Virus record (IMG/VR): IMGVR_UViG_3300034095_001474
Location: 128,001-192,000 of that record
Length of the DNA stretch: 64,000 nucleotides
Reading direction: 5' to 3' (one strand)
DNA from: a virus
Taxonomy: Duplodnaviria > Caudoviricetes
Positions 1 through 64,000 of the stretch are shown piece by piece; position 1 is the stretch's first letter, and every line of letters starts with the position of its first letter. The notes under the pieces are model-generated. The model was not told where the DNA came from, searched no databases, and saw only the letters and a program-made list of their open reading frames with translations. A program made the translations under genes and the position numbers.

Positions 1-486
1 TATGAATCCTTTTTGTGGTGAAAAATTCATTGGATTATAAATAGTTGGTGTTGTTGTAACACCAACACATTCTAGTATTTCAAAAAAATCTTCTTTATGT
101 TTAATTTGTCCTTTTAAATCTTTTAAAATTTGTGCATCAATTTCTTTGGCTATCTCATCACTTAATATTTTAATAAGTTCAGCTTCAGCATCCATTACAC
201 CATACCTTTGTAAATCAGTGATTTTATCAAATGACCATGTAGCTAGTAATTTTCTAGAACCTAATGAAAGATTATATGCGTTTTCATCATAACCCTTTGA
301 ATAATACCAATCTTTTAAAGTATCATGAGTAAAATCTACATCATGACAAAATATCTTAACTAAATATTCTAGTAAGTTAACACCCCATTCTTGCTCATGC
401 TGTTTATTAAAGAAAATACCTTCTTTTACAAAGTAATATCTATCTAAATATTTTACGATTTCTTCTTGTCTTTCAAAATTTTCCAT
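1..486 (-). CDS. Protein carrying T4 gp23 (major capsid)-like segments; runs off the window edge
   Basis: Translated by hand, ATG at 486 and open to base 1. Contains WSFDKITDLQRYGVMDAEAELIKILSDEIAKEIDAQIL and PTIYNPMNFSPQKG, which resemble gp23 motifs (DAEAEL..IL..EI..EI; YDP.NF.P..G). Confidence 0.6.
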   Translation of the reverse strand, partial: MENFERQEEIVKYLDRYYFVKEGIFFNKQHEQEWGVNLLEYLVKIFCHDVDFTHDTLKDWYYSKGYDENAYNLSLGSRKLLATWSFDKITDLQRYGVMDAEAELIKILSDEIAKEIDAQILKDLKGQIKHKEDFFEILECVGVTTTPTIYNPMNFSPQKGFI

Positions 487-522
487 ACATAAATATAAGG
501 AAAATTTTGAAAAAATCAAGGT

Positions 523-1236
523 TTAAGCTAATCTAAGTGGTCTTAAATAATCTCTAAGAAATGCGTTGACTGGACCACCAATCTTTTCTTCCCAATGTTT
601 ATAGTTAGAAGCATTCTTTTCTTCCAATTGAGACAAAGCTTTCTCAGATGGTTTATGTCTACTATATGGTATTGTTTCTGGAACAAAGTCTGGATACAAC
701 GTTCTATTGAATACCCTTTCATCAACCAAGAACACAAAAGCTGTCAATTGGTCACCCAAATCTGGTTCATGGAACCCTTGCAGATATACACCAACTTCAT
801 GCATCGTATTCATATGAGTATTCAATGTGCCTAATCTTTCTGGGTTGTTGTTGGTAGTACCACCATTAAGAATGATAAAAGTTTTATCTTTGTCAGCCCA
901 TTTTTTATAGATTGCGTTATGTGGATTAATATCTTCAACAGTTCTACCATAATCAACAACAGCATGTCCAAATTGGATACCTTGTTGAATTGGAGACATA
1001 TTGTAAGGTACAAGACCATACATTCTATATTCCAAATACATTTCAGTTTTACGTGGCATTGAATTAGTTTTTACACGACATAACTCAATACGTCTGTAGA
1101 ATTCTTGTACATCAATTTTCTCTTCATAATAAGAGTCAGTATAAAACGCCCAATCAGTTTCCCATGATGACATATCGATTATTCTCATGTTGGCATCTAA
1201 ACACCAATCATATCCAGTTTTAAGTATTTTTTCCAT
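523..1236 (-). CDS. Pth2-fold (peptidyl-tRNA hydrolase-like) protein with an N-terminal extension
   Basis: QQGIQFGHAV...W...KTFIILNGG...FHEPDLGDQLTA follows the Q..HA / W / EPD...TA pattern of phage Pth2-like proteins. Confidence 0.55.
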   Translation of the reverse strand: MEKILKTGYDWCLDANMRIIDMSSWETDWAFYTDSYYEEKIDVQEFYRRIELCRVKTNSMPRKTEMYLEYRMYGLVPYNMSPIQQGIQFGHAVVDYGRTVEDINPHNAIYKKWADKDKTFIILNGGTTNNNPERLGTLNTHMNTMHEVGVYLQGFHEPDLGDQLTAFVFLVDERVFNRTLYPDFVPETIPYSRHKPSEKALSQLEEKNASNYKHWEEKIGGPVNAFLRDYLRPLRLA

Positions 1237-2543
1237 TAGTTTCCTATTTCAATTAAGTGTGATATAGTACATTGTTCTGCTCTATATATAATATATTCGT
1301 TATTTCTTAAATCAGCACCACCTTTAGCAAACACACTGTTATAACCTTCATTGTCCATTACTTTTTGTGATAATTTATAACAGCTAGAATCGTGATGCAG
1401 TATTTCTTTTTCTTTCCCTAAATGAACATCATACAATGCCAAATAAGCTTTATTGTCACCACCATTAGCCCAATAAGAACCTCTCAATGATGAGTAACCA
1501 ATTGATTTCTGTGCTTTATCAGCAAAATAGATACCATCACCAAACATTGAACCAGTATGTACTGCACCAGAAGGTCTGATAAGCAATCCACTTTGCATAA
1601 TGTTAAACCAGTTCTCATTTCTGGAACCATGCCAGTAAAGTCTTTTCTTTTTAACGTCAGCTTTCTCCAAGTTTTTATCAAATTTAACTTGTGTTTTGTT
1701 ATTTCTAACTTTGAACACTTTTTTGATTTGATTAACATTTGAACCCATCAATTTTTTAATAAGTGCTAACATTTCAGTATCGTTTTCAACTTCAACTGTT
1801 AATCCCATTTGGTCAAGGATAGTTACATCTTCAACAACTTCTTCTTCACCTTTGGCTTCAGCTTCAGCAGCTTTTTTAGCAGCATCTCTTTGTTGTTTAA
1901 TCAACTCAACTTGTCCAGCCATCGTATCCAATGCTGATTGTTCATTATCAATCAACCTTTGAGCACTAGTCAAACTACCATCATCCTCAATACCACTAAA
2001 CAAGTAGTCTTTAACATTATCCATTCTTCTTGGGATAATAGTATATAATTTCAATAACATATCATTGATATGTTTGATATCAACACCTATTTGTATCAAC
2101 CCACTAATATTGGTAATAACCTCTTGTGCAGCTCTTACTTGTTGTTCAGATACAGCTTCTTGAGTTACCTTATAGTTTCTTTGGATTGATTTGTTAGCAA
2201 ATGACATTAAATCATCAATCAATTTCTTAACAATATCATCTTTTATGTTCTCAACCTTGTTATCCAATGGTTTTGATTCATCAATAACTGGTTCAGCTAG
2301 TAAATCAGTAACATCAGTATAACCTTTTGTTTTGGATAATTTCTGTTTCAACACACTATCCCACTTGCTGCTAGGTTTATATTCTTCAACCAAAGACTTA
2401 CCAACACGTCCATATTCACATTTGATACGTCCATCTGTCAATTCCTCCATAATATAAACCTTGTTACTGTTTCCAGTACTGCCATTATCCACTGATACGT
2501 GGATAAGTTTGGCATATCTTAAACCATTTTCCTTTGTTATCAT
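1236..2543 (-). CDS. Poly(ADP-ribose) polymerase-like protein (WGR + regulatory helical + catalytic domains)
   Basis: N-terminal CEYGRVG (WGR-like). Catalytic H-Y-E triad motifs: YWHGSR, MFGDGIYFADKAQKSIGY, NNEYIIY. Confidence 0.9.
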   Translation of the reverse strand: MITKENGLRYAKLIHVSVDNGSTGNSNKVYIMEELTDGRIKCEYGRVGKSLVEEYKPSSKWDSVLKQKLSKTKGYTDVTDLLAEPVIDESKPLDNKVENIKDDIVKKLIDDLMSFANKSIQRNYKVTQEAVSEQQVRAAQEVITNISGLIQIGVDIKHINDMLLKLYTIIPRRMDNVKDYLFSGIEDDGSLTSAQRLIDNEQSALDTMAGQVELIKQQRDAAKKAAEAEAKGEEEVVEDVTILDQMGLTVEVENDTEMLALIKKLMGSNVNQIKKVFKVRNNKTQVKFDKNLEKADVKKKRLYWHGSRNENWFNIMQSGLLIRPSGAVHTGSMFGDGIYFADKAQKSIGYSSLRGSYWANGGDNKAYLALYDVHLGKEKEILHHDSSCYKLSQKVMDNEGYNSVFAKGGADLRNNEYIIYRAEQCTISHLIEIGN

Positions 2544-2564
2544 AATAAAACCATTTTAATAATA

Positions 2565-2595
2565 CAAATGTAGCATTATTTTTTTAATAAAACAA
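2565..2595 (-). promoter_or_regulatory. Bacteroidota sigmaA-type promoter (TTG-N20-TACATTTG) upstream of the PARP gene
   Basis: Minus strand reads TTG at 2595-2593 and TACATTTG at 2572-2565, 20 nt apart. Confidence 0.75.
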
Positions 2596-2600
2596 ATTTT

Positions 2601-3089
2601 TTAGAATAAATCGTCTAAATTTTCTGGTGCATCAGCGACTACATGTTTTTTCCACCAAGTTTTTAGCTTTCTTTTCATTTTAATTCTGAAAATATACCAA
2701 CTCCATGCTATGTTAGCTACTTTTCTACCTAACCAAGTATAGTTTGCGAAACCTTCTTCATCATATTCGTATTCAGCACATGGATATGGTCTACCACGTT
2801 CATCTAAATACTGCCAATAACCTTCTTCCTTGGTAATAGCACCTTCATAATCATCAGCTTCTTTCTCAACCCATCTCCAATCTTTACCTTCCACACCCTC
2901 TGGTTCATCAGTAGGTAATCCTTCTTGAGGTAACCCATAGTTCCAATTGCATGAACATCCTACATCTTCTGGTGATGAAATACAATCATCACAGATATAA
3001 GGACTATCACCGTTGGCATAACCTGGCATGTATACCCATACAGCCATTTTACCACAGTCACATTTCTTTTTACCACGCTCTAGTATCAT
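2601..3089 (-). CDS. Hypothetical protein, Cys-rich N-terminus
   Basis: 162-aa ORF in operon orientation, with CDCG and CDDC motifs. Confidence 0.6.
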   Translation of the reverse strand: MILERGKKKCDCGKMAVWVYMPGYANGDSPYICDDCISSPEDVGCSCNWNYGLPQEGLPTDEPEGVEGKDWRWVEKEADDYEGAITKEEGYWQYLDERGRPYPCAEYEYDEEGFANYTWLGRKVANIAWSWYIFRIKMKRKLKTWWKKHVVADAPENLDDLF

Positions 3090-3273
3090 CTTTGAATAGA
3101 TTTGGGTTATTCAACACAAAATTAAAGAAAACTGTTTGTAAACGTGTATCTACCATGAAACCATTCACGTATACAACACCATTTAGTATCTCAATTTCTT
3201 GACCAGCTGGTAATGACATATCTTTGCCAACTTCAGCAGCTTTTAACAGCTTATAAACTCCATTTTTTAACAT
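3070..3273 (-). CDS. Hypothetical protein
   Basis: 67-aa ORF overlapping both neighbours in operon fashion. Confidence 0.55.
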   Translation of the reverse strand: MLKNGVYKLLKAAEVGKDMSLPAGQEIEILNGVVYVNGFMVDTRLQTVFFNFVLNNPNLFKDDTRAW

Positions 3274-4331
3274 ACTATAGTCAATTTAAAGAACATCTCT
3301 CTTACTTTTGTAGAGATGTATTTATTTACTTCTTTTGGTTCTACTTGGTTCTCAACCATAGTATCCATTTCTTCTTTGATAACGTCATTTACAACCCATC
3401 TAATAACATCACCCATCTTTTTAACATCGATTGGTTCTTGGTTAGGAAAAACGTTTTCCAATGCTTGATTAAAACGACTTTCTGTTACAGCGTAATCAAC
3501 AAACTTTTGAATACCATTTAATTTTTCAACATTAACATTCGCAAGTGTTTTAACTTTAGAACTAGAATGTTTTTCACCTTTCACCTTGAACCTATGTGTG
3601 TTACCTTTGAAATCAGCAGTCCAAACAATACCTTCACCAATTCCAGAAAAACCAAATGCTTTAGCAACTGGACATTCTTCTTCAACTTTGATAGTCAAAT
3701 TAGATAAGTCATTTTGTACCAATTGTGGCATATTGAAATCAATATCGATTGAATACGTTGGGTAGTCTTCGATGTTGTAAATATTATCCTCTGGACTAGA
3801 CAAGTAATGAGAAGGAATCCAATATGCTGGTTTAGCTTTCAATTCTTCCTCACTAGATGTATGTGGTGTTACCTTAACACCGAAGATAAAGAAAGATTTA
3901 GGTAAATTGGTAATACCAACACCTTTTTGAATGTTTCCACCACACCATTCACCATAAATAGTAACAGTATTATGTCTTACATCAAATAAATTTAATGAAT
4001 CGATTTGATTTGCAAATTTTCTAAATGCATGTTTCTTTGATTCAACAAAAAATGCAAATCCAGCGTTGTCTTTCTCTACTGTAATAATGTTCTCACGTGA
4101 TTGAGCCCAAAATTCGCTAGAATTTTCATCATAACCATAATCAAAAGATACACCAGCGTTTGTACCATGTAACTTTACTGTACCTTTGAACGTGATAACT
4201 GGTTTTGGTAAAGTTGGGTCATAAATTGCATCACCATTCTCATCCAAACCAACAAAATTGAAATGTCTATTGACATTAGATACAACTGTTCTAAATTGTT
4301 CAATAGACGGAAATTTAATCATTTTTTTCAT
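3267..4331 (-). CDS. RNA ligase, Rnl2-like family
   Basis: Nucleotidyltransferase motifs: I KLHGTN, III YGEWCG, IIIa FFIFGV, IV EGIVW, V FKVK, plus a C-terminal helical domain. Confidence 0.85.
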   Translation of the reverse strand: MKKMIKFPSIEQFRTVVSNVNRHFNFVGLDENGDAIYDPTLPKPVITFKGTVKLHGTNAGVSFDYGYDENSSEFWAQSRENIITVEKDNAGFAFFVESKKHAFRKFANQIDSLNLFDVRHNTVTIYGEWCGGNIQKGVGITNLPKSFFIFGVKVTPHTSSEEELKAKPAYWIPSHYLSSPEDNIYNIEDYPTYSIDIDFNMPQLVQNDLSNLTIKVEEECPVAKAFGFSGIGEGIVWTADFKGNTHRFKVKGEKHSSSKVKTLANVNVEKLNGIQKFVDYAVTESRFNQALENVFPNQEPIDVKKMGDVIRWVVNDVIKEEMDTMVENQVEPKEVNKYISTKVREMFFKLTIVC

Positions 4332-4335
4332 ATCC

Positions 4336-4797
4336 TTAAAAATTAAAAGTTATACTAGGAGTAACATAATCAACACCATCCCAGTTACTAAATGAAACAC
4401 CATATCCTAGTTTCTTATGTGTATAAGAAACACCAACACCATATTCAATAAAATTATGATTAGCGTTAAAGTAACCACCATAACCTAATATGATATTTCC
4501 ATATACTTTACCAATTGGAAAAGATGGAGATACTTTGAACTCATAGAAATAGTTACTCAATACATCATCATTTCTGAATATACCATCCAAACTACCACGA
4601 CCCAATACGATTGCTACCGCAACATCATGTTTAACCAAACCAAATTCTAACGAACTATATGAACCAGTGTTGAAGTCTGTGTTGTTTGATAAGGATAATC
4701 CCCATGAAACATACTTATTTACACTACATTTTGTTGAATCTTGTGCGAAAGTGCCGATAGCCCACATACACATTACTAATACTAATACTTTTTTCAT
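4336..4797 (-). CDS. Exported, probable outer-membrane beta-barrel protein
   Basis: Signal peptide (MKKVLVLVMCMWAIGTFA), alternating beta-strand pattern and C-terminal aromatic ITFNF. Confidence 0.5.
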   Translation of the reverse strand: MKKVLVLVMCMWAIGTFAQDSTKCSVNKYVSWGLSLSNNTDFNTGSYSSLEFGLVKHDVAVAIVLGRGSLDGIFRNDDVLSNYFYEFKVSPSFPIGKVYGNIILGYGGYFNANHNFIEYGVGVSYTHKKLGYGVSFSNWDGVDYVTPSITFNF

Positions 4798-4809
4798 TTC
4801 TTTTTTACT

Positions 4810-6207
4810 TTAAACTGTTAAACCTATTGCCGCATTTTGTATTTCAATACACTCGTCAAGTGAGTTAGCCTCTAATTTATCATCTCTGAAGTGTTTGAAT
4901 GCTGGATATAACAATGAATAAGCACCAGTACTATCAAAAGATAACCCAGAACACTTAACTTCGATAATAGTACCTAGTAATTTTTCTTGATTTTCTGTTA
5001 TTTCAACCATCAAATCTTCTTTTAACCCTTGTGGTCTTGTTTTTAACTTACCACATGATGTCTCAACCTTCAATGAACTAACAACATTTTCATTTTTAGT
5101 ACCTTTTGTACCGTAATTGAATCCAGTAATCACTAAATCTAGTGTTAATTCTAGTTTCATTTTGATTTGCCATGTCGGTTTACCATCTTTCCACTCACCA
5201 TTATATGCTTTTAAGATAGTTCCTTCATCACCACGAGCCAAAATATCTTGGAAATGTGAAATTGCTTCCTCATAATTACTAACAATTTTACCTTCAACGA
5301 TAGAAACGTGTGATGTTTCGATACTTTTAAGTGATTTATTCAACTCAATAGCACGAGCACTATATGGTATAATAGATTTTGCATCAAAATACTCATAAGT
5401 AGTGATTCTATCCCATACAGTATAGCGAATTTTAGCTAACGCTTCATAAAAGTTACCATGTTTTTCTTCAAACGCTGCTAATTTCTTCTCATTTTCTTTA
5501 TCTGTACGTTCAGATTTGTTCTTAGAGATGTCAATTATAGATGCAATGATACCATTTGACTCATAACGAGTGATACCGTCCATAGTTAACTCCCCATTCA
5601 ACACACAATCCTCAAGTTGTGCAAGTTCTTCTACGAATTTAGCACCAGTAACGATAGTAGGCTCACCTTGTCTAGACTCTAACTCAACTTCACCACCTAT
5701 AATAACAGCGTTGCAGTAACGACCATCCATTTTTACTTGTGAAATACATTTAGCACCTTTGTCAAACAATTTACGTGCTTTCTTTTCATCAAAAGATACT
5801 GCACCCATGTATGGAGTTTCTTCAATCAACCCTTTGAACACTTTGTTCATAAAAGTTGTACCCATACCAATCTTGCAATCTTTATCGATAATACGTTCAA
5901 CGATATATGCATCATCTGGTTCTAAACTAGCCAATACATCACGTAATAGATTTGATGCATCAGCACCAGTTACTACTCTGTTGGCAATTGAACGTAATTG
6001 TTCAACAGCATATACTAAATCATTGGTTTGCTCTGTATTTCTAGTATACTCTGGAATACGTTTTATAAAAAACTTAATTCGTTTAGAGTTAGCCATATAC
6101 AATACAACCTCTAACAGTTCGTTGTCTACATACTTTCTAAGAACATCCATCTTAGCATTGTTACCACCAGTGGTAGCAATTTCGTCAAAAATTTCTTTAA
6201 TTTTCAT
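4810..6207 (-). CDS. ATP-dependent DNA ligase (T4 gp30-like)
   Basis: KMDGRY adenylation motif, LNGEL, EGTILK, IKMK and a C-terminal OB domain (PAFKHFRDDK). Confidence 0.92.
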   Translation of the reverse strand: MKIKEIFDEIATTGGNNAKMDVLRKYVDNELLEVVLYMANSKRIKFFIKRIPEYTRNTEQTNDLVYAVEQLRSIANRVVTGADASNLLRDVLASLEPDDAYIVERIIDKDCKIGMGTTFMNKVFKGLIEETPYMGAVSFDEKKARKLFDKGAKCISQVKMDGRYCNAVIIGGEVELESRQGEPTIVTGAKFVEELAQLEDCVLNGELTMDGITRYESNGIIASIIDISKNKSERTDKENEKKLAAFEEKHGNFYEALAKIRYTVWDRITTYEYFDAKSIIPYSARAIELNKSLKSIETSHVSIVEGKIVSNYEEAISHFQDILARGDEGTILKAYNGEWKDGKPTWQIKMKLELTLDLVITGFNYGTKGTKNENVVSSLKVETSCGKLKTRPQGLKEDLMVEITENQEKLLGTIIEVKCSGLSFDSTGAYSLLYPAFKHFRDDKLEANSLDECIEIQNAAIGLTV

Positions 6208-6240
6208 ATTTTTTTATTTTGATATTACAAATGTACAAAA

Positions 6241-6750
6241 TTAAATTGAATCTACCAAAGCTAATTTCAATAAACTTTCCAAATAACCCCACATTTTTTT
6301 TGCAGAGTCTGGTGTATTCAAATACAACGTATCTTTAAACTCTTGGTATTCAGCAGCGTACATATCAATTTTACCACCATGTTCAATATTAGCAATTCTA
6401 TCACCTAATTTCAAAATGATAGCATCTGGGTTACTAGCAGTCTTAGGAAGAGTTTTGGTTTTCTTCTCTGCTCTATTTCTACCCAACTCGTCAGTAACAC
6501 AATAAACCATCTCAGCTATTTCTACACCAAAATGTCTTTTAATCTTGTTGAAAGATATTGCTCCATCCTCTATACTATCATGTAGGTATCCAGCAATTAT
6601 GAATTTGCCACTAAAACCAAATCTTTTCAATACTTCAACAACATCATCCAAGTGTTTCTCATATGGGTAAATTTCATCATATGATTGTGATGCGTGTAAC
6701 TTAACAGCAACCATTCTTGCTTCTTTGTAATCTTTCTCTGTATACATCAT
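6241..6750 (-). CDS. HD-domain (p)ppGpp hydrolase-like protein (SAH/Mesh1 type)
   Basis: PYEKHL...LHDSIED...VTDE...KLGDRIAN matches the RelA/SpoT hydrolase-domain motifs. Confidence 0.85.
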   Translation of the reverse strand: MMYTEKDYKEARMVAVKLHASQSYDEIYPYEKHLDDVVEVLKRFGFSGKFIIAGYLHDSIEDGAISFNKIKRHFGVEIAEMVYCVTDELGRNRAEKKTKTLPKTASNPDAIILKLGDRIANIEHGGKIDMYAAEYQEFKDTLYLNTPDSAKKMWGYLESLLKLALVDSI

Positions 6751-7157
6751 AACTCTTTTGTTTTTATTTTATTTTCTCTTTCTTCTGCATGCTTATCACA
6801 CAGTGTTTTCATCCAACCACCTTTTCTTCGTTCACCTTCTTCACCACATTCCTCACAAATAGAATATGACATTTGTTCATATGTCAATATTACTTCTCTC
6901 ATCTCTTGTGTTGTATTTTTAATAAAAAAACAAAGACCACCAAACTTCTCTTTCGATTGAATCATGTGTCTATCCCAACCCAACGATATAAGTTCGTCTA
7001 TAAGGTTCTTTAGCAACTCAAACCAACCTTCACCAACACCAAACATATATGGATTGGTAGAGGTAAGACTTTTCCAATCATAAACACCGTCAATGGATAC
7101 TAGATACTCTTCAAATTCTTCTTTATTCATCTTTCGTAGGTATTTCTTTAACTTCAT
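6747..7157 (-). CDS. Conserved phage hypothetical protein with C-terminal CxxC...C-x-x-H
   Basis: GWFELL...KEKFGGL...ICEECGEEG...GWMKTLCDKH is a pattern often seen in large phages. Confidence 0.65.
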   Translation of the reverse strand: MKLKKYLRKMNKEEFEEYLVSIDGVYDWKSLTSTNPYMFGVGEGWFELLKNLIDELISLGWDRHMIQSKEKFGGLCFFIKNTTQEMREVILTYEQMSYSICEECGEEGERRKGGWMKTLCDKHAEERENKIKTKEL

Positions 7158-7314
7158 ATTGAGGATGGTCCTCTGATATTTGTCTTATTGTTATCTTACC
7201 ACTCATATCAACACCAAATGAGTCTTGATTAATATAACAGTCACCATATTGGTCAAAGAAGTATTGTTTTGTAACTTCTCTTTTATTGATTTTATCCCAA
7301 AGTATCTTTCTCAT
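7123..7314 (-). CDS. Hypothetical protein
   Basis: 63-aa ORF coupled to both neighbours. Confidence 0.5.
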   Translation of the reverse strand: MRKILWDKINKREVTKQYFFDQYGDCYINQDSFGVDMSGKITIRQISEDHPQYEVKEIPTKDE

Positions 7315-7315
7315 T

Positions 7316-7630
7316 TTACCAAGTTATTGAGGAGTAAGAACCATCACGTTGGTCACCAGTATATTTGGTAACTTTAAAACCACGTTTTTCTAATTCTTGT
7401 TTGGTTAAATCATTAATATAAGCAGTAACAGTTGTGCTAAAGTTATTCAATTTAACAGCACTTTTAATACTGTCTAAACACATGTTTATCTCTTTCTCTA
7501 TTTTCTCCCCAAGAATATTCTCAGCAGTTTTTCTAGCCCAATCCGCTGTTATTTCACTATTATCCATCTTTTTTTCTTTTTCTACATGAAATATTTGGTA
7601 CCCTTCTGGTCCACCGTCTATTAATACCAT
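7316..7630 (-). CDS. Hypothetical protein
   Basis: The ATG at 7630 follows the ligase stop codon by 1 nt. Confidence 0.55.
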   Translation of the reverse strand: MVLIDGGPEGYQIFHVEKEKKMDNSEITADWARKTAENILGEKIEKEINMCLDSIKSAVKLNNFSTTVTAYINDLTKQELEKRGFKVTKYTGDQRDGSYSSITW

Positions 7631-7631
7631 C

Positions 7632-8756
7632 TTACAACATTTTATATAATAATTTATCATCGTATTCAAACATAAAGTCTTCAACGCTATTTATTTTGTA
7701 TTGAGCCAATCCGAAATACAATCCAGTGAATTGTTTTACTTCATATTTATCACATACTTCAAATACAGCAGCTGCATACTTTTTTTGTTCTTCTTTTGTG
7801 ATGTTTTTTGGTCTAAGCAATTGTAACTCAACCCAAATAACGTTCAACTTACCAACCAACTCATCGTATCCTTCTTTAAGACGATATAGTTCTTCTGTTC
7901 TTTCTGGGAAAGTAGCAGCAAACTCTTCTATCTCGTTGGTTTTTACGATTGTTAATATGTTGTGTTCAGCAGTTTTACCTTTTAAGTGGTGAACTGCAAC
8001 ATAAGCTGGGTTTTTCACCTTCACACGATTGTCGTTACCATCACGTACTACATATCCTTCTTCAGACCATGGCATGTTTTCAAATGTTTTCAACAAGTGA
8101 CCAACATTTGATGCGTTGATATCAAAAGACTTTACCAATGGTATACCTATTGACACAGCAGCCATTTCTAAGTCTTTTCCAGAAAACTCAACTAGTGTTT
8201 CTCTGTCTCTCACAGTCAATAGTGTTGCTGATGATTCACCATGTGGTTTTACCACTATGTTGTATGGTGTAGTCAACTCAAATACGTATATAAGGTCTTT
8301 GTTCAGTAAACATTCATTGAATGTGTATTTGTTATTTACAGTTTCCCAAAACAAGTCATTAAATGTTGTTCCGTTTTTGTTGTTCACTTCACCTTCACCT
8401 TCAGCAGTACCAGTAGTAGCTGCAAACCATTTTTCTTCATACCAATCCCAATAGACTTGTATCATAGTACCATCCAATTTTTCAAGTACATGTGCAGTAT
8501 TCCAATCTATCTTTGCAGCGTTTCCTTCTTCAGAATTGAAGAATTTACGGAATGCCAACGACATTACGTTCCAAGTATTTTTTTCAAGGATAATTCCACG
8601 ACAATCTTGCATTTCTGGCAAGGCCATAAGTGTTGGTGACACCAATTGGTCATACTTAAAAAGTATTTTACCATCATACTCTCTAGTTTTTAAACTAAAA
8701 GCTTTGATTGTTTTTTCTAATCCGTGTTTTATTAAGTAATTTTGTATCGCTAACAT
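7632..8756 (-). CDS. RNA ligase 1 (T4 Rnl1-like)
   Basis: CRGIILE, FRKFFN, EKLDGTMI (motif I), YVFEL, EGYVV, RVKVKN. Start moved to ATG 8756. Confidence 0.88.
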   Translation of the reverse strand: MLAIQNYLIKHGLEKTIKAFSLKTREYDGKILFKYDQLVSPTLMALPEMQDCRGIILEKNTWNVMSLAFRKFFNSEEGNAAKIDWNTAHVLEKLDGTMIQVYWDWYEEKWFAATTGTAEGEGEVNNKNGTTFNDLFWETVNNKYTFNECLLNKDLIYVFELTTPYNIVVKPHGESSATLLTVRDRETLVEFSGKDLEMAAVSIGIPLVKSFDINASNVGHLLKTFENMPWSEEGYVVRDGNDNRVKVKNPAYVAVHHLKGKTAEHNILTIVKTNEIEEFAATFPERTEELYRLKEGYDELVGKLNVIWVELQLLRPKNITKEEQKKYAAAVFEVCDKYEVKQFTGLYFGLAQYKINSVEDFMFEYDDKLLYKML

Positions 8757-8816
8757 AATATAATTTTTTAATGTTAGACAAAAGTACAAAATAAAAATGA
8801 AATAACAAAATAAAAC

Positions 8817-9158
8817 TTAATTTATTTTGTTATCGTCATCATCTTTCTTTAAATCGTTGATTCTTTTGATGTATTCGTCATATGATGTTTCTTCACTAGC
8901 TTTCTTTATCATTTCAGTAAACAAACCACCTTCAGCTTCTAACCCATCTAAAATACTTCTAGCTGAGAACATTGAGCATAAATCAGAGAATTTGTTGATA
9001 TCGTCATTTTCACCCAATAGTAACCCACTCATAAAAATAAGTATTGTACCTATTTGTGATATCGAAATATCATTTTTCTGTTCTCCTTCTAAAATGAGTG
9101 ATTGACCCATCTGCATAAATTTTGCACTTAAATCTAAGTGTCTATTAATATTTTCCAT
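8817..9158 (-). CDS. Hypothetical protein
   Basis: Acidic ORF in the same orientation as its neighbours. Confidence 0.5.
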   Translation of the reverse strand: MENINRHLDLSAKFMQMGQSLILEGEQKNDISISQIGTILIFMSGLLLGENDDINKFSDLCSMFSARSILDGLEAEGGLFTEMIKKASEETSYDEYIKRINDLKKDDDDNKIN

Positions 9159-9194
9159 AAAACAATTTTTTAACAAATTTACTTAAACTTTTTC

Positions 9195-9830
9195 TTACTT
9201 GCAATAATAACTTGTATCAATTCTGATAGTAACACCATATTTTCTTGACAATGCATCAAATCTAGCATCTAACTTCTTGTCAGAACCAAAAGTTTCTTCC
9301 AACTCACCACTTTCATCAACAAAATAAACAACATATGAATTATCACCCCAAGATTTTCTAACAAACTCAACTTTAAGTTCACCTTTGAAATGTTCATCAA
9401 TAACTTTAGAAACATCTTCTTTGATTGCCATAACATCTACATTGTATTTGTAAGCAATTTTCATATCATTCAATGATTCAGATACCAATTTGTTATATTT
9501 ACCAAATCTACCATTTACCAATACTTCCATTGGTTGCCATTTAACCACATGTGGTTCATTGTGTTCTATGGTACCAGAATATTCTGCCAAATAAGTATAA
9601 CCCATAAAACCATCTTTATGTATCGCAAAGATTAACCTTAAATCTGTGATATCCAATCCAGTTTCTTCTTTTGTTTCTCTGATAGCCGTTATTTTTGGGT
9701 CATCATTATCTTCTGGGTCCATCTTACCTCCAGGTAAACCAAAATCATTATGGTCATCTTTTCTTGACACACCCAGAACATACCCTTCTGGGTTTATCAA
9801 TATCACTTGTGCTGATTTATTCACTATCAT
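9195..9830 (-). CDS. NUDIX hydrolase
   Basis: Nudix box GLPGGKMDPED...AIRETKEETGL. Confidence 0.9.
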   Translation of the reverse strand: MIVNKSAQVILINPEGYVLGVSRKDDHNDFGLPGGKMDPEDNDDPKITAIRETKEETGLDITDLRLIFAIHKDGFMGYTYLAEYSGTIEHNEPHVVKWQPMEVLVNGRFGKYNKLVSESLNDMKIAYKYNVDVMAIKEDVSKVIDEHFKGELKVEFVRKSWGDNSYVVYFVDESGELEETFGSDKKLDARFDALSRKYGVTIRIDTSYYCK

Positions 9831-9848
9831 ATTTACTTATTTTTTTTT

Positions 9849-10211
9849 TTAATTTTCAATTAATCCGTTAATAATGTCAGTTAGTACATCTAACTTAATT
9901 GGTTTATCAACAAATTGACTCGCACCAGTTCGCATTGCATGTAATATTTTATAATCATCAGTAACTGCCGTTAAGAATACGATTGGTGTTATTGTGTTTT
10001 GTTTTTTAATTTCATGACACATTTCTATACCATCCATATTTGGCATACGTATATCTGTTATAACAATATCGAATGTTTCTCGTCCAAATTCTAATAAACC
10101 CATAACACCATCAGAAGCTGTAGTTACAATAAAACCATTTTTATTAAAGTAATATGATAAAAATATTAATATATCTTCTTCATCATCCACAATAAGCATT
10201 TTTTTCCCCAT
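9849..10211 (-). CDS. Stand-alone response-regulator receiver (CheY-like)
   Basis: IVDDE acidic pair, phospho-Asp in ITDIRMPNMDG, FLTA, and VDKP lysine-proline. Confidence 0.92.
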   Translation of the reverse strand: MGKKMLIVDDEEDILIFLSYYFNKNGFIVTTASDGVMGLLEFGRETFDIVITDIRMPNMDGIEMCHEIKKQNTITPIVFLTAVTDDYKILHAMRTGASQFVDKPIKLDVLTDIINGLIEN

Positions 10212-10334
10212 GTCTTAATCTCTTTTAATTTTTATTACATAAGGTGAATATAATGGTTAAATACCTTTAGGACTATATCACTTAATAGACAATCATCCGT
10301 TTTTCTAACCATATGACATATACACGTAGTTAAT

Positions 10335-10553
10335 TTATTCACTATCATATTTACTTATATTTAGATTTCCATCAATAAAAACTTCACTTAGATTCAATAT
10401 TTCTTTTGCGTGAAATACTTCAACACCTTCCAATGGAAATGCTTCGCCAGTATAATAAAAGAATCTTATCTTATACAATGGACCTTCAACCCAAAGTATT
10501 TCACTTTGACAAAGACCATAGTGTTTTAATTGTAATTTTACTTCTTGTTTCAT
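10335..10553 (-). CDS. Hypothetical protein
   Basis: 72-aa ORF translationally coupled to the upstream gene. Confidence 0.5.
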   Translation of the reverse strand: MKQEVKLQLKHYGLCQSEILWVEGPLYKIRFFYYTGEAFPLEGVEVFHAKEILNLSEVFIDGNLNISKYDSE

Positions 10554-11455
10554 TATTTATTAGTATTTGTAATCTCAGTAACAACACCTTTTATCATAAA
10601 TGATTTAATGTCTTGCCACTTTGTTATTTCATTGCTCATTACTGGCTTACCACCTTCTGGGTTTATCGCAATGGTTATGTGTGGTATTTCATTTTTGGAA
10701 TTAAACCCTTCAACTTGTACTGCCAAAGCCATATCAGATAACCCTAATTTGGTCACAGTAAGTACCACTTCTTTACCCAATTCAGATTTATCTTTCAACT
10801 CACCCAAATTTATTGTCATATGATGTGCAAATACTTTCCAATCTTGTGGTATCCATATACCCAACTTATCCATCAACGTACCTTTGGATTGTCCATCCAA
10901 CAATACACAAGAGTACAACACATCAGATTTTTTGTACATATCTTTAGATGCAAGTATTTTCTTTATGGTTAATGGACCAACAGATTTATGTGATTGTATC
11001 ATTTTTTGTATTTCAACCAATGGAACACCATGTGTATTTGATTCAGCTAATTGTTCAGCAGACAAACCTCTAGTACCCACATCAAATATTTGTATGTTGT
11101 TATCATCTAACCCCATTTCCAATGCTGCAACAACGTATGCTTTAGCACCATTAGCCTTTATGTTGGTGTTATCTATAACAACTGGCGTAATACCATCTTT
11201 AATAGATTTGATTGCGTTAGATAAGTTCTTAGAGTGCATTCTATTGAATGCTTTAGAATCGCCAGAAGTTTTTATCTTAGCAAAGAAACCTCTGTAATCA
11301 CCAGTCGCTGTTATAAGGTCATCAGTTGAATGGATAATACCGTCCAGCACAATAGACTTAGCCATTGTAGACTTTCCAGCACCTGGAATACCACGCATCA
11401 CAAACAATTCTTGTGTTGGTCTAGTTACATCGATATTTAATATATTCTTTTTCAT
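10553..11455 (-). CDS. P-loop polynucleotide kinase fused to a 2H cyclic phosphodiesterase (tRNA end-healing type)
   Basis: MRGIPGAGKST Walker A, IHSTDD, VIDNTN; C-terminal paired HHMTI and PHITI 2H motifs. Confidence 0.8.
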   Translation of the reverse strand: MKKNILNIDVTRPTQELFVMRGIPGAGKSTMAKSIVLDGIIHSTDDLITATGDYRGFFAKIKTSGDSKAFNRMHSKNLSNAIKSIKDGITPVVIDNTNIKANGAKAYVVAALEMGLDDNNIQIFDVGTRGLSAEQLAESNTHGVPLVEIQKMIQSHKSVGPLTIKKILASKDMYKKSDVLYSCVLLDGQSKGTLMDKLGIWIPQDWKVFAHHMTINLGELKDKSELGKEVVLTVTKLGLSDMALAVQVEGFNSKNEIPHITIAINPEGGKPVMSNEITKWQDIKSFMIKGVVTEITNTNK

Positions 11456-11492
11456 ACCACAAAAGTACGAATTTAATTCTTATAAAACAAAC

Positions 11493-12425
11493 TTATTTAA
11501 TTATTTTAATAATACTAGGGTTATATATTACATAGTGTGTTGTGTCTCTATATTCATCACCAACCATAATACCATCAATACCTAACTTAACGCAATTCCT
11601 AACAAATCCAACACCATCATACCTATAAAAATCAATCCAAACTTGCAATAAAACATCTTTGTCATTATCATTATATTGAAAAGCAGATTGTAAAAATTTA
11701 ACTAACCCTTTAGGGTATGGGTAATCATAATTAACTACATCATCTTTCCAATCCTCAGCCATCATAACCAACTTTTTTACAATTGCTGGTGTAATGGTTA
11801 ATTTACCAACTTTATCACCATACATTATCCTAGGAGTTAACTCAACATTAAAAACTCTACCTTTTTCTCCAGCATATCCGTATGCTTCTTGTTCTGATGA
11901 TGTAAAATAAACACCAGGACCATTTTGGTCAGTTGCTTCTTTACCACCTACAAACTCATCGCTAAAACCAGAAAAATCATTAGGACTACCGTGGTATGCT
12001 ATTAAATTTAAATTTTTGTATTTGTCTTCACCTAATAAAGATTCTTTAAGCATCTTCTTAATTATTTTTTTTGTTTCGTTTTCTCCCATCATAAATTTTG
12101 AATTAGGGAATAGTACTATTTCACCAAACTTACCATCTGGATATTTTGTTATAATAGCATCATATCCCTTGCTCATTAGTATGTTAGTTAGTTTTTCACC
12201 TTTAGCTTTATATTGCTTAGCTAAATCTCTTTTATATTCTATTTGAGTATCATCAGTGATATCTATATATAAAGGGTTATTTATTATAGCTTTACCTTCA
12301 ATCCAACCGTCTGGTACAAAATTAGTATTTTGCCTAACATATGTACCTTTTGGTTCAACATCTTGACCAAACCTAGAACCCAATTTAGGTGCTGGTTCTG
12401 TATTTTTAATTATATTTAATTCCAT
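11493..12425 (-). CDS. Protein with an ADP-ribosyltransferase-like C-terminal domain
   Basis: AYHGSP...GPGVYFTSSEQEAYGYA...YVIYNP follows the H..Y pattern of phage ART-like domains. Confidence 0.5.
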   Translation of the reverse strand: MELNIIKNTEPAPKLGSRFGQDVEPKGTYVRQNTNFVPDGWIEGKAIINNPLYIDITDDTQIEYKRDLAKQYKAKGEKLTNILMSKGYDAIITKYPDGKFGEIVLFPNSKFMMGENETKKIIKKMLKESLLGEDKYKNLNLIAYHGSPNDFSGFSDEFVGGKEATDQNGPGVYFTSSEQEAYGYAGEKGRVFNVELTPRIMYGDKVGKLTITPAIVKKLVMMAEDWKDDVVNYDYPYPKGLVKFLQSAFQYNDNDKDVLLQVWIDFYRYDGVGFVRNCVKLGIDGIMVGDEYRDTTHYVIYNPSIIKIIK

Positions 12426-12441
12426 ACTAATAAATATTGTT

Positions 12442-13833
12442 TTATTCGTTAAAGATTTTTTTAACTGAACCATCTTCATATATCAAAATCAACACCCCTT
12501 TGGTGTTCAAATCAACATCAGTACCATATAAGTTAACGATACGAACAACAATACGTATTTTTTTAGAGTTATCGACAGAAATTATATCATGATTTTTAAA
12601 TTTACCATCATAATCAGTTTGTTTTAATCTATAATAAGTAACGTTATCGTTTAAATCGTAATCATCATACTCATAATAATTTTGTGTGTTAGAATTACCA
12701 GCACCATTTATTGTTGCTATATTATAGAAGATAACACCATCTTGTGTCTTTTCGATATTGAAATAATCATTGTTGATTTCACTAGCTGTTGACCAAGTTA
12801 AATGGTTGTATCTTTCATTAACCTCTGCTTCAAAATATAATAATTCAATTGGTAACGCAACTGGGTCGGCTAATCCAATTTTAATGTTAGCTCTTAAACC
12901 ACCTCTAACTCCATCAGCAGTTGGATATGAAGCATCTAAAACTTTATAAGCAACTGCATTTGTTTTTGGTGTATAATAAAACCACGGTTCATCACTTGAC
13001 CAACTATTATTACGATTTTCCCACTTAATAAGTAAATTATTTATATTGTTCCAAGGGAAAGGAGTTTGCAACACAATTTCAACCCACCCAACAGTCCAAT
13101 TTACAGTCCCATCATACACTAATGTATAATTTGAAGATACGTAATTTGTTTGAGCATTCTCTTTTACAGTAGAAGACGGAAATGATGATAATGTGGTATG
13201 ACCCATATAAATCTTTTGGTTTGTTGCCGTATAAGGAATTGATGTTGCTGGGTCAACTTGAAAACGGATTTTTGTAATATTACCAACAGTGTTAATTTCT
13301 GACTGGAGATAAATCATATCAGTCCAACCATGTTTATAATAATGATTTGATGGAACATTATAATCACTAACTTCTCCACCACCAATACTTACAATAGTAC
13401 CTCCACTAGAATTACCTTTTTGGTATTTGATACGTGCATTTATTCCATTAAGAGTAGCACACGTATTACTAGATGTCCATCTAGTAAGTAACACCGAATA
13501 AGTTCCAGAAGTTGAACAATACCAAGTTATTTCAGATTGTGTGTTATTATAATCATCACTCTCTGCTAATAAAGTACCACCAGTACCAGTTGAATATAAT
13601 CTAAGGTAGGTATCAACAGTTGTTTCACCTACTGTTGAAAATGTGTATTCACTACCAGCAGTGGCGGCAAAATTAAATGCTCTCCTACCAGAACTATAGG
13701 TTGTACTATATTGTATAGTAGTAGTTGGTGTTATTGCAACATTTGTATTTGCAGTATTGCAATATTGAGATAAGGAGAAATTACTCGATAAAACTAATAT
13801 AACTAGACTTAATAATATATTTAACTTTTTCAT
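12442..13833 (-). CDS. Secreted Bacteroidota-type surface protein (PPC-like domain, LPIELLYF Ig-like module, T9SS-like C-terminal domain)
   Basis: Signal peptide; VDTYLRLY...ESDD (PPC-like); ALPIELLYFEA...WSTASEINNDYFNIEK...YYRLKQTDYDG; C-terminal IVNLYG...GVLILIYEDGSVKK. Confidence 0.75.
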   Translation of the reverse strand: MKKLNILLSLVILVLSSNFSLSQYCNTANTNVAITPTTTIQYSTTYSSGRRAFNFAATAGSEYTFSTVGETTVDTYLRLYSTGTGGTLLAESDDYNNTQSEITWYCSTSGTYSVLLTRWTSSNTCATLNGINARIKYQKGNSSGGTIVSIGGGEVSDYNVPSNHYYKHGWTDMIYLQSEINTVGNITKIRFQVDPATSIPYTATNQKIYMGHTTLSSFPSSTVKENAQTNYVSSNYTLVYDGTVNWTVGWVEIVLQTPFPWNNINNLLIKWENRNNSWSSDEPWFYYTPKTNAVAYKVLDASYPTADGVRGGLRANIKIGLADPVALPIELLYFEAEVNERYNHLTWSTASEINNDYFNIEKTQDGVIFYNIATINGAGNSNTQNYYEYDDYDLNDNVTYYRLKQTDYDGKFKNHDIISVDNSKKIRIVVRIVNLYGTDVDLNTKGVLILIYEDGSVKKIFNE

Positions 13834-13886
13834 AACATATTGTTTATTATAAATATACACAAAAAATATTGAATAGCAATAAATAA

Positions 13887-14141
13887 TTAATCAATTTTTT
13901 TTAATACATCATCACCAAATTCTTCAACTAATTTATCTTTAGTTAAAAAATATGATTTTTCTTTACCATATATGTCATATTCAATAACGCAATATTTAGT
14001 TTGTTTTGATTTATAACCTTTGATTTTAATTATAATAAATTCATCATGACCACCATTATTTAAATGGTTTTGGTCAATCATGTTGATAACATTAACCTTT
14101 TTGTTATACACAAACAATTCTCTTTTATTTTCTTTACTCAT
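13887..14141 (-). CDS. Hypothetical protein
   Basis: Short ORF downstream of the tRNA array. Confidence 0.45.
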   Translation of the reverse strand: MSKENKRELFVYNKKVNVINMIDQNHLNNGGHDEFIIIKIKGYKSKQTKYCVIEYDIYGKEKSYFLTKDKLVEEFGDDVLKKID

Positions 14142-14190
14142 AATATTTTGTTTATACAAATATACTAAAAAAAATATTGGTTATCAATAG

Positions 14191-14276
14191 CGGAAGAAGT
14201 AGGTCTCGAACCCAATACGGTTTCCCGTACCAATTGATTAGCAATCAACGCTCACACCCCGATGAGTTCATCTTCC
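14191..14276 (-). tRNA. tRNA-Ser(GCT)
   Basis: Cloverleaf with anticodon loop TT-GCT-AA, long variable arm, TTCGAGA T-loop and G73. Confidence 0.9.
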
Positions 14277-14280
14277 ATTG

Positions 14281-14353
14281 TGACCCTACAGAGATTCGAA
14301 CTCCGATTCCACCCTTAGAAGGGGCGTGTCCTATCCAGTTGGACGATAGGGCC
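14281..14353 (-). tRNA. tRNA-Arg(TCT)
   Basis: GGCCCTA/TAGGGTC acceptor, CT-TCT-AA loop, TTCGAAT T-loop. Confidence 0.93.
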
Positions 14354-14356
14354 AGA

Positions 14357-14839
14357 TTATTTTAATCTTTGTAAATGTTCTTTAATTGAATCCTTTTGTT
14401 TCTTAACCCCTTTGAAACTAGGACCATTTTTATTTATAGGAACTTCTATTGTTTTAGGTGATTTATCACCTTTTAAATTTATTGTGTATTTCCTATCATC
14501 AGTAAATGTGATTTTATTGTTGGTCTTGTTTATTGGTTCAATTTCCATTTTTAATTTTGGACCATCACCAGATTTAATTCTATGTATTTGAACATCACCG
14601 TCATATTCACCTTGAATAATGTTGTTTAAATCACCATCATCACTTCTTTCTTTTGAAAATTGTTTTGCTTCAAAGTAATCATTTCTTATACCAATAACTT
14701 CACAATCACCACCAACAGTTGCTGATATCATATCATCATTATATTGACCACCAGATTCACCACATTCACATTTTCTCCATTTGGTGTGAACTAATCTTAC
14801 AATATCTTCACATTTTTTACATCTAATTAATTTACACAT
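14357..14839 (-). CDS. Hypothetical protein inside the tRNA array
   Basis: 160-aa ORF with CKKC/CECG motifs and its own ATATTTATA upstream motif. Confidence 0.65.
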   Translation of the reverse strand: MCKLIRCKKCEDIVRLVHTKWRKCECGESGGQYNDDMISATVGGDCEVIGIRNDYFEAKQFSKERSDDGDLNNIIQGEYDGDVQIHRIKSGDGPKLKMEIEPINKTNNKITFTDDRKYTINLKGDKSPKTIEVPINKNGPSFKGVKKQKDSIKEHLQRLK

Positions 14840-14880
14840 ATTTCAATCGTTTATTATAAATATAATATTAATTCGATTTG

Positions 14881-14953
14881 TACACCTACAGAGATTCGAA
14901 CTCCGATTTAACGCTTCGTAGGCGTTTGTCCTATCCAATTGGACGATAAGTGC
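14881..14953 (-). tRNA. tRNA-Arg(ACG)
   Basis: AACGC CT-ACG-AA GCGTT anticodon arm; D and T arms nearly identical to those of tRNA-Arg(TCT). Confidence 0.93.
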
Positions 14954-14959
14954 GTGTTG

Positions 14960-15032
14960 TAGCGATAACAAAACTCGAATTTGTAATTCTGCCTTATGAG
15001 AGCAGCGTGATAACCAGTTTCACCATATCGCC
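14960..15032 (-). tRNA. tRNA with CAT anticodon (elongator Met or Ile2)
   Basis: CTGCT CT-CAT-AA GGCAG arm; AU-rich T stem ACAAA/TTTGT. Confidence 0.8.
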
Positions 15033-15044
15033 ATTTGAAATTTG

Positions 15045-15119
15045 CGGGTCCAGTCAGACTCGAACTGACATCATCCTGGTTAACAGCCAGAAGTTTTATC
15101 CAATTAATACTACAGACCC
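15045..15119 (-). tRNA. tRNA-Asn(GTT), copy 3
   Basis: TCTGG CT-GTT-AA CCAGG arm, weak D stem, G73. Confidence 0.85.
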
Positions 15120-15128
15120 GTAGTTTTG

Positions 15129-15200
15129 CTCTTCGAGGGAATTTCGAAATCCCGACCTATCCGTTAACAGCGGAGTGCTCTGCCTCTGAGCTACCGAAGA
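15129..15200 (-). tRNA. tRNA-Asn(GTT), copy 2
   Basis: TCTTCGG/TCGAAGA acceptor, CT-GTT-AA loop, G73. Confidence 0.88.
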
Positions 15201-15208
15201 ATATTTGT

Positions 15209-15285
15209 TGGAGGACTAGGTGGGACTCGAACCCACGACTTTCGCATTAACAGTGCGGAGCTCTAACCAACTGAGCTACCAATCC
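15209..15285 (-). tRNA. tRNA-Asn(GTT), copy 1 (encoded CCA, atypical U73)
   Basis: GCTC AGTTGGTTA GAGC D arm, CT-GTT-AA loop, GTGGG TTCGAGT CCCAC T arm. Confidence 0.88.
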
Positions 15286-15295
15286 TTATTTTTTG

Positions 15296-15368
15296 TGCTC
15301 CCAGAGAATTACGATATCCCGACTTCCGCATTATGAGTGCGACACTCTGACCTCTGAGTTATGAGAGC
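15296..15368 (-). tRNA. tRNA with CAT anticodon (Ile2 or Met), non-canonical T-loop
   Basis: TCGCA CT-CAT-AA TGCGG arm; T-loop is ATCGTAA rather than TTCGAAT. Confidence 0.75.
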
Positions 15369-15962
15369 TTATTTGTTGTTAATTTTGTGATGTATTTCTC
15401 TATGACAATTTGCACATACCATAATACATTTATCTAATTCTACTTTAACCTTTTCCCACGATAATACAGAATATGAACCTATAGCAAAATCTTTTTCTTT
15501 TGGGTCTAAATGATGGAATTCTAATGCTGAATCACATCTATCATATCCACATTTTCCACAACAACCACCTTTATATTCAATAGCTTTTTCTTTTAACTTT
15601 TGACGGAAGTTTTTAACTTTTTGATAGTTTCTAATTTTTAACTCTTCATCACTTAATTTAACGTACTTATTATTTGTATGTTTAGTTACTGTTGATTTAC
15701 CTATGCTAAATTTAACCATACAATCCTCAATTGTATTATTTTTATAGAATTCATTTAACTCATATATTTCAAGTTCAGTTAATTTAACCCTTTGTTCACT
15801 AATTAGATTTCCACCTAAATTATTATTATTACAATGAAACGAAATAGTACTTTTGGTACAACCCAACACTTTAATAATTTCATTATAAGTTTTACCTTCG
15901 TTTCTCAACGATAATATATTTTCTTTTAAACTCGTAGCCATATCCATATCATGTTTTTTCAT
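15369..15962 (-). CDS. HNH homing endonuclease with an N-terminal HTH
   Basis: CCGKCGY...LEFHHLDP...LVCANCHREIH; its stop codon abuts the tRNA at 15368. Confidence 0.9.
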   Translation of the reverse strand: MKKHDMDMATSLKENILSLRNEGKTYNEIIKVLGCTKSTISFHCNNNNLGGNLISEQRVKLTELEIYELNEFYKNNTIEDCMVKFSIGKSTVTKHTNNKYVKLSDEELKIRNYQKVKNFRQKLKEKAIEYKGGCCGKCGYDRCDSALEFHHLDPKEKDFAIGSYSVLSWEKVKVELDKCIMVCANCHREIHHKINNK

Positions 15963-15999
15963 AAATATACTAAGAGTTCGAAAAAAGTCAAGTTATTTG

Positions 16000-16080
16000 T
16001 TGGGGTAATGGGATTTGAACCCACATTTGCAATAACCAGTTACGAATATACACGTTATCAGCGTGCCTCGATATACCCCA
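16000..16080 (-). tRNA. Atypical tRNA-Ile(GAT)-like RNA with no D arm and a long extra arm
   Basis: TGGGGTA/TACCCCA acceptor; GCACG CT-GAT-AA CGTGT anticodon arm; GTGGG TTCAAAT CCCAT T arm. Only 7 nt lie between acceptor and anticodon stems, and there is a 25-nt variable region. Confidence 0.6.
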
Positions 16081-16091
16081 AGATGATGGAA

Positions 16092-16280
16092 TTACTTCCA
16101 TCTTGTTTTTCTGTAGTGTTTCCAAGTTTTATACATTCTAACTTGATAACTCATTTTGTTTCCATAGAAACTAATACCTTCATCCCAATATATTGGGTAA
16201 AAATCATTGATTAACATGATTCGGTATTGTCTACTATTTTGTGCTTTGTTCAGTTTTGCTCTGTTAATGTTAATGCTCAT
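16092..16280 (-). CDS. Small basic hypothetical protein inside the tRNA array
   Basis: 62-aa ORF ending MYKTWKHYRKTRWK. Confidence 0.55.
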   Translation of the reverse strand: MSININRAKLNKAQNSRQYRIMLINDFYPIYWDEGISFYGNKMSYQVRMYKTWKHYRKTRWK

Positions 16281-16400
16281 AATGTTGTGAGTCTGTGAAT
16301 AGCAGACCTTACAACATATCAAATTTCTTTTTCATAGTTTTAAATTATTAGGTTATAACCTTATATTGTATCATTATTAGGTCTAGACCTAATAATCTTG

Positions 16401-16487
16401 CGGAGAGGGAGAGATTCGAACTCTCGGAACCCTTTCGGGTCCACTGGTTTTCAAGACCAGCACCATAAACCACTCGGACACCCCTCC
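16401..16487 (-). tRNA. tRNA-Ser(TGA)
   Basis: GGAGGGG/CCTCTCC acceptor, CT-TGA-AA loop, long variable arm, G73. Confidence 0.95.
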
Positions 16488-16493
16488 AGTTAG

Positions 16494-16564
16494 CACGACT
16501 AGTAGGATTCGAACCCACATCAAGGGATTTGGAGTCCCGTATGCTACCATTGCACCATAGTCGT
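16494..16564 (-). tRNA. tRNA-Trp(CCA)
   Basis: ACGACTA/TAGTCGT acceptor, CT-CCA-AA loop, G73. Confidence 0.93.
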
Positions 16565-16586
16565 GTATTTATTAATAACCAATACG

Positions 16587-16595
16587 TCAAAGAAC
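16587..16595 (-). promoter_or_regulatory. boxA-like antitermination element
   Basis: GTTCTTTGA in the spacer between tRNA-His and tRNA-Trp. Confidence 0.5.
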
Positions 16596-16603
16596 TTTTC
16601 TTT

Positions 16604-16679
16604 TGGGGTGACTGAGGAATTTCGAAATCCCGACCTCTAGAATCACAATCTAGCACTCTTCCTCTGAGCTACAGACACC
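16604..16679 (-). tRNA. tRNA-His(GTG)
   Basis: G-1:C73 pair, CTAGA TT-GTG-AT TCTAG arm, encoded CCA. Confidence 0.92.
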
Positions 16680-16850
16680 ATTTATTGTAACCATTATAAT
16701 AATGTTACCTTTTTCTTTTTTAAATCTTAGGTCACCGTTGTAACCCAAGTCTTTTGCTTTTTGTTTAAACTTATCAACTACTGCATCAAAGTCTTTTGTG
16801 AACTTATCCGCTTTTACCGTTCCGAGTGTTCTAACCAATTCTTCTTCCAT
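16650..16850 (-). CDS. Hypothetical protein whose last 10 codons overlap tRNA-His
   Basis: 66-aa ORF; its TAG stop lies within the tRNA-His anticodon stem. Confidence 0.55.
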   Translation of the reverse strand: MEEELVRTLGTVKADKFTKDFDAVVDKFKQKAKDLGYNGDLRFKKEKGNIIIMVTINGVCSSEEEC

Positions 16851-16863
16851 AACTTATAGGCAT

Positions 16864-16893
16864 AAAAAAAAGCCTTGATTGTAGTCAAGGCTT
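16864..16893 (-). terminator. Intrinsic terminator (attenuator) upstream of the tRNA array
   Basis: AAGCCTTGA-CTACAA-TCAAGGCTT followed by a run of T residues. Confidence 0.88.
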
Positions 16894-16918
16894 CTTTGTT
16901 AATATTATCTGGAGTGTT

Positions 16919-17017
16919 TTACCACTCTATGATGTCATTAAGCATACCTTGACCGTTATGGTGACTATTGCGTCTCCAATTCGAAATCGAAATCATATGT
17001 ATGTTAATTGTTCTCAT
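16919..17017 (-). CDS. Leader peptide MRTINIHMISISNWRRNSHHNGQGMLNDIIEW (putative attenuator uORF)
   Basis: 33 codons from ATG to TAA, lying between a promoter and a terminator. Contains GGTCAAGG, complementary to the terminator 5' arm. Confidence 0.8.
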   Translation of the reverse strand: MRTINIHMISISNWRRNSHHNGQGMLNDIIEW

Positions 17018-17067
17018 CGTTTTTATATTAAATATATTGTTTTTTCTAAAAGTTTTAATTTATACTA

Positions 17068-17098
17068 CAAATGTACGAACTTTATTTTGATTTGTCAA
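17068..17098 (-). promoter_or_regulatory. Bacteroidota-type promoter driving the leader and tRNA operon
   Basis: TTG-N20-TACATTTG. Confidence 0.78.
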
Positions 17099-17127
17099 GT
17101 TTTTTTGTAATTATTTTTATTTATTTT

Positions 17128-17571
17128 TTAAAATTTAACACCTCTACCTTGAACAACATCATTATCGGTAGGGTTTGATATAACTTTTGCTGAGAATAAA
17201 TAAATATCACTTAAACGCATTTCTTCATTAAAATCATCAGCAGCCTTTGCTTCAGCTTCTTCTGGGCTATTAGCTTCAATTTCATAAACCCAACTATGTT
17301 TATAACCACCATCTTTTTCAGCTTCTTTACCAATAACTTCAACTTTGAACTTATTTAAACTACTTAAATCTTCTGGTTCAATTTCTGGATTGATACCAAA
17401 TTCTTGTTGTCTAGAATACAATGGGTTTTCTTCTTCAAATTCGTTTATTTCATTTTCATCAATACGTTTGATTTTATTGAATGTTTTTGCAAATGACTCA
17501 ATTATCGCCTTTTCTTTTTCGGAAATAATTGCTTTTCTTTTTGCTTCTGTTAAAAATTCTTTCTTTTTCAT
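17128..17571 (-). CDS. Hypothetical protein (LTE/INE motifs, possible head-internal protein)
   Basis: 147-aa acidic ORF. Confidence 0.6.
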   Translation of the reverse strand: MKKKEFLTEAKRKAIISEKEKAIIESFAKTFNKIKRIDENEINEFEEENPLYSRQQEFGINPEIEPEDLSSLNKFKVEVIGKEAEKDGGYKHSWVYEIEANSPEEAEAKAADDFNEEMRLSDIYLFSAKVISNPTDNDVVQGRGVKF

Positions 17572-17591
17572 ATATGTTTGTTTTATTTATT

Positions 17592-19058
17592 TTATTTAAA
17601 CGTCTCTAAATTATCTATAAAATAATCTTTTAACCCTCTAAATGCAGAGAAACTTCTTTGTGAAGCTGAATATAATTTAGAATTAAAATTAGCTAATATG
17701 TTACTTTTAGTATCTAGTAATGATTGCTTCTTTTTCCCTAAATCAGCATTAGGGTTAACTTTTTTTATAAGATTTAAAATTTGCGTTAGTAATAAGTCTT
17801 CATCAACGTTATCCCAATCAAAAGCGATTGACAAACCTTTATTAGGGTCATTAGACCAACCTATATCAGCATCTTCTAACCCTTCAATAGCATCAATTAA
17901 ACTTTTATCATCAACATTTTCATAAATACCCATAATAGGACCTTCATTTACAGCATTACTTTTTGGTAATGATGCTTCTATAAACTCTGAAAATTCACCT
18001 TGATTTAAGCCACTAGGTACAGCGTTTTTGTTTATGTATGAAAACTTTTTATTATCACCATCAATATTCATAGTACAATTTATGTAAAAAATATTATCTA
18101 AATTAAAGTTTTTAAATTCATACAGACTTTCCATATTCCAAATCTCTCTAGCCGCTTCTTGATTTGCCATATCAGCTAATCTTTTAGGCATTCCACTTTC
18201 TTTAGATTTAGAGTTAGCAAAAATAAAGTTAGCTTCTTCTGGTGTTAATTCTGCGATATCACCTTCAAAATTTATAAAAAATTTAGATTTATGTGACTTA
18301 ACACCACCCTTGGCGTAGAAATCAATCATAGTGTTTTTAGTCCCTTGGTGTTGTTTAAATGGAGTCATAGGAATTCTTTCATATCCAAGTCCTCTCATGT
18401 CATCTGTAGCTATAGAACCTTCTTCACCACTGATACCATGTTTATCCCTTAATGCTGTAATTTCAGCATCTCTATCCGCTTTAGTTTTTACGTTATTCCA
18501 TTGTATAGTAAAACTTTTAGTAGAATAAACTTTAGATGGTATTGTGATGTCTTCCTTAGTTTCACTATCTTTATATTTTCTACCAGCATATGGATTGGTG
18601 TAAGTTGCTTTTCCAGGGCTTTTTGATTTTAATCCTCTAGCTGCTCTTTCTTGGTCTACTGCGTATTTGTTTTTAACTGCACTCCATTCTTCAGAACCAA
18701 CCATACTATCTAAATACCTTTTTAGTTTTGGGTTATCTAATTTGGCTGCAATCCCTTCAAATTCAGCTAAATTTTCTGGATTAATATTAACTGGTAATGA
18801 AGATGAACTAACATTATTAACATAACCAACTGTCATGAACCAACTATTATTTGGTTTGTATTTAGAAAACATTTTAAGTAATGTATCAACATTATCTGTT
18901 ACATCACCAAAAAATTCAGACATTGACGTTCTATCGGATTCATATAAATCTGATTCATCAATCATATTTTCTGTTATAAAACCTTTCGATTGTAAATACC
19001 TTTGTTCAGCTAACAAATTAGCTTTTTTTAAGTTTTTTGTTTTATCAATTCTTCTCAT
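17592..19058 (-). CDS. Hypothetical protein (possible head-internal protein)
   Basis: 488-aa ORF; N-terminus NLKKANLLAEQRYL...ITE. Confidence 0.7.
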   Translation of the reverse strand: MRRIDKTKNLKKANLLAEQRYLQSKGFITENMIDESDLYESDRTSMSEFFGDVTDNVDTLLKMFSKYKPNNSWFMTVGYVNNVSSSSLPVNINPENLAEFEGIAAKLDNPKLKRYLDSMVGSEEWSAVKNKYAVDQERAARGLKSKSPGKATYTNPYAGRKYKDSETKEDITIPSKVYSTKSFTIQWNNVKTKADRDAEITALRDKHGISGEEGSIATDDMRGLGYERIPMTPFKQHQGTKNTMIDFYAKGGVKSHKSKFFINFEGDIAELTPEEANFIFANSKSKESGMPKRLADMANQEAAREIWNMESLYEFKNFNLDNIFYINCTMNIDGDNKKFSYINKNAVPSGLNQGEFSEFIEASLPKSNAVNEGPIMGIYENVDDKSLIDAIEGLEDADIGWSNDPNKGLSIAFDWDNVDEDLLLTQILNLIKKVNPNADLGKKKQSLLDTKSNILANFNSKLYSASQRSFSAFRGLKDYFIDNLETFK

Positions 19059-19091
19059 TATAATATTTTTATTATAAATATGTAAAAATTA

Positions 19092-19535
19092 TTAAAAAAT
19101 CTCTGCTGTTATATAAGTAGTTGTAGTTTCAAAAAGTATTTCTCTTCGCTTTAACCAGTCCCCTATATTGTTAAGTGTTTTTAATTGTATACCCCAAATA
19201 TAATCAACTTGAAGTGTCTTTGGGTACTCTTTTAATTTGTTTCCCCAACCTTGCCCTCTGATTTCTTTATCAACAACCAACAACACACCTTCAATACCTT
19301 TTAACCCATCATATTTTTCGTTTGACCAGAATGAATATAATTGATTATTACCCAAAAGATACAACCCTTTTATTTTATCTTCGTCATCCAATATGATTGC
19401 TGATATATCCCAATTGGTTTCCTCTTCTATAATTGTAAAAAAATATTTTTTGTAGATAACATGTTTAAAATATTGAAAAGACCATTGCATGGCTTCTAAT
19501 CTCATTTCTTGTGGAATTCCGTATCTAATGTTCAT
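19092..19535 (-). CDS. GNAT-like acetyltransferase
   Basis: LLVVDKEIRGQGWGNKL acetyl-CoA binding motif. Confidence 0.6.
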   Translation of the reverse strand: MNIRYGIPQEMRLEAMQWSFQYFKHVIYKKYFFTIIEEETNWDISAIILDDEDKIKGLYLLGNNQLYSFWSNEKYDGLKGIEGVLLVVDKEIRGQGWGNKLKEYPKTLQVDYIWGIQLKTLNNIGDWLKRREILFETTTTYITAEIF

Positions 19536-20019
19536 AACCAGTAATTTCAAAAAATTGATAATCTCTTACTTTCCAAATTGAATCTAATTGTTGTATTGAA
19601 TATTTTATCTCACCCAACCATGGGTCTAAAACATTAAAAACATTTTCATCATACCCATTAACAATTATCCAGTGAGGAACACCTTTTGTTATTGTTCTAA
19701 GCATTGATACATTTCCACTATCTATGATTGTTCTTAGTAAATCATATGGGTGTGGCGATGATATGTATTCAATATAATTAAAATTTAATTTTTCCATACC
19801 TTTTTCCATTCTATCTGGTGGTGTACCTACAATCCAATCAGTACCACAAAAATGTGCGATATCTCTTATATCGTACTTCATTTCTATAAAACCATCAGAA
19901 TCTTTACACGTTCTGTAAATTATATTGTCTTTGTTCACCAAATAAAACCACACCATATAAATACATGTTGGTCCACATGTATTCCCAGTAGGTTGATAGA
20001 AATGTTTAATAGTTGTCAT
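19525..20019 (-). CDS. Peptidase C39-like cysteine protease
   Basis: YQPTGNTCGPTC (Q/C), PHWIIV (H), VLDPW (D). Confidence 0.75.
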   Translation of the reverse strand: MTTIKHFYQPTGNTCGPTCIYMVWFYLVNKDNIIYRTCKDSDGFIEMKYDIRDIAHFCGTDWIVGTPPDRMEKGMEKLNFNYIEYISSPHPYDLLRTIIDSGNVSMLRTITKGVPHWIIVNGYDENVFNVLDPWLGEIKYSIQQLDSIWKVRDYQFFEITGYEH

Positions 20020-20383
20020 TGAAGTCTTCGTCATAATAAGGTGAATCATCTTCATCGTCTTCTTCCTCATCAAAGTCATCATCTTCCTCACCAACGACAT
20101 TTTCCAATGTATCAAACCCTATAAAAACTCCAAATTCATCATTGAATAGTTTTTTAAATGTTTTTGCTTCATCATTTGTGATTTCATTAAAATCAATCTT
20201 AGATAATAAATCTTCACCACTAGAAAACTCCAACTCATCTTCACCCATATTGTGTGTAAATGGCCATGTGATGCTCAACGCTAATTCTTCGTATTCTTCG
20301 ACTTCTCTTTCTGTCATTACGATAAATCCGTTCACTTCAATCTCATCGATTGTGTCATTAAAAATTGCTAAAAATTTTGCCAT
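20006..20383 (-). CDS. Hypothetical acidic protein
   Basis: 125 aa with an Asp/Glu-rich tail. Confidence 0.6.
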   Translation of the reverse strand: MAKFLAIFNDTIDEIEVNGFIVMTEREVEEYEELALSITWPFTHNMGEDELEFSSGEDLLSKIDFNEITNDEAKTFKKLFNDEFGVFIGFDTLENVVGEEDDDFDEEEDDEDDSPYYDEDFNDNY

Positions 20384-20436
20384 AGTTTAAATAATAAAAA
20401 CATAATATAATGTTGTTTTAATAAAAATAAATATCT

Positions 20437-21552
20437 TTATAAAAGTTTTTTAAAGTTCTCTATTTCTAACTCAACAATTTTGTCACCCAATTCTTTGCTT
20501 GGTTTCAAATTGAACTCTTTCATTACTTCTTCACCACTAACTGTAAGTTCAAAGTCTTCCAACGCATTTAACAAATTTCCAGAAATCATATTACGAATTC
20601 CAAAGTTAAATAACTGTTCACTAGATATGTCACTTTTAATCAACGATTTTTTCAACGTAACAGCAGTATCTATTTGTTCAATAGTGTGCAGCGTTAATAA
20701 AAAACTTATTTTATTTATATCTGATGTTGGATGAGTCAATTTATTCAACTTTGTTGTTATAAAAGATAAATCATTATCTTTTAACAATGTAGCCAACACA
20801 AGTATTGGGTCTTTTTCATCAATAAAGTTTTTGTTAATAACCATGTTTGGGAATATCCAATCAAACAAATTAAACGTATCCAACAACTCCATAAACTTGA
20901 TTACAGATTTAGCTGATTTCAAACCTTTGATGAACTCATCTCTGATTCTTTCAGCTGATATACCTTCCAAGCTGCTATCTAGAATAAGTGTAAGTATTAT
21001 ATCTTTGGATAAAACACCATCAAATCTACTTACAAATCTTATCGCTCTAAGAATACGTAACCTATCTTCTTCAAATCTTTCAGCAGCATCACCAACAGTT
21101 CGTATTATACCCTTTTTAAGGTCTTCAACACCACCAACCATATCAACTATTTCAGATGTATCTAAATCAAAAAATAATGCATTAATCGTTAAATCTCGTC
21201 TCAATACGTCACCTTCTATTGTTGTAAATTTAACGCTGTCTGGTCTACGACCATCTGAACCAATATCCTCACGAAAAGTTGCAATTTCGAATTCATCTGT
21301 ATCTGTAAATACGTTGATAACACCGAAAGCTTTCCCAGTAGCAAGTGTTCTAAGACCAGCTTCTTCCATCATCGATTCAACCTTATCTGGAATAGCATCA
21401 GTAGCTAAATCCCAATCTTTTGGGACTTTTCCTAACAATGCATCACGTATGCTGCCACCAACGATAAATAATTTAAAACCGTTATCACTAAAGATACGGT
21501 GTATAATTTTAATATCGTTTGGTACTTCTAGTTCAAATTTTATTCTTTCCAT
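20437..21552 (-). CDS. cca: CCA-adding tRNA nucleotidyltransferase (class II)
   Basis: VGGSIRD...KDWDLAT, EIATFR, RRDLTINAL, EDRLRILRAIRF. A poly(A) polymerase assignment cannot be fully excluded. Confidence 0.85.
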   Translation of the reverse strand: MERIKFELEVPNDIKIIHRIFSDNGFKLFIVGGSIRDALLGKVPKDWDLATDAIPDKVESMMEEAGLRTLATGKAFGVINVFTDTDEFEIATFREDIGSDGRRPDSVKFTTIEGDVLRRDLTINALFFDLDTSEIVDMVGGVEDLKKGIIRTVGDAAERFEEDRLRILRAIRFVSRFDGVLSKDIILTLILDSSLEGISAERIRDEFIKGLKSAKSVIKFMELLDTFNLFDWIFPNMVINKNFIDEKDPILVLATLLKDNDLSFITTKLNKLTHPTSDINKISFLLTLHTIEQIDTAVTLKKSLIKSDISSEQLFNFGIRNMISGNLLNALEDFELTVSGEEVMKEFNLKPSKELGDKIVELEIENFKKLL

Positions 21553-21631
21553 AATACAAATGTAATCATTTTATTTTAATAAAACAAAAAAACCCAGACA
21601 AAAATCTGGGTTTAATTATTTTTTAATAAGA

Positions 21632-22048
21632 TTAGGCTACTTCAACTACTTCTAAATCGAAGATTAAGTCTTTACCAGCCAATGGGTGATTAGCATCCAA
21701 AACAACAGTGTTTTCTTTTATCTCTGCAACTACAACCATCATTTGACCTTGTGGTCCTTCAGCTGTTAATTGATGTCCAACTTCAACACCTTCTGGTACA
21801 AATTGTTTTTCCACTTCTTGAGTCATTTCTTCTCTGATTGGACCATAAGCTTCATCAGATGGAATAGTGATTGTTCTTTTCTCACCAGCTTTTAAACCTT
21901 GTAATCCTTTTTCAAATCCAGGGATTAATAAACCTTTCCCTAATTCAACCGCTAATGGGTCTCTACCTTCTGATGTGTCAAAAACTGTGTTGTCTTCTAA
22001 TCTTCCAGTGTAATGTACTTTAACATTACTGTTTTCTGTTACTGTCAT
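21632..22048 (-). CDS. slyD: FKBP-type peptidyl-prolyl isomerase (SlyD-like)
   Basis: VKVHYTGRL...FDTS...LIPGFEKGL...AYG...DANHPLAGKDLIFDLEVV. Confidence 0.93.
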   Translation of the reverse strand: MTVTENSNVKVHYTGRLEDNTVFDTSEGRDPLAVELGKGLLIPGFEKGLQGLKAGEKRTITIPSDEAYGPIREEMTQEVEKQFVPEGVEVGHQLTAEGPQGQMMVVVAEIKENTVVLDANHPLAGKDLIFDLEVVEVA

Positions 22049-22088
22049 ATTTTTTATTTAAGTTAAAATTATTTTAGCAAATATACGA

Positions 22089-22508
22089 TTAAATTTCTGG
22101 TTTGTCAACATAATTTACAGATATTTTTTTAAGTTCAATGATTTTATTCATATATTCAACATTTTTCACAGCATCTGTTGTTAAATTACCACGTAAATGA
22201 CTAAAGAATATATTGATAGCTTTGAAATGTTTGATTGAAACAGCTTCATCATTATGGTATATACTTTTAAAAAAGAAATAGTCTTTCCATGTTCTTTTTA
22301 AGTCATCACTACCATATCTAAACACTTTACGTACTGTTGATTCAGTAGTGTTATCACTTTTTATAGTTATTTTAGTAACGTATAATTCACCATCAACGTC
22401 AAATGGTATTATTTTGAATAATTCACTTTTTTTATTTTTGAATAAGTGTAATTCTGATTTAGTTAAATAATTTTTAACTTCTAATTGTTTTTCTTCTATA
22501 GTTTTCAT
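22089..22508 (-). CDS. Hypothetical protein
   Basis: 139-aa ORF downstream of the amber minigene. Confidence 0.55.
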   Translation of the reverse strand: MKTIEEKQLEVKNYLTKSELHLFKNKKSELFKIIPFDVDGELYVTKITIKSDNTTESTVRKVFRYGSDDLKRTWKDYFFFKSIYHNDEAVSIKHFKAINIFFSHLRGNLTTDAVKNVEYMNKIIELKKISVNYVDKPEI

Positions 22509-22591
22509 AATGTCTATGTTTTTAAATTTATTTTATAATTTTCGTAGTACTTGGACACGATGTCCTAGTAAATGTCCTAGTTAAAATAAAT

Positions 22592-22618
22592 TTAAGGAGG
22601 TGCTTTAATCTAATTCAT
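22592..22618 (-). other. Minigene ATG-AAT-TAG-ATT-AAA-GCA-CCT-CCT-TAA (M-N-amber-I-K-A-P-P)
   Basis: Read directly from the sequence; begins 11 nt after the stop codon of the Pth2-like gene. Confidence 0.6.
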
Positions 22619-22629
22619 AATCTATAGTT

Positions 22630-22974
22630 TTAGTTATTGTTATTTTTACCCAATAGAGGACACGAACTAGTAATTTTTTTACTAGCATCAGATGGTTCAA
22701 AAGCTATTGCGGTAATTTCGTTATTGATGTCTGGCTCTCGGAATATAGTATATTTAATTCCTCTGATTGCAGCTTTCTCTGAGAGTTTATATAACTCTTC
22801 CTCATTTGCTACTGTTAATAATGCCAAATAATTTGATTTTGTTTGCCATTCTGACGCTTCTTTAGGATGAGCGTGCTGAAAATCAATGGCAGCATGTGCT
22901 GATTGCACTGCTTGTGTTGGTAATGATAAGTCACGTCTTGTGACAACTCTTAATTTTGAAATCTAATTTTTCAT
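22630..22974 (-). CDS. Pth2-like peptidyl-tRNA hydrolase with an in-frame TAG at codon 4
   Basis: ATG AAA AAT TAG ATT TCA ... gives MKN*ISKLRVVTRRDLSLPTQAVQSAHA...W...L..V.....L......FREPDINNEITAIA. The conserved first strand lies upstream of the annotated GTG start at 22908. Confidence 0.75.
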
Positions 22975-23024
22975 TTTCTTTTTTATATAAATATATCACT
23001 TTTTTTAAAAAGGTAAACCTTTTG

Positions 23025-23095
23025 TGGTCTTAGAGGGAATCGAACCCTCACTATCGGTTTTAGAGACCGTTACGCTGCCGTTACATCATAAGACC
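23025..23095 (-). tRNA. Amber-suppressor tRNA (anticodon CTA)
   Basis: GGTCTTA/TAAGACC acceptor with A73; ACGGT CT-CTA-AA ACCGA arm; GAGGG TTCGATT CCCTC T arm. Confidence 0.9.
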
Positions 23096-23107
23096 AAATC
23101 TATAGTG

Positions 23108-23138
23108 CAAATATACTAAAGATTTTTTAATTTGTCAA
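23108..23138 (-). promoter_or_regulatory. Bacteroidota-type promoter of the tRNA-CUA gene
   Basis: TTG-N20-TATATTTG. Confidence 0.72.
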
Positions 23139-23140
23139 CT

Positions 23141-23413
23141 TTATTCTTCAGAATCTTCAACTCTATATGAATATTCTTCATTATTTATTTTATCTCTAAT
23201 AATATCTTTCTCAACTAATTCATCTGATAATGAGTCATAATACTGTTCATTTTGAGGTTTCATTTCAGATGAATTACCTTCTAGATAATCAATTATTTCA
23301 TCGTTGGTCAACTTTTCTAATTCTGGATATTCATCCAAATCAATTGTGATTGGTTCTCGTACAATATATGTTGTATACGACTCTGTTTGATAAATTTTAA
23401 CTTTTCTTCCCAT
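23141..23413 (-). CDS. Hypothetical acidic protein
   Basis: 90-aa ORF. Confidence 0.55.
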   Translation of the reverse strand: MGRKVKIYQTESYTTYIVREPITIDLDEYPELEKLTNDEIIDYLEGNSSEMKPQNEQYYDSLSDELVEKDIIRDKINNEEYSYRVEDSEE

Positions 23414-23418
23414 AGTTT

Positions 23419-23982
23419 TTATTTTAATAAAGTTTTACCTAATCTTAATACTTTTGCTTTGAATTCTTCAAATGTACCGTTGTTTTCAATTATAACATCA
23501 GCACATGATTTATCAATGTTGAATGAACTTGCATCTTCGTTTGGTAATCTATCTGAAGCATCTACCCAAATAACCAAATCAAAAATACCTTGTCTTAAAC
23601 ATTCTTCGATTTCATCTCTGTCACGCATTCCTACATAACAATCAGAACGTTCTAGTATGCCTTTGGCTAATCTTGCTCTATCATCTTTGTTATAGTCGCA
23701 AATAGCTAAATACCATTCTTCTCTGTGATTCACTCGGTCCTCAAAACATTCTTCTGGTGTTTTGTAACCATACTTACCCTTTAACTCGTCATACAAAAAA
23801 ATATTTGCTGCTGATTGAGATGAAGACTCGAATGTATACCCAAATTCCTCATTAAACATTTCAGCTAAAGTATCTTTTCCATGTCGCATGTTACCGATAA
23901 TCAATAACTTTGGTTTTTTCTTTTTAGATAACTCTAAATCTTCAAGGTGTTCCCTTAACATGTTTTGTCCTATTCCTCCCAT
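23419..23982 (-). CDS. Deoxynucleoside-monophosphate kinase-like P-loop protein
   Basis: IIGNMRHGKDT Walker A; GMRDRDE. Confidence 0.65.
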   Translation of the reverse strand: MGGIGQNMLREHLEDLELSKKKKPKLLIIGNMRHGKDTLAEMFNEEFGYTFESSSQSAANIFLYDELKGKYGYKTPEECFEDRVNHREEWYLAICDYNKDDRARLAKGILERSDCYVGMRDRDEIEECLRQGIFDLVIWVDASDRLPNEDASSFNIDKSCADVIIENNGTFEEFKAKVLRLGKTLLK

Positions 23983-23999
23983 TTTATTTTAGTTTTAAA

Positions 24000-24257
24000 T
24001 TAATCCCATTCTTCAAATGTCTGTTCTCTATTTTCGATTACACAAAGTAACCCTTTCAATATGTCGCAGTGATAAGTAATAAAGTTACCTTCAATATTCA
24101 TAACTGTGTTAACACCTAAAGCTGTGAAAAACTTTTCATTGTCAATATCATATTTTTCTAAGATAGCCATTATCTCACTACCCATGAATCCTTGTACATA
24201 TTTAGTTGGGTAATCATAAACAAATTCCTCAACATTTTCACTAGTTAATTTTTCCAT
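24000..24257 (-). CDS. Hypothetical protein
   Basis: 85-aa ORF with its own TTG-N20-TACATTTG promoter at 24262-24292. Confidence 0.6.
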   Translation of the reverse strand: MEKLTSENVEEFVYDYPTKYVQGFMGSEIMAILEKYDIDNEKFFTALGVNTVMNIEGNFITYHCDILKGLLCVIENREQTFEEWD

Positions 24258-24301
24258 ATTACAAATGTACTAAAAGTTTTTCGATTATACAAATTTTTAC
24301 A

Positions 24302-24334
24302 TAAAAAAAAAAGCCCATCATATGATGAGCTTTT
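24302..24334 (-). terminator. Intrinsic terminator closing the ncRNA cluster
   Basis: AAAAGCTCATCATATGATGGGC followed by poly-T. Confidence 0.8.
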
Positions 24335-24340
24335 AATAAT

Positions 24341-24424
24341 GTCAGAATAGTTTTGGGAATTGAACCCTTTCATCTAAATTTATGCAAATTTTAATTTAAC
24401 CTTAGTTTTGCTGAAACTATCCTT
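24341..24424 (-). ncRNA. Y-RNA (Yrl)-like RNA A with a tRNA T-arm
   Basis: 5' AGGATAGTTT pairs with 3' AAACTATTCT; TCAGCAA follows the 5' strand; GGG-TTCAATT-CCC T-arm. Confidence 0.6.
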
Positions 24425-24430
24425 TCTTTG

Positions 24431-24501
24431 TAGCGTAGCGTGGAGTCGAACCACCCTTCAAGGTTATGAGCCTCATGTGCAACCACTTACACCATAACGC
24501 A
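24431..24501 (-). tRNA. tRNA-Met(CAT), mismatched acceptor stem (initiator-like or degenerate)
   Basis: TGAGG CT-CAT-AA CCTTG arm and TTCGACT T-loop; unpaired 1:72 and further acceptor-stem mismatches. Confidence 0.65.
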
Positions 24502-24506
24502 ATATG

Positions 24507-24584
24507 TGCCCTAGACTGGCTACGAACCAATTATCCCATAGATACCTTTCGATACCCATCTGATAAAGTCTAAACTTCTAGGAC
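24507..24584 (-). ncRNA. tRNA-like RNA with a GAAA tetraloop in place of an anticodon loop
   Basis: 8-bp acceptor GTCCTAGA/TCTAGGGC plus A; TTGG-TTCGTAG-CCAG T arm; central ATGGGTATC-GAAA-GGTATCTAT hairpin. Confidence 0.55.
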
Positions 24585-24588
24585 ATTG

Positions 24589-24659
24589 TTGGCCAAAATC
24601 TGTTTTTTTTTTCTTTTAAGTATAGATAGTTTTAATTGCTGAAAAGATTTTTTTGCCAA
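24589..24659 (-). ncRNA. Y-RNA-like RNA B (minimal)
   Basis: TTGGC...AAAATCT pairs with AGATTTT...GCCAA; TTTCAGCAA follows the 5' strand. Confidence 0.5.
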
Positions 24660-24670
24660 TATTGTTATCA

Positions 24671-24923
24671 CAAGATGATTGTTTGCTTTTTTCATCCCAG
24701 CGGATTAACCCATTTTACGTCTTCGGCTTTGCTTTGGCGAGAGTCTACTGTTGTTCGACTACATCCTACTTGCACCTTTTGGGGTGGTCTGACGTTGACT
24801 TTTGTTTTCATTGGAAGTCTTACCATGTTATCTATATCCGTTGTTTGACAATGTTTTCACATTCTCTCACATACCATTTAGATTCTATCATAGTTTGTAT
24901 TTTTTGGTTGCAGAACCCATCTT
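24671..24923 (-). ncRNA. Y-RNA-like RNA C (about 250 nt)
   Basis: 5' AAGATGGGTTCTGCAACCAAAAAA; the 3' end ATCATCTTG closes the stem. GC-richer non-coding interior, with promoter (24974-25004) and boxA (24946-24956) upstream. Confidence 0.55.
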
Positions 24924-25027
24924 TCTTGATAATATTTTTAATAAATTAAAGAACGTTTTGAAATAAATATATACAAATGTACGAACACTTTATTGTTTTG
25001 TCAACTAAAACATCAATTATTTTTAAT

Positions 25028-25273
25028 TTATTTTATAACTGATTGATTCTTAGTTGCTTCTAATACGTTTTTTTGAGAGAACTCTTCAACAATAATTAGT
25101 ATCTGATGTTTTATAGTGAGATTATGTACCACGTTTAATACTTGGTAATACATATCATTAATATAAATGTATTCGTCTTTTCTTGGGATAACTTTAAAAA
25201 TTACACCATTTTTTATTACGGACCATTTACTATCTAGTAGTGTTGTTATATATTTTGTCTTGAACATAAGCAA
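25028..25273 (-). CDS. Hypothetical protein
   Basis: 81-aa ORF with an upstream TATATTTG motif. Confidence 0.55.
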   Translation of the reverse strand: MLMFKTKYITTLLDSKWSVIKNGVIFKVIPRKDEYIYINDMYYQVLNVVHNLTIKHQILIIVEEFSQKNVLEATKNQSVIK

Positions 25274-25341
25274 ATATATGATTAATTTTCATATTAGTCA
25301 ATATTTATTATAAAATAACAAGTAAATTAAAATTTAAAGTC

Positions 25342-25410
25342 ATGGGATGCGGATGTGGAAAACCAAAAACGAATACAACACCACCACCACCACCACCTCC
25401 AAGCGAGTAA
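25342..25410 (+). CDS. 22-aa microprotein MGCGCGKPKTNTTPPPPPPPSE
   Basis: ATATTTATT motif upstream and a hairpin/poly-T terminator (25426-25460) downstream. Confidence 0.55.
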   Translation: MGCGCGKPKTNTTPPPPPPPSE

Positions 25411-25456
25411 GGTTGTGTAAACATTAAAAAGGGTTCAGATTTGAATCCTTTTTTTT

Positions 25457-25738
25457 TTATCCTATATTTTCGTCTGTATTTTCTGGTTCTTCTTTTTTAT
25501 CACCTTTACCACCATTGCTTTTCAAAGAATGATAAGTTGTCATTCCAAATAATGCTGCAATAAATGCATAATCAATACTCAAAACCATTTCTAATTGTGT
25601 AAGATTACCCAACATTAACCATTTGACATGTATTATAATAACCAACAATACAATAACAAACGCTGTTAGTTTTCTAGAGCTATAACCTTCTCTTTTCGTG
25701 TTAAAGCTTTTTAAGATGTTGTCAATTATTTCTTTCAT
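25457..25738 (-). CDS. Two-TM membrane protein (holin-like)
   Basis: SSRKL followed by two hydrophobic segments and a charged tail. Confidence 0.55.
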   Translation of the reverse strand: MKEIIDNILKSFNTKREGYSSRKLTAFVIVLLVIIIHVKWLMLGNLTQLEMVLSIDYAFIAALFGMTTYHSLKSNGGKGDKKEEPENTDENIG

Positions 25739-25924
25739 ATCTATTTTTATAATAAATATATGAAAGAAATTTTTTAAAACGAAAATGCCTAATATAAGCG
25801 ACTATATTAGGCATATTATTACTGTTGTCCTTGGCAAGGCAGTAGTTTTTAAACAATTTTTGTTAATCTCTTAGTCATCATTTCTGACGTGCAACCACCA
25901 CTACGTGAAAGGTACAAGATTGTT

Positions 25925-26303
25925 TGGTGGAGTATTGGGGAGTCGAACCCCAGTGTTGAATATTCTTCAATGCTTTCTACATGTTTATCTAGTTTCTAAT
26001 CCTAGCAAAGTTGTGCTACGTTATTTATACCGATGGAGGTGCAGCGACCATCGTTGCTAATTTTTACAACTAAGAAATGTTGGTTCTTGGTGGATTACCA
26101 CTATCGGTGGACTTTACCACCATTTGCAATATTAGGCTACTGCAAGCTCTCCGTTAGAAACGAATGTCGCTTCATCTAGGAAATTTTCTGATACGATAAA
26201 ATCGTTGTCAATTCAAATTTTAATAGACAGATTTAAGTGCTTCCAATCTAGCACTACATGCTTACTACCTACGACTATATTCAGTCAATACCATTAATAC
26301 CCC
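25925..26303 (-). ncRNA. ssrA: tmRNA; tag reading frame 26209-26132 encodes (A)DNDFIVSENFLDEATFVSNGELAVA
   Basis: 5' GGGGTATTAATGGTATTGAC and 3' GGGGTTCGACTCCCC-AATACTCC-ACCA; G3:U alanine identity pair; TGAATT precedes the resume codon; 25-codon ORF ending in TAA. Confidence 0.93.
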
Positions 26304-26418
26304 ATAAAATTAAAGAACGTGTTTAATAAATACGTGGGTTTCGGTTAAAAAACCCACTTATTTAATTTCTTATTACAAATGTACGAACATTATTTTGATT
26401 ATGCAAGTTTTTTTGTAA

Positions 26419-27144
26419 TTATTTTTTAGCTTTAACAATTTTATTTGTTATAATACCATCGATAATACCATAAGCTTTAGCTTCATCAGCATTCAACCAC
26501 ATATCACGATTTGTGTCTTCCAATACTTGTGCTGGGTCTTTATCAGTATATTCACCTAATAATCTGAACAACTCAGTATTGTATTTTTCACCTTCAGCAA
26601 TAGAAACACGAATATCTTGTAAGTTACCTTGTGCACCAGTTGATACTTGATGTAACATTACTCTACTATGAGCAAGACTATAACGTTTCCCTTTTGTACC
26701 AGCACCCAATAAGATACTTCCCATACTTGCTGCCATACCAGTGTTGATTGTAACTAAATCAGATGAGATGTAGTTCATAACGTCAACGATTGATAGACCG
26801 CTTTTAACGCTTCCTCCTGGACTATCGACATGCAGTGTGATGTCTTTTACTTCTAAGTTATCCAAGAACATTAGCTGTGCTTGTACAACTGTACTCATTC
26901 TGTCGTTAACTGGACCAGCTAACCAGATAATTCTATCCATCATCAAACGTGAGAAGATATCCATCTGTGTTACACGTAATTCTCTTTCTTCAAGAATATA
27001 TGGTGTTAATGATGAAGAAGGAACCATAAGTGAAGCTTGCGACCCATAAAGTTTTTCTTGCATTTGTTCCCATTGGTAATATTCCATTGAGGAAACTCCC
27101 ATATGCTTAATAGCATAGTCTCTAAATTCGTTATTTAAATCCAT
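26419..27144 (-). CDS. clpP: ATP-dependent Clp protease proteolytic subunit
   Basis: MDIFSRLMMDRIIWL, DSPGGSV, MAASMGS (Ser), RVMLHQ (His), NRDMWL (Asp). Confidence 0.96.
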   Translation of the reverse strand: MDLNNEFRDYAIKHMGVSSMEYYQWEQMQEKLYGSQASLMVPSSSLTPYILEERELRVTQMDIFSRLMMDRIIWLAGPVNDRMSTVVQAQLMFLDNLEVKDITLHVDSPGGSVKSGLSIVDVMNYISSDLVTINTGMAASMGSILLGAGTKGKRYSLAHSRVMLHQVSTGAQGNLQDIRVSIAEGEKYNTELFRLLGEYTDKDPAQVLEDTNRDMWLNADEAKAYGIIDGIITNKIVKAKK

Positions 27145-27147
27145 ATT

Positions 27148-27453
27148 TTAATCAAAATTTGTTGTTATAATTATTGGTGTGTTTTCACCCATCCATGTTG
27201 ATTTGATATTGTAACCATAATAATCAAATGCCATCTCTACCTTTACATCAAACTCATCTCTTCCGTCTAAATCATCTAAATCTGGTTCCATTTGAGCGAT
27301 AAGAATATCGATTATTTTTTCTTCATCATAAGCTACTATCGGACCTAAATTAGGTCTCTCGGCTATACCTATTATTGCATCATCAAACCCATCCATAAAT
27401 AATGCTTCTGGGTTTGAATCAGCTAATAATTCTTCTACTTCGTCTCTAGTCAT
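27148..27453 (-). CDS. Conserved phage hypothetical protein
   Basis: MDGFDDAIIG...VAYD...AFDYYGYNI...GENTP. Confidence 0.65.
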   Translation of the reverse strand: MTRDEVEELLADSNPEALFMDGFDDAIIGIAERPNLGPIVAYDEEKIIDILIAQMEPDLDDLDGRDEFDVKVEMAFDYYGYNIKSTWMGENTPIIITTNFD

Positions 27454-27908
27454 TATGAGAATTGTTTTTTACCTTTAGATGTTGCGTTAGCGGCTTCATC
27501 TTCAACTTGTTTTTCAGCAGCATAAAGAGTTTTGATGGACTCACGCAATGCTTCCCACTTATCAAATGTATGTTTAGCTAACACACCACTGAATGTTACC
27601 ACATCTGGTTTAGTGATAATTAATTTATCATTTTCCATATCATAATGGATACTAGCCAAAGATTCTTCAACAACAATTCTACGTTGGTCCTCAGTTAATC
27701 CTTCAAAAATCTTTTCATTCAAAACGATAATGATATCATCACCAGTTCTATACTTTAACAACTCATTCGCTTTGTTAATTTTGAAAAGTTCTTTTGCTTT
27801 GTTATTTACCAAAATCGTAATGTTTACGTGTTGGTCTAACCCAGCTGTTTTGATGACTTCATTATATAAGTCTTGTGTGTCTTCAAATGGTTCTTCAAAT
27901 TTTGCCAT
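27453..27908 (-). CDS. Hypothetical protein (phage metallopeptidase-like fold possible)
   Basis: IVVEESLASI...KPDVVTFSGVLAKH, without a canonical HExxH. Confidence 0.45.
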   Translation of the reverse strand: MAKFEEPFEDTQDLYNEVIKTAGLDQHVNITILVNNKAKELFKINKANELLKYRTGDDIIIVLNEKIFEGLTEDQRRIVVEESLASIHYDMENDKLIITKPDVVTFSGVLAKHTFDKWEALRESIKTLYAAEKQVEDEAANATSKGKKQFS

Positions 27909-27952
27909 ACTCTTTTTTTTTTAGTTTATATTAAATTATTTATACAAATATA

Positions 27953-28978
27953 CTAATTAGTTTGATGTGTTGCAACATTTTTTGTTAATTTTTCTTTTAA
28001 ATCGATAATTATCGATTTAACTTCATCATCAACACTTTTTGGCATATAAACGCCCAATGTAATCAATAAGTCACCTCTACCATCTTTACCGTATGTTTTT
28101 ATACCTTTATAAGGGATTCTAAGGTTGTTTCCAACATCACTATACTCTGGAATACTAATTCTTATTTTAGAACCCTCTATCGTCTCTATTTCGATTTTAT
28201 CACCCAATACTAATTGAGGATAAGATAACTTTAAGTTCATTTTTAAATCAGAACCAGACCTAGTGTATGTTTTATGTGGTGCTTCATGAATTTTTATATG
28301 TAAATCACCTTCATTACCACCCTTTACCCCATGACCTTTACCAGACATAACAAATGTCATTCCTTCTATAACCCCAGCTGGTATATCAACTTCAACATTT
28401 TCAACTGTATCAACCAAACCATAACCACTACATGTTTTACATTCTTTGGTATAAGAATTACCTATACCATTACATGCAGTACATGTAGTTACTTGTTGAA
28501 TTTGACCCATTGGTGTGTTGTATATATTTACAACATGTCCACTACCACCACACATAGAACAATCAACAATATCTTCACCACCATGACCTTTACAAGTTCC
28601 ACATTTTGCTTTTCTATTATATTTGTATGTTTTTTTAGTACCAGTAAATATTTCTTCAAGTGTTAATTTAACTAGAAGTGACATATCGGCACCAACGATA
28701 GTTTGAGGTTGGGTATGAAAACCACCACGGAAATGGTTTCTACCACCAAATGGTGAACCTTGTTGATTACCATTTGAATGACCAAATCTATCGTATTTAT
28801 TTTTCTTATCTGAATCTGACAATGTATCATAAGCTTCAGATATCTCTTTAAATTTATCTTCAGACCCACCTTTATCTGGATGATGCTCTTTTGCTAGCTT
28901 TCTATAAGATTTTTTAATTTCATCAGATGTAGCACCTTTTTTAAGTCCTAAGACTTCATAATAATCTTTTTTGCTCAT
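27953..28978 (-). CDS. dnaJ: DnaJ chaperone
   Basis: J domain with HPD, four CxxCxGxG repeats and a C-terminal domain. Confidence 0.96.
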   Translation of the reverse strand: MSKKDYYEVLGLKKGATSDEIKKSYRKLAKEHHPDKGGSEDKFKEISEAYDTLSDSDKKNKYDRFGHSNGNQQGSPFGGRNHFRGGFHTQPQTIVGADMSLLVKLTLEEIFTGTKKTYKYNRKAKCGTCKGHGGEDIVDCSMCGGSGHVVNIYNTPMGQIQQVTTCTACNGIGNSYTKECKTCSGYGLVDTVENVEVDIPAGVIEGMTFVMSGKGHGVKGGNEGDLHIKIHEAPHKTYTRSGSDLKMNLKLSYPQLVLGDKIEIETIEGSKIRISIPEYSDVGNNLRIPYKGIKTYGKDGRGDLLITLGVYMPKSVDDEVKSIIIDLKEKLTKNVATHQTN

Positions 28979-29035
28979 GCTAAATATTTATTTTTTTACA
29001 AATGTACTTAATATTATAATAAAAAACAACTTTTT

Positions 29036-29689
29036 ATGATTTATAGGGTAATATTAACATCAAACGGGAAATACAAGAAGACTTTACATAGATGTAAAAC
29101 CAAAGAAACCGTTTTTAACAATTTTCATAAATTGATAGATGAGAATAATATTTTATATCCTAAAAGATTTTTAATTACCAATGTAATTAAAAAAGTTAAA
29201 TATCAAATTTGTGTAACTAAACCCACAGAAGAAACTGATACTTTCAGAATTCTTAGGGATGATTATGGTAAATTATATACTGAAAAACCTCTGGGTGATT
29301 GGACTATCTTGACTTCTGAAGATTATGATGTTGAAGAAACATTTTCTATCTATGGATATGAAGGAGAAGAAAGACCTACAATTAGAGAAATAGTTAAAAG
29401 GTTGATGTATGGTGCTCACGCCAAAAAAATGGTCAAACAAATTATTGTCGTTCATAATAAACTAATTATTTATAATGAGGACCAATTTGACATGGTTTTA
29501 TGTAAAAATCTAGTAGATGCACAAAGACTGCATCACACCCTAGCAAAGATAGTTAAAAAACAAAAGATAAAAAGTCTTATGTTTATGGGGACAGCCACAC
29601 CAGCTAGTGTAGGACGAATTTATGATATCATACATGAAGAAACTGGCTGGCCATACACCAAAATTAGAAGAACTAGTGCTAGACCTTAA
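29036..29689 (+). CDS. Hypothetical protein
   Basis: 217-aa ORF, one of the few on the plus strand. Confidence 0.65.
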   Translation: MIYRVILTSNGKYKKTLHRCKTKETVFNNFHKLIDENNILYPKRFLITNVIKKVKYQICVTKPTEETDTFRILRDDYGKLYTEKPLGDWTILTSEDYDVEETFSIYGYEGEERPTIREIVKRLMYGAHAKKMVKQIIVVHNKLIIYNEDQFDMVLCKNLVDAQRLHHTLAKIVKKQKIKSLMFMGTATPASVGRIYDIIHEETGWPYTKIRRTSARP

Positions 29690-30066
29690 ACACGTGTTTC
29701 TGTAACGAAATCAATTAGTATTTCACCAATATTTTCGTCAACACCTTTTTGATAAACATATACTTTATCTTCTGGTAATCTTGCATCTAAATTAACTGGG
29801 TAACGCATCGAAACATAAGTTACATCACCTTCTTGTTTATTAAAAGGAATGTGCTTGATTAATGTTTCATATAGGTTTGGGTGTACAGATACACCTATTT
29901 CAGCTTTTTCATCCAACCCTTTAATTTGAACGACTAAAAGTTTTATTTTAGTAACAAATGTACTATTCCAATCTTTTTGCATAGTATCACGTTCTGGCAT
30001 TATATCTAAATATTCTTTCCAACCGTAATAGTTCCATTTTTCTTGCCATTTACTTTCCATAATCAA
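29686..30066 (-). CDS. Hypothetical protein
   Basis: 126-aa ORF. Confidence 0.55.
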   Translation of the reverse strand: MIMESKWQEKWNYYGWKEYLDIMPERDTMQKDWNSTFVTKIKLLVVQIKGLDEKAEIGVSVHPNLYETLIKHIPFNKQEGDVTYVSMRYPVNLDARLPEDKVYVYQKGVDENIGEILIDFVTETRV

Positions 30067-30305
30067 TCAACAAATAAATTTTCCAATTTTTTAACCAATT
30101 CTGTTATTTTAACATTGTTGGTTAAAATTCTTGTTTCAACATGTTCTGGTATGTTCACAACATATTCTGATTTCAATTTTGAGTTCTCTCTTTGTAGTTT
30201 ATCGCTCTCTCTTAGGTATTCATCATATAGTTTACCTTTATCTTCTCTAGTCATTACATTTACATTTACCATTTGGGTTATTACCACAATCACATGGTTT
30301 TTCAT
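30063..30305 (-). CDS. Hypothetical coiled-coil protein
   Basis: 80-aa ORF; the start may be further downstream (MTRED). Confidence 0.5.
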   Translation of the reverse strand: MKNHVIVVITQMVNVNVMTREDKGKLYDEYLRESDKLQRENSKLKSEYVVNIPEHVETRILTNNVKITELVKKLENLFVD

Positions 30306-30654
30306 TTAGAATTTCTGCCATTTTAGCAATTTCTTCAACAATTTCTTCGTCAGTCATATCAATTTCTTCATCTAAAACGTTGATATCTTCAGCAATAGCA
30401 AAACTTTTCTTGATGTCTTGAACCATTTCATTTATTTTAGACATATCAGCTTCAGCAACGATTGATGGATTGATGCACTCAACTCTTTCTTCACCTTTTG
30501 TTGGAATAAAGAATGCCATTGCGTTTGCATTTTTATGTATCAACATAGTGTTTATTGATTCAGCAAATGGTTGGATAATTTCTTTAACTTTCATCATTTC
30601 TGCATCTAAGTAAAAGACAAGCACCATCGGATAATTTGTTTCATTTTCTTTCAT
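30247..30654 (-). CDS. Hypothetical protein
   Basis: 135-aa ORF with a Cys-rich tail. Confidence 0.6.
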   Translation of the reverse strand: MKENETNYPMVLVFYLDAEMMKVKEIIQPFAESINTMLIHKNANAMAFFIPTKGEERVECINPSIVAEADMSKINEMVQDIKKSFAIAEDINVLDEEIDMTDEEIVEEIAKMAEILNEKPCDCGNNPNGKCKCND

Positions 30655-30658
30655 TTTT

Positions 30659-30928
30659 TTAATTGTTTAAGTATTCCTCGAATTTAACTTCTTGGATTAT
30701 ATCTTTTTTATTTATTTTAACTAGCGATTCATTGCTCACAAAATGTTCAACAATAAGCTCATTTATTCTGGATTCTTTATTTTTTTCACCGTATTCGGTA
30801 AAACCGTTTAGTTTAACGTCACCACCACCTTGGTTCAATATCAAATAAATTAGATATTCTGTGATAACTTTTTCACCATCCATGGTGCTTTTTAATTTGT
30901 CAATTTCTTTTACAACAATTCTTTTCAT
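30659..30928 (-). CDS. Hypothetical protein
   Basis: 89-aa ORF. Confidence 0.5.
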   Translation of the reverse strand: MKRIVVKEIDKLKSTMDGEKVITEYLIYLILNQGGGDVKLNGFTEYGEKNKESRINELIVEHFVSNESLVKINKKDIIQEVKFEEYLNN

Positions 30929-31040
30929 TCGTCTTTCTTTAAATATAATGTTATGTATTAAATAATAAACAATAGTATCGATTTTTTTTCATAGTGTAAA
31001 CACTAAAAACAAAAAAACCCCACAATTGTGAGGCTTTTTA

Positions 31041-31217
31041 ATGACTTGTTACAAGATACGGGGGCATTTACTTCAAACCCAGTTAAGAAGTTTTCCAATT
31101 TTATAAAAATAGAGGTTTTGGGAACCTACGTGGAATCTTTCGATTCACTTTCCATGTATATAATTGTTTTTTTTAAGTTTTTTGGTTGCAGAATGCATCT
31201 TTTAAAAAACAAGTCAT
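31041..31217 (-). ncRNA. Y-RNA-like RNA D, directly downstream of the TROVE/DUF2828 gene
   Basis: Outer 10-bp stem ATGACTTGTT/AACAAGTCAT; 5' AAGATGCATTCTGCAACCAAAAAA pairs with 3' GTATCTTG; terminators on both sides (31013-31037 and 31219-31256). Confidence 0.6.
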
Positions 31218-31262
31218 AAAAAAGAGGGATGGGTCATTTAACCATACATCCCTCTTAATATT

Positions 31263-32690
31263 TTAAATAGTTACTGGTGCGTAACGCTCAGAGTCAATAA
31301 CACTCAACATCATAGATATTGGAGTCATGTCTTTACCAGCTAATAAATTAGTAAGCAATGCTGGAGAGAAACCAGATACCAACGCAGTACCTTCTTTATC
31401 AAATTGTACTGGTTTGTTATTATCTCCTCTTGATTGGATGTTCCAATATACTAACTTAGGCATTGTGTACCCAGCTTGAGTATAAAGAGACTCAACCATA
31501 TCTTGAGCAGTCCACCCACGAACACTACCACAATTGAATTCCATGTCTGACAACATAAGAATCATTGTTGGCATTTCTTCTGGTGCAACATTTGACTCAA
31601 CAGCTTTGTTTAAAAGCATTCTAAACGCTTTTTCAACATTAGTATCATATCCAACTGGCCCTTGAATTTGTCTGTATCTCTCAGACAAACTACCTTTAAG
31701 GTATTGTAATGTTGGGTTAGATGTAAACGTAATGAATGCATCTTTGAAAGGACCTTCGTTTCTTTCTGAAATGTATAACCCCAAAGAGATTGCTACATCC
31801 ATACAAGTTACGTTAGCGTTGTTCCCAGCTGGAGTACCCATTGACCCAGAAACATCCACCATTGGTAAAAGTCTCTCGTTGTTACCTTCCATGTAGTTAG
31901 GCAACGCATCCCATTGTACGTTAGCACCTTTGGTGTTACCAGTTTTCATGTTTTTAACGATGTCGTATGGATATACTGCACCAGCATTTATTTTAGCCTC
32001 ACCTTTCTCAACACTTGTCAAGTAAGCTTGGAAACGCTCTAAATCATTTTTAGAGAATGCTTTCATCAAATCACTCATTGCTTTTGATGGCAATTTAGAG
32101 TATTCAATTTTAGTCCACTCTTTTGAACACATTAATTGCTCAACAGTGTTAGAGTTTTCAACCAATAACTTACGGTAATCTTTTGGTGTTAACCCTAAGT
32201 ATTTTCTAAGAGCAGAAGCTTGTCTTTTCTTGTCACGGTTACCAACGTTTGGACGTGGCATCCATTTAGCACAAAGACCGTTTTTATCTTCCAACCCTTT
32301 AGCGATGTAACCCAACGCTGCGTTTTCTAATGGTGTACCAACCAAAACCAAAAGGTCATCCCATCTACCGTACTCAGCAAATAAACCTAAGTTTTTCGCA
32401 AGAGATTCAGTACGATTCTCAGACAAGTAAGTAACGATATCTCTAAAGATTTGTCTCTCACCAGCACCACCTCTTACGTCACGAGCCCAGAATAATAAAC
32501 GCATAGCATTTAAAGGATTCTCAGAATAAGCTTTTGTAAACGCATTGATAAGACGAGTCTTATCTTGACCTCTCATCGCACCAATTTGGAAGAACAAGTC
32601 AACACAAAGGTTTAAAGATGAAGAGTTAGTTACCATTCCGTTTTCAGTTAACGAATTTTTTGTTTGCATAGCTTTTAATAATGTACTCAT
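31263..32690 (-). CDS. DUF2828-type TROVE/Ro60-like protein with a vWA domain
   Basis: TENG...NSSS...VDLFFQIG, ARDVRGGAGER, EYGRWDDL, AKWMPR, YPYDIV, VDVSGSM (MIDAS), LSDMEF, VYWN, VSGFS. Confidence 0.85.
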   Translation of the reverse strand: MSTLLKAMQTKNSLTENGMVTNSSSLNLCVDLFFQIGAMRGQDKTRLINAFTKAYSENPLNAMRLLFWARDVRGGAGERQIFRDIVTYLSENRTESLAKNLGLFAEYGRWDDLLVLVGTPLENAALGYIAKGLEDKNGLCAKWMPRPNVGNRDKKRQASALRKYLGLTPKDYRKLLVENSNTVEQLMCSKEWTKIEYSKLPSKAMSDLMKAFSKNDLERFQAYLTSVEKGEAKINAGAVYPYDIVKNMKTGNTKGANVQWDALPNYMEGNNERLLPMVDVSGSMGTPAGNNANVTCMDVAISLGLYISERNEGPFKDAFITFTSNPTLQYLKGSLSERYRQIQGPVGYDTNVEKAFRMLLNKAVESNVAPEEMPTMILMLSDMEFNCGSVRGWTAQDMVESLYTQAGYTMPKLVYWNIQSRGDNNKPVQFDKEGTALVSGFSPALLTNLLAGKDMTPISMMLSVIDSERYAPVTI

Positions 32691-32809
32691 GATTTTAAAT
32701 TTTAAGATTTTTAATTTTGATATTGCAAATGTACGAACAATTTTTCGGTTTGCCAACTTTTTTTATAAGTTTTTTTAATTTATTTTTTACTTAACTGATT
32801 CTCAGTCTT

Positions 32810-33289
32810 TTATTTTCGTGCATCTAAGAAATCCATATCATATAATTCACGATTTACTAGTTTCCTAACACCGTTAACCTTTTCGTATGTTCTAGTATAA
32901 TGTTCTTGGTAAAGTATTGTTACAGTATCACCAACAGATGCTGCTAACTTATTATATAGCACTCTATGTTTTGTTTCTTCACCTTCAACGGTAAACGTTC
33001 CATGTTCACATTGGAAAGCAACACCAAAACGTTCTGGAACTGTAGTTGTTGTTACTTGATAATCGTTACCAATCTTTACACCAGAATTACCATCGTAATC
33101 TGTACCAGTATAACCACCATGGTCATACATTGTTCTAGTCACTTCGGTATTATGTTCCGAAGGTGAAAATAATAGTGTTACGACTACTGCTTTCTCCTTT
33201 AATACTGGGGTTGTCTCTGATTCCGTATCAGCACAACTAACTAACGCAAACAATGATACGATAATTAAAAATTTACTCTTGTTTTTCAT
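32810..33289 (-). CDS. Lipoprotein
   Basis: Lipobox ALVSC after a hydrophobic signal. Confidence 0.6.
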   Translation of the reverse strand: MKNKSKFLIIVSLFALVSCADTESETTPVLKEKAVVVTLLFSPSEHNTEVTRTMYDHGGYTGTDYDGNSGVKIGNDYQVTTTTVPERFGVAFQCEHGTFTVEGEETKHRVLYNKLAASVGDTVTILYQEHYTRTYEKVNGVRKLVNRELYDMDFLDARK

Positions 33290-33300
33290 ATATTCTATTT

Positions 33301-33816
33301 TTAAATTTTTACAAACCAAGCTTTTACTGTTGATGTGGTGTTCTGTATGTTCATAAATTCACAGTTATTAATTACACCATCAGTAACAAAAAATTGTCCA
33401 ACTTCACCACTATAATGACTACCACCAAATGGATAAAAGTAATACAATGTAAGTGTTTTATTTGTTGATGCTACACCAGCAGATATTTGATAAGGTCTAA
33501 CTGCGTTGCTATTCAATATGTAATTGTTATTATTGATGAACTTTAAAGTATCATTTGGATATGACGTTGAAAAAGCTGTTACCACTTTTGTCAATAACCA
33601 TTTTGTCCCAACTAAATCATATAATTGATTACCAGTATTATTGGGTAATGTTCCACCGTTGGTATATTGCCATTCCCATGTTGTTGTATCGTCAACTGGT
33701 AAAGTACCAGCTTTATAATTTCCAGGTGTTATCGGTTCTTTGTTGCAAGATGCGAACAAACTTAAAAATAAAAACAACCCAACACTTTTTATTACATATA
33801 TTATCTCTTTTTTCAT
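33301..33816 (-). CDS. Lipoprotein
   Basis: Lipobox LFASC after a hydrophobic signal. Confidence 0.6.
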   Translation of the reverse strand: MKKEIIYVIKSVGLFLFLSLFASCNKEPITPGNYKAGTLPVDDTTTWEWQYTNGGTLPNNTGNQLYDLVGTKWLLTKVVTAFSTSYPNDTLKFINNNNYILNSNAVRPYQISAGVASTNKTLTLYYFYPFGGSHYSGEVGQFFVTDGVINNCEFMNIQNTTSTVKAWFVKI

Positions 33817-33874
33817 ACTATTACCTTTATATTAATATAACAAATGTAAGTATTATTTTTCAATAAAACAAATT

Positions 33875-34498
33875 TTAAACAAAGTTTCTCACATATTTTT
33901 TTCTATGATACTTGTTAGCACCATGTTCTTTCAATGCTTCAATATGGTCTGGCGTTAAATACCCCTTGTTTCCACACCAATTATATTGTGGGTATTGTAA
34001 ATGTAGTTTACACATATATTCATCACGTCTTACCTTGGCAACAATAGCTGCTGCTGCAATGCACGTATATGTATCATCACCTTTGGGTACTAGTGTTACT
34101 TCTGGGTCTTGTTCACGTTCATCCCATACTGTTCCATCAACAAGTATGTGTTCTGGGTTAATTGATAATTCATCTAAACACTTATACATAGTATTAAACG
34201 TTGAAGGATTTATACCTATTTCGTTTATTTCGTTTACAGAACCAGCTTGACATGAAATAGCAATAGCATTATCCATTATTAGTTGATATGCTTCGTTTCT
34301 TTGTTTTGGGGATAGTTTTTTGGAATCTCTTATAAGTGGAGATTTGAAACCTTTCGGCATTATTACTGCTGCTGTCACAACTGGCCCAGCACCGCAACCT
34401 CTACCAACTTCATCTAAACCAGCAACCAATTCGTAGTCACCAAAGTCTTCAAGAATTTTCTTCTCTTTTACCATCTTTTCTTTTTTTAAAGTAATCAA
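33875..34498 (-). CDS. rnhB: Ribonuclease HII
   Basis: AGLDEVGRG...GPVV, RDSKKL, LVDG, KGD...IAAAAIVAKV.RD, NKGY.T..H. Confidence 0.95.
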   Translation of the reverse strand: MITLKKEKMVKEKKILEDFGDYELVAGLDEVGRGCGAGPVVTAAVIMPKGFKSPLIRDSKKLSPKQRNEAYQLIMDNAIAISCQAGSVNEINEIGINPSTFNTMYKCLDELSINPEHILVDGTVWDEREQDPEVTLVPKGDDTYTCIAAAAIVAKVRRDEYMCKLHLQYPQYNWCGNKGYLTPDHIEALKEHGANKYHRKKYVRNFV

Positions 34499-34715
34499 AT
34501 AAAGCCCACATAGAAATTAGTGTCCAAGTACCTTCTAATATTATAAAAGGTTCGTATTGAATAATACAAGATGCTGTGCATGAAAGAATACCTCCAATTA
34601 TATTTAAAACAATATATAATGGATGGTCGTTGTCTAGTCTATCTAGAATATTTAAAAGGAAAGCGAATAGCATTAAAACTACTCCAGCAGAACCTATCAT
34701 ATCACTTATCGTCAT
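34449..34715 (-). CDS. Small three-TM membrane protein (CBU_0592-like)
   Basis: IGSAGV..ML.AF...Y..LN..G...PF..LE..W. Confidence 0.65.
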   Translation of the reverse strand: MTISDMIGSAGVVLMLFAFLLNILDRLDNDHPLYIVLNIIGGILSCTASCIIQYEPFIILEGTWTLISMWALFDYFKKRKDGKREENS

Positions 34716-34759
34716 GTGTTTTTTTTACAAATGTACGAAATAATATTTAATGAACCTAA

Positions 34760-34990
34760 TTATTCTTCTATTTTTTTAATAAATCTAACCAATATACCAT
34801 CAAATTCAACTTCGAATTCATCTGTATAGTCACATTTAGCTGATGGTGGGTTTGATTTATAAAACAATTGTTCAGTCATTGCTTTATGGTTTCTAGGGTT
34901 TAATTCATATGTCAAACTCAAACCATTTTTTTCAATGTTTTCGTTTTCAAAAATTTCAGAAACTGTTTTTATTAATTTATTGTAATCCAT
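34760..34990 (-). CDS. Hypothetical protein
   Basis: 76-aa ORF. Confidence 0.55.
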   Translation of the reverse strand: MDYNKLIKTVSEIFENENIEKNGLSLTYELNPRNHKAMTEQLFYKSNPPSAKCDYTDEFEVEFDGILVRFIKKIEE

Positions 34991-34991
34991 T

Positions 34992-35210
34992 TTAAAATTT
35001 TGTAAATATCTTTTTTATATTAAATATAAATCGTTGAAACCAAGATTTTTTAATTAGTTTTGCTTTATTAGGATTCTTTTTTATTTGTTCACCTAAACCA
35101 GATTTAATCTCGTTTATAAGCTGTGCTTTTTTTAATGCAGTTTTATATTTGTCATTTAAAATAGCGTTTCCAGCTTGATTCATTTCTCTATCTAACATTT
35201 TATCGTTCAT
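34992..35210 (-). CDS. Hypothetical protein
   Basis: 72-aa ORF. Confidence 0.55.
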   Translation of the reverse strand: MNDKMLDREMNQAGNAILNDKYKTALKKAQLINEIKSGLGEQIKKNPNKAKLIKKSWFQRFIFNIKKIFTKF

Positions 35211-35252
35211 AACTTTTTCAGTAAATATAAGTATTATTTTTTACATTGTAAA

Positions 35253-35522
35253 TTATTTAACATAAGAAGATTCATTGTCATGGTCGCATTTATGACAAAT
35301 GAATAAATCAGATTTATTTGAGTCAGATGCCATCCAGTGCCAATCACATTTTTTGCAAGTTATTTCAAAATCTTTTTCATCGATAATCTCCCAATATTTA
35401 TCTTTTTTATTTTTTCTATAATAAACATTAGAACCACCGATATCTCTCATTTGATATTGGTACTCATCTTTTTTACTTTCATTAAGTAAAACGCTTAATC
35501 TATTTTTTATAAAAGTTTTCAT
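35253..35522 (-). CDS. Small zinc-ribbon protein with an N-terminal LNE motif
   Basis: MKTFIKNRLSVLLNES...CKKC...CHKC. Confidence 0.55.
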   Translation of the reverse strand: MKTFIKNRLSVLLNESKKDEYQYQMRDIGGSNVYYRKNKKDKYWEIIDEKDFEITCKKCDWHWMASDSNKSDLFICHKCDHDNESSYVK

Positions 35523-35588
35523 TATAAACTATTTTAATATAAATATTGACTATTTCAAGTATAATCATTATATTTGAAATAAAAAACT

Positions 35589-35933
35589 ATGATTACATTA
35601 ATTTTTATTCTTATTTGCTATGGAGCGTGTAACAACTTGATTTACGGTTCTGTATTTGAAGGTTGGAGAAATCTTCTAGCAAAAATGGGTACTGGAGGTT
35701 ACAGTATCCACAAATTATTCACATGCTTTATGTGTTTAGGTACTTGGATGGGTTTTGCAGTATCCGCAATCATGTTGCACTTTGGATACGGTAAATTAAC
35801 CCCTATGGGTAGTTTAGGTGTTGATAATCCTTACTTAATCGTTTTCTTAAACGGATTATTAGCAACAGCTGGTGTTTGGTTAATACACACAGCTCAAGAA
35901 GCTTTTGAAAGAGCTTTCAATAAAGAAAATTAA
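35589..35933 (+). CDS. Membrane protein (DUF1360-like)
   Basis: LFTCFMCLGTWMG motif and three hydrophobic segments; bidirectional terminator at about 35945-35975. Confidence 0.6.
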   Translation: MITLIFILICYGACNNLIYGSVFEGWRNLLAKMGTGGYSIHKLFTCFMCLGTWMGFAVSAIMLHFGYGKLTPMGSLGVDNPYLIVFLNGLLATAGVWLIHTAQEAFERAFNKEN

Positions 35934-35992
35934 TTACCACCAACAAAAAAAGCCCTATTTAATAGGGCTTTTTTATTGTTAATTAATTAGAA

Positions 35993-36682
35993 TTATCTAG
36001 GTGGTAATTCTACTTTGTTTGAAACATTTTTAAATTTATCAGTTTGTTTTTTACCTTTTAAATATTCAATATTTTTTCTAGCTCTTTCTTCTTCCTCGAT
36101 AATTTCAAGTTCCTCTTCAGATAATTCTATAGGGTTACCATTCTCATCTAAAAAAGTGTGTTGTTGTGTATCGATAGTTTCTTCAAATTCTTTTTCACCA
36201 GAGGTAGCATATTCATCTACGTTTTCTGGATATAGATTTGGCGTAATTTCTTCAACAACTTCTTCTTCATAAGTTTCATCGTAACTTTCATCAATATCAA
36301 AATCATCTAATTTTGGTACCAAATCTTCTTCTAAAAAACTAAATTTAAGTCTTTTTAATTTATCTAAGCTATTTTTTTTAAATACTTCTTTAAGTTCGTT
36401 GACTTTTTCTCGAAGTAAATCATGTTTTTTCTCACGTTCAACGTTGATATCAATAGTTTTCTTTACGTAAGCTAACAATTCATCTAACCCAACACCCTCA
36501 ACTTCGCTAAATAACATGAAATAATTCATTTCATCGTTACCTTTAACTTTTTTAACTTTTGGGTCTTCTGGAACTGTCCAGCCTTCTTTAAAAACAGCAT
36601 CTACCAATGGAGTACCTTCTAAATAACGTATTCCAATAACATATGGTTGTAAAGAATCTAGTGTTTTTTGTATATTTGACAT
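35993..36682 (-). CDS. Hypothetical acidic protein
   Basis: 229-aa ORF. Confidence 0.65.
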   Translation of the reverse strand: MSNIQKTLDSLQPYVIGIRYLEGTPLVDAVFKEGWTVPEDPKVKKVKGNDEMNYFMLFSEVEGVGLDELLAYVKKTIDINVEREKKHDLLREKVNELKEVFKKNSLDKLKRLKFSFLEEDLVPKLDDFDIDESYDETYEEEVVEEITPNLYPENVDEYATSGEKEFEETIDTQQHTFLDENGNPIELSEEELEIIEEEERARKNIEYLKGKKQTDKFKNVSNKVELPPR

Positions 36683-36692
36683 ATTAATTCTT

Positions 36693-36905
36693 TTAAATTG
36701 TTATACCAGTAAATATTACCGATAAAATATATGCAATAGATATACTCAACAAATATAATGATATGTCTGAAATTTTGTATTTTCTAGGTTCCTCTTCACT
36801 TGAAAGTAAAGCTGCTTGTAAAAAGTAGTATGAATGTCTAATTAGATTTAAACATGACATAAAGAATATGATTAAAAATATTTTATTGAGTATAACTATT
36901 AACAT
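36693..36905 (-). CDS. Small membrane protein
   Basis: Two hydrophobic segments. Confidence 0.5.
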   Translation of the reverse strand: MLIVILNKIFLIIFFMSCLNLIRHSYYFLQAALLSSEEEPRKYKISDISLYLLSISIAYILSVIFTGITI

Positions 36906-36919
36906 AATTTTATTTTTAA

Positions 36920-37105
36920 TTAAGCAGTCTTAACTGTCTTATTTTTTGCTGAAACGTCTTGTCTCAAAGTTTGTGATAAAGTTCTGATTTCTTGCAACCC
37001 TTTTCTAAGTCTTACACCAGCAGCTTTATTACCTTTTTCATAAAATTTACTTGCATCATCTTCGATAGAAGTGATTAACGTTTTTAATTCTTCAAATTTT
37101 TCCAT
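36920..37105 (-). CDS. Histone H1-like Hc1-family protein
   Basis: KFYEKGNKAAGVRLRKGLQEI...LR matches the Hc1 core motif (GNKAA..R.RK). Confidence 0.85.
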   Translation of the reverse strand: MEKFEELKTLITSIEDDASKFYEKGNKAAGVRLRKGLQEIRTLSQTLRQDVSAKNKTVKTA

Positions 37106-37106
37106 T

Positions 37107-37328
37107 TTAGTTTTCTTTTTGGATATTGTTATTGTTATTTATTAAGTTGCTAAATTTAGCAATACTGTTTTCAACTGTTGATGTTCTAGCTAAAATACTT
37201 TTGATTTTCATAATTTTAGTGTCAACATCTTCAGTTGAATTGATAGCGGTTTCTAATTCGGTTTCCAATTTCAATTTATCAATTGATAGTTCACCAATTA
37301 CAATGTTAAATAGTCTTTCTGTATTCAT
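37107..37328 (-). CDS. Hypothetical coiled-coil protein
   Basis: 73-aa ORF. Confidence 0.55.
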   Translation of the reverse strand: MNTERLFNIVIGELSIDKLKLETELETAINSTEDVDTKIMKIKSILARTSTVENSIAKFSNLINNNNNIQKEN

Positions 37329-37379
37329 GATATAAAACTAATGTATTATTTATAAAAATAAATAGTAAAACGTATTTTT

Positions 37380-37853
37380 TTATTGATTAATCAATGATTT
37401 CTCAAAAATTTTATATATTTCAACCAGTGTATCCATATCTGCTTGTGTTTTTGACTTGTCATAAGTAAAAACATCACTCCATATTTTTAACACACCTTCA
37501 TCAGTGAAATCATATGGTTTTTTACCATCATATGTATAAAACACTTCAAGCATAAACTCTAAGAAATAATCATATAGTTTATCGCTTTTAATTGATATCC
37601 CTTCTTCTTTGAAATTCTCAATCACTTTATCCCAACACCATTTAAAATGTTTTTTCTGGTCCTCAACACCCATTACATCATCACCCATATAAGTATCAAA
37701 TGCAAGCATCAACAGTGATTGAACAAAATCACTATATAGCTCACATTTTTCGTACTTTATATTATTGGAAGCATAAATTACAGCTATGCTTTCCTTACTT
37801 ATCGGGTTATGTATATATGCCAAGAAACTAAGTTTATCGTATTTATTATCCAT
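37380..37853 (-). CDS. Hypothetical protein
   Basis: 157-aa ORF. Confidence 0.6.
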   Translation of the reverse strand: MDNKYDKLSFLAYIHNPISKESIAVIYASNNIKYEKCELYSDFVQSLLMLAFDTYMGDDVMGVEDQKKHFKWCWDKVIENFKEEGISIKSDKLYDYFLEFMLEVFYTYDGKKPYDFTDEGVLKIWSDVFTYDKSKTQADMDTLVEIYKIFEKSLINQ

Positions 37854-37897
37854 TTTCTTTTTTATTGAATGTAATACATATTCATTAAAAATAAAGG

Positions 37898-38494
37898 TTA
37901 TTTGATGTCGTTTGACTCTATTAGTGTGTAAGTGAATGAATTACCATGAATTTTTGCTGATTTTTTTACAATCTTCATAAATTCATCAAAATCTTTAACT
38001 CTTTTGAATACTTGACATCCTTCACTCCAGTTCTCAACCCATGTAGAATCTTGTCCAGCTTTGTGAATATTGATACCAAAGATACCTTCATCAATCTTTG
38101 TTTCGTCAAAGGTTAAATCTTTGTTTTTATCACGATAAACTTTTACTGATTTTGCTTGTCTTAAAGCCTCGTACTTGCCTTGGTGAAGACCTAACGCATG
38201 TGAACCTCTATATTGTCCTTCAACGAGCCTAGCAACGCCATTTACATTATGATATTGCATAACACCTTTTTTCCCTGGTTCGGTTGTGTTCATCCATTCT
38301 TTATAAACCCAATTACCAGTTTCATCTTTATACGATACTGTAATCATATCATCAAATAAGTTTGTTACTTTGTTTCCAGTTGCTGAGTTTCTAACACCTA
38401 CGATATTAACGTCATAAGTCTTATTTGCTGCGTCTTCGAAATAGACGTAACCCTTTGCAGTTAATGCTGCTTGAATTTGTTCTCTTGTATACAT
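37898..38494 (-). CDS. Putative peptidoglycan hydrolase, YkuD/L,D-peptidase-like
   Basis: GINIHKA...WSEGCQV (H...SxGC motif); located next to the holin-like and GH19 genes. Confidence 0.6.
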   Translation of the reverse strand: MYTREQIQAALTAKGYVYFEDAANKTYDVNIVGVRNSATGNKVTNLFDDMITVSYKDETGNWVYKEWMNTTEPGKKGVMQYHNVNGVARLVEGQYRGSHALGLHQGKYEALRQAKSVKVYRDKNKDLTFDETKIDEGIFGINIHKAGQDSTWVENWSEGCQVFKRVKDFDEFMKIVKKSAKIHGNSFTYTLIESNDIK

Positions 38495-38504
38495 AAAATT
38501 GTTT

Positions 38505-38720
38505 TTATTCTTCTTTATTATCTTTTTTGGTTGTATCGAACCAATAATCAATTATTTTACCGTATGACCCTATAAAAGCACCCAACAATAATAATAACAA
38601 TTCTTTCCATTCACCAGCTACTTCTGTATTGGTATGGATTGAAAGCAAAATACCCAATGTGATTACACAAAAGGTAATTATAACTATTATTGTTAATAAA
38701 AATCTTCTAAAATTTGTCAT
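38505..38720 (-). CDS. Holin-like two-TM protein
   Basis: Two TM segments, IIDYWFDT, placed between lysin genes. Confidence 0.55.
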   Translation of the reverse strand: MTNFRRFLLTIIVIITFCVITLGILLSIHTNTEVAGEWKELLLLLLGAFIGSYGKIIDYWFDTTKKDNKEE

Positions 38721-38722
38721 GT

Positions 38723-39337
38723 TTATTTTGTTAACCATGAGTAATACCTTTTGGTTAACGAACTTCTATCATCAAGACCATTTGTACCTCCATTAATTGC
38801 TTTTGTCATAAGTAATATAGTATTATCATTAATACCTTTATCAGCAATTTTCCATAAATTATTTTTTTCAAAATAAAATAACGCTGATTCAAATGAATAA
38901 TCAGTTGCGACCAAATCTGGGTTAGTTAATATCTCTGGTTTACCTAAATGCTCTGAGAAAGACTTATAGTTTCCCTTTCCAGTGGTTTGCAAAGCACCTC
39001 TACCACGAAATTTCCAACCTTCTTGTGATGCTTCATTACCATTATCCATTCTATTAGCATAAACTCTAGAAGCAATCTTGATTGGTTGTCTAGCGTAAGC
39101 TTCAGCTGTTGTAGTGTTGAAGTACTTTCCGAATGTACCTAACAATCCTTTGGCACCGTAATTTAAGTTTTCACTAAACGCTACGTAACCACCAGTCTCG
39201 TGGGCTGTTTGACCAAAGAAGTGTGCTGCTCTTTCTGGTGTCATTTTAAAATAAACCATTGCTGCTTTAAGTGTTGCTGGTCCAAAAGAACCATCATTTT
39301 TAACCCCAATCTTTTCTTGTAATTTTATTAAACTCAT
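38723..39337 (-). CDS. GH19-family endolysin
   Basis: AHFFGQTAHETGG, SENLNY, FRGRGALQTTGKGNY, INGGTNGLDDR. Confidence 0.9.
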   Translation of the reverse strand: MSLIKLQEKIGVKNDGSFGPATLKAAMVYFKMTPERAAHFFGQTAHETGGYVAFSENLNYGAKGLLGTFGKYFNTTTAEAYARQPIKIASRVYANRMDNGNEASQEGWKFRGRGALQTTGKGNYKSFSEHLGKPEILTNPDLVATDYSFESALFYFEKNNLWKIADKGINDNTILLMTKAINGGTNGLDDRSSLTKRYYSWLTK

Positions 39338-39435
39338 AATTTATTGTTTAAAAATGTTATCTGTTTATAAATATCATATAATAAAAAAAGGTACCCTTTA
39401 TGAGTACCTTTTTTTATATTATATTTTATTTAAAA

Positions 39436-41034
39436 TTACATTTCTGTATTTTCATCTTCTTCTTGTTCTTCCTCTTCTTCTTCAGATTCAGTAACATAAT
39501 CGTCCATTTCTTCAGAAAGTGGTGCGAAAAAGTTTTCACCAATTTTAACACCTTCATCTACACTACCTTTAAACATGTGAATATCTTTTTTTGCATCAGC
39601 AGCGTGAGGAACTGTAATTTTATCCCAATTTTTTTCACCAACTTTTACACTTTCGATTTCTTCAGTTTCAGTTATATCAATGTTTAATTTTTTTGGTGGT
39701 TTTGGCATTTGGTTTTTATCTTTTTTACCCATACTGTAATCAATTCTAGTATCTTCTTCATCATCATCGTCTTCTTCTTCATCATCTTTTGCTTCAGATT
39801 CTTTAAGAGTTACATGTTTAGTTGCGTCAGCAGATTTTTTCTTAACATCTTCCCAGTTACCATTTTTAGGTGCTGGTGCTTTTGTACCTTTTTCAGTTGA
39901 TACAGAACCTTCAACGTGTTTTTTAGCTTCTGGTGCATGTGATACAGCATCATCTAAATCACCTTCTTTAGCAGCTGGTGCTTGAGTTCCTTTATCTTTA
40001 GATACAGAACCTTCAACATGTTTAGTTGCTTCTGGAGCTTTTTTCTTGATATCTTCTAAGTTACCAGTTTTAACTTTTACACTTTCGATATCAGCACCTT
40101 CCATCAAATCTTTAGTTTTAGCCCAAATATCTGTAAATGCAGCATTTTCATCTAATCTAGCTTTACCTTTTACAAGACCAAGAGTTTCGTTTGATTTGTA
40201 ACCCATAAGATGTTTCATGTGAGCCATATCTTCGTTAACCATAGTTTTGTCAGATGCCATAAGAACAATAGCTCTACCTTCAGTCAAAGTACCTTCCCAA
40301 CGGATTTTATAGTTTTCAACACCATCAGTCATTTCGAATGTTTTATTATCTACTCTGTATGATTCTGGTATCATTTTAAGTGCGTTTCCAACACCGTTAA
40401 ATTCTTTTTTAAAGTTAAGTCTTTTCATTCCTTCTTTTATTTGTGGTTTATTATTATTTTTGTTATTATTTTCACCTAATGCTGAGAAAATTTGCATTGG
40501 TTGTGCTCCTTTAGGTATTGTTTCAATATCATCACCAAAACTCATAATACCAGTTGAAGCAGCTACTCTTTTATCAAATGATGCTCTAGCGTTTTTAACT
40601 AAATTTTTACCAAAATCTGGTCCAGTAAAACCTATTTGTTCTGGTACTACATTAGCCCATTCTGGATTGTTACCCATTCTAGTTGAACCTTCAATTGCTT
40701 CTAAAGCTCTTTCTTGAAATTCAGTAATTGGGTCTCTATCATATTGAATCATTTCTTGACCGTTCATGATTTCCATTTGTTCATGGAATTCTTTTTCTTT
40801 TTCATCACTATAATTGAATTTGTTCTTAACAATTTCAGTGTTGTCTATATTTGTGTTCAAAGATTTTTCATAACTAGCTAAATCTTTATTCATATCGTTA
40901 ACACCTTTTTTGTTCTCTTCACCAGATTTTTTAATAACAGCTTTAGTCCCATCTATTCCAGGTGTTTTTGATGTTTCATTTTTGGCTTCGTTAACAAATT
41001 GTGTTAAGTGTTTTTTAATTATGTTTTTGTCCAT
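39436..41034 (-). CDS. Acidic low-complexity protein, probable prohead core/scaffold
   Basis: Many (I/L/V)xE motifs; internal repeats APEAxKHVEGSVSxxKGTxAPA. Confidence 0.55.
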   Translation of the reverse strand: MDKNIIKKHLTQFVNEAKNETSKTPGIDGTKAVIKKSGEENKKGVNDMNKDLASYEKSLNTNIDNTEIVKNKFNYSDEKEKEFHEQMEIMNGQEMIQYDRDPITEFQERALEAIEGSTRMGNNPEWANVVPEQIGFTGPDFGKNLVKNARASFDKRVAASTGIMSFGDDIETIPKGAQPMQIFSALGENNNKNNNKPQIKEGMKRLNFKKEFNGVGNALKMIPESYRVDNKTFEMTDGVENYKIRWEGTLTEGRAIVLMASDKTMVNEDMAHMKHLMGYKSNETLGLVKGKARLDENAAFTDIWAKTKDLMEGADIESVKVKTGNLEDIKKKAPEATKHVEGSVSKDKGTQAPAAKEGDLDDAVSHAPEAKKHVEGSVSTEKGTKAPAPKNGNWEDVKKKSADATKHVTLKESEAKDDEEEDDDDEEDTRIDYSMGKKDKNQMPKPPKKLNIDITETEEIESVKVGEKNWDKITVPHAADAKKDIHMFKGSVDEGVKIGENFFAPLSEEMDDYVTESEEEEEEQEEDENTEM

Positions 41035-41080
41035 CTTTAATTGATTTTATTATAAATATCTTAGTTTTTAGTAAAGTTTA

Positions 41081-42718
41081 CTACTTATTATTTTTTGATT
41101 CAATTATTCTTTTAACTGCATCCATTGATAAACCAGTCTTTTTAGCAATTGTTTTGTAAATTTTGTTTTCATCTAAAGAAGGTGCACTTACATTTCCTTT
41201 TGTTTTCTCAACACTAACTACACCATCAATAGCACCAGAACTACAACCAGAACCAGCTGGTTTATTGTTTAAATCAACACAGTCGTTAAATTTAACGAAT
41301 CCACCATTGTTTAATTGTGTTTCTTTGAAAGCATTTGGTTTTTTAGCTAATCCCTCAAAAACTACTGGTACATTTGTAACTATCGGCATTTCTTTTTTAA
41401 TTGGTTTAGCACTTAATTTAGTAGTATAATCAAATCCACGTCCACCAGTATTCGTAGCACCACCACCAAGTGACATTTCATCAATACCCTTATCGAACAA
41501 TCTGTATTGTCCAACTGGTTCTTTAACTGGTTCTTTTATTGGAACTATTTTTGATTTTAATCTATCTATTGTTGATTGGTCTGTTGATTGGTCTGCTTTT
41601 TGAGTTGCGACATCATTTGCCAAATCACGTGCATCAAATCTAGCAGTATCTTGGTCACGTGAGGTTTTTTGTGTGTCGTATAAAGCTTTAGCAGTTGTTT
41701 GTGATAAACCTTGACCCATTTTTCTTTGAATGAATGCTTCTTCATCTTCACCATGCATTTCATTCAATGGTTCTTCATTAAACTTCATTTTTCGTAAAAA
41801 TGCAAGAAAATCTATATTTTCTTCTTGATTAGGGTCATATTTAATACTTAAAACCCAATTTTTTAAATCTTCATCAAATTTATTGATGTTCATTCCATCA
41901 TGCCAACCTTTGATACCTTCACCTACACTTAATTCACCTATATTTTTATTAACATAATTTTTAATAGCTTCGTTTGTTCTTTCGTAATCACCATATTCAT
42001 AGTCAATATCATTATCAGTTTCATCACCAACTGGTTCTTGTTGTAATTCACCACCAGTTATTTCTTTATTAAAAATATCATCTATGAACGGATGATAATA
42101 AAAAGAATAGTATTCACCATCAGAACCTTCTAAAATAGCAATTTCTTCATTAAATACAACAACAGCAAAACTTAATTGTTGTTGTCCTTCTTCTTCATCT
42201 AATTCACCAGTAACTTCACTATCTTGTTCACCACCACTAATCATTTGTGATAATTCATTTTCGATTGTTTGTTTAGCTTCTTCAGCTGAACCTAAATCTC
42301 TAGATATACTATATTTACCATCTTTTTTAATGATAAGTCCTTTTGATTCCAATTCACCATAAATTTCATCATAACTTAAACCATTTTCAGACCAAAATTC
42401 TGAATAACTATAAAGATTTTTTATTAGCTCTAATGTTTCTTGTTTTAAATCACCATTACTAGTAGATTCATGAATTGGAGGTTTAGGTACTAGTGTTTTA
42501 CCGAATTTACTTAGTTTAGACGTAGGCACCCCTTTAACTGTTACATTTTTTTTAATATTAAAATCAGTAGAGACCTCACCCAAATTTTTAATTTCTTTAC
42601 CAGCAAATCCTTTTTTAAAAGTATTATCTACTATATTTTTTTTAAGTTTTGGAAAACCTTCCTTTAAAAGATTTGTAATTTTGTCAAATTGTTCTTTGGT
42701 GATTTTTATTTTTTTCAT
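41081..42718 (-). CDS. Acidic protein, probable head-internal/core protein
   Basis: Many (I/L)xE motifs; ends in tandem TAG TAA. Confidence 0.55.
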   Translation of the reverse strand: MKKIKITKEQFDKITNLLKEGFPKLKKNIVDNTFKKGFAGKEIKNLGEVSTDFNIKKNVTVKGVPTSKLSKFGKTLVPKPPIHESTSNGDLKQETLELIKNLYSYSEFWSENGLSYDEIYGELESKGLIIKKDGKYSISRDLGSAEEAKQTIENELSQMISGGEQDSEVTGELDEEEGQQQLSFAVVVFNEEIAILEGSDGEYYSFYYHPFIDDIFNKEITGGELQQEPVGDETDNDIDYEYGDYERTNEAIKNYVNKNIGELSVGEGIKGWHDGMNINKFDEDLKNWVLSIKYDPNQEENIDFLAFLRKMKFNEEPLNEMHGEDEEAFIQRKMGQGLSQTTAKALYDTQKTSRDQDTARFDARDLANDVATQKADQSTDQSTIDRLKSKIVPIKEPVKEPVGQYRLFDKGIDEMSLGGGATNTGGRGFDYTTKLSAKPIKKEMPIVTNVPVVFEGLAKKPNAFKETQLNNGGFVKFNDCVDLNNKPAGSGCSSGAIDGVVSVEKTKGNVSAPSLDENKIYKTIAKKTGLSMDAVKRIIESKNNK

Positions 42719-42724
42719 AGTATG

Positions 42725-42967
42725 TTAGTTATTTTTATTAGTGATATTATTTACCCAAGTTGCTCTCTTAACCCAAAGAGTTTTATATAATTGTGTCAAC
42801 ACGTTTTTAGTTATATCAACAATTTTATCTTCCAACTCTTTTTCGTTTTTTATTCTATCTTTAACAATCTTCTCAATTTTGTTTTTAAACTCACGACTGT
42901 CCATATAGACACTGATTTGTTTATTGACTTCAGTTTTAGTTAAATCCTCGTTTATTTTCTTTTTCAT
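42725..42967 (-). CDS. Hypothetical protein
   Basis: MKKKINED start; 80 aa. Confidence 0.6.
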   Translation of the reverse strand: MKKKINEDLTKTEVNKQISVYMDSREFKNKIEKIVKDRIKNEKELEDKIVDITKNVLTQLYKTLWVKRATWVNNITNKNN

Positions 42968-43052
42968 TTGGGTAACTTGTTTTATATTAATAAATATAAT
43001 AATTTAACAAAAAAAGCCCTAACTAGGGCTTTTATTTATTATTTATTAAATT

Positions 43053-43751
43053 TTATTTTATTTTGTAATTACCAACTTCTAACTTTAAAGTGCAATTCAT
43101 AAAATCACCACTATTATAGCTTAAATCTTCAACGTTTATTTCTTTTATTAAACAATCAGAATACATCCATGTTTGATAAGGTACAGCTGCTGAATCTAAA
43201 ATTTCAACTGAAAAATTAAATGCTTTACCTTCGCTTGAAAAAACATGCAACGTTTTAAGTACGTTGCTGAACATTTGAATTTTAAAATTTATTTCAATAT
43301 CTTCAAATATATATTTTTTTATTGGTGATTTAAGTCCCAAAATTTTAACGTTGTCATATTTTGATTTAGGTCCACTAATTTTATTTATTAAAAAAGCTGG
43401 TATTCCCATATCTTTTGGTAAATTAATTAAAAATCTATTTTTCCTACCATATTCAACATTTACTGGTACTAGATTTTTTAATTGTTCTTCTTTAAGGTTA
43501 ATGCCTCCTCCCAATACGTTTTTACCTTGATTCAACGGATTTTTCTTTCCAGTTAATTGTTCATAATAAGGATTAGCTTCACCAGTAAATGGGTCATATA
43601 GAGGAATTTCCCTTTTCTTTTCTTCAATATAAACTTTTGGCAACGGTTTAGCAGCTGGTGCTGATTTTCTAACTCTAGGTTTGTAATTTTTCTTTTTTGG
43701 TGTTACCTCTGGTTTTGGTGGTGTTGGAGGTGTTGGAACATTTTGTGTCAT
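43053..43751 (-). CDS. Tail-tube (gp19)-like domain with a Pro/Lys-rich N-terminal extension
   Basis: RKNRFLINLP...F..IEINF...VEILD...QTWMYSDCLI...LSY....CTLKL resembles jumbo-phage tube proteins. Confidence 0.5.
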   Translation of the reverse strand: MTQNVPTPPTPPKPEVTPKKKNYKPRVRKSAPAAKPLPKVYIEEKKREIPLYDPFTGEANPYYEQLTGKKNPLNQGKNVLGGGINLKEEQLKNLVPVNVEYGRKNRFLINLPKDMGIPAFLINKISGPKSKYDNVKILGLKSPIKKYIFEDIEINFKIQMFSNVLKTLHVFSSEGKAFNFSVEILDSAAVPYQTWMYSDCLIKEINVEDLSYNSGDFMNCTLKLEVGNYKIK

Positions 43752-43757
43752 AAAACT

Positions 43758-44321
43758 TTATTTTTTTATTTTAATGTTATTTAAGATACTTACAGTGTCT
43801 TTCATACAATCACTATATACTTTAGCTGTATAATAAGGTTTAAATTTTAATAAACCCCAGAAGTATTTGTGCTCGTAATCTTTATATAAGAATGTTGTTA
43901 ATTTATCGTTGAACTCTTTATTTGTAAATGCTATTGAGTCTTTTTTTATGTAACCAGATAAATTATAACATTTTTCTTTAAGTGAAAAATAACTCTTTTC
44001 AGATACACTATCTTTTCTTAGTATACTACTTGTAATAACTGAATCTCTAAAATTGTATCTAGTTTCAATTATGTTGGTGATAAATTTTGTTTTAATATTT
44101 AATTCATTAGCCAAACTATCATATTTTGGATATAGTTTCTCCAATTCTTTTGCTGTTAACTCTTGTTGTCTTGATTTATCAGTCATCACAGCAACATAGT
44201 TGTCATTGAATCTTTTTCTTTCACTTTTCTCATTTTGGTATAGTTTAAATACTAAACCCAATGATGTGAATAACAATAATACAACAATAAACAATCCTAT
44301 TATAATTTTATTTCTTATCAT
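43758..44321 (-). CDS. Membrane-anchored protein (spanin-like possible)
   Basis: Single N-terminal TM followed by a coiled coil. Confidence 0.45.
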   Translation of the reverse strand: MIRNKIIIGLFIVVLLLFTSLGLVFKLYQNEKSERKRFNDNYVAVMTDKSRQQELTAKELEKLYPKYDSLANELNIKTKFITNIIETRYNFRDSVITSSILRKDSVSEKSYFSLKEKCYNLSGYIKKDSIAFTNKEFNDKLTTFLYKDYEHKYFWGLLKFKPYYTAKVYSDCMKDTVSILNNIKIKK

Positions 44322-44323
44322 AA

Positions 44324-44887
44324 TTAAATTCCTTTTTTATCATCTAAATTATCATCATACAAATATTGTTTAGTATCTTTCATATTTGAATTTAAGTTAT
44401 CTCTAAACCCTTGTAATTTTTTTGATTCATTATCATTTGCTGTAGATGTACCATTTAATTTAACGTCAGTTACGTTTAATGACATAGTAAAAGTTAAACC
44501 ATTTTGTAAACCAGTGATTACCAAGTCTTTTTCTTTACCATTTTCACCAGATGAAATATATATACTAGTTACAGTTGAATTAGTCACATTCATTAATTCA
44601 TCAGATAAATCTTTATATCTTTGGTCATCTTTATCCAATTCGATATAAGTATCATCAATAACAAAACCTTCCAATGGTTCGGCTGAATTATTTTCTGGTG
44701 ATTCAGCCATTTCTGGTTCTTCCTCTGGTAAATCATCACCAGGTACCATAGCATTTTGCGGTTCAGCCACTGGTGCTGCCATTGGTGCTGGAACTTCATC
44801 AGCTTCTTTGATTAATGGTTTTTGACTATTTCTAATGATATCCATCATTCTTTTAGTCATGTCGTGTTCATTGATGTTTTCTTTCAT
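44324..44887 (-). CDS. Hypothetical acidic protein
   Basis: 187 aa with INE/IKE motifs. Confidence 0.6.
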   Translation of the reverse strand: MKENINEHDMTKRMMDIIRNSQKPLIKEADEVPAPMAAPVAEPQNAMVPGDDLPEEEPEMAESPENNSAEPLEGFVIDDTYIELDKDDQRYKDLSDELMNVTNSTVTSIYISSGENGKEKDLVITGLQNGLTFTMSLNVTDVKLNGTSTANDNESKKLQGFRDNLNSNMKDTKQYLYDDNLDDKKGI

Positions 44888-44892
44888 ATTCT

Positions 44893-45498
44893 TTATATTT
44901 GTTCAATTTTATTTTTAAATTCTTCACAATTCCAAGCTGGTGATAAATCAGTATAATATTTTTCAATATTACTTTTATAAACAACACCATGGTAGTCACT
45001 TAAATCATCTATTTTAGTATTGTGAGACATAGCCACATTTGGAATAAAAAATTCATCACATAACATGGTAACTAGTTCAGCACTTGCTTCAAATTGTTTA
45101 TCAGAATAGTGAGACCACATATTAAAACCTCTCCATAACTTACCAATAACTTTACCATTATAAATATCACCTTTCCAGTTATAAAACGCAGAATTAGCAT
45201 TTTTTCTTGTTAACCACCCATCATTTTCCAATAAAATAATGATTGATTTGGTATCTAGTTCTAGTTTCCCAAAATATTTTGACTGATACTTTGGGTCGAA
45301 GTGTTTATAAACAACACCAGCCGCATCTATTGTAAATGCAGCTGTTTTATTATATTTTCCATTATGTCTTTTTTTCCAACCCACAACATGTTTCATTTCA
45401 TTGTTGTTGGTGTGACCGATTACTATTTGTTTTTTAATACATTCAATCGGTATATAGTTTTTTTCTTCTAGTTGATACGTTTTATCATCAATTACCAT
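44893..45498 (-). CDS. N-acetylmuramoyl-L-alanine amidase-like protein
   Basis: IVIGHT, FTIDAAG.V, SI.I.LEN.G, SHN, TDLSPAWN follow the amidase_2 layout. Confidence 0.65.
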   Translation of the reverse strand: MVIDDKTYQLEEKNYIPIECIKKQIVIGHTNNNEMKHVVGWKKRHNGKYNKTAAFTIDAAGVVYKHFDPKYQSKYFGKLELDTKSIIILLENDGWLTRKNANSAFYNWKGDIYNGKVIGKLWRGFNMWSHYSDKQFEASAELVTMLCDEFFIPNVAMSHNTKIDDLSDYHGVVYKSNIEKYYTDLSPAWNCEEFKNKIEQI

Positions 45499-46847
45499 TA
45501 TCCACGTTTAAAATATACTTTGTTATTGTCACCGTTTTTAACGATTTTATTTGAACCAATCCTTTCTATTGTATTATTTGTTTTAGGATTAGGAATTTCT
45601 ACTGAAAAACCTCTACCTTCTTTAATTTCTTTGATATCTTCCAAATTAACTTTACCAGTTGTAACTACTGGTTGTTTTTTGTATACTGGAACTTCAACAC
45701 TTTTATCACTAACAGTTGTTGATTCATCATTTACAGCATCATTTACAACATCATTTACAACATCACTTACAGCATCAATTTCAGCATCATCATGTTGTTC
45801 ATCTTCTAGTATTGGTTCTTCAGATTTTGACATTAAAATATAATCTTCATCATTTATTTGTGCATCATAAAACAAATTTATTTCACCAGTTTCTTCCGAA
45901 ATCGTTCCGAAATCGTTCCGAATTTCTATTTCATCATTTACACCCTCATTTACACCCTCATTTACACCCTCACTCTTAGCTTTGATAACTTCAACAATAG
46001 TTGTTGGAGTTTCAGCAGATGGAACAAAAATAGTTTTTGGTTCCAGAGGTGTTTGTTTTCCTTCCAATTCAAATACTCTGTTGGTTGCTAATATTAGTGC
46101 GATTGCCAATGGGTCAAAAACAAATATAAGAAGAAGTATCATATAGTTAACAACGTTAGCCATAGGTGTTCCAGTCAATTCAGAAACATATTTAAGAGGA
46201 CCAACTTCACCAGCTACTTCGCTGCCAGCTTTTAATTCAATTGCTTTTACGTTATAAACATTTACTGAATCTGACAACACAATGTTTTTAGCATTAAGTC
46301 CATCTATTTCAGTATTTAAAAGTTGAATCTGTTTATCTGAACCTTCAATGTCTTTTCTAGCGTTTCTTTGATTTCTATTGTTGGTTGAATTATCCAAACG
46401 TGATTCTTGATTACCTCTAAGGTTATTTAATTGTTCAGCACGTTTAGTTTTTGTTTCAATAATTTTAGCGTTATCAGCTATTGTTTTTTCAAATATTTGC
46501 TTTTTAGCTTCCAACACACCCAATTCACCCTCATGTAACTCTAATTTGTTTGCAGTTGATTGGTAAGCATTTGATAGGAAACCATAGATACCAGCAGATG
46601 TGATAATCATAAGAACACCAACACTTATAGTTAAATAAATTTTTAACCCTCTGGCTAATTTATGCCAATATGTGTGCAATGCTGTTGTAGTGACAATCTT
46701 ACCAACTTCTAACACACTAGCCATTATTATAACAGCAGTGCTCGCACCAGCAAATAATTGACTTAAACCCCATACTGAAAAGTATGCAGCACAACCAGCA
46801 ACTGAAAGTGCTAATATTAACATTATGTAACTAAATCTTATCTTCAT
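45498..46847 (-). CDS. Multi-TM coiled-coil membrane protein
   Basis: Three N-terminal TMs, a coiled coil, IFVFDPLAI, and VNEG/VNDV tandem repeats at 45724-45972. Confidence 0.65.
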   Translation of the reverse strand: MKIRFSYIMLILALSVAGCAAYFSVWGLSQLFAGASTAVIIMASVLEVGKIVTTTALHTYWHKLARGLKIYLTISVGVLMIITSAGIYGFLSNAYQSTANKLELHEGELGVLEAKKQIFEKTIADNAKIIETKTKRAEQLNNLRGNQESRLDNSTNNRNQRNARKDIEGSDKQIQLLNTEIDGLNAKNIVLSDSVNVYNVKAIELKAGSEVAGEVGPLKYVSELTGTPMANVVNYMILLLIFVFDPLAIALILATNRVFELEGKQTPLEPKTIFVPSAETPTTIVEVIKAKSEGVNEGVNEGVNDEIEIRNDFGTISEETGEINLFYDAQINDEDYILMSKSEEPILEDEQHDDAEIDAVSDVVNDVVNDAVNDESTTVSDKSVEVPVYKKQPVVTTGKVNLEDIKEIKEGRGFSVEIPNPKTNNTIERIGSNKIVKNGDNNKVYFKRG

Positions 46848-46907
46848 CCTTTTTACTTTTAAAATAAATATTCAAAAAACAAAAAAGGGAACATATTCCC
46901 CTTTTTA

Positions 46908-47738
46908 TTATTCATTGATTAAATCATATAAGTCATGAGCGTTATGTCTTAATTTACGAATCGCTTTTTCTTTTATCTGTCTAATTCTTTCTTTTGTTAA
47001 ACGGTATTTATCACCAATTGCTTCAAGTGTCATAGCCTCACATTCAGTATCAATACCAAAATAACATTCAATAATACTTCTCTCTCTATCATCTAAAACA
47101 GAAAGTGTTTCATTTAATTGTTTTTTTATTCTATCATCAATTTCTAATTGATTTTCTTCTGGAATCTCACCAGGAATTAAATCAATCAATTCATCACCTT
47201 CTTCATTTATAAATTCATTAAGTGATGCACATTTAGGATATCTAGTCATTGACAGTTCTGTATCACCATCCATAATTTCACCAAATATTGGTTCTCTTTC
47301 GTTTGCGTATTCAAACTTAGCAATCTCTTTATTTAATTTTGAGATTTTACTAATAACATTTGCTGGTAATCTTACAATTCTGGCATTGTCATTAAGACTT
47401 TGAATTATTGATTGTTTAACCCACCATACAGCATATGAAATAAATCTAAACCCTCTTTTATAATCAAACCTAGTTGCAGCTTTTACCAACCCATAATTAC
47501 CTTCACTTATCAAATCTGACAATTGTAATCCTTGACCTTGATATTCTTTAGCTATGGATATGACAAATTTAAGATTGGCGTTTACCAATTCTTCTATTGC
47601 TTTACCATCACCATTTTTTATTCTTTTTGCTAATTCTACCTCTTGTGTAGATGTTAAAATCACTGATTTTCTTACATCTTTAAAATATTTTGAAATACTG
47701 TCTTCAGTCTCAAAATTAACATATCTTTTATTTACCAA
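46908..47738 (-). CDS. Sigma-70 family RNA polymerase sigma factor (RpoD-like, no region 1.1)
   Basis: ANLKFVISIAKEY, DLISEGNYGLVKAATRFD, FISYAVWW, RIVRLP, TLEAIG...LTKERIRQIKEKAIRKL. Confidence 0.95.
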   Translation of the reverse strand: MVNKRYVNFETEDSISKYFKDVRKSVILTSTQEVELAKRIKNGDGKAIEELVNANLKFVISIAKEYQGQGLQLSDLISEGNYGLVKAATRFDYKRGFRFISYAVWWVKQSIIQSLNDNARIVRLPANVISKISKLNKEIAKFEYANEREPIFGEIMDGDTELSMTRYPKCASLNEFINEEGDELIDLIPGEIPEENQLEIDDRIKKQLNETLSVLDDRERSIIECYFGIDTECEAMTLEAIGDKYRLTKERIRQIKEKAIRKLRHNAHDLYDLINE

Positions 47739-47824
47739 AACGTTTCATTTTTACTCTCTCTTTTCGTTATTTTACTTATGTAAATATACGACAAAAAACC
47801 CTAAAAGTCAAGGGTTTTTGTCAT

Positions 47825-48361
47825 TTATTTTACTAAAAGTGGCATTATTTTTTTATCATAATCTGACATATTTTCAATGCCATTATCGATAATTTTATTC
47901 ATAATAGTTTCTCTTTCTTTGGGTGTCATATCTTCAATTTCTGATTCAGTAAATCTTCTGGGTCTTACATCTCTTTTAATATGAATACCTTTTTCTTTAA
48001 AAGTTCTACTATTTTCTTGAATAATCTTAGCATCTTCAATAGCATCCATCAAATTTGATGCCCTTTTTTTCAAGATATCTTTATTCATTTCATCTAAAAA
48101 ACCAAATAACCCCTTATGAATTTCTTCTTTGGTTATATTATAACCAGAATTTTCTGGGTCTAAATCAAACACAAAAAAACTTCTTTGGTTTAATTTGAAC
48201 CAATCCGTAAGCTCTTTAGGTTCTAGAGCAGAGGAAAAAGTAGCAATAACAATACCTCTAGCATCTAAAATATTTGGTTTATCATCGCTAACTTTTTCGA
48301 TTTCAATGGTAACACCCTTGGTGTCCCCCATTATAACAACACAATAATTTCTAAATTTCAT
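47825..48361 (-). CDS. Hypothetical protein
   Basis: 178-aa ORF. Confidence 0.6.
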   Translation of the reverse strand: MKFRNYCVVIMGDTKGVTIEIEKVSDDKPNILDARGIVIATFSSALEPKELTDWFKLNQRSFFVFDLDPENSGYNITKEEIHKGLFGFLDEMNKDILKKRASNLMDAIEDAKIIQENSRTFKEKGIHIKRDVRPRRFTESEIEDMTPKERETIMNKIIDNGIENMSDYDKKIMPLLVK

Positions 48362-48408
48362 ATATCACTTTTTAACAAATGTACGTTTATTTTTATAATA
48401 ATACAATT

Positions 48409-50787
48409 TTATTTCATAGAAATTTTTGAGAGGTTGTTACTTCCTTTAATAACAGTAACAACATTATCACCCCAATCACGAACTAAGTCATTGTGTGTGA
48501 TGAAGAAAACTATCTCATACATATCTTTTATTTTATCAAAAAGAACTTTCAATTTCTCTAAATTTTCTGGTGCTACCTTACCTAATACTTCATCAAAAGT
48601 GATAAAATTAGGCATTGGCAGCGTAGATAATTTACCCAACACAGCTCTCAACGCTAAACTAGCCGCTGTTTTCTCTAAACCAGAACCAGATTTTAACAAT
48701 TTAGATACTTCATCTTTAACCAATAGAAACTGAACATCATTCTTATCATTAATAAATATCTCGACATCGAAATCTACAACATCATCTAACAATCTTTGTA
48801 CTTCAGAATTTATAATTGGCAACACAGAACGCAGTACCAATTTACTAACACCTTTCTTTCCGACCAATTCAATATATATTTTGAAAATTTTATCAATCTC
48901 TTCTTCTTTTTTTATTGTTTCGATTAATTTGGTTTTTACCTCAATACTTGTTTTATGGTTTTTGATATCAGTTTGAACACGTTCTATCTTTGCTATTGCA
49001 TCATCTTTAGAATATTCCAATACTGAAATGTCAGTTTTAACTCTGGATACTTCAATATCAATCTTTTTATTTAACTCAATAGCGTCTAAATTAAGTTTGT
49101 ATTTCTTTAAATCATTACGTTTTGAAACTATATCGTTTTTCAATGAACCAATTTGAACTTCTAATCTATCTCTGTTTAACTCATGTTTATTTTTATCATC
49201 AATAAGCACTTTAGTTTCATTAAGAACATCCAATTCAGTATTTATGGTTTTAATTGCATTAGATAATTTGGTAGACTCTTTTTTTAATTTTTCAATATCT
49301 AACTCATGTTTAGCAATGTGTTCAGTATTATCAACATCATCTAATTTTCTGTTGCATGATTGACAGATACCTCCAGCAACCAAACCTTCAACAACCAATT
49401 CCAATCTTTCTACTTCAGCATTCTTTACAGCTTTTGCCGATGTTTGTGTTGATAAATCTTTTGTCAATGCATGATGACGGTCTTCATCAAATGATACAAC
49501 ACCAATTTTATTTATTTTTAAAACCAACTCATCAACACTAGTTTTAAAACCAACACCTTTTTCAATCAAATTTGAAATATCAATTTCTAAATTAGAAGGG
49601 TTTAATTCAGAGATAGTTACATCGATTTTTTCTTTGTTATTTATCAATTTATCATTCTCTTCATTCAAACTAGTAATTTCTAATTTAGCTTTTTCTAATT
49701 TATCATTAAGACTAGTTTCTAATTCAACAGCTAAGATACCTTTTTCTTTATGGTCATCAATTTCTTCAGTCAATGTAATAACATCATAATCGTTAGATTT
49801 TTTCTTTCTAGCAAATTCATTGTACATTGTTCTAGCAGCAGCTTCTTTCAATTCTAGTATCTCCAACCCAATAAGTCTTGTCAAAACTTTTCCAGATTCA
49901 CTAGTAGTCAATCCTATTAAATCATCCAAGTTCTTCTCTGTAGCTAATACAAGCATCTCAAAATCTTTTTCGCTACCAATAGTTTCTTTTAATCTTTTAG
50001 TCGTTCTAGTAGCATCTTCTTCATTTAATTGCTCTTCTTCACCATCTGGTAATAACTTGTAATAGTTTACTCTATTTGTTACAGTCCAACCACCACCTTT
50101 TTTAGCGGTACGTTTCATTTTACGTTCAATGATTGTTTCTTCATTCTCAATATCAATCATACCACGTACAGTCAATTCATTCTTATCACTATATGTGTTG
50201 AATATCTGCTCGTTTGTATCAGTTTTTGTTGTACTACCATGCAACAAGAATTTAACAGCATCAATTGTAAGTGTTGTTTTACCACCTTGATTAGCTGGAA
50301 TAGAATTTACAACAGTCAAACCTCTCAATTTACTCAAAGGTAAATAATTATCTTCACCAAAAGATAAAAAATTATTTACCATAAGCCATTTAAGATTCCA
50401 ACTTCTATGTTGTGTTTCATTCAAGTCAACGTTTAATTCACCGTTTACTTTGTCATCTAAAGCAATGATACGATTAAAGTCAATCGTTTTACCATCTCTA
50501 TCAATTAACTCCTTCATAAGAGCTCTTTGATAGTTCACGTCCATGATGTTCTCAATACCAGCACCAGTGATTTCAATTACATCACCATTGGCAGTTGTTC
50601 TTACTGGTCTATAAACAACATTGATATTGCTCTTGTTTACACCATACTTGTTAGCAAAATAGTTTCTTACTCTATTTTTAGCTTCTTTGCTATAGTTCTC
50701 TGGACGGTCATCCCAATAAACTTTAATCTTTGCATACGGTGATATTGCTTTAATATCCATAACTTCTACTTGTTCATTATTCTCCAT
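48409..50787 (-). CDS. SMC-like recombination exonuclease ATPase (gp46/SbcC-like)
   Basis: NFLSFG, NQGGKTT Walker A, CQSC zinc hook, SGSGLEK signature, TFDE Walker B, FFITH. Confidence 0.9.
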   Translation of the reverse strand: MENNEQVEVMDIKAISPYAKIKVYWDDRPENYSKEAKNRVRNYFANKYGVNKSNINVVYRPVRTTANGDVIEITGAGIENIMDVNYQRALMKELIDRDGKTIDFNRIIALDDKVNGELNVDLNETQHRSWNLKWLMVNNFLSFGEDNYLPLSKLRGLTVVNSIPANQGGKTTLTIDAVKFLLHGSTTKTDTNEQIFNTYSDKNELTVRGMIDIENEETIIERKMKRTAKKGGGWTVTNRVNYYKLLPDGEEEQLNEEDATRTTKRLKETIGSEKDFEMLVLATEKNLDDLIGLTTSESGKVLTRLIGLEILELKEAAARTMYNEFARKKKSNDYDVITLTEEIDDHKEKGILAVELETSLNDKLEKAKLEITSLNEENDKLINNKEKIDVTISELNPSNLEIDISNLIEKGVGFKTSVDELVLKINKIGVVSFDEDRHHALTKDLSTQTSAKAVKNAEVERLELVVEGLVAGGICQSCNRKLDDVDNTEHIAKHELDIEKLKKESTKLSNAIKTINTELDVLNETKVLIDDKNKHELNRDRLEVQIGSLKNDIVSKRNDLKKYKLNLDAIELNKKIDIEVSRVKTDISVLEYSKDDAIAKIERVQTDIKNHKTSIEVKTKLIETIKKEEEIDKIFKIYIELVGKKGVSKLVLRSVLPIINSEVQRLLDDVVDFDVEIFINDKNDVQFLLVKDEVSKLLKSGSGLEKTAASLALRAVLGKLSTLPMPNFITFDEVLGKVAPENLEKLKVLFDKIKDMYEIVFFITHNDLVRDWGDNVVTVIKGSNNLSKISMK

Positions 50788-51187
50788 AAATATCTCTTTT
50801 ATTTTTCTTTTGTTCAATTTCTAATTTCTGTAAAGTATCATTCCATTCTTTTTGGAAGTGTTCAGCATCTTTTTTGTAAGTATTTCGTTCATCTTCCAAT
50901 TTTGTTATCTTTTCAGATAATTTTTTCACTTGTTTATCATCAGTGATATACACTTCTTTTTCAGTAGGAACTTCAACTTTAACTTCTACAATTTTCTCTA
51001 CGATTTTTTCAACGATTTTTTCTACTTCAATTTTCTTTTCTATTACTTGAGGTGTTGCCCCAAACTTTTCAACAGTAAAACCTTGTTTAAGTATTTTAAT
51101 TGTGAACTCATCAATATTCGTGATATTGTTTATCCTACAATAATCCCAAATTTCATCTTTTAAGTCTTTAGATATCTCCATCTTCAA
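50777..51187 (-). CDS. Hypothetical protein
   Basis: 136 aa with a VEKI repeat and a coiled coil. Confidence 0.6.
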   Translation of the reverse strand: MKMEISKDLKDEIWDYCRINNITNIDEFTIKILKQGFTVEKFGATPQVIEKKIEVEKIVEKIVEKIVEVKVEVPTEKEVYITDDKQVKKLSEKITKLEDERNTYKKDAEHFQKEWNDTLQKLEIEQKKNKRDIYGE

Positions 51188-51398
51188 ATTTTCCTAAGTC
51201 TTCTCTTGTTTGATTCAATAGAACAACTTCATTGTCTTTTTCATCAACATTTATCATTAATACTGGTTTGTCAACTCGATAGATTAAACTGTTGTCATCC
51301 TCTGGGTCTAAATAACCGAACTCACCATTTACTACGGTAAAGTTATCCATGTGTTCTGGGAGTTTGTTTATAAACTCTTTTAATTCTGATAGCATCAT
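51168..51398 (-). CDS. Hypothetical protein
   Basis: 76-aa ORF. Confidence 0.55.
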   Translation of the reverse strand: MMLSELKEFINKLPEHMDNFTVVNGEFGYLDPEDDNSLIYRVDKPVLMINVDEKDNEVVLLNQTREDLGKFEDGDI

Positions 51399-51399
51399 A

Positions 51400-51651
51400 T
51401 TAATTACTTTTTATATTACCTTTTATTGTTTCTTTTATTTTATCATACTCAGAACTAGTATAAGCATTTTCAGTTTCAATAACTTCATCGAAAGATTTGG
51501 AACAAACATGTTCTGGTTTCATAACCAATACATAAAGTGTTTCATCAACTCTTATGCTGGTTTTTGTACCAATTTCAGTTGTATATAGATTATTTTCTCT
51601 CCATGATAAAAAATCATCAACACATGAAGAGATAACAGCTATTGTCTTCAT
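51400..51651 (-). CDS. Hypothetical protein
   Basis: 83-aa ORF. Confidence 0.5.
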   Translation of the reverse strand: MKTIAVISSCVDDFLSWRENNLYTTEIGTKTSIRVDETLYVLVMKPEHVCSKSFDEVIETENAYTSSEYDKIKETIKGNIKSN

Positions 51652-52460
51652 AAGTTTGTAATTTTTTCTTCACCATTCTCAATATCTTCTAATGATTTAA
51701 TCTTGAATTGGTAATAAGGAGATTTATTTTCTACATCATGTTCTGTAAATGTTTTTGTTTCAACATCCCAAAACAAGAAACCATGTTTACTTACATTCTC
51801 ACCAAAGTTTTGTTGAATAAGTGATGATGGATAAGCAATGATAATACCTTTATGGTTAAATGTTTGTCTTTTGTGAATATCACCCAACATGACCATATCA
51901 CAACCTTCAAAGATATCCAACTCAGCACCATGGTCAATTTCATAACCAATATCTGTTTTAGCATTAATCAAAGGTGCGTGAAACAACCCAATATATGTTT
52001 TATCATCACCAAATTCACCTCTTGCTGACTCAATGTCTGGTCTAGCGTTTTCTTCAAAGATAGAATAAGTACACCAAACAATATTGTCATCTAAATAACA
52101 CTTTGATTCTTTGAAATAGTTAATATCTTTATCACCCAAGAATTGTACCATAGGTGACACACTATCCATTCTACCTATATTGTTTTCCAATAAGTCATGA
52201 TTTCCAGCAATAAGTATAACTGGTGCTATTTCTTCTAGTTTTCTCAAGAACCATGTACATAGAATCAACTGCTCATTTGAAATAACAATCTTCTGGTGAA
52301 CCAAGTCACCAGCAACTACTATTCTAACTTCTTCTCTAGTGTAATCTGAAACAAGTTCTTTTACGTCTTTCAACATAGTTTTAAAAACATCTTTATACTC
52401 GTCATGTAATCTAAGAGTTCTGATATGTATATCAGCTAAATGGATAACGGCTTTGACCAT
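51648..52460 (-). CDS. Mre11/SbcD/gp47-like metallophosphoesterase nuclease
   Basis: HLADIH, AGDL, AGNHD, LFH, LGDIH, YPSSLIQQNFGE. Confidence 0.9.
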   Translation of the reverse strand: MVKAVIHLADIHIRTLRLHDEYKDVFKTMLKDVKELVSDYTREEVRIVVAGDLVHQKIVISNEQLILCTWFLRKLEEIAPVILIAGNHDLLENNIGRMDSVSPMVQFLGDKDINYFKESKCYLDDNIVWCTYSIFEENARPDIESARGEFGDDKTYIGLFHAPLINAKTDIGYEIDHGAELDIFEGCDMVMLGDIHKRQTFNHKGIIIAYPSSLIQQNFGENVSKHGFLFWDVETKTFTEHDVENKSPYYQFKIKSLEDIENGEEKITNL

Positions 52461-52461
52461 A

Positions 52462-52740
52462 TTATAAAATATCTTTATCTTTTTCAAGTGGTTGAAGTCT
52501 GAACGCTTCAATTATTTCGTTATTCTCAACTCTAATTAACGTTTGTTCACCCATACCTTTAAACAAATCATCTTTTAAATAAAAACCATCTTCCCATTCA
52601 TTACTTAACTCCCATGCAACTGGATTCATCATCTTATAGTCTGTTGGTAACGTGAATGGGTCGTATCTAACACCTCTAGTGTCAGTTAGTTTAAATTCTT
52701 TTTCCTCACCTTTTATTGGTTTGTTTTCTTTTTCTATCAT
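52462..52740 (-). CDS. Hypothetical protein
   Basis: 92-aa ORF. Confidence 0.5.
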   Translation of the reverse strand: MIEKENKPIKGEEKEFKLTDTRGVRYDPFTLPTDYKMMNPVAWELSNEWEDGFYLKDDLFKGMGEQTLIRVENNEIIEAFRLQPLEKDKDIL

Positions 52741-52741
52741 A

Positions 52742-53524
52742 TTATGCGTTTTTCATTAAATTATAGTGATGCATTTCAATAAGTTTTTTCGCTTCATGTT
52801 TCATATACATGATTTGAATCTTTTCGAATGATTTAGTTTCTTTATCCCAATACCCAATACATATTTGTCTACATTTACGACCAGGAAATTCCATTTCATA
52901 CATGTAAGTATATACTGATAACTGAAGTGTATAAACTGACCATTGACAAGACTGCATATGGTCAAATGGTTTAAAAAGTGTTTTGTAACCAAATTGGTCA
53001 AAGAAGTTAAACTCTCTATTGGTTTTCCAATCCCAAACATCAAAGAAAACATCATCAATATCAATAATTAAATCCGACATACCAGCCAACTCATATTCTT
53101 CAGAAAATAGAATTCTTTCTGGCCATACTGCAATACCTTCATCTATCTTTAGATTTTCATATCCTTCAATTACTTTTTGTTCAAATTCACCTTCTTCATC
53201 TTCAGTTGGAAAATACCATTTGTTAGCCAATAAATAACGTTCAACAATATCATGAACCTTTGTACCATAAATGTTAGCCTCATCATTAAGTTGTTGCCAA
53301 AAATCTAAAATTTGTTGTTGGTTCAAACCAATGTAACGCTCTTGCTTTGCGTTGTCTGGTTGTCTAGTAATAGCCAAAGATACTGCTTCTGAATCGAAAT
53401 GCGGTTCAATAGAAGAAAGTGTTGTAGTTACAGATTTGTAAATCTTTCCAGTTACTCTATGATGATACTTATGTTCAATTGGTTCCAAGAAAACTGGACC
53501 CTCCCATAATTTTGCTTTACTCAT
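52742..53524 (-). CDS. PD-(D/E)XK exonuclease (Cas4/RecB-like)
   Basis: SVTTTL, GTKVHDIVE, LAGMSDL, DWKT, LQLSVY. Confidence 0.85.
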   Translation of the reverse strand: MSKAKLWEGPVFLEPIEHKYHHRVTGKIYKSVTTTLSSIEPHFDSEAVSLAITRQPDNAKQERYIGLNQQQILDFWQQLNDEANIYGTKVHDIVERYLLANKWYFPTEDEEGEFEQKVIEGYENLKIDEGIAVWPERILFSEEYELAGMSDLIIDIDDVFFDVWDWKTNREFNFFDQFGYKTLFKPFDHMQSCQWSVYTLQLSVYTYMYEMEFPGRKCRQICIGYWDKETKSFEKIQIMYMKHEAKKLIEMHHYNLMKNA

Positions 53525-53591
53525 AATTTATTTTTAATACAAATATACTATATTTTTCTTCTATATGCAAGTATTTATTGTAAAACTTATT

Positions 53592-54050
53592 ATGAAAGAT
53601 TTTATAAAACGTAAACTTAATGAAGTACTTGTTAAAGAATACTATGATGATGATTTTGATTCAGAGTTTGTAGATTTTAGTAATGAAAAACCTAAAAAAC
53701 CTAAAAAAGAAGATAGTTTTAAACTTTTAATACAAAAATTAAAAGCTTTTAAAACACCAAATAAAATAAATATGTATACTTTCAAATTTGGTAATACTGA
53801 AATATTTTTCAAACAAACTGGTAAAAAAAATACAATAGAATTAGATTTAATCAAAACACCAGACCAATATAAAGGTAAAGGTAGTGCTAGAACCGCAATA
53901 ACCCAATTTTTAAATATTATAGATGAATTAAAAATTAGAGTTGTTTTGTCTGTTGTTCCTAGAGATAAAACAACTTCTGAAAAAGGATTAGAAGATTTTT
54001 ATCAATCAGTAGGTTTCCATAAAACTAGTGATTTTGAAATGATGCGTTAA
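53592..54050 (+). CDS. GNAT-like protein with an N-terminal LNE motif
   Basis: YKGKGSAR motif A and LEDFYQSVGF motif B. Confidence 0.65.
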   Translation: MKDFIKRKLNEVLVKEYYDDDFDSEFVDFSNEKPKKPKKEDSFKLLIQKLKAFKTPNKINMYTFKFGNTEIFFKQTGKKNTIELDLIKTPDQYKGKGSARTAITQFLNIIDELKIRVVLSVVPRDKTTSEKGLEDFYQSVGFHKTSDFEMMR

Positions 54051-55003
54051 TATATATCAGATTCTTCCAATTTATATGCAGTTCTAAGTAAAGCAACAAT
54101 ACCCTTGTTACTGAACTTTTCAAATAGTTTTGATGGGTCATAACCTTCTGGTGGTTTAACCAAACGTATTCTATCTCTTAGGTTACCAAAATTAAGCTCT
54201 CTATACAATCTTTTTGCATCTACTAACGCATCATCATCCAAGACGATAACAACGAAGCCTTGAGCCTTATCTTGCAGCAACTCTAATAATTGTGCTGATA
54301 AGAATTTACCCAATAAAGGAATTGAGTTAGGTGTTACTATATGGTCAGTGGCACCTTCAACCAAATATATTGTTGCATCCCAATTTACCTTGCCTTCATT
54401 GAATATTATTTCTTGTTTTTCAGCATCTGGGTTTAGATATTTCAGTTTTGTAGGTTCTTTAGAAAACCATCTAGCAATAAAATAATTCAATTCACCTTCA
54501 GCATCATAAGATGGAATAATAACCCTATTAAAGAATTTACCTTTGAATGTATAACCTATTTCGTAATTTTCTATGATTTCATCAGTAATACCTCTTTCAC
54601 GCAAATAAGCCATTGCTTGTGGATATTTAAAATCTTTTTCAGTACATTCTGATAATTTTTTATATCCTTCTGGTAATGTTAGTATTATTTTAGGTTTATC
54701 TTTATTGGTTATTAAATCAGTATCTGGTTTAACCAATAGATAATCTCTAATGTTTTTTGGTGTTGCGTATTTTTTAAGTAATTTGATAACTGGTCCATGC
54801 ATGTGATGTGTTTCACCACAAGACCAACATTTAAACATACCTCGATTGTAATTGATTTCTAAGTTTCCTTTACCATCACCTTCAGCCAAATTCTTTTCGT
54901 CAGAACAAGCTGGACAATCAAATGCCACTTGTCCAGTATCTTCATTATGCTTTCTAGGTTCACCCAAAAAACTCTTTAAAATATCAACTACTAAGAAATC
55001 CAT
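54047..55003 (-). CDS. DNA primase (zinc ribbon + TOPRIM)
   Basis: CPAC...CWSC, YLRERG, RVIIP, KYLN, LVEGATD, LDDDA. Confidence 0.9.
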   Translation of the reverse strand: MDFLVVDILKSFLGEPRKHNEDTGQVAFDCPACSDEKNLAEGDGKGNLEINYNRGMFKCWSCGETHHMHGPVIKLLKKYATPKNIRDYLLVKPDTDLITNKDKPKIILTLPEGYKKLSECTEKDFKYPQAMAYLRERGITDEIIENYEIGYTFKGKFFNRVIIPSYDAEGELNYFIARWFSKEPTKLKYLNPDAEKQEIIFNEGKVNWDATIYLVEGATDHIVTPNSIPLLGKFLSAQLLELLQDKAQGFVVIVLDDDALVDAKRLYRELNFGNLRDRIRLVKPPEGYDPSKLFEKFSNKGIVALLRTAYKLEESDIY

Positions 55004-55057
55004 AATACAAATGTACTAAATTCTTTTGTAACCACCAAAAAAATATATATATTTTAT

Positions 55058-55705
55058 TTATCTAGGCCAAATACCAACCTTATTCATATAACCTATACCA
55101 CATACGTAGGCATCTGATGTATCAAATGTTTCTTTTTTCAATTTGTTGTTTTTATCATAAAACCAAGTTACTTGTGGTTCCAATTCAGCAACTTTTTCCC
55201 AAAGTATATATTTTTTATCTACATCAAACGGATATTCACCAAATAAAACGGGTGTATTTTTTGCAATTACTTTTTCAGCCAATGCAACACCATCTTTTTT
55301 GAATTTTCTAACAGCCATAAGTTCTGGAAAAGCATATTTACGAGCATCATATGATGAAATGAATTCTGGAACAACACCTATAGTATCATACACTGATTTT
55401 GATATCATACCATTGAAACGTAACAATGTTGCAATAGTATAAACATTATTAGATTGTAAAAGAGGTTCTTCAATAACTACTTTAGTAATCCCAAAATCGC
55501 TATAATGCGTTAGAAATTCTTGTTCAAAAATTTCAACTTTTCTGAACAACTCTTCCATTTTATTTTCTGGTTTAGGTTTCACTTTAGGTGACACATGATG
55601 TAATAATTTTAATTCACCATGGTTACCCATATCTTCAAATATCGCAATACCAATTGTTGAAGTTGATACATCTAAACTTAGTAAGAATTCTGGTTCTTTT
55701 ATCAT
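55058..55705 (-). CDS. RuvC-like Holliday junction resolvase
   Basis: LSLDVSTSTIG, VVIEEP, FDTSDAY. Confidence 0.75.
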   Translation of the reverse strand: MIKEPEFLLSLDVSTSTIGIAIFEDMGNHGELKLLHHVSPKVKPKPENKMEELFRKVEIFEQEFLTHYSDFGITKVVIEEPLLQSNNVYTIATLLRFNGMISKSVYDTIGVVPEFISSYDARKYAFPELMAVRKFKKDGVALAEKVIAKNTPVLFGEYPFDVDKKYILWEKVAELEPQVTWFYDKNNKLKKETFDTSDAYVCGIGYMNKVGIWPR

Positions 55706-55751
55706 AAAATTTTTATTATTAATTTAAGATACTTTATTCAAAAATAAAGGC

Positions 55752-56954
55752 TTAAATTGTAATATTTACAGAAAGAGCTAAAAATTGATTAACATTTTTA
55801 GAAATTTGACGGTCCGTTTTACCATAAGCAATCAAATTTCCTAATTCATCATATAAACCCACTTCACTAATTCTAGGAACGTCACCATCACCAAATGTCA
55901 AGTTAGTTGTTCCACCAAATTCACCTCTATCAGCAATACATGTAATCATTTGAGTCACACTTGTTGATACACTATCTAAAGTTACTGTAGTAGCAGTTGC
56001 AGCAGAAGCAGTATAATTACCTACAATTGTTGGGTCCGTTATTACTATGAATCCTTTATCTAAATAAGACATACCAACAGCAGTGTCAGCTGTAAGACTT
56101 AAATTAGTGTTTGTTTGTAAATTATATGTTTGTTTGTTGTTTACACTAAAAGGTTTTCCTAAACCGTAACCAGTAGCCCAACTCAATGAAGCATTACCAC
56201 CATTAGGTGTCATGATTGCATCACAGAACATTGGAGCAACGTTGTAACCAAATTGACCAGTTGCAGCGGCTGTATCAGCAAATAATGCATCTAATTCATG
56301 TATAGGCGTTAAACCACCTAAATACGTACTATAAAGAGTATATGTACCAGCACTAGTTGGTAATTCAACTTTTACTGTTTTACCATCAATCAATTCACCA
56401 TATTGTGAATTATCAACACCAATAACAATTATTTTAGATGTACCTAAACCACTCAAAGCAGTATCGGAAAAACCACCATTTATATATGTTGTTCCAGTAA
56501 AGTTTGTATCGTTACTAGAATTTACAGACAAACCAAATGAGAAAAACAAATTAACCAATGAATCAGTTAAAAAATTAGCTCTATCAACATAATTTACTGT
56601 TACATTTGAACCAGTAAGTACAACTGAACCCAATACACCATTTTCAGTGATGATAGTTGTTGATTGAGAAGAAACTTCTTTACGGATTGAACCAGAAGGA
56701 TTAGCAATAAGGTATGTAGAGAGATTTATATTTCTAGCAGTACTATTACTAACACTGTTACCAAAACCAATGTTACCGTTGATACCTGGTACTTGACCAG
56801 ATTCCAAAGTTAAATCCATTTCATAATTAGCATCTGAATCACCTAAACTAAAAGTTTGGATTAATGCGTTATTTGTAGACACAAGCTTTTCTCTCCCTAT
56901 CGGAGTTAATTTAGCTGTTAGTGTAATTGTCGAAGCAGTGTTATTAAATCCCAT
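55752..56954 (-). CDS. Virion tail/baseplate structural protein
   Basis: Thr/Ser/Gly/Asn-rich; C-terminal ISEVGLYDELGNLIAYGK (tail-collar-like). Confidence 0.65.
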   Translation of the reverse strand: MGFNNTASTITLTAKLTPIGREKLVSTNNALIQTFSLGDSDANYEMDLTLESGQVPGINGNIGFGNSVSNSTARNINLSTYLIANPSGSIRKEVSSQSTTIITENGVLGSVVLTGSNVTVNYVDRANFLTDSLVNLFFSFGLSVNSSNDTNFTGTTYINGGFSDTALSGLGTSKIIVIGVDNSQYGELIDGKTVKVELPTSAGTYTLYSTYLGGLTPIHELDALFADTAAATGQFGYNVAPMFCDAIMTPNGGNASLSWATGYGLGKPFSVNNKQTYNLQTNTNLSLTADTAVGMSYLDKGFIVITDPTIVGNYTASAATATTVTLDSVSTSVTQMITCIADRGEFGGTTNLTFGDGDVPRISEVGLYDELGNLIAYGKTDRQISKNVNQFLALSVNITI

Positions 56955-56955
56955 A

Positions 56956-59121
56956 TTAAAAATCCATTGATAATTCTAGCATAATTGTATTCCCGTTGGT
57001 TAAAGCAACTGGAGTACTTAGTTTTCCAATACATACTAAGTTTTTGTCTGTATCATAGATACCAACCTCACTAATTTTAATATTAGGTGGGTTTGTTGTT
57101 GTATCTGTACTTCTAGTAGAGTTAGTTGTTGCAACGTACTCACTGCTATTAACTTTTATGTCGAAGATTGTTTTGTATATCGTAGCACCAATATAAGTTG
57201 AAAGGTTTCCGTAGAAAAATCTTTCATCACCAAATTGTAATTTTTCTGGTGATACATTTGGTGGTAAGTTCAATAAATCTATTAAATTAAATATTGTTGA
57301 TGCGTTTCCTTTTAAAACATCTAATATAAACCCAGTAGCCAATGGCGATTGATTCTCCAATAATTTAGGGTCAATTGTTTCACCAGCAACACCAGTAATA
57401 GCTGTAGTAGTAAAATCATACTCTTTCCAAGCACCAGCTTCTGGTCTATCCATTGAGTCAGAAACAATTTGATACAATAATTTAAAATTATAAGCATAGA
57501 AACCATAACCATCAGTAGATGTTTCTTTCTTTCTCATGTATGGTAACATATCAGTTTCATTTATTTTAAATGAAACGTCTTTTGGTGACGATGTATTGTT
57601 TGTGATTTTAATATATGATTGACAAGGCAACGCTGAAGTAAATCCAGTTTGACCAATGTTATCCAATGAGTAAGTTAAATACATTGTTTCGTTTGTATTC
57701 AACACACCAGTAGATGTACCACCAGAAGGTGATGATAATGTAGCAGATAATTCTGGTAATGTCCAGTTTCTATTTGATTTGTAAGACATTGCAGCAACTA
57801 TATCGTCATTATGAATAACAACAGTTTTTAATTGTGGATAAACTCTACCAACAACATTTGGTGTTGCACTAGTATTTAAAAATGTTGGGTCTTCGATTAA
57901 TTCAATATATTCAATATCTTGAGTTGTAAGATATGTACTACCAGTAGCAATAAATTTCATACCCATAGTTGTACCACTAGCTGTACCACCATTTCTTCTA
58001 TGATACATTAAATCTGGTAAATTAATACTTAAATTTTTGTTGTTTATAGCATCTGTATAGAAGAATTCACCATATAAGTTTGAAATCGTATTGTTTGTAT
58101 AATGCAATATTGAAATTGATTTTGACACATCATCTAAATAACTTTGTCCAGGTCCAGCACAATTAAACGCCAATGCAGTTTCAGTTGTTGCTGTTGTTTT
58201 ACACAAATACCCTAAATATGGGTTTTTTGTACCTAAATAAGGATAAGAACCATATTTGGTAAAGTCTTCATATAAATTTGTTGTTGTTAAACCAGTAACA
58301 CCAGCCAACGTCTCACACCACACATTATTCATATTCCATACTGGAACATCACTACATGTGATATTGTTCGCTGAATCGAATGATAACGTACCAGAATCCC
58401 AATACGCAGTTGTGTTGTTAGCTCCAAAAGAATCAGCCACTTCACCACCTTTATAAATAAAAATTTGAGAGTACCCAGTCCAACTATTTAAATCTGGTAA
58501 ATTTCTATCAACTGTAAGTGTTGCATCAGTTGGTCCATTAACTGTTATCGCTTCTACTTTATACCATAAATTTTGTAACGGTTTGTCGTTGGTATTTGGT
58601 ATTAAATAATCACCATTTTCAGCACCATGTTTAACCAATACAAAATCACCAACTGTAACAGCTGAATAACTAATACTAAATTGAGTTCCACCAGTGAAAA
58701 TAATAGTGCTAGGGTTTGAATTAAACTGTTGATAAATAATATATTCAGTATCGGTTTTAGTTGTATAACTTGAACCAGATAATTCAAAGAATCCTCTTTC
58801 AGTTGCTTCATTATTTACAACTACTTTAACAACACTCATAACAGAACCATCTACTGGTTTGTAATAATCACCAGTCAAAGATGGATAAATAAATGATTTT
58901 AATTTAGGTTGTCTATCAAAAGGTCTCATTACAACACTAGTTGCTGATAACGTAACGTTTGTAGGGTTAGCATCAACTATCGCTTCTCTTTCGTAATTTA
59001 TTTCTGAATCGCCAATAGCAAAATAAGAAAATGTTAATTTTCCTTGTGACAACATTTCTCTACCAGTTTGAGTCAATTTGATACTTACAAATGGACTAGT
59101 GTTTTTAATTATGTAACTCAT
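56956..59121 (-). CDS. Virion tail/baseplate structural protein (paralogous termini to 55752-56954)
   Basis: IKLTQTGREML...FAIGDSEINY at the N-terminus; ISEVGIYD...LVCIGK at the C-terminus. Confidence 0.65.
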   Translation of the reverse strand: MSYIIKNTSPFVSIKLTQTGREMLSQGKLTFSYFAIGDSEINYEREAIVDANPTNVTLSATSVVMRPFDRQPKLKSFIYPSLTGDYYKPVDGSVMSVVKVVVNNEATERGFFELSGSSYTTKTDTEYIIYQQFNSNPSTIIFTGGTQFSISYSAVTVGDFVLVKHGAENGDYLIPNTNDKPLQNLWYKVEAITVNGPTDATLTVDRNLPDLNSWTGYSQIFIYKGGEVADSFGANNTTAYWDSGTLSFDSANNITCSDVPVWNMNNVWCETLAGVTGLTTTNLYEDFTKYGSYPYLGTKNPYLGYLCKTTATTETALAFNCAGPGQSYLDDVSKSISILHYTNNTISNLYGEFFYTDAINNKNLSINLPDLMYHRRNGGTASGTTMGMKFIATGSTYLTTQDIEYIELIEDPTFLNTSATPNVVGRVYPQLKTVVIHNDDIVAAMSYKSNRNWTLPELSATLSSPSGGTSTGVLNTNETMYLTYSLDNIGQTGFTSALPCQSYIKITNNTSSPKDVSFKINETDMLPYMRKKETSTDGYGFYAYNFKLLYQIVSDSMDRPEAGAWKEYDFTTTAITGVAGETIDPKLLENQSPLATGFILDVLKGNASTIFNLIDLLNLPPNVSPEKLQFGDERFFYGNLSTYIGATIYKTIFDIKVNSSEYVATTNSTRSTDTTTNPPNIKISEVGIYDTDKNLVCIGKLSTPVALTNGNTIMLELSMDF

Positions 59122-59178
59122 ATGTTATAAATATGTTTTTATCTTATTTTAGTTATAAATATACAATAGTAAATATTA

Positions 59179-60609
59179 TTAGTATGAATTTATTGCATTT
59201 GATTGTATGACAACTGGAATTATATCGCTATATGCAATAGTAGTTACAATGTCACCACACAAAGTTTCGTAATTTTTTTGGTTCTTTACTCTATAATACA
59301 GCGTTGTACCAATAGTACCAGTTGCTATAAATGAATCAGAATAAAAAACAGATGATGTATTATAAATTGAATATCCAGAGTAATAAAAATTAGTAAAAGT
59401 ATTTGCAGTACTAACTTCCAATGAGAAATATCCGTTATTTTTTTGTGGTAATTCAGTTATTGACCAAGAAACAATTGGTGTATTGGTATTTAATCCGTTT
59501 ACAGTACTATTTGCTGGAAAATAAACTATCGTAATAATATCACCAACAAATATATCACCTTCTAAAATAATTCTTTTAGAATTGGTTGTTGATTGATAAA
59601 AATCCACATTATTTGAAAGTGTAACGCCATTAAGCATTACAATTAAATCATTTATTTGCGATGGTATTACAGAAGTATAAATTTCATATTTACCACTAGT
59701 TGTGTTGAAATATGCTAAATTAGAACCTTGATTATTTGATGTACCACTAACTATTGACGTTACAATATCGATATTATCAGATATTAAATTAGGACCACCA
59801 GAAGATGTGTAAATAAATGTAATTATATCATCATCAACTGTTAAACCATTAAGTGTTACAACATCACCACTATATGAATAATCTAAATTATTTGCCAACA
59901 CCAATCCATTAAGTGTCAACACAAAATTACCAATATTTGGTGGTTTTGGGATATATTGACTACCAGAAACTGGTAAAATTACACTTTGAGTCAATGCATT
60001 TGCTGATGAATCATTCGTACCATTATTTATAAAATTAGGTATTTCAGCTTGTTTTATAGCAACAAAATAATAATCTAAATTTTTATCATAAATACCATAT
60101 TGGTCACCATAAATATAATTGATAGTATCAACACCTTTTCCTAATCTTTTCAAGAAATCTGTACAAGCACTAAATTGGTAAAAACCTTTTATCATATAAT
60201 CACCATCTATTGTTATACCACTAGATGGAATATATTGTGTTGTTGTATTTGTTGCACTAAATGCTGAATATTGTAACGTTTCTGATTTATAAACTGGAAT
60301 ACCATTAAATACATCTAAGATACTATCGTATTTATAAATTTGATATCTAAAGTTGGCTTCGGTATCAATAAAAGTTTGAGTGTTGGCTGTAAAATCAAAC
60401 GTCAAAGGAATAGTTTGAGTATTCGCACTAATAATATATGTAGCACCAGTTACAGTACTACCAGTACAATTTATTTTTGTAGCACCGCTTATATTATATA
60501 AAGGGCTATTAAAAACGCACATATCAGAACTCATATTGAAATTATTAAAATTTCTATTCCTAACTGCCGAATTCTGATTCTGTATGTATATTCTTTCTTG
60601 GTATCTCAT
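59179..60609 (-). CDS. Virion structural protein with repeated beta modules
   Basis: Two LNG(LV/VT)L..N.D(Y/F)...I.(F/I)(I/V)Y repeats. Confidence 0.6.
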   Translation of the reverse strand: MRYQERIYIQNQNSAVRNRNFNNFNMSSDMCVFNSPLYNISGATKINCTGSTVTGATYIISANTQTIPLTFDFTANTQTFIDTEANFRYQIYKYDSILDVFNGIPVYKSETLQYSAFSATNTTTQYIPSSGITIDGDYMIKGFYQFSACTDFLKRLGKGVDTINYIYGDQYGIYDKNLDYYFVAIKQAEIPNFINNGTNDSSANALTQSVILPVSGSQYIPKPPNIGNFVLTLNGLVLANNLDYSYSGDVVTLNGLTVDDDIITFIYTSSGGPNLISDNIDIVTSIVSGTSNNQGSNLAYFNTTSGKYEIYTSVIPSQINDLIVMLNGVTLSNNVDFYQSTTNSKRIILEGDIFVGDIITIVYFPANSTVNGLNTNTPIVSWSITELPQKNNGYFSLEVSTANTFTNFYYSGYSIYNTSSVFYSDSFIATGTIGTTLYYRVKNQKNYETLCGDIVTTIAYSDIIPVVIQSNAINSY

Positions 60610-60851
60610 TAGTAACTGATTTCCAATGTTTTTATTTCAATGTTATTTGTATTTACCAACCCAAATTCCATTGGTTTAATTAATTCAGTAGTTTTTTCAA
60701 TTCTAGAGAAATTTTGTAGATACGCAACAAAACCATTAAGATTTATGTAATCTTCTTGTTGTATTTGACCATAAACATTACTAACAAATCTAACGTCACC
60801 GATTACGTTTGTTAATATTTCCCCTTGTACTTTTTTTAATAACTGTGGCAT
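60609..60851 (-). CDS. Hypothetical protein
   Basis: 80 aa, coupled by a TAATG overlap. Confidence 0.55.
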   Translation of the reverse strand: MPQLLKKVQGEILTNVIGDVRFVSNVYGQIQQEDYINLNGFVAYLQNFSRIEKTTELIKPMEFGLVNTNNIEIKTLEISY

Positions 60852-60897
60852 ATCTATAAATATAATTTAATTTGTTTAATTTTTATTTTATTTAAAT

Positions 60898-61992
60898 TTA
60901 ATACACCAATATAGTATTATCACTATTAGGTACAGTATTTTTATTTACAGTTTTTAAGTTAGAAATATTTACTTTACCTCTAAATTCAGAACCATTATCC
61001 ATTTGTTTCATATAAACACCAATACATTTTGTTGTTTTTGGTTTAACAATACCATCGGTTGGATAGATTGTAGTTGATAAAACTTCAATATCTGATTGGA
61101 CACCTATATTTTCTTCATTTTTAAAACACGTAAATAAAGTACCTTTTTTATACATGAATTTTTGCTGATGAAACATTGTGTTGCTATATATTTTAGTACT
61201 TCCCCAAATTGTTGTTGCTGGAATTACTTGTTCAATCATATCAACCCAATATGTTCCAACCATATTTGCAAGACCATCCATTTTTCTATAATCATAAGCA
61301 GAACTTTGAACCCCAGTGTAAATAGATGAATTAACATATCTATCATACAATGCTCTAATTGTTGGGTAACCAGATAAAGTTTTTCTATCTTTAACATCAA
61401 TAAGTTCAGTTGTTAAATAATTATCAAATTGTTCATTTGTGGTCATCGATGATAACGATTCAGTCATCAAATCATTGAAATTAACTTTGAAATTATCACC
61501 ACAACATAATGATGAATAAGTACCATCTTCGTTTTCACCACCCATTGGGTGTATTTTCGTAACACATGTGTTTCTTCTTCTATCCCAATAACAATTAGGT
61601 ATGTTTCTGTATGTATAAGTTTGAAAATAAGTTGCAAATCTTTCAGAAGCACATATATAAATAGAATAACTGGATGGGTCAGCACATTCTGGTGTTTGAT
61701 TTTCGCTATAATAAAATGCTGATATTAATTCATTTCTAGTTTCGTCAAATTTATTACTTAATAGACTACAAAATTCTTCAGTAACTTGTGATGTAAAATT
61801 TTGTATTGTATCTGTTGACCCAGTAAAATAATTTGAGTCATAATAAACACCCAATTTACCATCTGGGTTGTTAACAAACACAAAATCTTTCATATAGTAA
61901 TGACTATACCAAGTATCTCTAGTGAATATTTGTAAGTTTGATGTTGCTGAACCTTTTGGAAAGGCAAAATCATATGGGTCGAAAAAATACAT
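60898..61992 (-). CDS. Probable virion structural protein
   Basis: 364 aa; W..MIEQVIPATTIW...IYSNT.FH.QKF motif. Confidence 0.55.
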   Translation of the reverse strand: MYFFDPYDFAFPKGSATSNLQIFTRDTWYSHYYMKDFVFVNNPDGKLGVYYDSNYFTGSTDTIQNFTSQVTEEFCSLLSNKFDETRNELISAFYYSENQTPECADPSSYSIYICASERFATYFQTYTYRNIPNCYWDRRRNTCVTKIHPMGGENEDGTYSSLCCGDNFKVNFNDLMTESLSSMTTNEQFDNYLTTELIDVKDRKTLSGYPTIRALYDRYVNSSIYTGVQSSAYDYRKMDGLANMVGTYWVDMIEQVIPATTIWGSTKIYSNTMFHQQKFMYKKGTLFTCFKNEENIGVQSDIEVLSTTIYPTDGIVKPKTTKCIGVYMKQMDNGSEFRGKVNISNLKTVNKNTVPNSDNTILVY

Positions 61993-62021
61993 ATATTTAT
62001 TTTATTATTATTTTTATATTA

Positions 62022-63998
62022 TTAACAATTAGTACAATTATTTAAAGCGTAATCTAAATCTTCTTGTATTTGACCTAGAATAGTTGTTTTAAATGTATTA
62101 ATACTATTTAATGCTGTTGTTATGTTAAATGTTTGTGTTGACGCTGACGTTGGACAAACAATCGGTAATGTTCTATCTTTTAAATTAAAATCGTTATTCG
62201 TTACATGGTAAACTTCGTTAGTGTTATCATTAACAACATCAAAATGAACATAATAATTTTCATCAAATTCCCAATTTCTATCAATACCGTTATCACTGGC
62301 ACCAGCTAATGGTAATGTGCTAGTACTACCAGAAATATAAGTACCAAACTCACTACTGCTACATTGATTTGTATAATCCCATTGTGATGCATTTATATCC
62401 CAATAAGCACTATTAGGGTCTGTTATACCAACATATACTTTAACCCTAGCTAAACCTACACCAGTCGTGCTTCTAAAAGGACATGTTGATGTTGGGTCAT
62501 TAAGAACATATTCTTCTTTGAAAACAATATCACCATTTTGACTACCTTTTCTTACAGTTGTTGTTACTTTAATCGGAATATAACCACTAGTTTCATCTGG
62601 AGTCAAATTGGTAGCTGGGTCTATTATATAAATAAAATATTCTGGTGTTCTTTCTAATAATTTTGTTTCATTTGCTAATTTTTTGTTAGTATCACTATGA
62701 ACTCTATTTAATTGTGATATATCAACACTAATATTTGGCCAAGTAAAATCAAAACCACTACAAGCAGTTGTACCACTGTTTCTTAAATAAACATCCACAA
62801 CACATTGTGGTGTTTCACCTATAGGGTTACCTCCATAATTTGTCCAGAAATTCAATGATGTAATAGGATAATGCATACTAAATTGTTCTGGAACAACTTC
62901 TTTAAACATATTTGTCATACATTTACCCTTTATTGAATCCCATTCTATATAAAAACTATCTTCAACTGGGTTAACCCATTCATTGTGTGCTGTATTATTA
63001 TTTGTTTGGTAATGAAAAGACATCATTTGAATCCATGTAGTATAATTAGTTGGCATCAATATTTTACAGAAAAATGATGCTTTTTCTGGTGTATACGGTG
63101 GAACAAGACCACCGTATATCGCATCATCTTCTTGTACGAAACTAGTAATATCAATCCATGTTTTATTTCGTGGAGCATAATCTGAATTAGCCCAATAAAC
63201 TTTAAGTTCTTTTGTTGGTGATTCAACAAAATACATATATCCACCTTCAGCTATTACTTTTAAAATCCTACCACTTTTTGTGTTAAACATCATCGGTGCT
63301 AATTTCTCATGTAAAGAAAAAGTTTTACTAACATATTCGTCTATTTCATCACCAGATATTAACTCCTCATCAATTGTTAACCCCTCAATAAAACCACCAC
63401 CAGAAGCCAGATTAAATTCATCCAAAGCTTTTATCCATGCAGCTCTAGTATCTCTATAAATCATCATAGCGTCATCAGATGGATTTGGGTGATAAATAGC
63501 ATCTTTCAAATCCAAATATGGTGCAGTAGCTAACATAAATTCATTCCAAGACTTTAACCATGCATCTCTTACTGCTCTAGAATTTGTTAATAAATCTTCT
63601 GGGTCTAGAGGTGATGGTATAAGACCACTAGTAAGTGCATCTTCATAACTAATTATCTCAAAAACATCTTCATAAGATTCTAATAAACATTCACAATCAA
63701 TTGAAGGAACTGAATCTAAAAGACCTAAATTATCATTTATATAGCATTGTACATCATTTTCTATAGCACTTGCTATGTTGATATCCAAATCAATTTCTTT
63801 GGTGTTTATAACCAATCTTTCATCATTAACGTCATAATTAGTTTTCCTAATCATGTTTTGACCAACATTATTTGAAATATCAAAATCTCTGTTTACACGT
63901 GTTATGTTTTTAAGCCATGATTTTTTGTTATCAATAATTTTTTCTAAATGAAAACCTGGTGATTCATTAATAAATACAGATTGACCATTTCCATCAAT
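62022..63998 (-). CDS. Large probable virion protein, 5'-partial
   Basis: The frame of the 62022-63854 ORF stays open to the window edge (...HLEKIIDNKKSW...TNYDVNDERLVINTKEIDL). Confidence 0.6.
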   Translation of the reverse strand: MDGNGQSVFINESPGFHLEKIIDNKKSWLKNITRVNRDFDISNNVGQNMIRKTNYDVNDERLVINTKEIDLDINIASAIENDVQCYINDNLGLLDSVPSIDCECLLESYEDVFEIISYEDALTSGLIPSPLDPEDLLTNSRAVRDAWLKSWNEFMLATAPYLDLKDAIYHPNPSDDAMMIYRDTRAAWIKALDEFNLASGGGFIEGLTIDEELISGDEIDEYVSKTFSLHEKLAPMMFNTKSGRILKVIAEGGYMYFVESPTKELKVYWANSDYAPRNKTWIDITSFVQEDDAIYGGLVPPYTPEKASFFCKILMPTNYTTWIQMMSFHYQTNNNTAHNEWVNPVEDSFYIEWDSIKGKCMTNMFKEVVPEQFSMHYPITSLNFWTNYGGNPIGETPQCVVDVYLRNSGTTACSGFDFTWPNISVDISQLNRVHSDTNKKLANETKLLERTPEYFIYIIDPATNLTPDETSGYIPIKVTTTVRKGSQNGDIVFKEEYVLNDPTSTCPFRSTTGVGLARVKVYVGITDPNSAYWDINASQWDYTNQCSSSEFGTYISGSTSTLPLAGASDNGIDRNWEFDENYYVHFDVVNDNTNEVYHVTNNDFNLKDRTLPIVCPTSASTQTFNITTALNSINTFKTTILGQIQEDLDYALNNCTNC

Positions 63999-64000
63999 AC

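What the first reader, a model, noticed from the sequence alone, without database searches (positions are those of the whole stretch)
22630..23138. Amber-suppressor tRNA gating a Pth2-like gene with an in-frame TAG
Seen in sequence: a well-formed tRNA-CUA with its own host-type promoter lies 50 nt upstream of ATG-AAA-AAT-TAG-ATT-TCA-AAA-TTA-AGA-GTT. Past the TAG the frame encodes the conserved N-terminal strand (KLRVVTRRDL...QAVQSAHA) of a Pth2-like protein. The genome otherwise uses code 11 (long ORFs, mostly TAA stops where checked, TAG-TAA tandem at 41078-41083), so this is gene-specific recoding, not genome-wide reassignment. Inference: full-length Pth is made only when the suppressor outcompetes RF1, making a switch or sensor for termination capacity. 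The amino acid charged is unknown (G1:C72, A73, short variable loop; no Pyl-like features apart from the loop).
Basis: partly seen in the sequence, partly recalled or inferred. Interest (0 to 1): 0.9.

Follow-up and report, generated by a model that had tools for sequence, protein, structure and literature searches.

The report
Amber-gated phage Pth2 gene with suppressor tRNA
A lake-water phage has a small tRNA-recycling-type enzyme gene whose fourth codon is the stop codon TAG, placed right behind a phage tRNA that reads TAG; the same pairing is kept in dozens of distant large phages, including lab-grown ones, so the enzyme is probably made only when that tRNA overrides the stop.

Summary
A cloverleaf tRNA with anticodon CUA (23024-23095, minus strand) lies 50 nt upstream of ATG-AAA-AAT-TAG-ATT, which opens a 114-codon PTH2-family gene (22630-22974). 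Four independent lake-metagenome assemblies carry the TAG unchanged.

The TAG is not damage. Of 59 homologue clusters from IMG/VR, 56 keep one in-frame TAG 3-9 codons before the first conserved strand. Of these 56:
- 53 have an in-frame ATG within 5 codons upstream, and none has one in the other two frames.
- All have a purine after the TAG.
- Only 1 has a canonical start after it.

A CUA tRNA lies within 5 kb in about 62 of 80 loci. The two TAG-less homologues have none nearby. Cultured phages share the layout (Mycobacterium phage Bxz1 and relatives, Tenacibaculum phage pT24).

The window otherwise reads as the standard code: 91% coding, and TAG ends 5 of 93 ORFs.

Best reading: translation of the hydrolase is gated by the phage's own amber suppressor. 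Its purpose is inferred, and the inserted amino acid is unknown.

A second conserved amber-containing mini-ORF (M-N-TAG-I-K-A-P-P-stop) follows the gene.

I found no published description. This scan has noted the same cassette before on other DNA, in at least 25 genomes.

The parts
23108..23138 (-). Promoter-like motif in front of the tRNA. It reads as TTGACA (23138-23133), 17 nt, TATATT (23115-23110). It also reads as TTG, 20 nt, TATATTTG (23115-23108), the Bacteroidota-type form seen before other genes of this window.
   Evidence: Read from the sequence. TAnnTTTG-like motifs and a lack of Shine-Dalgarno sites at other gene starts. Function not tested.
23024..23095 (-). Amber-suppressor-type tRNA. 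The anticodon CUA is at 23063-23061 and the anticodon loop is CUCUAAA. It has G1:C72, discriminator A and a short variable loop, and no encoded CCA.
   Evidence: ARAGORN, Rfam tRNA 60.1 bits, cloverleaf fold. The same tRNA sequence is found in L015 and L016, and near copies in L014 and L017.
22988..23017 (-). Promoter-like motif between the tRNA and the gene: TTTACC (23017-23012), 16 nt, TATATT(TA) (22995-22988). Equivalent TTGACT/TTTACN + 16-17 nt + TATATT/TATAAT motifs occur in relatives.
   Evidence: Sequence and the upstream sequences of L004-L008. Inference only.
22630..22974 (-). PTH2-family (peptidyl-tRNA hydrolase 2-like) gene of 114 codons, with an in-frame TAG as codon 4.
   Evidence: Translation. 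Pfam PF01981 E 7.9e-10. Profile against PDB Pth2 chains E 5.5e-10. AlphaFold model pLDDT 91.5 with the PTH2 fold.
22963..22965 (-). The gating codon TAG, followed by ATT (a purine at +4). It is preceded by the three codons ATG AAA AAT.
   Evidence: Sequence. Conserved position and context in 56 of 59 homologue clusters. Unchanged in independent assemblies.
22592..22618 (-). Second amber-containing mini-ORF, 11 nt after the Pth2 stop: ATG AAT TAG ATT AAA GCA CCT CCT TAA (M-N-TAG-I-K-A-P-P-stop).
   Evidence: Sequence. It is conserved in L014, L015 and L017, with a frame-keeping 3-nt insertion in L015. The first Pro codon is CCT, CCC, CCA or CCG in the four sequences. Similar mini-ORFs follow the gene in L021, L040, L049 and L051 and L099.

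Best explanation
The phage carries a two-part cassette: its own UAG-reading tRNA, and directly behind it a PTH2-type hydrolase gene that opens with a 3-codon stub (ATG AAA AAT) followed by UAG.

Ribosomes start at the ATG. If release factor 1 wins at codon 4, only a tripeptide is made. If the charged CUA tRNA wins, the full 114-residue enzyme is made. Enzyme output therefore depends on, and scales with, suppressor activity relative to termination at UAG.

Placing the UAG in the unstructured first 7 residues makes a failed attempt cheap and makes the inserted residue unimportant. That fits a gate rather than a coding need.

Shown by comparison of sequences: the TAG, its in-frame ATG, its purine context and its linkage to a CUA tRNA are all conserved.

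Inferred: the tRNA is expressed, charged and decodes this UAG. Also inferred is the purpose, which I take to be matching the supply of a peptidyl-tRNA-recycling enzyme to the level of stop-codon readthrough or to termination capacity in the infected cell.
For: 1. Conservation of the TAG.
- All 13 first homologues have exactly one in-frame TAG.
- Of 59 clusters at 90% identity, 56 have a TAG 3-9 codons before the conserved K-L-x-V-V strand.
- An in-frame ATG lies within 5 codons upstream in 53 of 56, against 0 and 0 in the other two frames.

2. The stop is always TAG, although TAA is about six times commoner as a stop in the same loci (919 TAA, 158 TAG). This points to the CUA tRNA rather than to termination as such.

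3. The base after the TAG is a purine in 56 of 56 clusters. From established E. coli work, this is the context that favours amber suppression.

4. Linkage to the tRNA.
- A tRNA-CUA lies within 5 kb on the same strand in about 62 of 80 loci.
- One more, missed by ARAGORN, sits about 45 nt upstream in L053's genome.
- One genome has it about 110 kb away.
- 79 of the 301 tRNAs in these loci are CUA.
- The two TAG-less homologues (L076, L089) have no CUA tRNA in their loci.

5. A start after the TAG is not available. Only 1 of 56 clusters has ATG, GTG or TTG between the TAG and the strand, and 19 have no near-cognate either. In the window the next canonical start (GTG at 22908) would delete strand 1 with invariant R13 and D15.

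6. L013 has only an internal TAG, at codon 34. L090 and LR756501 have a second one at the same place. These lie inside the fold and must be decoded.

7. The ATG has the same A-rich, Shine-Dalgarno-free upstream context as the other genes of the window.

8. Codons after the TAG of the neighbouring mini-ORF vary synonymously, so the frame after a TAG is under protein-level selection.

9. The TAG is real in four independent assemblies.
Against: - Nothing here is experimental. There are no RNA runs for this phage, no proteomics, and no evidence that the tRNA is charged or with what.
- In 37 of 56 clusters a near-cognate codon (mostly ATT) directly follows the TAG.
- In the mycobacteriophages a GTG with a well-spaced GAAGG or GGAGG follows the TAG and is the annotated start. 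Independent initiation after the TAG therefore cannot be excluded for those members.
- TAG still ends 5 of 93 ORFs in the window, so an efficient suppressor would extend some phage proteins by 1-20 residues.
- About 18 of 80 loci show no CUA tRNA within 5 kb.
- Only 64 kb of this genome was available.
Confidence: 0.75

Rival explanations
1. Stop-restart leader. ATG-x-TAG is a tiny upstream ORF that ends at TAG, and the enzyme is started independently or by re-initiation at the next codon (ATT here, GTG in mycobacteriophages). The CUA tRNA is linked for another reason, or only modulates this.
For: The codon after the TAG is ATT, ATA or GTN in most clusters. In Bxz1, Cane17, Phabba and ScoobyDoobyDoo a GTG follows the TAG with GAAGG or GGAGG 7 nt upstream and is the curated start. 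Residues 1-7 are disordered and dispensable for the fold.
Against: - 19 of 56 clusters have no start-like codon between the TAG and the conserved strand. Examples are AAC-AAA-AAA-CTT in L011 and GGC or ACT after the TAG in others.
- The mini-ORF is in frame in 53 of 56 clusters and never in the other frames, which a restart does not need.
- TAG is used exclusively over the much commoner TAA.
- Internal TAGs occur at codon 34 in L013, L090 and LR756501.
- TAG-less homologues lack the tRNA.
Confidence: 0.12
2. The phage is a TAG-recoded (code 15) phage, and this gene is just one of many with in-frame TAG. The others, such as late structural and lysis genes, would lie outside the 64-kb window.
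For: Phage suppressor tRNAs are typical of TAG-recoded phages (preprint 10.1101/2021.08.26.457843, read). Public gene callers translated many homologues with TAG=Q. Only part of the genome was seen. Lak phages, which are recoded according to that preprint, have distant homologues.
Against: - The window is 91% coding under code 11 with 5 TAG stops, and code 15 does not raise the density.
- No other gene in 64 kb has this layout.
- TAG ends 158 of 1338 ORFs in 80 related loci.
- None of 10 candidate ORFs with internal TAG has a Pfam domain spanning the TAG.
- The gene itself uses CAA and CAG for Gln and has a single TAG.
- Bxz1-type phages and pT24 are annotated throughout with the standard code.
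Confidence: 0.08
3. Pseudogene or assembly error: the TAG is a recent nonsense mutation or a miscalled base.
For: A single stop near the start is what a fresh nonsense mutation would look like.
Against: The sequence is identical in four independent assemblies. The TAG is kept at the same place across homologues down to 38-41% identity while the neighbouring codons change.
Confidence: 0.01

Closest known systems
Stop-codon recoding in phages with phage-encoded suppressor tRNAs (TAG to Gln, code 15; crAss-like, Lak and other gut phages; preprint 10.1101/2021.08.26.457843; PMC9523058)
   Same: A phage-encoded CUA tRNA and an in-frame TAG in a phage gene. That work proposes that expression of TAG-containing genes waits for the suppressor.
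   Different: Here one codon in one small gene is involved, not dozens of late genes. TAG still serves as a stop elsewhere. The TAG sits at codons 2-7 in a disordered N-terminus. The tRNA is physically tied to its target. The preprint does not mention a hydrolase (0 occurrences).
prfB (release factor 2) autoregulation through an early in-frame UGA (established knowledge, not tested here)
   Same: An early in-frame stop codon in a gene of the translation-termination and recycling sphere, where the outcome at that codon sets how much protein is made and so reports termination capacity.
   Different: prfB is bypassed by +1 frameshifting and senses its own product. Here the bypass would be a dedicated tRNA competing with host RF1, and the product is a hydrolase, not a release factor.
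Archaeal/eukaryotic peptidyl-tRNA hydrolase 2 (Pfam PF01981; PDB 2zv3, 3erj, 1wn2, 1q7s Bit1, 1xty)
   Same: Same fold and length (TM 0.72-0.79). Shared motifs: K-x-V-V-x-R-x-D-L, Q-x-x-H-A and T-A-(V/I)-A.
   Different: 20-29% identity. It lacks the G-x-G-K-G-K loop. It has the phage-specific invariant F-R-E-P-D-x-x-N-x-x-T in place of D-A-G-x-T-x. Activity and substrate are untested.
Lambda bar minigenes and peptidyl-tRNA drop-off (established knowledge, not tested here)
   Same: A 2-5 codon ORF ended by a stop is the kind of message that sheds short peptidyl-tRNAs, which are the substrate of peptidyl-tRNA hydrolases.
   Different: Here the minigene is the in-frame head of the hydrolase gene itself. 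The codon before the TAG is not conserved, so no particular tRNA would be targeted.
Orphan suppressor tRNAs of standard-code jumbo phages (for example Xanthomonas phage XacN1, PMC5852040)
   Same: CUA tRNAs in a phage that otherwise uses the standard code. The authors read through 18 amber stops and found no target.
   Different: The target proposed here is an N-terminal TAG, which C-terminal readthrough searches and code-11 gene callers miss. I did not check whether XacN1 itself has it.

Membership tests
PTH2 peptidyl-tRNA hydrolase family (PF01981) | Sequence match above the curated Pfam threshold | tested here: met
   39.4 bits against a cut-off of 23, E 7.9e-10, residues 7-98. A family profile hits PDB Pth2 chains at E 5.5e-10.
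PTH2 peptidyl-tRNA hydrolase family (PF01981) | Pth2 alpha/beta fold | tested here: met
   The model has pLDDT 91.5. Foldseek's top 13 hits (and 15 of the first 15 except 2gax) are Pth2/Bit1 structures, TM 0.59-0.79.
PTH2 peptidyl-tRNA hydrolase family (PF01981) | Catalytic residues and hydrolysis of peptidyl-tRNA | tested here: inconclusive
   K7, R13, D15, H27, E80, D82 and T88 are invariant in the phage family. E80 aligns with the Asp of the D-A-G motif in 2zv3.
Amber suppressor tRNA | Canonical cloverleaf with anticodon CUA | tested here: met
   The anticodon loop CUCUAAA is shared by most of the 63 distinct CUA tRNAs linked to homologues.
Amber suppressor tRNA | Expressed, aminoacylated, and decodes UAG in vivo | not testable with these tools
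   No RNA runs hold the stretch. The tRNAs are too diverse to assign an isoacceptor origin.
Genome-wide TAG reassignment (code 15 phage) | Many genes interrupted only by TAG, and coding density rising under code 15 | tested here: not met
   Coding density is 0.914 under code 11 and 0.912 under code 15. One gene has the layout. No Pfam domain spans a TAG in 10 candidates from related loci. This holds only for the 64 kb and the 10-kb loci seen.
Genome-wide TAG reassignment (code 15 phage) | TAG no longer used as a terminator | tested here: not met
   5 of 93 window ORFs and 158 of 1338 ORFs in related loci end in TAG.
Pyrrolysine system (tRNA-Pyl) | tRNA-Pyl architecture (6-bp anticodon stem, 3-nt variable loop; from established knowledge) | tested here: not met
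   The fold shows a 4-5 bp anticodon stem and a 5-nt variable region. ARAGORN's 'Pyl' label follows from the anticodon alone.
Pyrrolysine system (tRNA-Pyl) | PylS and PylBCD genes present | not tested
   No targeted search was made. None of the annotated neighbours is of this kind.

The most novel reading that the evidence does not exclude
The cassette is a dedicated translational circuit, not just a gated gene. The phage suppressor tRNA controls a small 'amber regulon' made of the Pth2-like enzyme and the following mini-ORF, whose post-TAG part ends in a Pro-Pro or R-G-P-T type motif resembling ribosome-arrest peptides. Together they read out the balance between suppressor and release factor 1 in the infected cell, and set the level of phage translation-rescue functions accordingly. 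This would also be the natural purpose of the 'orphan' suppressor tRNAs of standard-code jumbo phages.
Probability: 0.3. Interest if true: 0.9.

Novelty: new variant of a known kind. Interest (0 to 1): 0.8.

Why it matters
Suppressor tRNAs turn up in many large phages that otherwise use the standard code, and their targets have been unknown. The XacN1 authors, for example, looked and found none (PMC5852040).

A conserved TAG at the very start of a linked hydrolase gene gives these tRNAs a concrete natural target. It also shows a gene-specific use of stop-codon readthrough in viruses of bacteria.

Standard gene callers miss it. They truncate the gene (the 92-93 aa calls) or start it after the TAG, as in more than 200 annotated mycobacteriophages.

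The layout occurs in cultured phages of non-pathogenic laboratory hosts (Bxz1-type phages on M. smegmatis mc2 155; pT24 on Tenacibaculum), so the idea is directly testable.

It may also be an evolutionary stepping stone between standard-code phages and fully TAG-recoded ones.

Tried and rejected
- DNA-level search of cultured phages with 2.5 kb around the locus: no match.
- Exact-match search for the window's own contig in IMG/VR: none. No whole genome is held, so late genes of this phage could not be examined.
- Simple code-11 against code-15 ORF comparison on 10-kb loci: uninformative by itself, because tRNA-rich loci have low coding density and code 15 always lengthens ORFs. I followed it up with Pfam on 10 candidates, and no domain spans a TAG.
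- Assigning the amino acid by nearest non-CUA tRNA: the best matches scatter over 15 amino acids, so no call is possible.
- Aligned TAG-less homologues have Thr at the position. This speaks against a need for a particular residue but does not identify the one inserted.
- Folding the RNA downstream of the mini-ORF: only a modest hairpin (z -2.2) and no terminator.
- Scan of 185,579 species genomes: only two hits, both MAG contigs that look like phage contigs, so no cellular members of this close subfamily were seen here.
- Four literature searches found no paper linking a suppressor tRNA with a TAG-containing Pth gene. The library is incomplete, so this is absence of evidence only.
- RNA evidence: no RNA run holds the stretch.

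Full report
**What is there.** The window is AT-rich (about 30% GC) phage-like DNA from lake water. Nearly all genes are on the minus strand. It carries 12 tRNA genes by ARAGORN (Rfam adds two), a tmRNA, ClpP, an FKBP-type isomerase and a CCA-adding-type nucleotidyltransferase.

At 23024-23095 (-) there is a tRNA with anticodon CUA. ARAGORN labels it 'Pyl' by anticodon only, Rfam scores it 60.1 bits as tRNA, and it folds as a cloverleaf. It is preceded by TTGACA-17 nt-TATATT (23138-23110). The same stretch also fits the TTG-N20-TAnnTTTG pattern seen before other genes of this window.

Fifty nucleotides downstream lies ATG AAA AAT TAG ATT, and the frame then runs open for 110 more codons to TAA at 22630-22632. 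The product matches Pfam PTH2. A family profile hits solved Pth2 chains at E 5.5e-10. The AlphaFold model (pLDDT 91.5) superposes on archaeal Pth2 and human Bit1 at TM 0.72-0.79. Residues 1-7 are coil and strand 1 begins at residue 8. Contigs from four other lake-water runs from four studies are identical across the TAG.

**Is TAG a general sense codon here?** Under code 11 the window gives 93 ORFs at 91% coding density, with 85 TAA, 5 TAG and 3 TGA stops. Reading TAG as sense does not raise the density. The five TAG-terminated ORFs meet the next in-frame stop after 1 to 20 codons, so readthrough adds 0-19 residues. A scan for ATG + 1-5 codons + TAG + at least 60 open codons finds this gene. 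One of the two other hits (48409-50841) is the TAG-terminated end of the upstream gene; the other (19525-20139) was not examined. Within the 64 kb seen, the recoding is therefore gene-specific. No whole genome is held, so late genes of this phage could not be checked.

**Relatives.** A first scan of IMG/VR gave 13 loci at 38-91% identity. Every one has exactly one in-frame TAG, at codon 3-6 in twelve and at codon 34 in L013. A CUA tRNA is directly upstream in L001-L008, about 1.4 kb downstream in L011 and L012, and 13 nt downstream in L013.

A profile-based scan gave 80 further loci, reduced to 59 clusters at 90% identity. The results:
- 56 clusters have a TAG 3-9 codons before the conserved K-L-x-V-V strand.
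- The base after the TAG is A (39) or G (17), and never a pyrimidine.
- The following codon is ATT in 34.
- An in-frame ATG lies within 5 codons upstream in 53 of 56, against none in either other frame.
- A canonical start between the TAG and the strand exists in 1 of 56, and 19 have not even a near-cognate codon there.
- The two clear exceptions, L076 and L089, read M-A-T-I-K with Thr where the others have TAG, and have no CUA tRNA in their loci.
- About 62 of 80 loci have a CUA tRNA within 5 kb, and all but one are on the gene's strand.
- One more CUA tRNA, missed by ARAGORN and Rfam because of an odd D region, lies about 45 nt upstream of the gene in L053's genome. L088's complete genome has one about 110 kb away.
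- 79 of the 301 tRNAs in these loci carry CUA.
- In the same loci, TAA is about six times commoner than TAG as a stop (919 against 158), yet the early stop is always TAG.

Public protein databases show the same thing indirectly. Full-length entries read M-x-Q-I, and one checked at DNA level translates only 'with TAG=Q'. Code-11 callers give 92-93-residue stubs that start inside helix 1. A profile search finds 1,551 clusters at 50% identity with E up to 1e-10, so the family is large.

**Cultured and named phages.**
- Tenacibaculum phage pT24 has ATG AAA TAG ATA, an annotated 'tRNA-Sup' 2.6 kb upstream, and a CDS annotated from a later start.
- Mycobacterium phages Bxz1 and Cane17 have TTGACA-17 nt-TACTGT, then 6 nt, then ATG TAG GTG.
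- Phabba and ScoobyDoobyDoo have GTG TAG GTG.
- In all four mycobacteriophages a CUA tRNA lies 130-300 nt downstream, annotated 'tRNA-OTHER' or 'tRNA-Pyl(cta)' — or, in Phabba, tRNA-Arg(tct) at 4462-4532 where ARAGORN reads CUA — and the curated start is the GTG after the TAG.
- 206 Mycobacterium phage records hold a homologue.
- The huge metagenomic phages LR756500, LR756501 (735 kb) and LR745206 also have the early TAG. LR756501 has a second TAG inside the fold and two CUA tRNAs 2 kb downstream.
- Homologues without a TAG show no CUA tRNA nearby: Aeromonas phiWae14, Stenotrophomonas RAS14 and Xanthomonas Xoo-sp13, the last two fused to an N-terminal domain.

**Mechanism.** The most economical reading is that ribosomes start at the ATG, which has the same A-rich, Shine-Dalgarno-free context as the other genes. 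They meet UAG at codon 4, where release factor 1 and the phage's CUA tRNA compete. Only readthrough gives the enzyme.

Four observations favour decoding over a simple stop: the exclusive use of TAG, the strict frame, the purine at +4 (known from E. coli genetics to favour amber suppression), and the internal TAGs in some members. The position in a disordered, length-variable N-terminus, together with Thr in the TAG-less members, suggests that the residue inserted does not matter. The codon would then act as a gate that wastes only a 1-6-residue peptide when closed.

What the gate is for is inference. My best guess is that it ties the supply of a peptidyl-tRNA-recycling enzyme to the level of suppression, or inversely to RF1 capacity. 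The phage also carries a tmRNA, ClpP and a second, TAG-free PTH2-like paralogue (523-1236).

The CUA tRNAs are very diverse: 63 distinct sequences, all with short variable loops, and most with a CUCUAAA anticodon loop. No isoacceptor origin can be assigned.

**A second gated element.** Eleven nucleotides after the gene's stop lies ATG AAT TAG ATT AAA GCA CCT CCT TAA (22618-22592). It is conserved in L014, L015 and L017, with a frame-preserving 3-nt insertion in L015 (M-M-TAG-I-Y-R-A-P-P). The first Pro codon reads CCT, CCC, CCA and CCG in the four sequences while its neighbours are invariant. That is the signature of selection on the peptide encoded after the TAG. Comparable mini-ORFs follow the gene in more distant loci and end in V-P-P, K-P-P, R-G-P-T-G or R-A-P-T. 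The endings recall ribosome-arrest motifs of the RAPP/RAGP type. That resemblance is from memory and was not tested.

**Rivals.**
- A stop-restart leader remains possible for members with ATT or GTG after the TAG, above all the mycobacteriophages with a well-spaced Shine-Dalgarno site. It does not explain the family-wide features listed above.
- Genome-wide code 15 finds no support in the window or in the 10-kb loci.
- Error or pseudogene is excluded.

**Comparison with what is known.** The closest published system is stop-codon recoding in gut phages with suppressor tRNAs. That work does not mention a hydrolase. The nearest analogy in logic is prfB. The XacN1 paper reports CUA tRNAs without identifiable targets. 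Four literature searches found no description of a TAG-gated Pth gene.

This scan has reported the same cassette before on other DNA: 30 notes in at least 25 genomes, including phages, Acidobacteria and Actinobacteria. Those notes agree with what I tested independently here.

**Verdict.** This is a new variant of a known kind: gene-specific amber gating by a linked phage suppressor tRNA. Interest is 0.8.

Noticed in passing
window 22592-22618 (-): An amber-containing mini-ORF, M-N-TAG-I-K-A-P-P-stop, lies 11 nt after the Pth2 stop. It is conserved in relatives, with synonymous changes in the first Pro codon and a frame-keeping insertion. Similar mini-ORFs ending in PP, RGPT or RAPT follow the gene in distant loci. 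It may be an arrest-type leader gated by the same tRNA.
   Followed up: partly
window 22535-22580 (-): A direct repeat TAGGACA-N5-TAGGACA overlaps a 10-bp imperfect hairpin (ACTAGGACA-TCG-TGTCCAAGT), between the mini-ORF and the next gene (22089-22508, no Pfam match). It is conserved in L014, is not followed by a T-run, and folds only modestly (z -2.2).
   Followed up: partly
window 523-1236 (-): A second, longer (237 aa) paralogue with a PTH2-like domain (family profile E 4e-7) and no in-frame TAG. It resembles the N-terminally fused, TAG-less homologues of Xanthomonas Xoo-sp13 and Stenotrophomonas RAS14.
   Followed up: partly
window, gene starts throughout: Only 5 of 61 long minus-strand ORFs have a Shine-Dalgarno-like 4-mer. 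Upstream regions are A-rich, with peaks near -3 and -11/-12, and TAnnTTTG-like motifs sit close to many starts. This points to a Bacteroidota-type host.
   Followed up: partly
window 15296-15368 and 16000-16080 (-): Rfam's tRNA model finds two tRNA-like genes (46.9 and 40.3 bits) that ARAGORN does not list.
   Followed up: no
L110 1462-1545 (genome of L053, about 45 nt upstream of its Pth2-like gene): A tRNA-like gene with a CUCUAAA anticodon loop, a normal T arm and acceptor stem, but an oversized D region. Both ARAGORN and Rfam miss it, so linked CUA tRNAs are under-counted by standard tools.
   Followed up: partly
L097, L102-L104 (Mycobacterium phages Bxz1, Phabba, ScoobyDoobyDoo, Cane17): The -10-like hexamer ends 6-7 nt before the ATG or GTG that precedes the TAG. 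The mRNA may therefore be leaderless and begin with start-TAG-GTG. Current annotations start the gene at the GTG after the TAG and label the CUA tRNA 'OTHER', 'Pyl' or, in Phabba, tRNA-Arg(tct).
   Followed up: partly
L115, L116 (genome contigs): The only two hits in the species-genome collection are MAG contigs labelled Methanobacterium and Pacearchaeota. The latter is 425,361 nt, the same length as an IMG/VR viral contig (L051), so these are probably phage contigs binned into archaeal MAGs.
   Followed up: no
window 25925-26303 (-) and 26419-27144 (-): A phage tmRNA (Rfam 60.1 bits) lies directly downstream of a ClpP-family protease gene. L054 also has a tmRNA near its Pth2-like gene.
   Followed up: no

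What the first reader, a model, noticed from the sequence alone, without database searches (positions are those of the whole stretch)
24341..24923. Cluster of three Y-RNA-like ncRNAs sharing a stem-TTC(A/T)GCAA signature
Elements A (84 nt, with a T-arm), B (71 nt) and C (about 250 nt) each pair their 5' and 3' ends and carry TTCAGCAA or TTCTGCAA just after the 5' strand. They are interleaved with tRNA-like genes in one unit with a promoter, boxA and terminator. Bacterial Y RNAs (YrlA) bind Ro60/Rsr through a terminal stem and mimic tRNA. A size-graded family with a shared handle suggests modular adaptors that tether different effectors to the phage TROVE protein (inference).
Basis: partly seen in the sequence, partly recalled or inferred. 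Interest (0 to 1): 0.75.

Follow-up and report, generated by a model that had tools for sequence, protein, structure and literature searches.

The report
Partner RNAs of phage Ro60-like protein
A lake-water jumbo phage carries four small RNA genes that share one conserved "handle"; the same handle sits beside the gene for a Ro60-shaped RNA-binding protein in very different phages, so these are most likely that protein's partner RNAs, from a family I found in neither Rfam nor the papers I could search.

Summary
On the minus strand, a promoter-like site (25004-24974) and a terminator (24334-24300) enclose element C (24931-24666), B (24651-24595), a tRNA-like hairpin, tRNA-Met and A (24423-24344). 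Each element closes with a terminal stem followed by three bases and C(A/U)GCAA. A fourth element, D (31201-31053), lies directly behind the DUF2828/DUF7788 gene, whose model has the Ro60 fold.

Single-sequence folds and the 8-mer count are not significant. The comparative evidence is.
- A covariance model built only from other phages ranks B first and A joint second in the window.
- In four of five unseeded cultured phages, its best genome-wide hit lies within 50 nt of the DUF2828 gene.
- Five phages without the gene score no higher than 19 bits.
- The terminal stems covary.
- Metatranscriptome contigs from four studies cover C.

These RNAs are not YrlA or Y RNA members. There is no Rfam hit, and the GNCGAA motif is absent. 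Short members look like Dictyostelium Class I RNAs, but score below that family's threshold.

Binding to the protein is inferred, not shown.

This scan has noted the same family before on other DNA (227 notes, 154 genomes). I found no published description.

The parts
24974..25004 (-). Promoter-like site: TTGACA (25004-24999), then TACATT(TG) (24981-24974)
   Evidence: Consensus scan. CTTGACA ... TAGTAC(A/C)TTTG is kept in relatives upstream of element C. Function not tested.
24946..24959 (-). Conserved leader AAAACGTTCTTTAA (boxA-like)
   Evidence: Kept, with small changes, in all 7 relatives between the promoter and element C. Identity as boxA not tested.
24666..24931 (-). Element C. Outer helix 24931-24927 with 24670-24666; inner terminal helix 24923-24917 with 24678-24672; handle GUU-CUGCAA 24916-24908; variable region; almost invariant core of about 109 nt at 24795-24687
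   Evidence: 15 distinct homologues collected by sequence. Terminal helix 97.6% paired, with double changes at 4 of 7 pairs. The divergent homologues L060 and L048 carry the canonical GUA-CAGCAA. RNA-library contigs from 4 studies cover 24639-24933. No Rfam hit.
24595..24651 (-). Element B: 7-bp terminal stem AAAAUCU/AGAUUUU, UUU-CAGCAA-UUAAAAC, A/U-rich loop
   Evidence: Top hit of model R1 in the whole window, 28.0 bits, E about 1e-4. Orthologues have AGAAUCU/AGAUUCU, so the window carries a compensatory G-C to A-U change. Best Rfam match is Dicty_Class_I_RNA at 25.6 bits, below the 41.5 cut-off.
24502..24575 (-). tRNA-like hairpin RNA without an anticodon loop. It belongs to the same transcription unit but has no handle
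   Evidence: Fold z-score -2.71. Homologues in L001 and weakly in others. Subject of a separate note (e1-5365196).
24430..24501 (-). tRNA-Met(CAT)
   Evidence: ARAGORN. Rfam tRNA 27.2 bits, below the cut-off of 29. Homologues in many relatives.
24344..24423 (-). Element A: terminal stem AGGAUAG(UUU)/(AAA)CUAUUCU, CAGCAA at 24413-24408, T-loop-like hairpin at 24367-24355
   Evidence: R1 18.4 bits, joint second in the window but at the noise ceiling. Its orthologue in L003 scores 24.4 bits. Orthologues keep the stem (U-A to A-U at pair 8) and the T-like hairpin (GGG/CCC versus GUGG/CCAC).
24300..24334 (-). Intrinsic terminator of the RNA operon
   Evidence: 11-bp stem followed by a run of U.
31053..31201 (-). 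Element D: terminal stem AAGAUGC/GUAUCUU, AUU-CUGCAA-CCAAAAAA. It lies between the terminator of the DUF2828 gene and its own terminator
   Evidence: Shares an exact 16-mer and the AAAGATG...ATCTTG closing stem with C. Orthologues lie behind the DUF2828 gene in L064-L067, one of them with CAGCAA. Pair 6 is G-U, G-C or A-U.
31263..32690 (-). DUF2828/DUF7788 gene: Ro60-like HEAT-repeat ring plus vWA domain; the presumed protein partner
   Evidence: Pfam PF11443 and PF25043. AF2 model with pLDDT 78. Best full-length structural matches are Ro60 of Thermus phage phiLo, Xenopus, Deinococcus and human. Syntenic in 5 of 5 related contigs.

Best explanation
Elements A, B, C and D are discrete, structured non-coding RNAs of a widespread phage RNA family.

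The family is defined by a handle: a 6-8-bp terminal stem that usually opens with AG and closes with CU, followed by G; then two or three unpaired bases; then C(A/U)GCAA.

The handle is most likely the binding site for the phage's Ro60-like DUF2828/DUF7788 ring protein. This would parallel the way the terminal stem and 5'-strand motif of Y RNAs bind Ro60.

The part between the motif and the 3' strand differs between members:
- a short A/U-rich loop in B;
- a T-arm-like hairpin in A;
- a 150-nt insert in D;
- a 250-nt insert with an almost invariant 109-nt core in C.
This variable part would give each particle its own partner or substrate.

A, B and C are made from one transcript together with tRNAs and are probably released by the tRNA-processing enzymes.

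Shown: the RNAs' conservation and covariation, the Ro60 fold of the protein model, and the genomic coupling of handle and gene across phages.
Inferred: binding, processing, and the role of the variable modules. That role is probably RNA quality control, repair, or counter-defence during infection.
For: Protein:
- The DUF2828/DUF7788 model matches Ro60 structures over about 500 aligned columns. Thermus phage phiLo Ro60 (9kop, 9l5y) gives TM about 0.6 and E 4e-9; Xenopus, Deinococcus and human Ro60 also match.

Family and coupling to the gene:
- Model R1 was built from 15 handle RNAs of other phages, none from this window.
- In the window it ranks B first (28.0 bits) and A joint second (18.4 bits) among 128,000 positions.
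- In unseeded genomes its best hits are: 18 nt after the gene in a Staphylococcus phage (three in tandem, 29-45 bits); 43 nt before it in Enterococcus EF1 (38 bits); 20 nt before it in Campylobacter CP81 (27 bits, two copies); 38 nt before it in Fusobacterium Fnu1 (23.8 bits). All are on the gene's strand.
- In Cronobacter S13 the hits lie between tRNA genes.
- T4, T5, phiKZ, SPO1 and Calle_1 have no DUF2828 homologue and no hit above 19.1 bits.
- In 37 related lake-phage loci, all 27 hits at E<=0.01 are on the operon strand, upstream of the syntenic 187-aa gene.
- All 5 related contigs tested carry the gene.

Structure:
- Element C homologues were collected by sequence, not by stem. Their terminal helix is 97.6% paired, with double changes at 4 of 7 pairs. 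Slid controls pair at 36-46%.
- B, A and D orthologues also show compensatory changes.
- C and D orthologues alternate between CUGCAA and the canonical CAGCAA.

Expression:
- Contigs in four freshwater RNA libraries from four studies cover element C. One is identical to the window and ends at 24932, next to the outer helix.

Context:
- The neighbourhood holds a tRNA array, tmRNA and a CCA-adding-type nucleotidyltransferase.
- The homologous protein gp130 of phage Bas63 counters the ppl defence system. Its authors only guessed that neighbouring 'tRNA genes' might be Y RNAs.
Against: - No experiment shows binding.
- The handle differs from the Ro60-binding motif of known Y RNAs (GNCGAAN0-1G, or GGUCCGA). 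Neither Y_RNA nor YrlA is hit in the window at E<=10.
- A, B and C lie 6.3 kb from the gene, not beside it.
- A scores at the noise ceiling of R1.
- C and D are not found by R1. Their inserts are long and they use the CUGCAA variant, with U rather than A before the C. A simple matrix-plus-stem scan does not separate them from background.
- The seeds of R1 were chosen by a scanner that required a stem. Their 100% pairing is therefore circular and counts for nothing.
- RNA-library contigs cannot prove transcription or ends, and DNA can be present in such libraries.
- In some phages the RNAs sit in the 5' leader of the gene, which would also fit a cis-regulatory role.
Confidence: 0.7

Rival explanations
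1. The elements are tRNA-derived decoys or substrates that act without the DUF2828 protein. They might soak up host tRNA-targeting nucleases, or serve the phage's CCA-adding, ligase or tmRNA machinery. The coupling to the gene would then reflect only a shared RNA-repair island.
For: They are embedded in tRNA arrays here and in Felix O1-type and T4-type phages. A has a T-loop-like hairpin. Long members in other phages carry T- and D-arms. A CCA-adding-type enzyme is encoded nearby.
Against: In Staphylococcus S-CoN_Ph7, Fusobacterium Fnu1 and Listeria LP-048 the handle RNAs abut the DUF2828 gene with no tRNA beside them. The conserved part is the handle, not the tRNA-like part, and most members have no tRNA-like part at all.
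Confidence: 0.12
2. The handles are cis-acting signals rather than independent RNAs: autoregulatory leaders of the DUF2828 mRNA, or processing or anti-termination signals for the tRNA operon.
For: In CP81, EF1, Fnu1 and LP-048 they lie between a promoter or tRNAs and the start of the gene. The operon here has a conserved boxA-like leader.
Against: In the window (D), the Staphylococcus phage, Mycobacterium phage Nicholas and Felix O1-type phages they lie downstream of the gene. They come in tandem arrays of 3-5 with different inserts. D has its own terminator after the gene's terminator. C is covered by RNA-library contigs while its flanks are not (weak).
Confidence: 0.1
3. They are base-pairing regulatory RNAs. 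The variable loops would target host or phage mRNAs, and the handle would recruit a chaperone, which might or might not be the DUF2828 protein.
For: A variable, largely unstructured A/U-rich loop sits on a constant scaffold, as proposed for Dictyostelium Class I RNAs.
Against: No target complementarity was sought or found. The large members (C, D and the tRNA mimics) are highly structured and conserved in a way unlike seed regions.
Confidence: 0.05
4. They are decayed tRNA genes or spacers with no function, and the shared motif is a chance or compositional feature.
For: Single-sequence folds are no better than shuffles. The 8-mer is only about twofold enriched in the window.
Against: The handle is conserved across phages of at least five host phyla. 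Stems covary. Hits concentrate next to one gene family and are absent from phages without it.
Confidence: 0.03

Closest known systems
Ro60 (Rsr) with Y RNAs: bacterial and phage YrlA/YrlB (Chen et al. 2014, PMC4201824; Rfam RF02553) and Thermus phage phiLo Ro60 with Yrl1/Yrl2 (PMC12135203)
   Same: A ring-shaped HEAT-repeat plus vWA protein (fold match). Small RNAs are encoded beside it, and their 5' and 3' ends form a stem followed by a conserved single-stranded motif. There are several RNAs per genome. In many phages one RNA carries a T-arm / acceptor-like stem / D-arm module in YrlA order. The YrlA model gives its best, sub-threshold, hit on such a member in phage Nicholas (37.9 bits).
   Different: The protein belongs to Pfam DUF2828/DUF7788, not TROVE, and has 11-18% identity to Ro60 structures. 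The RNA motif is N2-3-C(A/U)GCAA rather than GNCGAAN0-1G or CGAA. There is no Rfam Y_RNA or YrlA hit in the window. Members range from 50 to about 266 nt. Here three of the four lie in a tRNA operon 6.3 kb from the gene.
Dictyostelium Class I RNAs (Rfam RF01414; Kjellin et al. 2021, PMC7919456)
   Same: A short 6-7-bp terminal stem that covaries. A conserved motif containing UUACAGCAA follows the 5' strand directly. Then come a variable A/U-rich remainder, conserved (A)AG at the 5' end and CUG(U) at the 3' end, and a length of 42-65 nt. The Rfam model, built from amoeba sequences only, puts all seven of its hits of at least 18.5 bits on handle RNAs beside DUF2828 genes in four phage genomes. 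It is also the best Rfam match of element B.
   Different: All scores (18-26 bits) are below the family cut-off of 41.5. Class I RNAs are nuclear-encoded behind a DUSE promoter, are reported as unique to Dictyostelia, and their only named binder is the RRM protein Rnp1A. I could not establish whether dictyostelids encode a DUF2828 protein.
Bas63 gp130, a Ro60-like protein of a Felix O1-type phage that counters the ppl defence system (PhageMaP preprint, 10.1101/2024.10.10.617714)
   Same: Same protein family, in the same position upstream of the tRNA cluster as in phage finno. The authors suspected Y RNAs among the neighbouring tRNA genes.
   Different: No RNAs were identified there. Here and in finno the RNAs lie between the tRNA genes and are not tRNAs. 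Counter-defence activity is not tested for this phage.

Membership tests
YrlA / Y RNA (Rfam RF02553, RF00019) | Score at or above the Rfam gathering cut-off (69 bits for YrlA) | tested here: not met
   No Y_RNA or YrlA hit at E<=10 in 24200-25100 or 30950-31300, and none at gathering level in the whole window. The best hit on a family member elsewhere is 37.9 bits, in phage Nicholas.
YrlA / Y RNA (Rfam RF02553, RF00019) | Conserved Ro60-contact motif near the 5' end (GNCGAAN0-1G in bacteria, GGUCCGA in animals) | tested here: not met
   All four elements have N3-C(A/U)GCAA in that place. Motif definition from PMC4201824.
YrlA / Y RNA (Rfam RF02553, RF00019) | The 5' and 3' ends pair into a terminal stem | tested here: met
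   Compensatory changes in orthologues of A, B, C and D.
YrlA / Y RNA (Rfam RF02553, RF00019) | Encoded next to a Ro60 (TROVE) orthologue | tested here: inconclusive
   D abuts the DUF2828 gene, and A-C lie 6.3 kb away on the same strand. The protein has the Ro60 fold but is not matched by Pfam TROVE at E<=10.
YrlA / Y RNA (Rfam RF02553, RF00019) | tRNA-like domain with T- and D-arms in at least one RNA per genome | tested here: inconclusive
   In this window only A has a T-loop-like hairpin, and no D-arm was seen. Full T/acceptor/D modules occur in family members of finno, Nicholas and S13.
YrlA / Y RNA (Rfam RF02553, RF00019) | Physical binding to the Ro60 protein | not testable with these tools
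   Needs RIP or EMSA.
Phage DUF2828-associated CAGCAA-handle RNAs (unpublished family; defined here by model R1) | 6-8-bp terminal stem, 2-3-nt linker, CAGCAA, A/U-rich 3' neighbour, 3' CUG; score above the 19-bit ceiling seen in phages without the gene | tested here: met
   B scores 28.0 bits against a ceiling of 19.1 bits. A scores 18.4 bits in the window, but its L003 orthologue scores 24.4 bits. C and D are not found by R1, because of long inserts and the CUGCAA variant, but their orthologues carry canonical CAGCAA.
Phage DUF2828-associated CAGCAA-handle RNAs (unpublished family; defined here by model R1) | Same strand as, and close to, a DUF2828/DUF7788 gene or inside the phage's tRNA array | tested here: met
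   D lies 62 nt behind the gene, and A-C lie in a tRNA operon on the same strand. The same pattern is seen in nine cultured phages.
Dictyostelium Class I RNA (Rfam RF01414) | Score at or above the gathering cut-off (41.5 bits) | tested here: not met
   Element B scores 25.6 bits. Phage relatives score 18-25 bits.
Dictyostelium Class I RNA (Rfam RF01414) | 6-bp terminal stem, 11-nt motif CCUUACAGCAA next to the 5' strand, and conserved AAG / CUGU ends | tested here: inconclusive
   Stem met. B has UUUCAGCAA, and phage relatives have UUACAGCAAU. Ends are AAAA...UUGG in B, AG...CUG(U/G) in relatives.
Dictyostelium Class I RNA (Rfam RF01414) | Dictyostelid nuclear gene behind a DUSE promoter | tested here: not met
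   This is a phage operon with a bacterial-type promoter.

The most novel reading that the evidence does not exclude
The phage CAGCAA-handle RNAs and the Class I RNAs of dictyostelid amoebae are the same kind of RNA: ligands of DUF2828-type Ro60-like ring proteins.

If so, the long-unexplained Class I RNAs would be amoebal Y-like RNAs. DUF2828 proteins, which are also common in plants and other eukaryotes, would define a second, undescribed branch of Ro60/Y-RNA particles spanning phages, bacteria and eukaryotes.

A smaller additional possibility: element C is circularised. One RNA-library contig joins its 3' end to its 5' end.
Probability: 0.25. Interest if true: 0.9.

Novelty: new variant of a known kind. 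Interest (0 to 1): 0.78.

Why it matters
Ro60/Y-RNA particles are a classic RNA-surveillance machine and a human autoantigen. Until now their RNA partners have been defined for the TROVE clade only.

DUF2828/DUF7788 proteins occur in at least 711 cultured phage genomes. I found almost no literature on them. One member has just been tied to escape from a bacterial defence system.

A defined RNA handle gives several things:
- a direct handle for biochemistry (EMSA, cryo-EM);
- an explanation for the unannotated gaps in many phage tRNA clusters, and a correction for spurious small ORFs called over them;
- a concrete, testable hypothesis for the protein partner of Dictyostelium Class I RNAs.

This window adds an unusually large member (C) with an invariant 109-nt core and evidence of presence in environmental RNA libraries. 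It also shows that the RNAs can be moved from the gene into a separate tRNA operon.

Tried and rejected
- Rfam at gathering and E<=10 thresholds gave no known family for A-D. The weak hits (PyrR, sau-19, Phe/Leu leaders and others) only match the terminators.
- Single-sequence folding gave z-scores that were not significant.
- Counting the 8-mer TTCWGCAA gave only about twofold enrichment.
- A stem-plus-motif scanner gave 43 hits against 7-12 in shuffles. It was useful for finding seeds, but noisy.
- A position matrix plus a 7-bp stem within 400 nt is not specific in this A/T-rich genome, and C and D do not reach its threshold.
- The pair count on the seed alignment A3 is circular, because the seeds were chosen for having a stem. 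It is not used as evidence.
- The R1 hit at 17644-17741 (18.4 bits) lies inside the 488-aa ORF 17592-19058 and is taken as a false positive.
- The TTCAGCAA at 36953-36946 lies in a small coding region.
- RNAalifold proposed pairing the GUUCUGC motif with GUAGGAU in C's core. The pairs are mostly G-U, invariant, and broken in L028, so I rejected it.
- I could not learn whether Dictyostelium encodes a DUF2828 protein. Organisms are masked in the AFDB cluster search, Swiss-Prot gave none, Avesson et al. 2011 is not held, and the Kjellin supplements name only CIBP/Rnp1A.
- RNA-library contigs gave no cover over A, B, the tRNAs or the promoter. Nothing is concluded from that.
- The RNA runs that hold 11-16% of the words were used only after laying. 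No claim about habitat is made from them.
- A full-text search for the 9-mers returned only unrelated primer and barcode listings.
Full report
**What is there.**
The window comes from a freshwater jumbo phage. No whole genome is held. Close relatives are 100-370-kb viral contigs from lakes. All features below are on the minus strand.

A promoter-like site (TTGACA 25004-24999, TACATT 24981-24976) and an intrinsic terminator (24334-24309) enclose five RNA genes:
- element C (24931-24666);
- element B (24651-24595);
- a tRNA-like hairpin (24575-24502);
- tRNA-Met(CAT) (24501-24430);
- element A (24423-24344).

TTCTGCAA (C) or TTCAGCAA (A, B) follows the 5' strand of a terminal stem in each element.

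The promoter and a leader, AAAACGTTCTTTAA, are kept in relatives. I can call that leader boxA-like but no more.

I confirmed two things. D shares an exact 16-mer and the AAAGATG...ATCTTG closing stem with C. D sits between two terminators.

**Is it more than chance?**
Not on the sequence alone. Fold energies are within shuffles, and the 8-mer occurs 12 times against about 6 expected. The case rests on comparison with other phages.

Homologues of each element exist in related contigs. For C I collected 15 distinct homologues by sequence similarity, not by structure.
- The 7-bp terminal helix is paired in 97.6% of cells, with double (compensatory) changes at four of seven pairs. When the partner columns are slid, pairing falls to 36-46%.
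- An outer 5-bp helix and two internal hairpins also covary.
- About 109 nt (24795-24687) are almost invariant.

The other elements also keep their stems:
- B's stem is AGAAUCU/AGAUUCU in relatives and AAAAUCU/AGAUUUU here, a G-C to A-U double change.
- A keeps its stem and its T-loop-like hairpin through compensatory changes.
- D's pair 6 is G-U, G-C or A-U.

**The protein.**
The gene product matches Pfam DUF2828 and DUF7788, and not TROVE. An AlphaFold2 model (pLDDT 78) finds Ro60 proteins as its best full-length matches:
- in the PDB, Thermus phage phiLo Ro60, Xenopus Ro60, Deinococcus Rsr and human Ro60;
- among Swiss-Prot models, the same proteins plus Tetrahymena p80.

Homologues occur in 711 cultured phage records.

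**The link between handle and gene.**
I read the flanks of DUF2828 genes in distant viral contigs (31-93% protein identity). The same design appeared again and again: a stem, two or three bases, then CAGCAA. It also appears in cultured phages:
- four copies between the tRNA genes behind the gene in E. coli phage finno (Felix O1 type);
- three in tandem in front of the gene in Listeria phage LP-048;
- three behind the 'Ro-like' gene of Mycobacterium phage Nicholas;
- one in Cronobacter phage S13.

In finno, Nicholas and S13, one member carries a T-arm, an acceptor-like stem-loop and a D-arm, in the permuted order described for YrlA.

From 15 short members of these other phages I built covariance model R1. 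None of its seeds comes from this window. The seeds' perfect pairing is circular, because they were picked by a stem-requiring scanner, so I do not count it as evidence.

Independent tests of R1:
- In the 64-kb window, with filters off, the top hit is element B (28.0 bits). Element A is joint second (18.4 bits). The hit that ties with A lies inside an ORF.
- In five cultured phages that gave no seeds, the best genome-wide hits lie on the gene's strand: 18 nt after the gene (Staphylococcus, three in tandem), and 43, 20 and 38 nt before it (Enterococcus, Campylobacter, Fusobacterium). In Vibrio phi-ST2 the best hit is 8.6 kb upstream.
- In Cronobacter S13 two unseeded hits lie between tRNA genes.
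- Five phages without a DUF2828 homologue (T4, T5, phiKZ, SPO1, Calle_1; 776 kb in all) give nothing above 19.1 bits.
- In 37 related lake-phage loci, all 27 hits at E<=0.01 are on the operon strand upstream of the syntenic gene. They include A's orthologue at 24.4 bits.
- All five related contigs tested carry the DUF2828 gene.

R1 does not find C or D. Their inserts are long, and this lineage uses CUGCAA with U before the C. Their orthologues nevertheless include canonical forms: GUA-CAGCAA in L060 and L048, CCAGCAA in L028, and UUUCAGCAA in the D orthologue of L066. So they are variants of the same handle.

**Expression.**
Six freshwater metatranscriptome runs hold part of the region. I laid four, from four studies. 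Their contigs cover only element C (24639-24933). One contig is identical to the window and ends at 24932, beside the outer helix.

This is weak support for a stable RNA. Contigs show neither ends nor strand, and DNA can be present in such libraries. One contig from a relative joins position 24665, five letters, and position 24933. That could be a circular RNA or a tandem gene copy; I could not decide between them.

**Comparison with known families.**
Rfam has YrlA (RF02553, cut-off 69 bits). It gives nothing in the window. On tRNA-mimic members elsewhere it gives only sub-threshold hits: 37.9 bits in Nicholas and 29.9 bits in L075.

The Ro60-contact motif of bacterial Y RNAs, GNCGAAN0-1G, and the CGAA motif of phiLo Yrl1/2 are absent. 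These RNAs therefore work like Y RNAs in architecture and context, but they are not members of that family.

The recurrent best Rfam match of the short members was unexpected: the Dictyostelium Class I RNA model (RF01414). It gives 25.6 bits on element B. In whole-genome scans of four cultured phages, all seven of its hits of at least 18.5 bits fall on handle RNAs beside the DUF2828 gene.

Class I RNAs have a 6-bp terminal stem, an 11-nt motif next to the 5' strand, AAG and CUGU ends, a variable remainder, and no known function. They are reported as unique to Dictyostelia. All my scores are below the family cut-off of 41.5, so this is a resemblance, not membership. I could not find out whether dictyostelids have a DUF2828 protein.

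**Mechanism.**
Most likely (about 0.7), the Ro60-like ring binds the terminal stem plus the single-stranded C(A/U)GCAA. The variable inserts then give each particle a different partner or substrate.

The operon's RNAs would be released by tRNA-processing enzymes. The genomic setting points to RNA surveillance, repair or counter-defence during infection:
- a tRNA array, tmRNA and ClpP;
- a CCA-adding-type enzyme;
- RtcB near the gene in LP-048;
- the report that Bas63 gp130 counters the ppl defence system.

Binding, processing and effector recruitment are all inferred.

**Novelty.**
I found the family neither in Rfam 15 nor in the papers searched. The nearest statement in print is a guess in the PhageMaP preprint that some tRNA genes next to gp130 might be Y RNAs.

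This scan has noted the same family many times on other DNA: 227 notes in 154 genomes. Those are unchecked AI notes that agree with my reading but are not independent evidence.

Specific to this window are the CUGCAA / N-U-U handle variant, the very large member C with its invariant core, the placement of three members in a separate tRNA operon, and the metatranscriptome signal.

Noticed in passing
window 24665 / 24933 (element C ends): One metatranscriptome contig (run X15, depth 70, from a relative) joins the 3' end of element C, five letters, and its 5' end ('goes back 269'). This could be a circular RNA or a tandem C-like gene pair. None of the 15 homologous loci shows a tandem copy.
   Followed up: partly
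L071:1404-2831, L072, L073:2501-3985: DUF2828 homologues in three viral contigs contain one in-frame stop codon each. This could be read-through by a phage suppressor tRNA (compare the amber-suppressor note for this window at 22630-23138), a sequencing error, or a pseudogene.
   Followed up: no
window 24687-24795 (-): About 109 nt inside element C are almost invariant across homologues whose flanking protein is only 64-90% identical. The stretch contains covarying hairpins (for example AUCC-GCUG-GGAU) and has no Rfam match. Its function is unknown.
   Followed up: partly
window 20437-21552 (-): This ORF has PolyA_pol head and RNA-binding domains (a CCA-adding enzyme or poly(A) polymerase type). 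It lies between the tRNA arrays and the RNA operon. FKBP (21632-22048), a C39-like peptidase (19525-20115) and RNase HII (33875-34498) are nearby.
   Followed up: partly
window 24974-25004 (-) and relatives: The conserved promoter reads CTTGACA ... TAGTAC(A/C)TTTG. The TAnnTTTG element resembles the -7 box of Bacteroidota promoters (from my own knowledge), which hints at a Bacteroidota host.
   Followed up: no
Staphylococcus phage S-CoN_Ph7 OR354830.1 8789-8878; Campylobacter phage CP81 NC_042112.1 90316-90453: Small 'hypothetical protein' ORFs annotated in these records overlap strong handle-RNA hits (40-45 and 27 bits). They are probably mis-annotations.
   Followed up: no
Fusobacterium phage Fnu1 MK554696.1 126160-126397 (+): Three tandem weak R1 hits (16-18 bits) lie far from the DUF2828 gene. 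They may be a second array of handle RNAs, or noise.
   Followed up: no
window 17644-17741 (-): An R1 hit of 18.4 bits with an AGAAGCAA variant lies inside the 488-aa ORF 17592-19058. It is probably a false positive, and it shows that R1's noise ceiling is about 19 bits.
   Followed up: partly
L081 (E. coli phage finno) 5470-5820 and 5885-6135: Long unannotated gaps in the Felix O1-type tRNA cluster have weak partial tmRNA-model hits (14-20 bits). They may hold further structured RNAs.
   Followed up: no
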